Shown in pieces: positions 1 to 64,000 of a DNA stretch of 64,000 nucleotides. The translations under genes and the position numbers were made by a program. Under the pieces are notes generated by a model that was not told the origin of the DNA, made no database searches, and was given only the letters and a program-made list of their open reading frames with translations. The stretch comes from Blastocystis sp. Blastoise (Eukaryota; Protista; Bigyra: Opalinata): assembly GCA_039096225.1 (NCBI GenBank), contig JBBPEB010000009.1:1116001-1180000 (forward strand). Direction: 5' to 3'. Numbering within the stretch: position 1 is the first letter of the stretch; each line of letters starts with the position of its first letter.

Positions 1-90
1 TTATATTATATTATATTATATTATATTATATTATATTATATTATATTATATTATATTATATTATATTATATTATATTATATTATATTATA
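1..90. repeat. (TTATA)n pentanucleotide microsatellite, truncated by the window edge; probably intronic in the GT49 gene
   Basis: Perfect TTATA tandem repeat followed by AT-rich sequence ending in a TATAG acceptor at 133. Confidence 0.9.
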
Positions 91-133
91 TATAATCTTT
101 AAAAAAGTATATATAAATGTCTATTATATATAG

Positions 134-1485
<1,352 letters not shown>

Positions 1486-2135
1486 TAATTATTACTATTA
1501 TATATATATATATTGAATTCTTTATAATTCTAATAATTGTTTTTTTGTCTTTTTAAGAATTTTTTAGTTATATCCTTTTTTTCATTCGAATTTATCTTAA
1601 TATTATTATTAATATTGTTATTTAATGTCAATTCAACTATATGTTATTCTTCATACTCTTGTCTACTCATATATATCCATTTTTTTAATTTTATTTCTTT
1701 ATTCATCTTATTCTTATTTTATTTTGTATATTATGATAGTATGTTATGTAATGAAAATAGAGTTGATTATATTATACTATTCTTTCATAATTATTAATTC
1801 TAGTATAACTCCATATTATTTATCATTCTTTCTATTAAAATACATGTAAATAATTAAATTTATATGAATATTCAAATATGTATATTTTTGAAAAAAACGC
1901 TGATTTCAAAAAAAAAATGAAAACATTAAAAAATACTATTTATAGGGAATTTTGAGAAACATGTAGCAATATATTTCCATGATAATATTAATTGTGTTGG
2001 CTTAATTTTTGAGTTGATGCATCCAAAAAACACAGAGAATTTTGTTATCAGGGAAACCAAAACAACTATTTCTTTCTCTTAAAAAAATTCAACAATTGTT
2101 TTGAAATAGTTTTCTAATTTGTAATATGAGAGAAA

Positions 2136-3506
2136 ATGTTTAGAAAGTTTGTTTTTCTTGTTTGTGTTTGTTCTCTCTTGGTAGCTTCCATTAAACCTGA
2201 TGATAGTTATAATTATGAAGCAAAATATCAACATTTTCGCAAAGAGAGATTAGCTTATAATTCAGAAGATGTTTCGTCTAGTTCTTTGATTCGTCCCTCT
2301 CAATTTGGTGCTGACCCGACTGGTATTGAAGACAGTTCTGATGCATTTGACAAAGCTATGGCTGAGTTAGTGTCTAGATGCAAGGGTCATGTTATGGCTG
2401 ATGATATCATGGATTGTGGAAGTGCTACAATTGATTTAGAAGGTGGACAATATTTAATTAGTAGATCAATTGTTTTCCCTCAAATGATTGGAAATTTTAA
2501 GATGACTGGAGGTACTATTCGTGCTACTAGTGATTTTAATCAAAATGATTTTCTTATTGTTGTTGGTAAGAAAGAATGTGATAACAATCAACATAGTTGT
2601 AATGAGTTTATATCTTTTAGTTATATCGATTTCGATTGTAACTTAGCTGCTGCTGGTGCTCTATTTATTGGTGCTACTATGGGTGCAAATGTTGGTCCTT
2701 TTAATTTCTTTATTCATTTTATGAAAAATGCTATTCAGATTGAAAATGGTCATGAAACTATGATTCATCAAAGTTGGTTTGGTCAATATTATTATTCTAA
2801 AGATGCTTCTCAAGTTTCTTTTACTGCTACAGGTGTATTAATTAATAGCCATGATCATTATATTCATGATAGTATTTTCTTCCATATGAAAATTGGTGTA
2901 CAAATAAATGGTTCTTCAAATATATTACGTGGAGTTCATACTTGGGGATGTACTTATGGTGTTGTTTTAAATGGTATATTTAACCGTTTAGAAAATTGTT
3001 TTATGGATTATACAAAATTATTAATTCAAAATTTTAATATGAATATATTAAGAGATACTTGCTTTTTATTTGCTAATATTATAGCTAAACCTATAGGAAA
3101 ACAAGAAGTTAATGGTTTTCATATTGAAAATAGTATATATGGAAGACCAGGTAATATGGAAGCTATTCAAATTGATCTTTCTGAAGGATCTTTTGAAAAG
3201 ATACAAGATACTGTTATTAATGGTCAATTCTCTTATATAGCTAATTATACTATGAAATTAACTCAAGTTACTCGTTCATTACATTTAGAAAATTCTACTG
3301 AATATACTATTGATTTTGAACCTTATTTATTCTTTAAACGTATTGTCTCTATTCAATATGCTGTTATTAGTGAAGATAAGAAATTTACACGTCATTTCGC
3401 TCTTGCTCCTGAAGGTACTAAAGTAACTGTCTTATTTGAAGAGCCTGTGACTGCTACAGTTACTATCTCTGTTGATGAAAGCAACTATTATTATCAAATA
3501 AACTAA
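2136..3506 (+). CDS. Secreted pectin-lyase-fold (beta-helix) protein, polygalacturonase QRT3-like; single exon
   Basis: 456-aa uninterrupted ORF with a hydrophobic signal peptide. Motifs QFGADPTGIEDSSDAF, IDLEGGQYLISR, GGTIRATSDF and GHETMIHQSWFGQY resemble plant QRT3 / Pectate_lyase_3 motifs as I recall them. Confidence 0.8.
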   Translation: MFRKFVFLVCVCSLLVASIKPDDSYNYEAKYQHFRKERLAYNSEDVSSSSLIRPSQFGADPTGIEDSSDAFDKAMAELVSRCKGHVMADDIMDCGSATIDLEGGQYLISRSIVFPQMIGNFKMTGGTIRATSDFNQNDFLIVVGKKECDNNQHSCNEFISFSYIDFDCNLAAAGALFIGATMGANVGPFNFFIHFMKNAIQIENGHETMIHQSWFGQYYYSKDASQVSFTATGVLINSHDHYIHDSIFFHMKIGVQINGSSNILRGVHTWGCTYGVVLNGIFNRLENCFMDYTKLLIQNFNMNILRDTCFLFANIIAKPIGKQEVNGFHIENSIYGRPGNMEAIQIDLSEGSFEKIQDTVINGQFSYIANYTMKLTQVTRSLHLENSTEYTIDFEPYLFFKRIVSIQYAVISEDKKFTRHFALAPEGTKVTVLFEEPVTATVTISVDESNYYYQIN

Positions 3507-3696
3507 TCAATTTTTATGTTACTCTCCTTATATAATTTTTGTTTAATTATTCTTTTTTTTTTTGTTTTATTTGACAACAATCATTACTAATCATTGTGAA
3601 GAAATAGTGAAAAAATAGTTATAGAAGACAATAATAAATATCAGCGTTTTATAAAATATATATATAAATAAAAAAAGAAAAAAATTAAAAAACAAA

Positions 3697-3768
3697 CTCC
3701 GTGGCGGGGAATTGAACCCCGGTCATCCGCGTGACAGGCGGAGATACTAGCCACTATACTACCACGGA
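3697..3768 (-). tRNA. tRNA-Asp(GTC), copy 1
   Basis: 72 nt; acceptor stem TCCGTGG/CCACGGA, anticodon loop CT-GTC-AC, T-loop GGTTCAATTCC, followed by a T-run terminator. Confidence 0.97.
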
Positions 3769-4103
3769 ACACATTTATTTTTATTTATCTATCTATATCA
3801 AATCCATTTTCATATTTTTAATTTTGATTCTTATTTATATTTATTATTTTTTTATTTTTTTATATCATATGATATCATACATTAAATGTACTAGAATATG
3901 ATACCAAGCCCAACATATAGTGTGATATTCTTATTGATTTTAACGTAAATATCAAAATATGTGTATAACGAAAAAAATGATTTTTTTTGACGAGATTTAT
4001 AGAACTAGTTTCACAGTACTCACTATATCATGATTTCAAAGAAAAAAATTACAACATATATGAATATAACTAATGAAAAAATATATATAAATTAAAAATG
4101 AAA

Positions 4104-4175
4104 CTCCGTGGCGGGGAATTGAACCCCGGTCATCCGCGTGACAGGCGGAGATACTAGCCACTATACTACCACGGA
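4104..4175 (-). tRNA. tRNA-Asp(GTC), copy 2
   Basis: Identical 72-nt sequence on the minus strand. Confidence 0.97.
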
Positions 4176-4549
4176 ACACATTTTTGGAAAATATCCATTG
4201 TATTTGAGAAACCATTAACCAGTTTCTTAATACCTAGTCCAAAAAGTAATTTCCTAATAATCTAAATAAGCATAAATTAGATATATGAATGGTGATGTTT
4301 TTCGTTGATGCTTAGTTATTTAATATTTAAATCTTATAGGATATAAATTATGGAATAAAAATAGTGACAATAATATACATTTTAATAATAATTTACTCCA
4401 AAAAACATTGTTTGACTTATATATAAAAATAGATCATCGAATAACACTTTATATAGACGCTAATAATTATATACTCTTAGGATCAATTGTAAAATATGAA
4501 TCACTATTAGAAGTTCTTCAGTTAAGCAAACTATTTTCCCAAACTGTGT

Positions 4550-4621
4550 TCCGTGGTAGTATAGTGGCTAGTATCTCCGCCTGTCACGCGGATGACCGGG
4601 GTTCAATTCCCCGCCACGGAG
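4550..4621 (+). tRNA. tRNA-Asp(GTC), copy 3
   Basis: TCCGTGGTAGTATAGTGGCTAGTATCTCCGCCTGTCACGCGGATGACCGGGGTTCAATTCCCCGCCACGGAG followed by T-runs. Confidence 0.97.
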
Positions 4622-4961
4622 TTTATTTTTACTATTTTTAGTTTTTCTAATAACATTTTTGAAAATTCCAATTTTATTCTTTTTATCATGAAATATGGAT
4701 TACTGATAAAACTATCTCATATTTTAATATATGATTATATGTATATTTTGGATATTATAGTTACAGACAAGATAGTCTAAGTTCTGTACCTATTCTTAAA
4801 AACATAACAATATACAGTCAGTTTTTGTTTTTGACATAATTTGCTCACAACAAAATATTAATATATCATATGATATAAAAAAATAATAAATATAAATAAG
4901 AATCGAAATAAAAAATGTGAAAATAGATTTGATATAGATAGATAAATAAAAATAAATGTGT

Positions 4962-5033
4962 TCCGTGGTAGTATAGTGGCTAGTATCTCCGCCTGTCACG
5001 CGGATGACCGGGGTTCAATTCCCCGCCACGGAG
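4962..5033 (+). tRNA. tRNA-Asp(GTC), copy 4
   Basis: Identical 72-nt sequence. Confidence 0.97.
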
Positions 5034-6263
5034 TTTGTTTTTTATTTTTTCTTTTTTATTATTATTTTCACTTTTTCTTATCTATTAATTTTTATAATTT
5101 TCTCTATGTTGTTTTCTGATTTCTCTAAAATCGATTGATATTTCTTTTAAATTCCTACATAATCAAAATTATTTTCATAGCATTTTTCTTTTGCTAAGAA
5201 TAGAAAATGACTATGTTGTATAGTAAAAAAACTTTCAACGACCTATCCACATTATGCGAAAAGCACTCCAAAAAACAGCATATTGTAACACTTCATATTA
5301 TAACATATATATAACTTTCTACTATATAGCTCACAAAAATATAGCTTATATGATCAAATTATTGATAGCAAAATATGAAAAACCAGTATTCAAATGGAGT
5401 CTAGAATGCTTTAATTTCTATTTAATACTTAAGTTTAGCTGATAGTATCTAGAGCAATCATTTATAATAAATATTCTGATATAAAGTATTTAAAGAATGA
5501 AAGAAAACCAGAAGATACCTTGAATAATACATAAATCAAATACTTTTCTTGATATAGTATATAATATGAAGGTATTTTTCATATTAATTTAATATAATCA
5601 TGTAATCCATTTATTCTGCTTAAATATAATCGTTATTCAACTATTTTTATACATTCCTTTTCCAATTATTTTCTTAGCAAATGACTAAAAGGCATGAGTT
5701 GTATAAAATCTACTTATATATTAATTTCTTCATTCTTACGAGGAGTAATCTGGCTACAGAAGAAAGAAATATTTACTGTATACAAATAAATATTTTTTCA
5801 ATAACAGGAGAAATCACTACTTTGCAGCTATTTTGATCTCTTATTTCGTATTTACATAATTATAAGCTCAAAAATAGTTGAATAAATTACGAACATTTAC
5901 TAAATAATTAAAAAAAATAAAAAATAATATGTACTCTTGAGTATTTTCAATGTTTTAAATGTATACAAAAAGCATAGACAAGAAAATGAAAACTAATGAA
6001 ATAATAATAACCAATAATATACGTGATATACAAAAAGTAACACTGTAATAAGTTAACACATAACATCAAGATCATAAAAAATATTTAAAATACATTATTA
6101 AAAATGATAAGCACAAACAAGTCAAAAAAAAATATAAAATGAATTATGATAAAAAATGTATTATATGAAATTCATTCAATTTTTTGATTAACGTTTTTTT
6201 ATTACTTTTTTAATATATTTTTGTGTTATTTTCATATAACAAAGATTTTATCAAATTACAGGT

Positions 6264-6335
6264 TCCGTGGTAGTATAGTGGCTAGTATCTCCGCCTGTCA
6301 CGCGGATGACCGGGGTTCAATTCCCCGCCACGGAG
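6264..6335 (+). tRNA. tRNA-Asp(GTC), copy 5
   Basis: Identical 72-nt sequence. Confidence 0.97.
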
Positions 6336-6648
6336 TTTATTTTTATTATTTTGTGTTAAGACTAATTGTTATTTGTTTTTGTCAGTTATAATCGATGAGA
6401 AACATTTTACTGTTGTACTTCGTTCATGAGAAAAAAAGATGAGACGCAGAATTCGTTTAAGTTGTATTTATGAAAAACAAGAACAAACAATTTATTTAAT
6501 TCAATATTTGATAATTCTATTTCATTTGAATAAGTAATGAAAGTGACGTAGTTTTATAATGTGAATAATATAATTATATTCAACACTTAATGTACAATAA
6601 CAATCATGAAACAACAATTCAAAGAATTAAAAAATAACTAAAAATAAA

Positions 6649-6720
6649 CTCCGTGGCGGGGAATTGAACCCCGGTCATCCGCGTGACAGGCGGAGATACT
6701 AGCCACTATACTACCACGGA
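6649..6720 (-). tRNA. tRNA-Asp(GTC), copy 6
   Basis: Identical 72-nt sequence on the minus strand, convergent with copy 5. Confidence 0.97.
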
Positions 6721-7232
6721 ACCTGTGAATAAATTTTTACTATCATATATAATTACATATATCTATTGTTCAATTATTCTTTTATTTATAGGTATTTAAC
6801 GCTTATATATTAATTCATATATATGTCAGATAATCTCAATTCGAAATTAGAGGAAAAGATTAAAATTACTTTAGACCAAAAAAATAATTACAATTTTACC
6901 ATTGCCAGCATTCAAGAACATGACATAAACACATTTAAATTCTAAAAAAAAATACTCTATTATCATTTCCAAACAAGAAATGTAAAAACATTTAAAAAAA
7001 AACACAGTTTAAAACTAAGGTTTAAAAAAATCTGATTTAAAAAATTCCATAAATAAAAAGATTATTTTATAGCAGAAACAAAGAATATTTATAAATCTGT
7101 TTTTTTAAAAATCTTTGGCTATTCTCTATTTATCAATTTATCAGAACCTTACACGTTTTCAATATTAACTTAACATAGAATAAACTAAAGAAATAAAATA
7201 CTAAATAAATTCTAAAGAAGTCATTTCTTGAA

Positions 7233-16675
<9,443 letters not shown>

Positions 16676-17979
16676 ATATATCATTAATAAGAGTATTTAA
16701 ATTATATTCTTATGTATTTAAAAAAATAATAAATATTTAAGTTATATTTACTGTATTATAAATGTATATTTTTTTGTGATTATTTATAGTTGTTATTTTT
16801 TGTTATTTTATTAGTTATTATTCGAAAATTATTGTTTAATAATTGTATGCTATATTTTTTTGTACAAAATCATTAATATTTTGTTTAGTCGTGTGTATTA
16901 GTAATAAAACTATTATTTCTTATGTCATAAATTAAATCTTGAGATTGTTTTTAACATAATAATATATATAGATACTATTATCATAGTTATCTATAATAGT
17001 ATTTAAATTATAATAGTATACATTAATTATTCATGATATAAAACAATTTCTAGTTTTTTTTTCATATATATAGCGAGAGAGAAAGTTGAATATAAAACAA
17101 ATATAATGTTAAAATATTATTAGAGTTATATCTAGTAGAATTGTAAGTAGGTTTTATAATATTATATGTTGCTACTTCTTCGAATTACTAATATATATAT
17201 ACATAATAAATACTAGTGTTATTAATCATATATACTTATGATATTCTTAATGATTTTATATAATAATATATATGTATATTATTTATATATAAATAGCTGA
17301 TACAAATGAAGAATGTAATTTATATGAATCATTATTAAAAGAATATCAAATGAAATTAAATTTTCATATTCAATTTTATGTAACATTTTATAAAAATGAA
17401 ATAAAAGCTTAGAAAATAATATATTTATTGGATAAATATATATATATATATATGTTTTTTTTGTTTTTCTAATACCACTAATATATATAGTTTTGATTTT
17501 TTGTTTGATAATTATATGCATTTATATAAATATTGTTTTTATGTAGTTTGTTTTGTTTGAATTATATATATAATAATAATTAAAAGAGTATGCATACATA
17601 TATATAATTATCAATGAGAAATCTAATTTAAATAGTTCTATGAATAGATTTATTAAATATTGCATATATACGTTGAATTTCAATCATCAAAATAGTAATT
17701 TTTAGTAAGAAGCAAATAATATAATAAATCTTTTTGAGCTATTAATCCAATTTATATATCATATTATTAATATTATATATCTTTTTAAATATTTGTATTT
17801 AAATTACACTTATATTTATTGTTTTTCAATTTGAATAATATAATGGAATGAGTACTCTTGGCTAACATTCTTTTTATAATAATCATATATTCATTTTTTG
17901 TTTTCATTCAAATAATATAAATAAAGTTAATGGAATAATAATAATTTATATCATATCACTATCAATCAAAACATGATAT

Positions 17980-18230
17980 TCAAGAAATGCAATATATATA
18001 TATATATATCAAAAATATCTCTTCAATATAAGGAATAAGTATCCATATAATCATCAAAAAATGAATAACTTTTTCTGTGTTAGAAAGAAGCATATATACA
18101 GAATAACTTTTATAGTTATAATTATTAGAGTACATAATAATATTATGAAATACTAGTTGAGGATATCTCTTAACGAATTCCACAGAAACACATGATTGTG
18201 CCTGACCTTGAAATGAAACAAATCTCAAAA
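17980..18230 (-). pseudogene. Relic BTB-like exon of the BTB-LRR-like family (subfamily of the 53360-57217 gene)
   Basis: FVSFQGQAQSCVSVEFVKRYPQLVFHNIIMYS...EKVIHFLM aligns by eye with LFTFQDETKLWISKEFIEKYPQLPFRDIIQHS...DKVIQFLM at about 57147-56970. No intact downstream exons seen. Confidence 0.65.
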
Positions 18231-18716
18231 TAGAATAACGTATTTTCTTTCATATTCAATACAATCACTATCATATAACACTTTTGCATTTTCTGATGTG
18301 ATTGATTAAACTAGATACACACAAAGAGCACATAATTAATTCCAATGAAGAACTATTTTTGATATATTATAAATATCCTTGCAATGTTTATATTGCTAAT
18401 CTTAGTAAAATATATATTTTAATCATTTACAAATTATAAAAGAATTGAAATTCAGAGACTTAAATTTGTCAATATCGGCTTTTATTCATGAATATTTTCG
18501 TTTTCTCACGGAAATTTTCCATTGTTCAGTTAAAAAAAAAAGAATAAAAACTAGCTTTTTGATTCTTTCTGTTATTCTGTAGTTATTTAAAACCTCGTAA
18601 AAATTATGTGTCTCTTATTTTTTATATAAATCTTAAATTAGAATATAAGTATAGCCATATTTTATGTATTAAAACATAAGTTAATAGTCTACTTATATGT
18701 TTTTATAGTCTTAAAT

Positions 18717-20208
18717 ATGTCTGAAAAGTTGGACGAAAATGATTTCATTCAAAATGAGCAAGATAATGAGAAGCCATTAAGTTCCACCAATAATGATACA
18801 TCAAATATAGATTTTATCTTTCAAGATGAAAAGAAAATAGGTATTCCATTGTGGTTTTTGAAGAATTATCCAAATTCTATGATGTCTAAAACATATGAAA
18901 GTCCTGAAAATTATTTAGAAGACGAAAATGCTTACTATATTGATTCTCCGTCACTATCTATTGATAAATTAGTGGAAGTCATATGTAATTCTGCTTCATT
19001 TGATTTTTTCTCGCTGAATGAACTTTATGATTTATATAAAAATGTACAACATTTTCTCAGGCTTGATTATGTGGAGTTAAAGGCAAGAATCGAAGCTGTT
19101 TTTATGGAATCATTTAAGACATTTATCACGAAAAATGGTTGCGAACTCCATACAGGCTTCAATACAAATGAAGATGAAAATGATGTAATTTTAAATAGTT
19201 TTACAAAAAGCTTATATATGGTTATATATAGTAAGTTATAAAATATTTTTTGTTTATTATTATATAGATGTTTTTACTGAACAAAGAAATAAGTTATTTT
19301 TGCAATATTCATGCTTATTTGAATATTTTCATGTTACACAAGTTGCTTTAAAATGTATATTATTATGATTCATTTTTATTTTTGACGTAGATGAGTTTGA
19401 TGATAGAATTCCTTATGAATATATATATCCCTCTAATTTACATGAATTATTCCCCAAAATAGAGCATTATGATATATACAGTATATTCTATTTATTTATA
19501 TCTATGTATATAATTTATATAGTTTCTTATTATCCATTAAAGAAATATATACGAGTAAAACCAACAGATATTCATTATATGCCATTATATAAGGAATATA
19601 AACGTGAATATTATGAAAAGTATTATCCTTTTTCTTATAAGAGATATTTATATGAACATCCAGATGTAGTTACTAATATGTTAATCGGTAATGAAATTTA
19701 TTCATATTATCCTAAGAATGAGCAGTATATTGAGGCTATTAAAAAAGAAGTACAAACAGTTCATTTTGAAATTATAGATATAGATATTGATGAAGAAATA
19801 AGAAACGAAAAAGAAGAAGAGAAACCTGATTTATATATAGAAAATCTATTTGATTATTCCAATGAATGTTTTAATGAAAAACTAATGGAGAAAGTGAAGC
19901 ATTTTTTTTCTTCTTATGGTTATGAAGAACAAATAATATATCACTTTTCATATATCGATGATAATGGAAGTATATATAAATAATATAAATAATAATAATA
20001 ATATAAAGAATATTTTTATTTATAGCAATTGATACACAACACCCAATATTAAAGTATATATCATTTCTTCCTAGTAATAGATTATATTATTGGGTTACTA
20101 TTAATAGAAACACTATATATCTAGCATAGATAATATAAGTTTCAATGATAAAATATCATATATTTCAAATTTTCCGATATGTAGGCAACTGAAATATTTT
20201 ACTATACA

Positions 20209-20269
<61 letters not shown>

Positions 20270-22626
20270 TGATTCAATAGAACATTTGTTACAAATCAAT
20301 ATACCTCCTTTTTTACAATTATTAAAAGATTCTATATATTCTTCTTTAGAACTTTTTGATTTTTATCAATGTATATATATATATAAATTATATAATGATT
20401 AATATATATAGTTATTGATGGATATATGTATCCCGAATATATACAATTATTTAAAGATATTATTACTACTCATGTATTTCCTAATGTAACTACATTAAAA
20501 ATGGATAGTATTTATATATATTGCTATTCTAAATATATATGTATCTAGTTAGGATATGTTTGGATTTTGATAAGAATTACATAAAACATATTTTATCCTT
20601 ATTTACAAGAGATCGTTTTCCCAAGTTACATATTTATGATTTTGAATATTATAAAGCTGATGATAATACTGCTTTAACATTTATTCAGATGGATATCCTT
20701 GTACCTATTTCTTTATTAAACCTAATGGACACAATCAAATCAACAAATGATGATAGCTTCGTTGGAATGTTTCTTCAAAATAAAAATGTATTAAATAATC
20801 TTTTAATAACAAAGAAACAATATAATTTCAATATTATAGGTAATACATTTTATAATATTTGGCATATATATATATATAGTTGATATATGGAATTATGATT
20901 ATTTTCAAACATGGAAACAATTATATAATAATGGCTTATTCGCAATTGAAAATGTTTACTATAGTTGTATATATATATAATGATATATATACTATGTCTT
21001 ATTGAAATATTATTATTATATATATAGTTTATTTAATGAGTTTTAATGATACTGATAATTTACTTACTGAATTAAGTGAATATCAATTCAAATCACTAAC
21101 AATATGTATTTATTTATTGATCTTTATTCTTTTAATTTATATTTGTATTCATTTCATATAATTGTATTATAGGTACAGACACTTCTTCATATGAAATATT
21201 ACATAATATGGAAAGTGATTATAAGAATATGAATTTCAATGAATGCCGAAAACTTATGTTACTATGTATTTAATTAAAAATTCTCTGTTTTGTGATACAA
21301 TTTTCTGTTAATTCTTTTTATAGTTAACTTCTATGATTGTCCAAATGACGGTATTTTTGAATTTCTAAGCGAATACTTAATTTTTTTATGTAATGGAAAT
21401 TATCAGAATATTACATCATTATTAATTTGTATATTTTTCTAAATAAAATAATATAAAAATTCTTTTTTTTAATGATAAAAGAATTCAATATTAATAAATA
21501 ACATATTATATAGATATAAACATTTCATATTTTTTTAAGGTAAGACTAGAGCAAATGACTAATATAGAAATTTCAAAAATAAAGGATTTATTATTTCTTT
21601 TCTTCTCTTTATTTTCTAATTCCATAAAAGAACTACATTTGAATAGTATGTATATATTTAAAAAGATTCCTTCATTTTGTTATTATATGAATAAATAATT
21701 TATAGGTATGTTCTTAGATAGTAATTTCTTTTATTCAGATCAATGTATGAAATTATCTTTATGGTCAAATGTTCAATCTATATCAATAAATTTTAGTATA
21801 TTGTTACTACTAACTTTATTATTATATGTATATTATAAAGATTATCAAGAAGTAAATAGTGTATTAAATAACTTGATAAATATAATTAAAACGAATCAAC
21901 TCACTAAATTGAAATCCCTAAAATTTTGTAATTTAGGTATTTTATTAGAATTATATACTTTATATACATTTAAATCTAGATATTGAATTATCAAGTTTAC
22001 TTAAGTTTATTGAGTCATTCAGACCAGATTCTTCTATTTCTTATCCATCTCTTGATGAATTTATTATTAGTATATTATATAAAATCTATTAAAAATATTA
22101 GTTTTATTTCATTACTAATAATTTCTATATCTAGATAACAAAACATGTATCAATGTTTTTGAATATTTTCCGAATTGTTCATTTTATTGGCATAAGCCTA
22201 TTAATGCTATTATTATGAATGACTACTTTAATTGTGATGATGATACATATTATGAATATATATATAATCAACTACAACAAGATTATTGTAAAAATATTAT
22301 TAGCATCAAATTAAGTATCTATATATTTAATATAATAATAATTATATATTTCTAGGTCTAAAAAGAAATTCATATTTATCAAAAATAATTAATTTAATAC
22401 TAAATGGTCATTTTTTATATTTGAAATATCTTTATTTCACTTTTTACGGTATATATATATATTTATAAAAAACAATATTATTAACATTATATATATAGAT
22501 TACTATAGTTATGACTATACAAAGTATTCTTTGTTGATTAATTATTGTATAAATAAAAATGATCATGATTTTATTATAGAATTTGATAATAATTTTAGAA
22601 CTGTTTTTGATGTTAATGAACTTTAA
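18717..22626 (+). CDS. BTB/POZ-like N-terminal domain + divergent LRR-like repeat protein, multi-exon (family A, copy 1)
   Basis: First exon FIFQDE..IPLWFLKNYPNSMMS...AYYIDSP is BTB_2-like. About 20 short GT-AG exons carry the family motifs IPYEYIYPSNLHELFP, HVFPNVTTL and FPKLHIYD. Stop TAA at 22624-22626. Domain identities are inferred from pattern. Confidence 0.72.
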
Positions 22627-23910
22627 ATTTATTATGATTCTTTTTTTATTATATATATATTATAGTTAATATAATCAATTTATATAAAAAAATATATATA
22701 TAATTATTAATTCTCTTTTTGAATTATACTTTCTTTTATATTCATTTTAGTTTGGTGACTATAATTAAAAAATGATTAATATATTTGAATATTTAAAGTA
22801 ATTAAATTACTATGTTCATTATATATTTCAATATAAGCAATTCTTTTATATTATAAAAGAATATTTAAAAAAATATAAATAGCTTTTTAAAAAAGAAGTC
22901 AATTATACTTTGCTACTATTCTGTTTGGTACGACTTGAATAATTGTTTCCAAAGCATAACAAAATGATGATTTGCATACAATTCTTTATTTTTATCAAAT
23001 AAAGTATCAAATTAAATAATAAATATCAAAATAGTATATGAAAAGAAAGATATGTTTCATTCTACAGAATTTATTCAATTATGCTTTTATATATCTATTC
23101 ATGGATATATTTAGATAATAATTATCGTATCTACTCATATATATTCATGATTTTTTAAAGTGAATATTATTATAAGTATTAATACTGTCTTACACAACTG
23201 TATAGAGTTTTTTTTACTGTTATTCTACTCCTTCTTTTTATTATTTTATTATTTTACTCATTTCAAATGGTTGATTTCTTCAATAAAGACATTTTAGTTA
23301 TAATAAAGGAATTGACGAATAAAAATGTTTCATTAATTTTATGAAGATCCTTTGCAATTAAACATCAAATATTTTTTTTTGGTAACTGGTGATTCTCTTA
23401 TTATTCAAGATAATTGATTACTTTTGTATTGTGTATATCATCAATTCAAAACAATTATTGTTTAAAGAAGTATAATGTTCTTTCTTTTGTTTCAAAATTA
23501 TGTTACTGACAATATTTTAAACATTACTTCAGGTTACAAAAATTGTGGTAAGGGAAATATATATATGAAATACATTTTGGAAAGTGTATTTAATGACAAT
23601 TATCATAAGTGTATTTTCTTCATTATCATTTTTTTTCAATTTCTAAAATTTTTATTATTAATAACAAAAAAAGGAAAAAAACACTATAAAACTGTATACA
23701 GAACTGAGTAATAAATATAAAGAATATAATAGAATATTTTATTGCTTATTCATTAAGAAAAGAAAAGAGAAAACATTTATTAAAAAAATAAAACTTGTAA
23801 CTCTAAAGTTGTTTTATATTTCAATTATTGCCATTTATTTTGTATTTTCAATAAAATACAATATTCTCAATAATCATACATTATCTTTAGAAGCTTCATT
23901 TGCTTATGAA

Positions 23911-28432
<4,522 letters not shown>

Positions 28433-28711
28433 TATGGATGATTTTATTGAATATTTTTTTAATGTTAATTTTTATTATTATTATTATTATTAATAGTTGT
28501 TTAGTTTTAACAATATATAGATAAACTTTTTGATATTTGTTATAAATAAAAAATATGAAAAATGATTAATTTAAATGTATATATATTAAAAACATGAAAT
28601 AAAAGAGATAGAAATAAAAACAGAAAATGAAGGAAGTACAATAGATATTTTTTATTTAATAAATAGAATCGTTTATTTCATGGTTTATTATTAAATAATA
28701 TATAACTATAT

Positions 28712-30247
28712 TTATAGCTTTCCCCATACTTCATAATCGTCCACTTTAAAGTTATTAAAAGAATTAGCATCATTAGTATTCACAAATAAGGATGATCTTT
28801 GACGAGTATTCACTACAGAATAAGAAGATGCAGAACAATATGAATCATTGTTATTATGACATTGATCAAATATAGTTATATCACCACCAGATCCAAATAC
28901 AGGACCATAAGAAGAATAATATAATATAGCAAAATTTCTATCACTTTGTGTATAATCATATTTAGTAGGGGGATACCATGTTCAGTACTTAAAGTAAACA
29001 GAAATTCTTTAGAATAAGGTTTCCAATCTATATAAATCATATTAAAAAATTATATATAAAATAAATAAATATACCAATTAAACCAGATTCCCAATCTTGA
29101 TCTGTATATCCTCCAAATATATTAATATGATTATTATGGCCTATATGTTTGATTATAGCTACTGTTTCTCCTTTATTATCACAGTATCTATGGAATTCTA
29201 GTGAAGAATAATCATATTCACTTGCTATAAAAATTAATTTTCAATTTTTTTATTACCAAGCCAATTCACTAATGGCTTTGGAAGTTCTTCATCAATAATA
29301 GTTGATTGTTTGAACCATCCTGGAATCATTACTTCTTTCACAGCTTCCTTTCCTTTATCACCAAATAATTCAATCATTTCTTTCTCTAATAATTCTTTAT
29401 TAATATCAACTATCTTATCTTCTTCTATATCTATATATCCATTCTTTACATATTGAGTAATATATTCAATATATTCATATTTCTTATTCATATATAAACT
29501 ATCATCAATATGATTATAATTAATAAAGCCATTATTATAATTTTTAGCATAATTATTCCATAATCCATTCTTTATTAAATATTCCTTAATATTATCATTC
29601 TTATCGCCATTAATAAATAAAGAAACTTCATTTCTTTCTTCATATTTCTTTTTCTTAGTATCTCTTCTTTCTCTACAATTTATTAATTCTATAGGAATCA
29701 CTAATGCACAAAATTCAAATAATTCCAATATTTCTAATTGTTGTTCATAAGAAAATTGAGTAAAATCTACTTTCTTTCCATTCAAATAATCTAATAAATA
29801 ATAAATAAAAACATTTTGACCTTCATAACAAAGAAAAATAGTTCCATCATTCGTTCTTTTTTCTTCTTCGCGTTGATCATCAATAAAAGAACCTTTTAAA
29901 GTATCTAAAATAGATTTCGATATTTGAAAAACAGGACCATTATTGGTAAATCGTATTAAATCCACATCATTATCATCATTATCATTCATATTGACATTCA
30001 TATTTTCATTATTATTACTTTCATAAACACAATTCTTTTCAAATGCATTACTTTCACCTTCCTTTTCAATACAATCATCTCCAATATGTTTTATAAGTCT
30101 ATTAATCGATATTCCAGAATGTATACCAAGATTCATTACTGACCCAAATACACGAACTACGTCTTTCATCAATTCTTCATATACATTAATATCCTCCTTC
30201 AATCTATTAAACTTATCAATATCAAATAACACCTTTTCTTTCACCAT
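28712..30247 (-). pseudogene. BTB-like + TLDc domain gene (family T, copy 1), apparently frameshifted
   Basis: MVKEKV start at 30247; BTB-like FTNNGPVFQISKSILDTLKGSF...LLDYLNG; TLDc motifs FHRYCD, NIFGGYT, FLFTL, YGPVFG and FKVDDYEVWG with TAA at 28712. Reading frame is disrupted near 29240 and at the G5 run near 28968-28972. Confidence 0.75.
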
Positions 30248-30456
30248 TTTCAAGAAGAACAATAAGAAAAAACTGGAATACAAAAAGTTTTTTTTTGGAT
30301 AATTGGGAAATTGATAAAAATTCTGAGAAGAATCCAATTTTTTCATGAATAAAAAATCTTGTTGTTTCTTTTATCTATCCTATATACACATTTATATTCA
30401 TTGTTTATTACATTTCTATTTGAATAATATATGCAATTCTTATAATTAATAATAAT

Positions 30457-31107
30457 ATGGGTGATAACACAAACAACAAAGTACAAGATAAACAGGAAAT
30501 GAGTAATTAATTATAAGTATCATAATAAAAATCTCTTAGTAACCTTCATATTCCAAGAAGAAGTTCATATAGACGTTCCGTTGGCTATATTAAAGAAGTA
30601 TCCAGAATTTCTCCTGTCAGTAAATTATGAGAATCCAAACAATTACTTAAATGATGAAAATGCTTATTACATTGATTGTCCATGTCTTTCTATTAACACA
30701 CTATTGCAGTTCATAGCAAAAGAAATCTTCTTAGAATCTATGAAATATAAAGAGATTATTAACATGTATAAAACGATACAATTTTATTTTACTGATAAAC
30801 ATCCTGATTTTGAAGGAAAAGTATTTAGTTACCTTGTCAGTCAATTTTATATATTTTTAAAACAAACTGGTTGTGAAATGTATATATATATTATTATTAT
30901 TATATGTTCTATTTTTTAATTCCATAGAGAGAGAACTTCTTTTGATGGTATCTATAGTCTATATATACATGGTATATATTATAAATTATAATAAAATATT
31001 ATAATTTATATATTATAGATATTTTTACGGATACAAGAAATCAATTATTTCAAAAATACTCAGAATTATTTAGTTTTTTTAATGTAAAATATATAGATTT
31101 GAATTGT

Positions 31108-31143
<36 letters not shown>

Positions 31144-31278
31144 ATAAAAAAGTACTATAATAATAATTCTATAAATGTATAAAGATCAATTTTCTGAAGA
31201 TATTCCTTATGAATATATATATCCTGCTAATTTACAAGAATTATTTCCTAAACTTCAAGAATATATTATTCATTGTAA

Positions 31279-31362
<84 letters not shown>

Positions 31363-32300
31363 TATTATTATCCAGAATTAGAATGTTTTCGTGTTCCTTA
31401 TTCTGATCTTCATTATAAAAAATTATATTCAATATATAAGCAAAACTATTATAATATGTCCAGCTTATTACTATATAACACATATTTACAAAAATTAACT
31501 GAAAATAAATTAATAGAATTAGCTAAAAAACAGTTAGTGGTATATACAAAAATAGATTTTTGGAAACAATTAAAAAATAAAATTAAAAGAGTAGATGAAC
31601 ATTTAGTTTGGGGAACTCTTCCTGATGAATATAATAATGATGAATATAAAGATTATAGGCCACCTTTATATGTAGAATGTTATTCAGACTATTCCCGTGA
31701 ATACAATAAACAAAATGAAAAACAATTAAATGATAAACAATCTTGTTCTATTTCATTTTCTTTTCAAAATGAAAAAGGTATTTTAGATTTATATATATAT
31801 ATATATATATTAATGTAGAATTTCCTAATGAATTAATTGGACAGATTCATTTTTCGTATAATAATGTTTATATTAATATATGTATAAATAGAAAATTATA
31901 TTTTTTATAAAAAATATATCTATATAATTATATATAGAGAGAATTATTATGTAGATACAATAGCATCTTATATATATAATATACCTCAATATAAGCAATT
32001 AAATACTATTGAATGTATTGGAGCGAATAAAGAAGAAGCAGAAAATAAATGTATCTCTTTTTCACTAACTATACCTGCTTTATTATCAGCATTAAAGAAT
32101 GGAATATTTGATAATTTAGAAACGATGAATATATCTACTTGTATATATTTATATTATTATTATTATTTAATTCTATAAAATTTATATTTATATTTATATA
32201 TATATAGTTATAGAAAATGAAACATATGACGAATATAAAGAGATATTCAGTAATGTATTTTATTCACACACATTTCCAAATTTGACAACATTAATAATGG

Positions 32301-32396
<96 letters not shown>

Positions 32397-33391
32397 CTAT
32401 AATATCTAATATATAGATAATATGGAATACTCAACTCAATATGTATTTTATAAATATTTATTTTCATCATTTTCAAGAGAACATTTTCCATATTTACATA
32501 TATTAAATATATCTTCATATGATGATATAAACGATTTAACAGAATCATTACCAATATCCATGAAGGATATATATACATTATTTAACAGTCATTTTTTTGA
32601 ATTAATAGATACAATAATTTTTGATGATAAATCTCATTATTATATTCAAAAATATGGTAAAGAATTTATAGATCTACTTATTAATGTATATAAAAAACAT
32701 CAATTTACTATAAAAAGTATATATATATATTTTTTTTGTTTATTTATGATATATATAGTAGCTGAGATCAATTTAAATGCATATTCAATATATTGGCAAC
32801 AACTATTAAATTCTAATATTCTATTTAGTGAAAGTTTATGGTTAAGCAGTATTTTATTATTTATTCGACATATATAAATATATTCTATAATTCTTTTTTT
32901 AATCTATACATATTTTATATTTTTTTTTTATTTAATATATATATATAGCTCTATCTATATGTGATTTTGGTTCCAAAGAAATACTACCTGATCTTTCTAA
33001 TGGAAATTTCAAAAAAATAGATTTTTGTATATATATTCAAATTAATATTTATATTTCTTAAAATTATTTCATACTATTTTTCTTATATTACTTTTAACAT
33101 TATGTATATATATATAGTTATTGATAGTTTTCTTTCTAAAAATTGTGACAAACAATTAATAAATACTATGAATACAATAAATTGCGAAAAACTTGAAGAA
33201 ATTCAAATTCGCATCAGTTGTATTTTTTTTTAATTTTAATTGTTATTTATTGATTATTTTTATTTAGTATATCATTCACTAGAACATAGTTATAATAATA
33301 TATTTCAAATGATTAAATCAATTCATTTTATTTCTTTATTTTCTTCTTTGAATTATAATACAGTTACTCGTTTATCAATAGGCACTTCTTG

Positions 33392-33441
<50 letters not shown>

Positions 33442-34829
33442 TTAAATTATTCTTTTTTATCATGTTATCATTAAGAATTATAGACTAAACTGAATTTGTA
33501 TATAATTAATAAATATATTAATATATATATTCTTTGATTTAATTATTTTATAATATATATAGATGCAAGACGTTTTTTTTCTATGAATAATAATAATCAA
33601 TTTGTCAGCAATGAAGATATTATTTCTTTTCAACAATGTTTAACGTTATTTTCTTCGAATATTAAATTTCTTAAAATGAATTGTATTTCTCTTTTATACT
33701 CTATTTTAAAATATTATCTTTTTTTTAATATTTATTTAATTATTTCTATCAACATTATTATTCTATAAAACATATGAATTCATTATATATATATATAGAT
33801 GGATTATTATGTGATATGGTTTATGTATTACAAAATTTTATAGAATTACCCCTTTGGATAAATGTTGAAGAATTCTCTATATGTTTCTGTATATATATAT
33901 TCTTATTCTATTATATTATTAATATACGATAATTATTATAGGTTATAATAAGTTACAGGATGTATTGGATCAATTTATTCGTTATTTTAATAACCATAAA
34001 TTATTAAAACTCAAAGATTTATCAATAGGAATTTTTCGTAAATAAAATAATTATATATTATTGTTTTTTATAGCTTATTTCTCTTAAAACTAATAATAAT
34101 TAATATAATTATTATTATATGTATAGCTTTAATAAAATCAATACAGCCACTTTTATCATTCATAGAAAATATACATAATAATCCACCTCTCTTTTTTCCT
34201 AAATTAGATTCTTTTTATATTAATTTCTTATCTGATCCAGATGGTATATTAAAATTATATTATTTGAATTATATTATATATATACTAGAAACTTTTTTTG
34301 TGAATTAAATATACAATAATAAATATATATATATATATATAGATTCTATTTCTAAATTAGATGATTATAATATATTAAAATCCTTTCCTTCCTTATCATT
34401 TTATTTACATATACCTATAAATGAAATATATATGCATTCACAATTAGGAAAATTGGGAAAAACTTCTTTTGAATATTGTCAATATATATATAATCAATTA
34501 CAGATGGAATATACTAAGACAGTTTCTAAATTACATATATGTATATAAATATATTCTAATAGTATATTAGATATATAATTAATCTATTTATAATAATATA
34601 TATAGTTATAAAAAATAATCATTTTTCTGATGAAATAATAAAATTGATTATTCATGGAAAATTTCCATTTTTAAAAGAACTTCAATTATTATCATGTGGT
34701 ATATTTATACATTATATTATATATTATATATTATATATAGAAAAATATAACCTAGATGACATTGAACAATTAATAAATAATTATATGAAAACATCAAATC
34801 ATTGGTTTATTTTTAATATTAACAAATAA
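30457..34829 (+). CDS. BTB-like + LRR-like family A, copy 3, multi-exon
   Basis: ATG at 30457, phase-1 intron, then TFIFQEEVHIDVPLAILKKYPEFLLS...AYYIDCP. Later motifs IPYEYIYPANLQELFP, HTFPNLTTL, REHFPYLHI and GKFPFLKEL. Stop at 34827-34829. Confidence 0.72.
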
Positions 34830-35046
34830 CAATTTATGATATATAGATATACATTTATTTTAGACTATAGCTATATGTATTATATTTCTATCAAAATTAT
34901 GTTGTCCATTATAAATAGAATATATATATACTTATAATGTGATTATTTGATTTTTTTTTAGATATATTTAAAGAATAGTTTCTACTTTTATTACGTGTTA
35001 ATTATTTTATTTTGTTAAGCTTGATATATTTTTGTAAAAAGAAATA

Positions 35047-35098
<52 letters not shown>

Positions 35099-36362
35099 TT
35101 ATGGAATTTCATTTATATGCTCTTTAGAAAAGCAGACGAAATCTTCTAAACATTTTGTGACACTTGTTGTGTCCATCATAAAAAGAAAACTTTATGTTTG
35201 ATATAATATAGCTAAATATAGAGATAGAATTTTTTCGGTATCAATAATTAACCAAAGTATCTCAATTATTTGTGATAATTGGTTTACAACTAAATTAAAA
35301 AGCCTCAGGAAAGAGACTAAGTATATATTACTCATACTATATTTAAAATAGATGTCTAGTCTATTATTATTTATATATAGTTAACTATCAGCGATTTCCA
35401 TGAATAAAAATGGCCTTCTTTGTCACGTTTTGCTTTTTGGATTTAAGATTTTTTCAGAACAATTAAACAAGGAAAAAAAATACCCTCCACAGAATAAACA
35501 ACAAAAAGCATAAAAAAACCCAATGAAGATTTTTAGTATATACACGATGATTATTTTTGGTCGCTCTTTGAATAATTAATTTAAAAACTATTTAATGATT
35601 TAAATTTATCTTTGTTATTTTCATAAACTACTCTATACGCAACTATGGCTTTAACCATTATAACAAAAATTAGAAAACAAAACGAGTAAATTGTAAATAA
35701 ATTCTAATTGTGAAATAACATTAAAACATTTTTTTAAATCTATCTACTGGTGGTAATTACTTCTGTCTATAAATACTCTATATAAAAAAAATAAGTTAGA
35801 ATTATTCAAATCAATAAATAGTTATACATACCTAATTCACATCGTTAAAGATAGCTGTCATTTCAATGCACGTTACAATTTATATGAAGCAACTAAAGAA
35901 AGGGATATTGATAGTTAATTAAATAATAGTAACAAAGAATTATAGAAATACGAAACAAAATACTTGCTACCCTTGAATAATCAAACACCTGACATTCTAT
36001 ATAAAAAGATGTTATGATATTTTACAACATTATATACATTAACAAGATAATTGATTCGAAAATTGATAGACACCTAGACACAATAATACTTTAATACTGT
36101 TTAAAAGTAAAATACATTTTCAAAGAGTATAGTTATTGAATATGTTCATTGATATTTTTGTTGTGAGATAAACAAAGCAATAAAATAAAATATGAATGTA
36201 TGGTGTAAAACAAAAAATAAAGTCAGCATAAAAATATATTCTATTAAAAATACTTAGCCAATCATTTTAATATAAATCAAAAGAATTATAGTGTAGAAGA
36301 TAAATAGCCAATCATTATGAAATAGAATAAAGGAATAAAGAAAAATAGAATAATTCAAAGAT

Positions 36363-37149
36363 TTATCCTGAGAATGGTAGAATCTCTTGGCATTTCTGCA
36401 AATTGTTTATTATTGTTTCATAATGTATATATGTATAAGAACTTGTATTTGGAAAAGGACTAATTGGAATCCATTTGCCAAACTAAAAATAAAGAATATT
36501 ATATAAAAGAATGATAAAAGAAACGTATAAAAGCATACAATCTCAGAGGATCCTGAGTCATGTATTTCTATTTCTCTATCTAAATGAAACCCAAAGAATT
36601 GAGGAAACGAGCCTTTTCGACGACGATTAGTAATACATTCACGAACACAAACCATTATAATTTCATCACTATAATTATCTTGTTTCTCATATGTATGCAA
36701 ATAAAGACGAGCAAGACGACAAATATATATGTAGACCTCTGACTCATGATCTAAACATATATTATTCTTTTTTAATGTAAACATGGATTTTGCATTTTTT
36801 CGTATAGCTTCAGGTAAGCAAAAAGGAATTACCTTTATTATAGTCTATTGAATTAAACATTATATATGTATACAATAAATACTTTTAATTTATTTGAATT
36901 CAACTTCTTGTTTCTAAATGGAATATCTCTTTTAATGGAAAGTCTTCTTATCATAGCCTCACATTCTATAAAAACATCTGAGCAACGAATAGTCTTTTCT
37001 AAATAATTATTACCAAAGAATTAAATTGAAATACCATTTGTCTCTTCACCTTTTAATTCGTTAAAATAATGTTCGATAGCTTTATAGATATCTTCTTGAA
37101 GACTATCAATTTTATTTCTTTCTAATGAAGATAAAGTAGATGATTCCAT
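36363..37149 (-). CDS. Small spliced accessory gene of the CACTA element (second ORF; TnpA-like role inferred)
   Basis: Four exons join in frame: MESSTLSSLERNK...EETN|EKTIRCSDVFIEC...NKLK|TIIKVIPFC...VRECITNRRRKGSF...SSEI|FGKWIP...PFSG TAA (36363). Head-to-head with the transposase. Confidence 0.6.
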
Positions 37150-37265
37150 GAAAAAGAAAGTAAAAGAAAAAATATATATGAAAACCGTGATAATAATCAG
37201 TAAAATTCTACAGAAGAAATGAATTTTATTTTTTTTAATAAACATTTTTCATAGTATTTGTTATA

Positions 37266-40200
37266 ATGAATAATTATAGACATAAGATATCTAATAAGAA
37301 GAAATCAGGAATAAATAGTAAGATATAAAAATAAGAAATAACATTAATGATCATAGCAACATTATTATCTGAGAGACATGACACTTATCATAGATCAACT
37401 ACCTTGATTGCAGATGAAATCAACAATGTGAATATTTCTTTAAATAATGAGAATACACCAATTGAGATAGAAAATGGTGATATTATAAGGCAGATCATGC
37501 AACTCATCTTATCACAAAAAGTATACGGTTTATATTAATATATATATAATATATACCTCTCTTTTAATATAAGCCATTATTATATTTCTTCAACACAATA
37601 CCTACTAATCATTTTATCTAGATAATTCATGAGAAAGTGAGTACAAAAGAGGATGCCATGAATGACCTAATTTTTGAGTGTTGGAGAAAACTAGGTATTA
37701 GCTTTCAAAAAGTAGCAAATTTGTATGAATTAATAAATAATTTAATAAGCGAATTTGACATTGATCTTCCTATATTAACAATACCCAAATGCTCACAAAA
37801 TATTGTAAGAAAATATGTTAGAAATTCTATATATAAGCCTCTTCATATAAATATATTTTCATGTAATAAGTGTCATGTAATACATACATATAATACAATA
37901 CAAGCATATCCATTATTTAAAGATATAACATGTAGTAATCCTATATGCAACGGAAATATATGTATATATTTCTAGAAGTAGTTATATATATATATATATA
38001 TATCACAAAACATTATATAATTCTTATATAGGTAACAAACAAGTTATTATTCCACTAATTCCCCGACTTCAAGCCATACTTTCATCTCCATATTATATAC
38101 AAGATATTGAATTTTATCGAAAAGATGAGATAGAACAAATATATAGTAGTCTTAATAATAGTAACCTAGATTCAATGATTCAAAATATACCAAATTACAT
38201 GCTAGGAATGAATTATAAATCATATCTTAGAGATTGTGCCAATAATGGTGATATCATTTTATCATTCAACGTTACTACAGACGGTATATCGATGTTTGAT
38301 AAGGCTGTTACTAAGCAGAATAGTTCTTCAAACCCAATTTTGATCCAATTATTAAATTATAAGAAATTTAGAAAGTACGATAAAAGAGAGTTCTATATGT
38401 ATACTTGCGTAGATGAGCCTTCTATTGACTTATGCCTTGATATACTGATGGCTGAATTCAAGTTACTCCAAGCTGGAATAAACATGGATATTTATCTTGA
38501 TGGGAGATTACAGAATAGGAAAGTAGTTGGCATATTAATTAATACATTTGGAGATTCTGCAGCATTATCTCATGTAGGTAAATTTTTAGGTCCATCATCT
38601 ACATATCCTTGTAGATTTTGCGATATGCAAAGCGATAAGCATGCTGAACTATTACATGAAGGTATGAAGTGTTCCTATTCTCATGTATCTATATCAGTTC
38701 AAAAGTCGAATACTGGAGTCCATATATATATTCCATGTTATCAGTTTCTTCTTAAATGGATTAATAAAACGAATACTTATATAAATAGTAAACCATATAT
38801 CATGTACAAATCCTTTTCGAAGAGTTGTAAGTTATATGAAGATTCATTTACTAATATTAGATACAATCCATATTCTAAAGAAGTAATTACTGAAATAAGA
38901 AGTAGTAATAATGATAATCCATCCTACAATAAAGGAATAAAAAAGGTAAGAAGTACTTCTGAACAACTTAGCTACTTTAATCCTTCAACATCATTTCCAT
39001 TAGATACTATGCATCTTTTTGGAAATGTTTGTAATACTTTATTAAGTTTATTATTTGGATTCAAGAAGGAAAATAAAAATAAAAGTAAGAAGAAGGAAGA
39101 AAGTAATAAAAGTAAGAAGAAGAAAGAAAGTAATAAAGGTAAGAAGAGGAAAAATAGTAATAAAGGTAAGAAGAAGAAAGATAGTAATAAATGTAATATG
39201 AAGGAAGATAGTAATGAAAGTAATATGAAGGAAGATAGTAATATGAAGGAAGATAGTAATGTAAGTAATATGAAGGAAGATCAATCGAATAAAAAGACAT
39301 CCTCAAATGAAAAAGAAAATGATAATACTAAAGAAAACCAGAGGAAACCATTTGAACTAAACCCAACAAATAAAAGCATTTTGGAAACACGTATCTCAGC
39401 AGTTAATAGTATATATGGGGATTGTGAATACCAGTTTCGTTATATACTAGATGAAACAATGTTCAACAAAATAAATACACACACGAAAATATTTTTCGTT
39501 TCTAAAATATTACCATTAATATTATATGATTTTAATTCAAAAGACAGTCCTATAATACCTCTTTTCGAATTATTAGCTTCTATTATTCATGATTGCCATA
39601 TATATAAAGCGAATGATATCGAAGACTTGGAAATGCTTGAAAAGAAATGTTTTACATTCACATTTCTCTGTGAGCTTATACTGCCAAAGCAATTAATTAC
39701 ATCTCAAATACATTCTATCCAGCACTTGGTCTCATGTTTAAGAAATACAGGAAGCTTATCAGTAACATCAACTTGGAAATCAGAATCATATTATTCTAAA
39801 ATTAAGCACTCATCTCATTCTCGCAATGAATTTAATATTTCCTGCTGCATGTCATCAATAACCAAAGAAACAATTTTAGTATCTAATGATCATCAAGGAA
39901 GATCCAATAACAGAAACGAAATAAGTAATATATCTCAACCATGTGAAGATATGCAACATGATAAGAATACTATTTACTATAATCCTGTTGGAAACAATAA
40001 AACATATATATATTCTGCTAGTTGTTCTCATTATTCTGAACCGATAGAGATGCCAGATAAAGTACTTTTCCAGTTTCTCAAAATAATTCTTGAAGAAGGA
40101 TCTCAAACACTTATTAATTATCTAATAGATGGTATTATTGGTTGGACAGGAGAAAATAGAAATTATAATTTAAACTTATTTATAGAAAATAATTTTCATC

Positions 40201-41025
40201 AGTTGAAGGATAATTATAATAAACTATCTGTTAGTTTCTATGATAGAATCCTTGTTAATAACAAACTTATATATACAACCAGCCAAGTTGATGATGGTGT
40301 ACATAGAATAGATAATTCATACTTGATATATTATGAAAAAGAAAATAATCATCAGCCACATCTTGTAAAGGCCTTAAAATATATAAAGGTGAATGATTCC
40401 ATATTTGTAATGAATTACGATTATGGTCCAGCATTATCATCTGCAACAGGATTATATTATCACTTTATGGACAGTCAAGGGTTTCAAGGATTCCAAAATA
40501 TTAACATATTTCTTGCTTCAAACGTTTTAGTAATGGATATACATACAAATAAAACCCCTGATGACATTCTTTGTGAAGTATATACTTATATTAATTAATA
40601 ATAAATAATAATATATTCATATTAGTATCATAATAAATACATCGTATGTATATTAGTAATAGTTATTTAGTATCATTTTTTATATTTCATTGTGTAGATA
40701 AATCTTTTAATTACTAATATAATAATTATTATAATGAATTCATTTTACTTTTATATATATTTAATTATCAGAATGATTACCTTCATCTTTATATGCATAT
40801 ATATATTCTTAATACTAATTATTTATATATTATTAACTATAAAAAATTTTGTCAAATAATATCTTTTATTGTTTCTATACTTTATTCTTCTTTATATAGG
40901 AAAAACAAACCAAAGAAAAGACTATCCAAAGGTCTACGTTGACAGTAACTTCAGAAGATGTTTATACTTATACAACATTTATACCAAAAGACTACATGCA
41001 TGTGAATGGGTACATTTCCATGTAA
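37266..41025 (+). CDS. CACTA/EnSpm-type DDE transposase (Tnp2/TnpD-like), five exons, apparently intact
   Basis: CxxC...CxxxxC zinc motif, IIPLIPRLQAIL, SFNVTTDGISMF (D1), GDSAAL...G...YPCRFC (D2), PLDTMHL, and HSIQHL...TGSL...TWKSES (E). The exons splice in frame from ATG 37266 through ORFs 37347, 37637 and 38175. The probable last exon is 40900-41025; otherwise the stop is at 40598. Confidence 0.88.
39062..39290 (+). repeat. 24-bp coding tandem repeat (KKKxxSNK / NMKEDSN units) inserted in the transposase
   Basis: Recurrent AAGAAGAAAGAAAGTAATAAAGGT-like units that grade into AATATGAAGGAAGATAGTAAT units. Confidence 0.8.
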
Positions 41026-42899
41026 ATACTTATAAAATTATATGTATAATCGTATTTAAACTTTGACTTTTTTATAATTTATATTTTTAATGTATAATTT
41101 CATACATATTATCTCTTATAATCACTTTTTGGTTGTTCTTGTTATTAATGAATTTCATAACATAAAAGCAGATCATAGTAGGTTTTTCTAACTTAATTCA
41201 ACTTCATAATAGTTAAAATTACAGTGAATAAATGTTTTAAATAATACATAAAAAAATGTTCAAATTCATATCTATTTACAACTTTTTTCACCAATAATCT
41301 ATATATATGAAGCAATAATCATCGAACTTTTCAAGTATCTAATATTATATCGAATAATATATATATTATATTGATTTGTACTAAATTCATTCATATTTAC
41401 TGAATATATCCTTATTTCATTGTATTTTTCTATCCATAATAATAAAGCATCTTATTTAAAAACTATTACATGTTCTATTCAAAATAGAATGAGCATAGAC
41501 TTATTTAATTTAATCTTCTAAATTCTCATATATTTTTTTAAATGTTTAATATATAATCCTATTTTATTGTTATTAATTCATAAAGTAATTATTACAGTAA
41601 TATATGTTTTCTATATATTTTACTAAACCATTTTCAATAACCATATTAGTAGATCTTTTGTTACTAATAAATGAAATATTAATGGCAAACCATAATGAGT
41701 AATATATGATTTTTGTATGAACAGTCATATGATGAGAGTAAGAAAAGAGATAGAAGAAAAAATAATTAAAAGGAGAATCTGCATAGCAATACTATATTAT
41801 AATCTCATTAATCTATAGTATTATTAGTAGTAATAATAGACATTCATTGATAGTTGTGATAGAACTATTTATGATCTAAGATCAGTAGAGGTTATAAAGA
41901 AAGTAATAGTACTTCAAGTATTATTACTTATGGTATTCTTTCTTTAAAGATATGATTACGAAAACCGAATTACATATTGATATCATAACATTTTTGGTAT
42001 TTAAATTAATTTAAAAACTGTTAGTAAAGGAGGTACAATCATTTAATGACATAGCATAATATTTTAATTGATTCAAAATGTAAGAGAAATTAGAAAACAA
42101 GAATAGAAAACATAATTATAATCTTATCATTGTTCTTATTAATAACTACTATTATACGTAGTATTAGGAGAAGAAAGAGGAAAAATATAAAAGGTATTGC
42201 ATAGTAGTATATTCCAAATATATAAGTATTAACAATATTAGAAGCAATAGACAGAAAAAGGATTTGGTGTATAATAGTTTAAGTAGCAGAATATCATTAG
42301 TATTAGATATAGTATTATTGGAATAAGAATGTAAAAAGACATGACACATATAAAATATCTTTAATATCATTACAACTAGACATAATAATAACGGTAGTAG
42401 TAGCACAAAATATTTCTATTATATTTAAGAATTCTTATAATTATTATGAGCATGCGTATTATAACGAAAACAAGAAGAAAATTGTAGGAGTTTAGTAATA
42501 GTAGTAGTGTCATCATCAGCTTATTATATAAAAATACAAGGAGACATAACAGTATGGGTATGTTCTAACAAGAGGAAGATTATTTTGAAGAAATATTTGT
42601 ATTACGATGAAAATATAATCAGTTGTTAGAATAAAAAGGCTTATACTAGTAATACTATTATACTTCATGATCTTCTGATTGTTATATAGAGAAGACTATT
42701 AATATTATTGATTCTTTATTAGTATTAGTATATGTACTATTATTTATAATCTTAGTATCTTAGTATTTGCATCCAAATTACTGATTCTTAATATAGCATT
42801 CATTCTTCTTCATGCTTTATTATTATTCTTATTGTTAATACACTTGATATGACTTTTGTTTTTGTTATTAATAACTGTAATATACAGCAGTAATATATG

Positions 42900-45545
42900 G
42901 AAGTAATAATATTTAAGGATGTAGTAATAATAGTATCATAAAGAAGTAATATTATCATAAAGAAGTAATAGTATCATAAAGAAGTAATAGTATTATAAAG
43001 AAGTAATAGTATTATAAAGAAGTAATAGTATTATAAAGAAGTAATAGTATCATAAAGAAATAAAAGTATTGTAAAGAAGTAATAGTATTGTACAGAAGTA
43101 ATATTATTATAAGGAAGTAGTTACATTATAAGGAAGTAATAATATTATAAGTAAGTAGTTAAATTATAAGTAAGTAATATTATAATGAAGTAGTAATATT
43201 ATTATTATAAGTAAGTAGTAACATTATAAGTTATATTATTAAAATGAAGTAATAATATTGTAATGAAGTAATATTATAAGTAAGTAGTAATAATATTATT
43301 ATAAGTAAATGGTAACATTATAAGTTATATTATTATAATGAAGTCATAGTATTATAAGGAAGTCATATTATAATGAAGTAATAATATTATAAGGAAGTAA
43401 TAATATTATAAGGAATTAATATTATTATAAGTAAGTAGTAATAATATTATTATAAGTAAGTAATAATATTATAATGAAGTAATAGTATTATATAGATGTA
43501 ATAATATTATAAGGAAGTAATAGTATTATAAGGAAGTAATAATAATATAAGTAAGTAGTAATAATATTATTATAAGGAAGTAATAATATTATGAGGAAGT
43601 AATAGTATTGTAAAGAAGTCATAGTATTATAAGGAAGTAATAGTATTATAATGAAGTAATAATATCATAAAGAAGTAATATTATTATAAAGAAGTAATCT
43701 TATTATAAAGAAGTAATAGTATTATAAGGAAGTAATAGTATTATAAGGAAGTAATAATATTATGAGGAAGTAATAATATTATCATAAGTACTAACATTAT
43801 AAGTTATATTATTATAGGTAAGTAATAATATTATAAGTAAGTAGTAACATTATAAAGAAGTAGTAACATTATAAAGAAGTAGTAACATTATAAAGAAGTA
43901 GTAACATTATAAAGAAGTATTAATATTATAAAGAAGTAATAATATTATAAGGAAGTAATAGTATTATAAGGAAATAATAGTATTATGAGGAAGTAATAAT
44001 ATTATAAGTAAGTAGTAATAATATTATAAGTACTGACATTATAAGTTATAATATTATAAGGAAGTAATAGTATTATGAGGAAGTAATAGTATTATGAGGA
44101 AGTAATAGTATTATAAGAAAGTAATAGTATTATAAGAAAGTAATAGTATTATGAGGAAGTAATAGTATTATGAGGAAGTAATAGTATTATAAGGAAGTAA
44201 TAGTATTATGAGGAAGTAATAATATTATAATGAAGTAATAATATTATAAGTAAGTAGTAATAATATTATAAAGAAGTAATAATATTATAAGGAAATAATA
44301 ATATTATGAGGAAGTAATAGTATTATAAAGAAGTAATAGTATTATAAGGAAGTAATAGTATTATAAGGAAGTAATAATATTATAAGGAAGTAATAATATT
44401 ATAAGTAAGTAGTAATAATATTATAAGTACTAACATTATAAGTTATAATATTATAAAGAAGTAATAATATTATAAGGAAGTAATAATATTATAAGTAAGT
44501 AATAATATTATAAGTAAGTAGTAATAATATTATAAAGAAGTAATAGTATTATGAGGAAGTAATAGTATTATAAGGAAGTAATAGTATTATAAGTACTAAC
44601 ATTATAAGTTATATTATTATAAGTAAGTAATAATATTATGAGGAAGTAATAGTATTATGAGGAAGTAATAGTATTATAAGTACTAACATTATAAGTTATA
44701 TTATTATAAGTAAGTAATAATATTATAAGTAAGTAATAATATTATAAGGAAGTAATAGTATTATAAGTAAGTAATAATATTATAAGGAAGTAATAATACT
44801 ATAAGTACTAACATTATAAGTTATATTATTATAAGTAAGTAATATTATTATAGGAAAGTAATAATATTATAAGTAAGTAGTAACATTATAAGGAAGTAAT
44901 AATATTATAAAGAAGTAATAATAATATGAGGAAGTAATAATATTATGAGGAATTAATATTATCATAAGTAAGTAGTAATAATATAAGGAAGTAATAATAT
45001 TATAAGGAATTAGTATTATCATAAGTAAGTAGTAATAATATTATTATAAGTAAGTAGTAATATTATTATAGGAAAGTAATAATATTATAAGGAAGTAGTA
45101 GTAATAAGGAAGCAATTACAATATTATTATAAAGAAGTTGTAATAATATTATAGGTAAGTAATATTATTATAGGTAAGTAATAATAGTATTATAGGAAAG
45201 TAATAATATTATAAGGAAGTAGTATTAATATTATTATAGGTAAGTAATAATATTACAGGTAAGTAATAATATTACAGGTAAGTAATAATATTATAGGTAA
45301 GTAATATTATTATAGGTAAATAGTAATAATATTATAGGTAAGTAATAATATTATAGGTAAATAGTAATAATATTATAGGTAAGTAATAATATTATAGGTA
45401 AGTAATAATATTATAAGGAAGTAATAATATTATAAGGAAGTAGTAGTAATAATTTTATAGGTAAGTAATAATATTATAAGGAAGTAGTAGTAATAATAAT
45501 AGTATAAGTAATAGTATTATAAGGAAGTAATAATACTATTATTAT
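42900..45545. repeat. About 2.6-kb degenerate minisatellite, basic unit 19 bp (AAGGAAGTAATAGTATTAT), inside the transposon
   Basis: The 19-bp period is clear at 42991-43050 and 44060-44210. Variant units (AAGTAAGT, AGGTAAGT, AGTACTAACATTATAAGTT) recur. All frames are closed. Confidence 0.92.
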
Positions 45546-45808
45546 CGCCAAAAAAGTTAATTTCATCATTCATATTATTCTTCTTAGTTATAACATTAAT
45601 ATAATTCTTATCATTATTATAAGATAATATATTATTATTATAATTAGTACCTATAAGGCACTCATACTTATATTCTTATTATTTTCTTTACATGATTCTT
45701 TTTATTCTTATTATAATATCATAAAATCTAGAAGTGAGAAATAAAATTATGAAAAGCAGAATCTATAGAATGTAAATAAATATTTCTGTGTAACGCTTGT
45801 AATAATAA

Positions 45809-45842
<34 letters not shown>

Positions 45843-45844
<2 letters not shown>

Positions 45845-47190
45845 TATATGTTTCAAGTGGATATTGAGTAGTTGATATATCTAATAGTAATTGAGAGCAG
45901 GCATGATCATTACAGAGATTAAGGAATATATCTAAGCAATTTTTAATAATCACTGTATTATCTTCCCAATAACGAAGGTTATTCAAAATTACATCGATTA
46001 AGTGATTTAATATATTACTCTTCTTACATCTAGACAAAAAATAAGATAAATCATCAATGCAATATTGATAAATTATTTATATATATATTTAATTTCTATC
46101 TATTAATACATAGCCAATAAATATATATAATTGCTCTTTTCGAGAGGAATTCATATCAAGAAAGGTATCATCAGGAAGACGCTTCTTATTCTCATATATA
46201 TATCTATATTTCTGAATTGTTCAAAGAAAATTTAATGATAATTCCATGTTGGAATTAATCCTACTAAATCAATTCTATATATATATATTTATACATATAT
46301 ATATATACTGTAAAAACGAAAGCAAAAACAAATGTAATAATATATAATAATATATATAATAATATATAATAACATATTATAATATAGTTTATATATATTT
46401 ACGTTAAGTCAATAACTAGCATTATGTTTAAGTTGAATAACTTCTGTACCTATTAATGATAGTTATTTTGAACCTGTGTTTGCTGAATACTTGATTAATA
46501 AAAACAGTAACAACAGTATTACAAAACCACGAAAGACAGCCTATAAATAATTGTTTAAGAATATATATATTGCTCAATAATTGTTTTATTCGCCAATTCT
46601 TGATAATCTGTAGTATTTACTCATACTTTAGAAAATTGATAAAGAAGGGTCTAGAAATACACGAGAATAGAAGTAATAAATATAATAATGAATATAAATA
46701 TAAACGTATATTTAAATGCAAATATAAACAAAAAAAGAGATTATTATAATAATACTATATACATTATATTCTTCATTAAGAGGATCAAAGCAGTTACATA
46801 TATATGTAGTATTCACTTAAAAAAATATCTGACTATTTGAGGTAATTGTTGCATTTCTATGGCTAAGCTTTCTGTATCACTAAGAGGGTTATTCATATCA
46901 TCATCAACATAATCATCTACACTTTCCATTTTACCATTAATATATGCTTGTATTAATTGATGAACAGATTCATTAAAACAACTTGTATTATCAATATCTG
47001 AACCGATCTGAACATAACGTTCAGCACAAATCAGTCAACTCCATAAAGTAAGTAAATAACTAAAAGAATTACTACACCATTGCCAATTCTTAAAGGAATC
47101 AATAGTAAAATTTGTTAAAAGACGAATAAATTCACTATATCGTGGAGTTCTGAAAAGTTCTGATAACTGGAAATTAGCCTAAAGAAATAG

Positions 47191-47237
<47 letters not shown>

Positions 47238-47525
47238 TTATAGTATAATATATTCGTATATAGAATTCATATAATACATTAATAATAATAATAATAAATA
47301 TATCTATATACTTTAAGTTTTCATAATAATTGACAGAACATATGATAAGTATCTTTATCATCAAATGCATGACTACGAGTTAATTGTTCAAAAACCTCTT
47401 CAATTAATAATTTTAAGAATTCTAAACGAGATTCAGGTTTAACAAAGAGATAACGTCTCATAGAAGTCATCATTAATAAACAATGTAAACAAGTGACTGT
47501 AGTAGGAGGATAGCAGGAGTAATAA
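45843..47525 (-). pseudogene. XPO7: Internal fragment of exportin-7 (RanBP16/17-like) with introns and premature stops, captured inside the CACTA element
   Basis: CLHCLLMMTSMRRYLF..ESRLEFL...DTYHMFCQLL*KLK|ANFQLSEL..PRYSEFIRLLTNFTIDSFKNWQWCSNSFSYLLTLWS*L...AYINGKMESV...NPLSD and LNNLRYWEDNTVIIKNCLDIFLNL are collinear with XPO7 as recalled (SVRRSLF, YHEFCRLL, NYQLGEL, YLLSLWQRL, TNLKYW). TGA at 47321-47323 and 47035-47037. No N- or C-terminus found. Confidence 0.85.
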
Positions 47526-49531
47526 CTAGATAAAGAAGATAATGATGACAATAATAATAAGTATAATAATAAGTATAATAATGATAGACATCTATTATAT
47601 AATATATATATATAATAATTACTATACAATGATTTTTAGTAAAGTTAAATAAATGAATAAATACAGAAAAGTATGTAATTAAATCAGAACAAAACATGAA
47701 TTTAATTTTTGCACAAAAACATATTCTGTTCTTGTTTAATATGATTAGACAAGCCGTAGACAATAGTAACAATCATAAAACTTAACCGATGTAGTTAATT
47801 CACAAAAGAATTGTGGCAGCATAACTTCTTAAATACTCTAATAAATATCCAAAACCATTATTGAAAGGCATAACTTCATTAACAACTGTAAACATCGAAA
47901 GGAAAAACTAAAAAGACAACAGATTAACAACAACATATAAAAAAATCTATAAGATTATAAAGTAATACGTGTAGCAATTATATCTATAATAATCAAACAC
48001 ATTTATCAATTTAAAATAAATTATGACATTTTGTTAACAATAATTATAATAAAAATTCTTCGTTTAAAAAAAACGAAGAAAACTCGCTGTTTTTTACAAA
48101 AAAATTTTTCTTCGTTTTTTAATCATTCATTGACCTAATTCAAATGTTACAAGCTGTTCGTCATATAGAATAAAAATTAGTTGTGTCTTCTTACTTTTAA
48201 ATAAAAACTAACAAATTATATTGATTTACTCAAAATCGATATGAAATAATTTGGGCAACTATAATGTTTATAGCATATAATTTAGGGTGATTATGCTATG
48301 ATACAATTGTGAAATCAACACACAAACAAATATTTGAATCTGATGCAAAATATTCTATTGACGCATCATTAAGGGTGTCTTGTGGCTCATATACTCATAT
48401 CTGATATGAAATGAGTCTTAAAACAATTTTCAATTATATTTAGACATGTTTTAATTCAAAAATAGAAATAGACCAAGTTTTGAATGGGAAAAACATTCCC
48501 GTAAGTATTTCAAAAATTTAAGACTCTGGTCTGACTGTCCATCAAACAAATAGGCTCGGTTATTTTTTTTCACTGAAAAAAAAATAACAAAATTTGAATT
48601 TTTGGCTGAAATTTGGTTTTGAGCCATAGCGGCCATTTTATTAATTTTTATTCGTATATATGACTCTTAAAAATCTTTTACTCCAAACACAACTATAAAA
48701 AACTTTATAATATGGACCCGATGAATTAACCAAATTTCGACTTAAAACAAACTAAAAACGTTTTTGATATTATGTGACATTCTAAGACGAGAAAATAATG
48801 TCAATTTTTTAATAAAATATGTCTAATATGGTTTTTTATACCTAAGAAAAACTAAACTGAAAAAAAGTGTCAAAATTTTGTCAAAATTCACGATTTTTGC
48901 CTAAGTCGCTGAAGTAAATCTCATTCCATTGGTGGAACAAGTTTTGAACCAAAATCAACCAATCAGATACATTTAATAATTAAAATATCGCTGATAGTGG
49001 TTTATTATAATAGTTTACATATATATATAGATATATATAGTATATCCTCTTAGTTATTTTTTAAACTAAAAGATATAATATTTATTTGTATATATATTAA
49101 TTATCCAATTTATTCATCTATTACTAAGAAAATTATATTAGTATAAATATTTTATTTATTATTAATTGTTAAATAGGCTGCCTTGTTTTTATTATGAATA
49201 AAAATCTTTATATAGTATATATGTAACTAAATTAAATATGTATAAAATTTTTATGGTGATAAAAAAAATAAAAAGAATATAGATAAAAAATATATATAAT
49301 TTCTATATTGTTAAATATATTATTTTTATGAAGAACAGTATATAAGAATAATTAAATCGACTAAATAAAGAGAAAATAATTAATATTATAGTATGCAAAA
49401 TAGAATATAAGTATTCTAATTAACTTTTAGATAGGGTTTTATAATATAATATTAAAAAGAAAAAACATACAAATATAATTTTTAAAATGCATATATATAT
49501 TTTATGAATAGATAAAATAATTATATATATC

Positions 49532-51678
49532 TTATTGGCTTGTAAATACTTCAAAATCAATTAAATCAAATTCATTTTTTTTATCAGGTTTATTATTATT
49601 AGCAAAGAAACTATTACCTAATTCAGGATAAGGAGATATATATACTGGACTCTCATCACATAGAAACTCATTATTACCATTTGTAAATTGATCTTTATCA
49701 ATTTGAGATTTTAAATATATACCACCACAAAATACTAGTTCCGAAGTAGAATCATTACTTATTAATGCACTATTTGTATATTCAGGATTAATATTTATTT
49801 TTGTATAATTATGTCCATGAGGATTTGTTAATGAAAATAAAAATGCTTTTGAATCTGCTCTAAATCCTGTGCCTCCTCGAAGTGGATTTTCCATATCTCT
49901 ATGATTCTTTCCCCAACCAACACTAGTATATCCTCCAAATATATACGATTGACCATATTCATCTTTTCCTTGTATAATTACTAACGATTCTTTCTCATCA
50001 CATTTCTCATGCCATTTCTTTACACTTCTATTCTCATCAGAACATCTATATAATAATTCCCATTTTTTATTTCCTTCAAACCATTTACTTAACTCATTAC
50101 CCATTTTTTCATTAATAAGAATTGAATTGGGTAAATATAAATGAGGATCTGGTATTAATTCATATACTTCATATTCATCAACAGTAAAATAATTAGTCTC
50201 TTGTGGACCAGCTGTATTTACAAATAAAGATCGGAATTGAGGAGTAAGACTATGAGCATATACAGTAGTTTTTTCATTAACATAACTGTCGTTATTATTA
50301 TGACAATCATCACTAATACATATATCCATAAAATCAGGGCCACGATTCTTATTACAATATAATGCATTATAAGGATCGAGAATATCATATTTAGTAGGAG
50401 GAATATCATATTCATTACTTAATGTAAATAAGAAAGACCCACTATCAAATTTCCACCAATTTTCACTTCTAGATTCCCAATATTGAGTAGTATATCCTCC
50501 AAATATATTAATCTTATTATCATGACCTTTATGCTTAATAATAGACACAGTAGGACATTTAGTATCGCAATATTTATGGAATTCACTTGCTTTATATTCA
50601 TATTCACTTGCTCTATAAATTATAATAATAAATACAATAAAACATACCTAAATAACAATTTCCATTGCTTTTCTTTACCAAGCCAATTTACTAAAGGTAT
50701 TTCCATAGATTTATTAGTAAGTATTCTTGTATAAGGGAAATATAAACAAGGAGTCAATGCTTCTTTTATCTTTTCTTTTACCTCATCACCAAATAAACTA
50801 TACATTTCATTCTCTAATAAATCTCTGTTTATATTCTTTGTTTCTTCTTCAGAAATATAAATACAATTATATTGAATATATTCATTAATATGATCAATAT
50901 ATTTATAATTCATCTGTATAAAAATTTCATTATTCTCTTCATCATAATCTACATATCCATCATCATATTCATTAATAATATAATTCCATAATCCATTCTT
51001 CTTTAAATAATCTCTTAATCTATCATCTTTCTTTTCATTTATGTAAAGAATAACATCATCATCTTCTTTATATGGTTTCATAATATGATTCTTTCTAAAT
51101 CTATATGGATATTTAACAAATTCTTCAGGAATAGGTAAACCACAATAACCAAACATTTTAAATAAATCAATTTGATCACTCAAACTTAACATATCAATAC
51201 TTATTTTCTTATTCATTAAAGAGTCAAATAATAAAGGAGCTACTGTTTCATCATAAGGATAATCTAAATAAATAGTACTATCAATACTTCTTTGATCTTC
51301 TTGAGAAGCTTCATAAATAAAACTACCTACTAAACTATTTGTTATTCTTTTAGGAAGAGAATAAAGTGGGCCGCCATTCTTAAATTGAATATAATCAATA
51401 CCATTATCATTATTATTCATAGTAGCATCATTTTCATGAACATATGAAGATTCTTGGATAATTATAGGTTTCTCATCACCAGTCTTATCATTCATTCCTT
51501 CACAATTTCTTACGGATTGCTTTACTAATTCATTTATAGACTCTCCTGAATGAATACAGAAACTTATTGATTTACTTAAAATACCAATCAAATCACCAAT
51601 CAGTCTTTCAAAATGAATTACATCCTTCTGGATATCACCCATCTTATCAAGATTAATTTCTACATTTTCTTTCACCAT
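49532..51678 (-). CDS. BTB-like + tandem double TLDc domain protein (family T, copy 2)
   Basis: ORF 50620-51678 (MVKEN..., BTB-like, WLGKEKQWKLLFR) is spliced over a short intron to RASE..FHKYCD..IFGGYT..FTVDEYEV. A second TLDc follows: WELLYRCS..WHEKCD..IFGGYTSVGW..AFLFSL..FDLIDFEVF. Confidence 0.85.
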
Positions 51679-53359
51679 TCTAAATAATAAAAGAAATTAA
51701 AAAATAATGAATAATTAGAAATATATAATTATGAAATATTATTCTTTTACTGCTTCAAATTTCTTAATAATCGTAAATTATTGAAAAAACAACTTTTTCA
51801 TCAATTTATGATTATTTTGATTTATTGACTTGATTTTTAAGATAAATACTGATTTCAATTTATTTTTTGTTCATTCTTTTTATTCCCTTATTATTCATTT
51901 AGATTATATATATAATGAAAACTGTAATATTTTATTACATCAAGATTGTGCAATTCATAAGAATAGTATTAAAGTAGATTAAAATAAACAACTCATTGTC
52001 ATTCTTTGTTCAAATAGCTAATGCTAGAAGTTTATCCTATATTAATTATTAATCAGAATGTTTTGAATATTATTAATCTATATTAATTACGTCTGAAAAA
52101 CTTTCTTTATTCACATTTTGGTTTCTAATCTCCTTCATATGGTCTATCTGAACATCAATATATGTTCATAACTATTCAAATGACTATAATTCACATGAAT
52201 CACTTTTCTACATGATGATTATGTTGTTTCTTTTATTCATTTCAACTGTTTCCTATTTTTTTAAATATTTTCACATTTATTATATATGTATTATATTCAC
52301 AATATAGTTCTCTATTCATTCAATATTATTTCATAGTTTATTTTCCAAATAGAAAAACATTATTTATCATATTTCCTATATTAGTTATAATCTATAATAT
52401 AATTTTTATATTCTATACATATTTTTATCATTATAAAAAAAAATATTATTAATATTTTTTCAAGAAATATTATTATCTAGGATATAATTTTTATAGATGT
52501 AGATCTCTCTTTGAGAATATATAAAACAATATTAATTACACTAATATATTTTTTATTTAATAAATTAGCAAGTCTCAATAAAATAATAATATATTATTTA
52601 TCTCTATTATAAAAATTAATCACAACAACATTAATGTTTTCTTGTAAGGATTGATTATGAAATTATGATTAAATAGATTCAAGATTATAAAAAAAATTCT
52701 ACTATTGTTACTATTCTTTTTGCAATATTTATTCATTTTAATCTCTTTTTCATTATAAGTATAAATATAACTATTCATAAATTATTATTTATTCAACAGA
52801 AAAAAAGCAGAATTCAATAATCTATATAAATCAAGCATTTTGTCACTTTTCATGATACATAATATTCAAATATTTTACAAATGTTTATAGCAAACTTTCT
52901 ATGTAATGGAAAAATAAAATAGTTTTAAAAAGTAATAAGCCTTTTAATTCTTCCAGTATATAAACAAAACATCTCAATAAAAAGTTTTTTTTTATCTATT
53001 TTCATATAACAACTATTTGTATAAAAAGGAAACTATTATTCAACTGTATAGTATCATTCTAATCAATATTTTTTATATATAAATACAAATATTTCAGAAG
53101 AATGTTTAGTACACATCATAGAACAATAAATACACTAACAACAAAAAAAATACTCTATAATACAGAATACAGTATACTTGAAGCATTAAACAATAGTATA
53201 TTTATTAATTGCTATTATTCGATTAGTTTTCACTTAAACAAAACAAATATACATATAATTTATATAAACATTAATAAATAATAAAAATTAAAAGAATAAT
53301 TGATTTTTAAAAACATAAAAATATATATATATATAAAATAAATTAATTTAAAAAATTAT

Positions 53360-55375
53360 TTAATTTACTTTTTTAAACTCATAATATACATGATTCTTCT
53401 GAATAAATGATGAGTCATCCAATTTCTGTTTATATGCATCAAATTCTTTATTTTTAATTGTATTACCTAAAAATATAAATAGATATAAATAGCTAAATAC
53501 GAATAATGTTAATCATAAACTCTTTCAACTTTGGAATTTTTCCAGTGATAATAAATTGGATAAGTTTTGATAAATGATCTTCATCATAAATATCTATAAA
53601 ATATATATTTTATTATATATTGAATATATATATACATATTATTAAGCTTCTTAAATTTTCAGTTTTATTTTCTTTTATACAATCAAATAACGTTTCTACT
53701 TCATACTTACTAATGTCTTTATATATATATAAACATAGAATGTATTATTTAGATATATTTATACAATTTGTTCCAATAATTGTGTCTATATATGAATTCG
53801 TACTATATTTATATTGAAGAATAGAAGTATCAGGATCATATATATAATCATCATCTGAACGAATTGATTCTAAAGAATAATAATATATATAAGTGAATAT
53901 AATAATAATATTATTATTAACATACCCCCTAATCGGATAATACTTGAAGATGGAAAATTATTATTATTTATATATTGAGATAAGTAACTAAAAAAATCAT
54001 TTCACCAGTAACTTTCAGAGCTTTCTATAGATACACATAATGTTTAAAAATTATTATTATATATTATTGAAATTATACATAAATATTCTTGATTTATAAT
54101 ATAAAATGTGTTATTTATATATATACAAGTCGTTATTGATTTTAAGTGAGGGAAATTGTTTGTATTAAATAATTTATAAAATGTAATATCTGGTATACCG
54201 TTGATTTCTAAATATAATATTTATATATAAATAAAAAATAGATATGTAATATATTAATGATATATATATTTAATAGTTATATTATATATATATATACGTA
54301 GAGTTAATTGAGTTGTATTTTGGAAACACCCTTTGAGAGTTAATTGATTTATAAAAGTCATAGTACAATCTAAAAATAATAGTAAAATGAATTAAATTAT
54401 TATTATTTATTATTTATATATATATAAACAATTACTTTCTATTCTAATAATAGAAACCTTAGGAATCAATTTCTCTAATATATTTTCAATGGCAGTTAAA
54501 TATTCAGTTGAAGAGTTTCCATTTATAGAAAGCACTATAAATGTATATATGTATATATGAGATTTATAAAATACCTTCAATTGTTAATTTATGAATAGTA
54601 TTAATTTTAATATCGTTAAAGATATTTGATATATTTTTTAAATATTCTATATTTATATTATCATTATTAACTATAGATATTATACAAAGAATAATAAAAA
54701 TATTAATATATTTATAAAAAATATACAATTAACAATTAAATCATTCAAATGTTGAAATATATCACTCTTCAAGAATCTTTCTAATGAACTATTTACATCA
54801 GTTTCAAATTCTTTACGATCTATGAATAAATAGTAGTATTTTATGTATATATATTATTGATCAACTATATTTATTTATTAAATAGAAATAAATACTTTTG
54901 AATATAATATCTAAATTATTAATATGTTGTTTATAATTTTTAAAACAATCTAATTTTTTAATGTTGTCAGAATTAGATGAAAAAACTAAAAAGAATATAT
55001 ATAATAATAATCACTTAAAAAGAGAAAATTCTTTTATATACTACATAGTTTATCAAAAGAAATTAGATTTTTCTCTAATAATTCTTTTAAATGTGGAAAA
55101 TTATAAATTAACTTGGCTATAAATATATAAATAATAATTTATATAAATAATATTATAAAAATAAATATATAAAAGCATATATATATATACTGCGTGCATC
55201 TAAAGAAATGATGTTAATATGAATTGAATATTTAAAAGCTATTTTTTCTAAACGAATAGCTATTCCTTCTTCTTGACCGTAATCAATTTTATTAATACGA
55301 ACAATATCAATCATAGACATTAATTTCAAAGGAAATAATAAATTAAAACTACTAATACCTATATAAACACGATAT

Positions 55376-55451
<76 letters not shown>

Positions 55452-55532
55452 TTTACTTATATCAATCTCATATTGGATAATATGTAATTTAGGGAAGCAT
55501 TCTTTCTTTATTGATGATAATTGGAATGATTC

Positions 55533-55567
<35 letters not shown>

Positions 55568-57217
55568 ATCATCATCATCATAAATAAGTTTAGTAACATT
55601 TGGAAATACACGAGTTGCCATTGTTTTCATAAATAAACTATAATCAATTTTTTCAGTCAATTCTTTAACTATAATATATTATAAATATTGATAATAATAA
55701 TTATAAATACTCCATTTCACACTTAATATACTTAAAGAATCAAAAACCCATTCTTCTAATGTTTTCAGAATAAAACTAGCTTTATATTTGGAATCATCAT
55801 CTAAGAATAAATAAATTACTTTATTTATATATTTATATACATAAACCTCTATCAATTTTTGAAATATTTAAATATGAAAATAGATGTAATAATTGAGATA
55901 TACCCCATTCTGAAGAGAATTTATCAATACTATTATATATAATTAAATATTTCATAAAATAATATAAAAATAATAAAATACATGAATGTTGTTTCTTTTT
56001 TATTATCTATATAAAATAGTCAATCATATGATTTTTAATAATATATACCACTATATTGAATTCTAACTCTATCTTCTTTTTTATTTTTATCATTTATTTG
56101 ATTTATTTCTACTTTTGAATAATCAGTTGTATATATAGCATCATCAGTAATATATTTATATAATTTAGGTATCTGACTCATTCTTCTTTTTCCATTATAA
56201 GAAATAATAAATTTATGGTTATGAATAGTACTTATATTTTCAGTGAAAATCTTATTATATTCAGTCACTTCTGAATTTGTATAATAATCATAATTTTCGG
56301 GATTTTTATCTTTATATTTGTTACTATAAAATAAACGATCATATTCTGTTGAATATTCATCACTATAGGGTTCTAATAATATTTCACTTTTCTTATAACT
56401 TGAAGTCACTATATATATTATTAATAATATCAATATATATATATATTTATACCAGTTATATATATATTCTCTATTGAAGGGAATATATCTTGAATACATG
56501 ATGGACATATATATTCTATTGGAATATTCGATGCATAATCATCTATATATATAAGAAGATATTCTATATATATATTATGACATACATTCTATAAAAACAT
56601 CAGCAACATTCATCATCTTGGTAAGTAATGACAAATTCAATAATTCATTTTTTCGTTGAGTATTTATTAAACCTATATATATATTATATTACATATAAAA
56701 ATAATAATAATAATAAAAACCTTTTATATTTATTCTTGTTCTATCTGAACTATGTAAGTCAATAGGCATATTTAGCTGGTTATCATCACCATATTGTTTA
56801 AATACACTATAATTATTCTCTTTCAAATAATTAAAAAATAACTTTTCTACATGAAATAATAAATCGTGTTGTTTTTTATTATCAATTGTAACTGAGTATT
56901 CAATAAATGTTTTATATATATCATAACTCTCTTTCAAATTTAATGAAAATATATCCACGTTATCTTCCATTAAAAACTGAATCACTTTGTCCATAGGATA
57001 ATATGGTATATCTATATAATAGCTACCATCATCATATTCCTCAGAGTGTTGAATAATATCACGAAAGGGTAATTGAGGATATTTCTCAATAAATTCTTTT
57101 GAAATCCATAATTTCGTCTCATCCTGGAATGTGAATAAATCTGAAAATAGAATAAATAGTTATAATATATATTTAAATACATTTGTCTTCTGTTAATTGA
57201 AAATCACTTGTTGACAT
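53360..57217 (-). CDS. BTB-like + LRR-like multi-exon protein, divergent subfamily B
   Basis: MSTSDFQLTEDK|YLFTFQDETKLWISKEFIEKYPQLPF...YYIDIP, then RVFPNVTKL, CFPKLHIIQY, NFPHLKSI, NFPSSSI and KFQVER-type repeats in short exons. Stop about 53360. Confidence 0.65.
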
Positions 57218-58089
57218 CACTTGAATTCAACTATAATAGCAATGTAATCCGATATTAATACGTTTTAACATATACTTTATTATATATACAATAAATAAAT
57301 ACTTTAGAAATGGTTATACTCTATTATAAACATAATAAATCATTAATAAAAGAACAAACAAAACTTGCAAATTGTTTAGAACAATCTTCATGAAAATAAA
57401 TAAAAAATGATTAGAGAATTATCAAAAGACCGCGATTATATTTTGTAAATTTTATTTTGTTGTATATGTCTCTTTAAGCAATATATGAGCATTTAAAATG
57501 TTCTTTTAGATCAATTCATGCAGTATAGCTTCGTATAAAGAAAAGGAAATATGGATATTATTGAAGTTTTGATTTTTTAATTTGATTTTCTTATTATTAT
57601 ACTTTTTCAAACGTTGATTTTATGCTCTACGAATTCAAAAATAATAGATAGATATGATGAAGTGACTCAAATAATGTTTCTATAATGTGAATGAAGTCAT
57701 TTTAAGATTAACTTACGAATTATTCAATACTTTTAATTAATATGATTTATATATATGAATACCTAGTTTATTTCATAATTAAGAACAGAAATATACCTTA
57801 GTTTAACCACATAAAAACGTATTTTGTAAAATATTTGATAGTAATATATAATAAAAATACTTTTTTGAGTATAATAGCAATCCTAAAATATAAATATCCA
57901 TTAAAAAGAATCACAGATACAATATTGACTGATATAAATAGATAAAACAATCAAACATGAATTTTAAAACTTGTGAATTCATTTGAGGGATTCAGTTTAC
58001 AACTGAAATTGTTTGAATAATTTTTATCATTTTATTATTGTCGAGTTTTTCATTCATATTCAATATTCAACACGTATTTCTTATTTTAA

Positions 58090-61000
58090 ATGCAAATATC
58101 AGATATCTCTGTTATTAAAATAATAATATAATGTTTGAAGAAGAGATGCAAAAAACAAATTGTCATAAAAAACAAAGTATTTTTTCTATTCATACATACT
58201 AATCATAGATATATAATTTTTAAAGCGTTATTTATATTACAGGATGAATCAACAATCACAATTTCAAATTCTCTTCTACACAAATATCCTAATTCCATGT
58301 TTTCTTTGATATCTATGAATACTAATGATTTCATAGAAGGATAAAAATCTTATTACATTGATCTACCATGTTTATCAATACATAAAATGATCCCATTTAT
58401 GGAGAATGTAAAAATTCTTGATATTCTGCCTTTAGAAGATGTAATTTCAATTCATTCAGATATACATCATTTTTTTTTGAGATGAATCCTATGAAGATGA
58501 GATAAAAATATATACATTTCTTTGAGATTCTTTAAATAATTTTGTTGTGAATAATAATTGTGGACTGTATTTTATTTTACTAATATTTATAGAATAAATG
58601 AAAGTGATGAAATGAAAATAATAAGATTTCAACTCATTATTCATGGTATATTTATTTTATTTTATTATTATTATATATATGAATGTATAGATATCCTAAC
58701 AGAAGAGAGAAATCAATTATTCTATCAATATTCTCCATTATTTGATTTCTTTATTATTACAATTGTTACTTTAAAATGTATATTTATATAATATATATAT
58801 TATTAATATATATAGTTGATTTCTCTGAAGTTATCTCTTATAAGTATATATATCCTTCTAATTTACATGAATTATTTCCTTCTATGAATCAATATAAAAT
58901 AAATAGTATGAATATGTAATATAGTATTATATATATATAGTATCTTATTATCTTCAGAAAAAAACTATACAAATAGATTCTAAAGAATATGATAATAATA
59001 ATGAGTATCATTATAATGAATATAGTCGTAGTTATTTTTCACAACATTATCCTGAATCATTTGAAACATATATAAATGAACATGAAGAAATGGCTTTCAA
59101 TCATTCATTTATGAATATAGATGATAATAAAGAATATAATAAAGAAGATAATAAAGATGATAATAAAGAAAATAATAAAAAAGATAATAAAGAAGATAAT
59201 AAAGAAGAAATTATACCTTTAAATATAAATAATGAAATACACTCTTTGAAAGAAGAAGAAAAATCATATTTATATGATGAGATTGATGATGATTATTCCC
59301 GTGAATATAATGAGAAACAAAAAGAATTAGAGAAAAATGATGCTGGTATTAAAAAGAAAAAGAAAACAATTAGATATATTTTCTATTATATAAATAATGA
59401 AAATAGTAAATTATATCTATATATATCTTATTAATATATATATATATAGTTCGTGATATTTTGCATCCCATTTCAGAGTAATAATATAGACACTATTATT
59501 TATAATTCTATTTTAAATCTTTTTTGCTTTGTAACGATAATTTAAGTATATATATATAGATATTCAAGTGATGAATGCTATGAAATCTTTTATTATATAC
59601 TTAATCTGCCTATATGTAAACAAATACAAGAAATAAAAACAAAATGTATATATATAGAATTCTTATTATTATTATTATTATTATATAGCAAGACAAAAAG
59701 AAATAATAAATCCAGAAATGCATCCACTTTTAAAAGCATTAAAGAATGGAATATTTGATCATATTTATATATTTAATATTCTTAATTGTATATTTATATA
59801 TTTGTTTTAATAATAATACTGTTTATATTAAATCTATATATATTTAGTTATTCAAAATAAATTCTATTCAAAATATCAAACTTTAATTCAAGAGATCATA
59901 AGTACACATATTTTTGATAATGTTACAACTCTAGAAATTAATGGTATATATATATTCTATCTACAATTATATATTATTAATATATATATAGGTGATCATA
60001 CAGATCAATGTGATATCGAATTTCAAATCGAATTACTTCATTTCTTTACAAGAACTCATTTCCCAAAGTTATCTATATATGATCTTAGTAAATATTATTA
60101 TTGTTGTCCGTACGATATTCAATCCAGATTAGCCAAATATTTAGTACCCTATTCACTTTTAGAATTAATAGATATACTATATATAAAACATTCAAACTTA
60201 TATAAGAATACATTTCCTATAAATGTAGAATCATTAGAAACTATTTTTCAAGTGAAGAAACATCATGATATTACTATTCAATGTATATATATATATGATT
60301 ATAATTATGAATAATATTTAGCATATATATTAATTGATACATTTGATGAATTAGTGAAAAGAGTATTATTTTCAGGATTATTAATTGATTATGAGGTTTA
60401 TTTTGATTGTATATTGTTATATATATAAAAATATTATATATTATTTATTTATATAGTTGATGATATATCTAAAAGTTTCAGTGATTATTCACTTATTAAT
60501 TTGAGTGTATATCCTTCTAAATTCATTGATGTCGGTATATATTTATTTTATATATATTATTTATATTAAAACAATATATTCTTTATTGAAATACTATATT
60601 TATAATAAAATATTCAATATTTAAAACTTTATTGTTTAAATTAATATACATAGAAGCTAATGTTACAGATTATACTATATTGCACAGGATGGAATGTATA
60701 TATGAACGAATCAATTGTGATCATTTAGAAGCAATATCTATTCACTGTAATCATTTATTATTCTTTTCTTTATATATATATATATAGTAATTGATATTAT
60801 AGATGAAACAATAAATGAGTATTATAATGAATATATATCATTCTTATCAACATGTAATTATACTACTGTGAATAAATTAACAATAGGTATATGTAGCTAA
60901 ACTTATAAACAATGAATATTGATTATATATAGATAAACATCAATCTTATTTTTCATCATTTGAAACACCTAATTTACAATATACAAAGGAAATTAATGAT

Positions 61001-62282
61001 GTTTTTTATAAATTCTTCTGTTACTTACGAATAATATTCAATATATATATATTTCAGGTATAAATATTATTTTTATTCTTATTCAAAATATTAATTATAA
61101 TTTACATATATAGATTTTATTCTAGCAAAATATTTACTATTTTCAAAGGATACTATACAACTACATTTATGGTCTCATTTACAAGAATTATATCTTTATT
61201 TTAGTATAAAATATATGTGAATATCCATTCTATGATTACTGTTTATATATATATATAGATGATACTATAGAGAGTTTAAGTCTTACTCTATTTAATGAAC
61301 TTGATAAAAGACAATTAAATAACTTGAAAATAGTATCTATTCTATGTCCTTGTATATATACTATATTCTATTTTATACTAGAGTATTATAGTATTCTTAT
61401 AATATTTATTATTATTTTTATAATCTATATTTATATTATTCTTGTTTTTTAATTATATAAATCTAATAATTATATACTAAACTATATATATATATTTAAA
61501 TGTTTCAATTAATCAACTATATATTCTATTATTCTATATACTACTATTTAGGTTCTATTTCGTTTGATATGACTCATATATATACATTTATTGATTCATT
61601 CAAAAACGCTTCTTCTTCTTTTCAGAATCTTAATACGTTCAAAATATTAATTAAACCAATGTGTATATATATTTTAATTGAATTCATTATTCTATTTATA
61701 TACATATTTTACACATTTTTTCAATTTACAATTATTATTTATATTAATAAGTTATATATAATAGTAACTAGAATTCATCATGATTTTCCTATTCTATAGT
61801 TGGTGATAACACTATTGATATTCATCTACTTGAGTCATTTCCATCCTTCTCTTTCTATTTACATAAGCCAATTACTTCTATTATTATGTGTAAAGATATT
61901 TGTTGTTTTGGTAACTCCATTCATTCCTATGAAAACTATATATATACTCAATTAAACTCAAAGTATTCAAAGAATATTCAATACTTAGAAATATGTATTT
62001 TTATTATGATTTATATATATATGTTTGTAATGTACATTTTTTTTTAGTTATCGCAAATAGTTCAGTATTCACAAATATTGTACAGTTAGTAGTAAAAGAT
62101 ACATTTCCATTCTTGAAGAAAATCAAAATATATTTATGCTGTATATTTTTAATATAAAATTTATAATATATATAGCATCATTTGATTTCAATGAAGAAGT
62201 GATATTATTACAGTCGTATAATGATACTCATTTATTCTATTGTGAAATTATTCAATGTCGTTTACAAGATGATGATTATTAA
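58090..62282 (+). pseudogene. BTB-like + LRR-like family A, copy 4; probable pseudogene
   Basis: LFILQDE...KYPNSMFS...FIEG*KSYYIDLP has an in-frame TAA at 58342-58344 where paralogues have Glu, and an apparent frameshift in a T run near 58470-58478. Downstream exons (YKYIYPSNLHELFP, THFPKLSIYD, TFPFLKKI) are retained. Confidence 0.68.
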
Positions 62283-62648
62283 AGTAATTATAAATAATTA
62301 TAAATATTTATTTATATGTATGATATTTATTTATGGGTTTATTAAGTTGTTAATGGATATTTTGTAGAAATTTATTGTAGTTATATTTGTTGTTTATAAA
62401 AAATATTATATGCAATTAATTCCAAAGATTTTTGTATAGAAATGTTATTTTGTAATTATAAATTTTTATTCATTCTAAACTATTCAGTAAAATAGATTAA
62501 AAATATTCATTAAAGACTATATTATATAAGATATGATTAAAAACTAAAAGAAAAACATATATATAAATATTATAATGGATATAAAACAAAGTATATATAT
62601 AAATGAATGTATATAAAAAGTGTGTTGCGAATATAAATATGCAACTAT

Positions 62649-64000
62649 TTAAATATAAATTCTTCCCCAGACTTCATAATCTTCTACTGTAAAATCATTA
62701 ACAGAATTAGCATTATTAGTATTCACAAATAATGATGATTCTTGAGGAGTATTTATCTCTGCATAGCGTGTTGCATTACAATAAGAATTAGTATTACTAT
62801 GACATTGATCACATATCGTTATATCACCACCAGATCCAAATACTGGACCATATGAAGAATTACAATATATAGCTTTACTTCTATCACTATTTGTATAATC
62901 ATATTGAGCAGGAGGAATATTATGTTCATTACTTAATGTAAATAGAAACTCTTTAGAATAAGGTTTCCAACCTATATAAATGATATTGAATAATTAATAA
63001 AAAATAAATATACCAGTTGAACTATCCCAAATATTATCTGTATATCCTCCAAATATATTAATATTATTATTATGACCTTTATGTTTGATTATAGTCACTG
63101 TTTCTCCTTTATTATCACAATATTTATGGAATTCACTTACTTTATATTCATGTTCACTTGCTCTATATATATAAAATAATATAATATAATATAAATATAC
63201 CTAAATAACAATTTCCATTTCTTTTCTTTACCAAGCCAATTTACTAAAGGAGTTTCAAAACATTTCTTCTCAATTATTTTTGAGTTTATAAATACAGTTG
63301 GTTTTCCTATCATTGCTTCTTTCACAGCTTCCTTTCCTTGATCACCAAATAATTCAACCATTTCGTTCTCTAATAAATCCTTATTAATATCAATAATCTT
63401 TTCTTCTTCTATATCTATATATCCATTATTCACATATTCATTAATATATTCAATATATTCATATTTCTTATCAATATATAAACTATCTTCAATATTATTA
63501 TAATCAATAAATCCATTATCGTAATTTTTAACATAATTATTCCATAATCCATTCTTTATGAAATATTCTTTAATAATATCATTCTTATTTCCATTAATAA
63601 TCAAACTTATTTCATCTCCTTCTTCATATTTCTTCATCTTTCGATCTCTTCTTTCTCTACAATTGATTAATTCTATAGGAATTACTAAGCCACAAAATTC
63701 AAATAAATTCAATAATTCTAATTGTTCTTCATAAGAAAAATGATCAAAATCTACTTTCTTTCCATTCAAATAATCTAATAAATAATAAATAAAAGCATCA
63801 TTACCTCTATAATCAAGATATATAGATCCATCATTTGTTCTTTTTTCTTCTTCGCGTTGATCATCTATAAAAGAACCTTTCAAAGTATCTAAAACAGATT
63901 TCGATATTTGAAATACAGGACCTCTATTCGTAAACTGAATTAAATCATTATCATTATCATTATTATCATCCATATCCATCTTCATATCTTCATTATTATT
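62649..64000 (-). CDS. BTB-like + TLDc protein (family T, copy 3), 5' end beyond the window
   Basis: Close paralogue of 28712-30247 with two short introns; TLDc ends FTVEDYEVWGRIYI TAA at 62649. Confidence 0.85.

Follow-up and report, generated by a model that had tools for sequence, protein, structure and literature searches.

The genome of Blastocystis sp. 'Blastoise', from the tortoise gut (33.3 Mb, about 21% GC), contains a 13.6-kb segment bounded by CACTA-type ends. The locus raises the question of whether this segment is one complete mobile element, and which of its contents belong to the element itself and which were captured from the host. The window analysed here is a 64,000-nt stretch of contig JBBPEB010000009.1, to which all positions refer unless another locus is named. 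Positions 35383-48999 of the window are a full-length EnSpm/CACTA (CMC) DNA transposon (Table 1), and the features described below point, with high probability, to an autonomous cut-and-paste (class II) element of this superfamily.

Table 1. Features of the Blastocystis CACTA element and its target site, in window coordinates.
Feature	Position	Strand	Details
Left TSD copy, GTT	35380-35382	.	Same triplet at 49000-49002
Left 13-bp TIR	35383-35395	+	AACTATCAGCGAT; genome word search and copy comparison
Spliced RNA without a long ORF	35837-36168	-	Introns 35893-35951, 35997-36037, 36074-36115; canonical CT..AC joints
ORF2, companion gene	36363-36954	-	Exons 36883-36954, 36539-36844, 36363-36482; 165 aa
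Spacer between divergent start codons	36955-37346	.	392 bp
Transposase gene	37347-41025	+	Four exons: 37347-37520, 37622-37961, 38032-40577, 40900-41025; 1061 aa
N-terminal Cys-rich motif, C-x2-C ... C-x4-C	37862-37948	+	Exon 2; CxxC...C pattern kept in paralogs
DDE catalytic core	38280-39785	+	Conserved columns, hhalign, AF2 model
In-frame tandem repeat, 27-nt unit	39063-39281	+	TRF; codes for a Lys/Ser/Glu-rich disordered insert
AT-rich spacer	41026-42893	.	Complete in the nine copies only
Minisatellite	42894-45539	.	19-nt unit TATAAGGAAGTAATAATAT, about 138 units, strong positive GC skew
Host exportin-7-like gene fragment	45802-47629	-	Exons and introns, 1.8 kb, pseudogene
Right-end non-coding module	48459-48986	.	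540 bp; adjoins the right TIR
Right 13-bp TIR	48987-48999	-	Reverse complement of CACTATCAGCGAT
Right TSD copy, GTT	49000-49002	.	Same triplet at 35380-35382

Termini and target site duplication

A sequence-only reading of the window had described 13-bp terminal inverted repeats (TIRs) and an exact GTT target site duplication (TSD), and both are read where it had placed them, with 12 of the 13 bases matching between the left and right TIRs. The right terminus is a canonical CACTA; the left terminus is CACTA in seven of the nine full-length copies of the element in the genome and AACTA in the other two, one of which is the window copy, the first base being A in these two and C in the remaining seven. 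The exact 13-mer end occurs 21 times in the genome compared with about 0.13 times expected from base composition, so the terminal sequence is not a product of chance, and its sites form pairs spaced 13,613-13,621 bp apart. The left junction of the window copy is palindromic (ATAGTT/AACTAT); an origin by P-nucleotides or hairpin opening was worked through by hand, and none of the versions fits the observed TSD.

Copies of the element and their probable recent movement

The genome search for like-ended copies with other TSDs that the sequence-only reading had proposed returned the nine full-length copies together with two shorter elements that bear identical 13-bp ends and have no match to the transposase or to ORF2. 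Differences among the full copies are limited to the first base, one small complex site and a handful of short indels; the coding sequences of the transposase and ORF2 show no inter-copy difference, and both frames are intact in all nine. A perfect 3-bp TSD flanks every copy whose junctions were read (10/10), with eight different triplets among the ten junction pairs (GTT, GTT, ATT, ACA, ATT, ATC, TTG, CAT, TAA and TTT in element orientation). Outside these elements the exact 13-bp end was found at one lone site, C24:490453; pairing it with a CACTA-like right end at C24:497017 gives mismatched TSDs (ATT versus TTT), and it was therefore left out of the copy count.

Near identity over 13.6 kb could also come from recent segmental duplication or gene conversion, or from an assembly artefact in which polishing homogenised the repeats, and such homogenisation may have lowered the apparent number of substitutions that separate the copies. 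A duplication or artefact origin is nevertheless close to negligible in probability: similarity ends precisely at the 13-bp termini in every copy and the flanks are mutually unrelated, every copy whose junctions were read sits in a perfect 3-bp duplication of its own, the family is spread over six contigs in both orientations, and one copy holds a private nested insertion of 16.2 kb. Transposition thus remains our preferred account of the copies. The burst is very recent, the window element itself probably moved very recently, and the nine-copy family may still be active. No empty site, excision footprint or fresh insertion was observed.

The transposase gene and its product

The open multi-exon DDE transposase noticed in the sequence-only reading is borne out by an 889-codon open frame (37929-40595) with upstream exons and one 3' intron seen in RNA. 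The four-exon model is a single open frame in which every intron reads GTAT..AG. Intron 40578-40899 is confirmed by RNA, and exon 4 encodes a peptide matching the C-termini of paralogous transposases; introns 1 and 2 (37521-37621 and 37962-38031) were placed from paralog alignment only, without RNA support, and the sole RNA contig that covers them (37604-38281) is unspliced. Transposase RNA is scarce, with a contig depth of 2-11. The joined coding sequence was used for the reading-frame check only, whereas the protein searches and folding were run exon by exon.

The catalytic residues were assigned with reference to the D-D-E/CxxC/HxxxH signature of CMC transposases (PMC12730594). They are D at 38280, D at 38553 and E at 39783, accompanied by a CxxC (38610/38619), a DxMH motif (39003-39014) and an HxxxH (39711/39723); the D/D/E, CxxC and HxxxH residues vary little or not at all, both within the clade and among its Transposase_21 relatives. 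The AF2 model has a mean pLDDT of 76, falling below 50 at residues 347-432, the disordered insert encoded by the 27-nt repeat. The N-terminal Cys-rich motif is a putative zinc finger for DNA binding; in Pfam this region yields a weak RYYR-CCHC match only (E 0.0013, below the cut-off).

Comparison with Pfam Transposase_21 (PF02992), also proposed in the sequence-only reading, gave a divided result. Neither the 807-aa ORF nor the 889-aa frame finds this family directly at E values up to 1, and two paralogs, P0019 and P0020, score 28.8 and 27.7 bits around its cut-off of 28.6. Profile-profile alignment of the clade with four Transposase_21 proteins by hhalign gives a probability of 99.5% (E 2.2e-22, 248 columns) over a region that includes the two D residues of the triad together with CxxC and DxMH, and a profile search reaches the same four proteins at E 8e-8 to 8e-4. 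The missing direct match might be taken to place the element in a different superfamily with a 3-bp TSD (PIF/Harbinger, Zator or Academ) and to make its CACTA-like ends coincidental. The columns covered by the profile match argue against such an assignment, as do the conserved HxxxH followed by E and the predicted fold, which matches the RAG1/Transib group only (the first 46 Foldseek matches are RAG1, BbRAGL and HzTransib, with E down to 7.5e-5); we consider it very unlikely. The placement in the EnSpm/CACTA group made from the sequence alone therefore stands, on CACTA-type ends, 3-bp TSDs, the occurrence of many copies in unrelated DNA and a DDE transposase of CMC type.

Relatives of the transposase number 28 among 1.84 billion representative proteins and come mostly from the Blastocystis sp. 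'Blastoise' genome, the distant ones being Pfam Transposase_21 proteins. These searches point to a deep clade found, apart from four distant proteins, only in this genome. In the deposited annotation, transposase genes of the isolate carry the label 'hypothetical protein', and at least one model there extends a transposase into a tail that recurs in a cargo-carrying element.

Dozens of further loci in the genome encode paralogous transposases in long open frames, and one of these could have driven the burst in trans, in which case the element would be a true CACTA transposon that is non-autonomous in practice, through an inactive transposase or companion or through mis-splicing. The scarce transposase RNA and the unspliced contig over introns 1 and 2 would fit such a history, and a right-end module common to several families (see below) could permit cross-mobilisation. 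Yet the exact 13-bp end is confined to this family, its two short relatives and the lone end, other families having different termini; both frames are intact in 9/9 copies with every catalytic residue in place; and the closest paralogous transposase is just about 51-56% identical, 56% being the maximum among the paralogs found. Mobilisation by a paralog is thus unlikely, and we favour an element that would be moved by its own transposase.

ORF2, a companion of the transposase

The second gene, read earlier as divergent from the transposase gene, is indeed divergent, spliced and expressed: an RNA contig spans 36269-37063 and shows both introns (36483-36538 and 36845-36882). From the gene layout only, the spacer between the two start codons is presumed to be a bidirectional promoter. 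The main exon of ORF2 has 39 matches beyond the nine copies, and at all 21 of the ORF2-relative loci that were cross-checked a related transposase lies a few kilobases away on the opposite strand. ORF2 is therefore not cargo and is, as this pairing indicates, a conserved companion of the transposase clade.

Its product resembles no named protein in the searches made. The main exon had no word-indexed protein match (among proteins of 56-178 aa), and no naming match was obtained in Pfam (21 paralogs), in Foldseek against the PDB, in the ESM Atlas (features and shape) or with VIA-align. The AF2 model has a pLDDT of 82. Its best fold matches, to winged-helix domains, score no higher than Z 4.7, and together with the other weak, non-specific matches they do not suffice to name the fold.

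Captured host DNA and non-coding regions

The host gene fragment reported in the sequence-only reading is exportin-7-like: it matches Pfam PF25795 (TPR_XPO7) with an E value of 2.8e-8 and shows about 80% nucleotide identity, over exons and introns, to the host locus G000:C4:1305008-1306793; the host genome has two XPO7-like genes. Its exons are about 93-94% identical to the host gene (about 6-7% diverged), and it has two stop codons where the host gene reads G and R. The fragment is present in all nine full copies, so its capture predates the burst. By these comparisons, the true cargo of the element is this 1.8-kb exportin-7-like fragment, already a pseudogene.

The long minisatellite, also seen in the first reading, occupies 2.6 kb and is likewise present in 9/9 full copies, with one 3-bp length difference, in two of them. 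The last 200 bp or so of the AT-rich spacer upstream of it resemble common genomic low-complexity repeats.

Near the left end lies DNA, found in the nine full copies only, that gives rise to an abundant spliced RNA transcribed toward that end at a contig depth of about 941, compared with about 20 for ORF2. This RNA contains no ORF of 60 aa or more, and it may be a non-coding RNA in its own right or else the 3' portion of the transcript of ORF2. Scans of the element for tRNAs and Rfam families gave nothing credible. Two RNA runs, X2 and X3, contained no element sequence, which is no proof of absence.

The module adjoining the right TIR recurs, at 74-80% identity, at the right ends of numerous other CACTA-like families of the genome; among the 40 loci scored, of 86 candidates, 31 lie outside the nine copies. 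That it is a protein-coding exon was ruled out by the lack of codon periodicity and by 1-nt indels, and folding of its plus strand gave no support for a consensus RNA structure (RNAalifold -15.6 kcal/mol, the covariation term being close to nil). A search for subterminal repeats was negative: within the outermost 700 bp of both ends, no 9-12-mer with at least three G/C is present three times or more.

Comparison with known systems and a proposed mechanism

The closest described system is plant En/Spm (TnpD-type, Transposase_21/DUF4218), with which the Blastocystis element shares 5'-CACTA...TAGTG-3' ends, a 3-bp TSD, kilobase-scale size, a large DDE transposase whose catalytic E is preceded by CxxC and HxxxH, a second element-encoded protein, the pick-up of host gene fragments and non-autonomous relatives with identical ends. 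It differs in that its transposase is too diverged from Transposase_21 proteins for a direct Pfam match, and in that its second protein comes from a separate divergent gene and showed no similarity to TnpA in the searches made, whereas the second protein of En/Spm arises by alternative splicing of one transcript. It also lacks the reiterated subterminal motifs (TnpA-site type) of the plant element, has a long module conserved between families at the right end only, and resides in a stramenopile gut protist.

The predicted catalytic core has the overall fold of Transib and RAG1/ProtoRAG (6cg0, 6b40 and 6pqx), but sequence identity is about 9-11% and TM-scores are just 0.35-0.47; the ends differ, a RAG2-like partner is absent, and the TSD is 3 bp, compared with 5 bp for Transib and RAG. 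Pack-type or gene-capturing CACTA elements are known from plants, and like them the Blastocystis element carries a genomic host gene fragment, introns included, that was amplified along with the element; here, however, the carrier still encodes its own transposase and the fragment is a decayed pseudogene.

We propose that the transposase would bind the ends through its N-terminal zinc finger, the companion protein or both, that the element would be excised in the manner of RAG1/Transib-type enzymes, and that it would be re-inserted at a target site cut with a 3-bp stagger. The two short elements would probably be mobilised in trans by the same transposase; the right-end module most likely acts in cis, through binding sites or a promoter, and the exportin-7 fragment and the minisatellite would be passengers inherited by every copy. 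A bolder proposal, that the family is active today and that the ORF2 protein, the left-end RNA and the right-end module form a regulatory or targeting system new to described CACTA elements, is doubtful on present evidence.

Significance for Blastocystis and for CMC transposons

The sequence-only reading had stressed the combination of a potentially functional transposase with captured host DNA and had suggested an unusual, possibly undescribed family. An apparently intact transposase and an exportin-7-like fragment do occur in one element, and the lineage and host are new, but 'unusual' was too strong a word for what is a normal two-gene CACTA architecture. The element represents a new family within an established type of transposon, set apart by its own 13-bp ends and by what it carries, the exportin-7 fragment and the 2.6-kb minisatellite. 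The published paper on the 'Blastoise' genome gives bulk repeat percentages only and names no transposon families (PMC12129017).

Large, intact-looking DNA transposons that moved very recently are thus present in the tortoise isolate, a point relevant to the greater size of these genomes and to their annotation. The family adds to the CMC/Transib/RAG1 group a deep branch that standard domain models miss, with a conserved two-gene layout and a conserved, testable non-coding end module. To our knowledge, Blastocystis lacks native transposon tools. An element that appears intact and active and whose 13-bp ends are defined is a candidate from which to develop insertional mutagenesis or transgenesis in this organism, and if the family proved to be active with a regulatory or targeting system of its own, Blastocystis would gain its first native transposon usable as a tool.

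Ends, target site duplications and copies

The 13-bp termini and GTT duplication that the sequence-only reading reported for the 13.6-kb element at 35383-48999 are read directly at both ends, each of which is bordered by GTT. In the Blastoise assembly (33.3 Mb, 34 contigs), where the window occupies G000:C3:1116001-1180000, the exact 13-mer occurs 21 times, against about 0.13 occurrences expected from composition. Paired off, these sites bound eight intervals 13,613-13,621 bp long, two others of about 7 kb and one of 29.8 kb, with one lone end. Same-ended copies with different 3-bp duplications, for which a genome search had been proposed, are indeed present: all ten intervals fetched (eight full-length and two short) carry perfect duplications, representing eight different triplets, and their flanks show no mutual relatedness. 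The 29.8-kb interval, on contig C13, is a ninth full copy split at element positions 909-916 by an insertion of 16,219 bp (G000:C13:748006-764224, loci L025-L027), which has a perfect 8-bp duplication (GTGTAGAA) and CAGGG...CCCTG ends and looks hAT-like; its empty sites are provided by the eight remaining copies. The lone end with the exact 13-mer is a left end at G000:C24:490453 (L028); the CACTA-like right end that lies 6.6 kb away, at C24:497017 (L060), belongs to a different subfamily. The flanking triplets differ (ATT versus TTT), so the pair is possibly a chimera or a decayed element.

Features of the element (window positions) and of the two short elements with the same ends
Feature	Position	Strand	Description
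Left end	35383-35395		reads AACTATCAGCGAT
ORF2	36954 to 36363	-	165 aa, follows from the introns seen in RNA
ORF2 introns	36483-36538, 36845-36882	-	RNA contigs (run X1)
Transposase upstream exons	37347-37520, 37622-37961	+	predicted: GT..AG splice sites, open frame, similarity to paralog N-termini
Transposase 3' intron	40578-40899	+	RNA-supported (run X1)
Transposase last exon	40900-41025	+	encoded tail matches C-termini of paralogs
Minisatellite	42894-45539		in all nine copies
Exportin-7-like gene fragment	45802-47629	-	genomic fragment, exons and introns
Right-end module	48459-48999		last 540 bp; 74-80% identity at 31 other loci of 40 scored
Right end	48987-48999		reverse complement of CACTATCAGCGAT
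Short element L013	G000:C4:1815729-1822806		7,078 bp; same 13-bp ends, perfect duplications
Short element L020	G000:C25:298834-305686		6,853 bp; same 13-bp ends, perfect duplications

When the nine copies are aligned together, only 16 columns vary: the lengths of homopolymers and microsatellites, a 3-bp difference in the minisatellite, the first base and, at 47679-47680, a small complex site. None of them lies inside transposase or ORF2 coding sequence; long-read assembly polishing can homogenise repeats, which makes this near absence of substitutions a minimum estimate of divergence. Elsewhere in the genome, the stretches 35383-36400, 41026-42893 and 47630-48999 find only short matching pieces of at most 89% identity. 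Together these results make the family look like the product of a single very recent burst. The main rival reading, in which the enzyme of another paralog drove this burst, is unlikely, since the 13-bp end is peculiar to the element's family.

The first base is A instead of C only in the window copy and in C4:337890-351502. Both share the GTT duplication and an identical 6-nt left flank, ATAGTT, a coincidence with a chance of about 1e-3 by hand arithmetic from base composition, and in both the left junction ATAGTT/AACTAT forms a perfect 12-nt palindrome (window 35377-35388; G000:C4:351497-351508), while the flanks farther out are unrelated. For the 6-nt flank common to the two copies, no mechanism came to light. 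At a minimum, the pair shows one transposition of the A variant, so the first base is not essential.

The transposase

The transposase frame is open for 889 codons, and Pfam does not directly match the 807-aa ORF of the sequence-only reading. When 1.84 billion representative proteins were searched exhaustively with a profile, no more than 28 relatives came up; of ten looked up, six are from the Blastoise genome and the four most distant, from outside it, are clear Pfam Transposase_21 proteins. The closest database relative of the large ORF is an NCBI protein from Blastocystis sp. Blastoise, and contig C28 of the same assembly encodes that protein at 99% identity. Two paralogs in this genome match Transposase_21 at about its cut-off, and the proposed HMM comparison, negative as a direct match, is positive between profiles: the Blastocystis clade profile aligns with these four Transposase_21 proteins over 248 columns (99.5% probability, E 2.2e-22), pairing the TTDG, GD...CRFC and DxMH motifs. 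The CMC signature (PMC12730594) is complete (D 38280, D 38553, C 38610/38619, H 39711/39723, E 39783), and all its residues are kept across the clade. The core was modelled with AlphaFold2 (mean pLDDT 76), with a low-complexity insert coming out as disordered. In a Foldseek search of the PDB with this model, RAG1, amphioxus RAG1-like proteins and Helicoverpa Transib fill the first 46 places (E down to 7.5e-5, TM-scores 0.35-0.47). The DDE transposase noted between the termini is therefore borne out by signature, profile and predicted fold.

Words were sampled from the left 6 kb (35383-41382) of the element, and public run X1 contains half of them; the run is cDNA, since its contigs have canonical splice joints and adapter tails. 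Contigs of this run cover both the transposase and ORF2 genes. The RNA-supported 3' intron and the last exon mean that the stop at 40596 is normally removed by splicing. The four-exon model is a single open frame of 1061 aa, and a conserved CxxC...C motif lies within the region of its two upstream exons; the sole RNA contig there (37604-38281) is unspliced. Of the open multi-exon gene described from sequence, the 3' intron stands on RNA, and the two upstream introns are predicted from splice sites, frame and paralogs.

Matches to the transposase clade, with 33-57% identity, occur at no fewer than 45 separate loci of the genome. Many of these loci have open frames 800-1600 codons long, and the expansion is large and diverse. 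Transposon genes are labelled 'hypothetical protein' in the Blastoise annotation, and some deposited models look chimeric: P0011 has several hundred residues of tandem repeat within the transposase, and in P0019 the transposase continues into a C-terminal tail.

The companion gene and the left-end RNA

The main exon of ORF2 has 39 matches elsewhere in the genome (21-52% identity). At all 21 places cross-checked against transposase matches, a paralogous transposase lies about 1.3-5 kb away on the opposite strand, so ORF2 is a companion that this transposase clade conserves. The divergent second gene recognised earlier is spliced and expressed, and it is not cargo. Its domain is modelled with confidence (pLDDT 82); Pfam, Foldseek, ESM Atlas and VIA-align gave no convincing relatives, the best rows being winged-helix DNA-binding domains with Z 4.2-4.7, below the reliable level. 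As a tentative working view, ORF2 may be a DNA-binding accessory factor, a role like that of TnpA/ORF2 proteins in plant CACTA elements.

Between ORF2 and the left end, downstream of that gene, an RNA contig reaches a depth of about 941 versus about 20 for ORF2. It has three further introns on the minus strand and no notable ORF, and its DNA is confined to the nine copies. Two readings fit this RNA: an abundant non-coding transcript of its own, or the 3' portion of the ORF2 transcript, sampled at high depth.

Captured DNA and the right-end module

The long minisatellite and the host gene fragment seen between the termini were both recovered. The fragment is exportin-7-like, with about 80% nucleotide identity to G000:C4:1305008-1306793 when introns are counted along with exons, and 93-94% for the exons by themselves; it has two stop codons at positions that encode G and R in the host, and its differences from the host fall 16:12:32 by codon position (chi-square p 0.004). 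On sequence evidence, the capture is genuine, predates the burst and is now a pseudogene. The genome has two exportin-7-like host genes, the second at G000:C25:99642-100936, and only the C4 gene is a close relative of the fragment.

Most of the 20 right-end-module loci fetched have a CACTA-like ...AGTG end, and both short elements are among the loci carrying the module. The module has no codon periodicity and contains 1-nt indels, and on the one strand that was folded no persuasive consensus RNA structure emerged; we infer a conserved cis-acting module. A short inverted repeat, ATTGGTGG ... CAACCAAT, lies inside it at 48929-48966, and in other families both arms are altered (TGGC ... GCCA). 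This repeat is possibly a conserved hairpin or palindromic binding site. Neither short element has a transposase or ORF2 match. L020 has ORFs with a Cys-rich motif, PHD-like by eye, and its cargo includes peptides that recur in the tail of P0019.

Proposed mechanism and significance

The element is established as multi-copy, with defined ends and duplications, an intact CMC-type DDE enzyme gene and a companion gene, both transcribed. We propose that it would be excised by its own enzyme and integrated at a 3-bp stagger, with the right-end module acting in cis, and that the two short elements with exact 13-bp ends would be mobilised in trans.

Ends, duplication, enzyme signature and two-gene layout place the element in the EnSpm/CACTA (CMC) superfamily, with only a direct Pfam match missing. 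In contrast to plant-type En/Spm, it has no recognisable TnpA homolog, and no reiterated subterminal motifs were found in it. The superfamily assignment and the suggestion of an undescribed family thus hold; the element is nevertheless of a known kind rather than an unusual one. GC content is about 21% in the window and 21-23% in tortoise Blastocystis isolates of 26.0-33.3 Mb, for which transposable elements were given as bulk percentages only, without named families (Genome Res 2025, PMC12129017). A full-text literature search for Blastocystis with CACTA returned only primer sequences. Added here are this family and the cargo it carries, the evidence from RNA, the RAG1-like predicted fold and the conserved module at the right end.

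The element is probably an active native transposon, and we know of no such genetic tool in Blastocystis. Its interest, which we consider moderate, lies chiefly there, and also in what appears to be a deep, easily missed branch of RAG1-related transposases.
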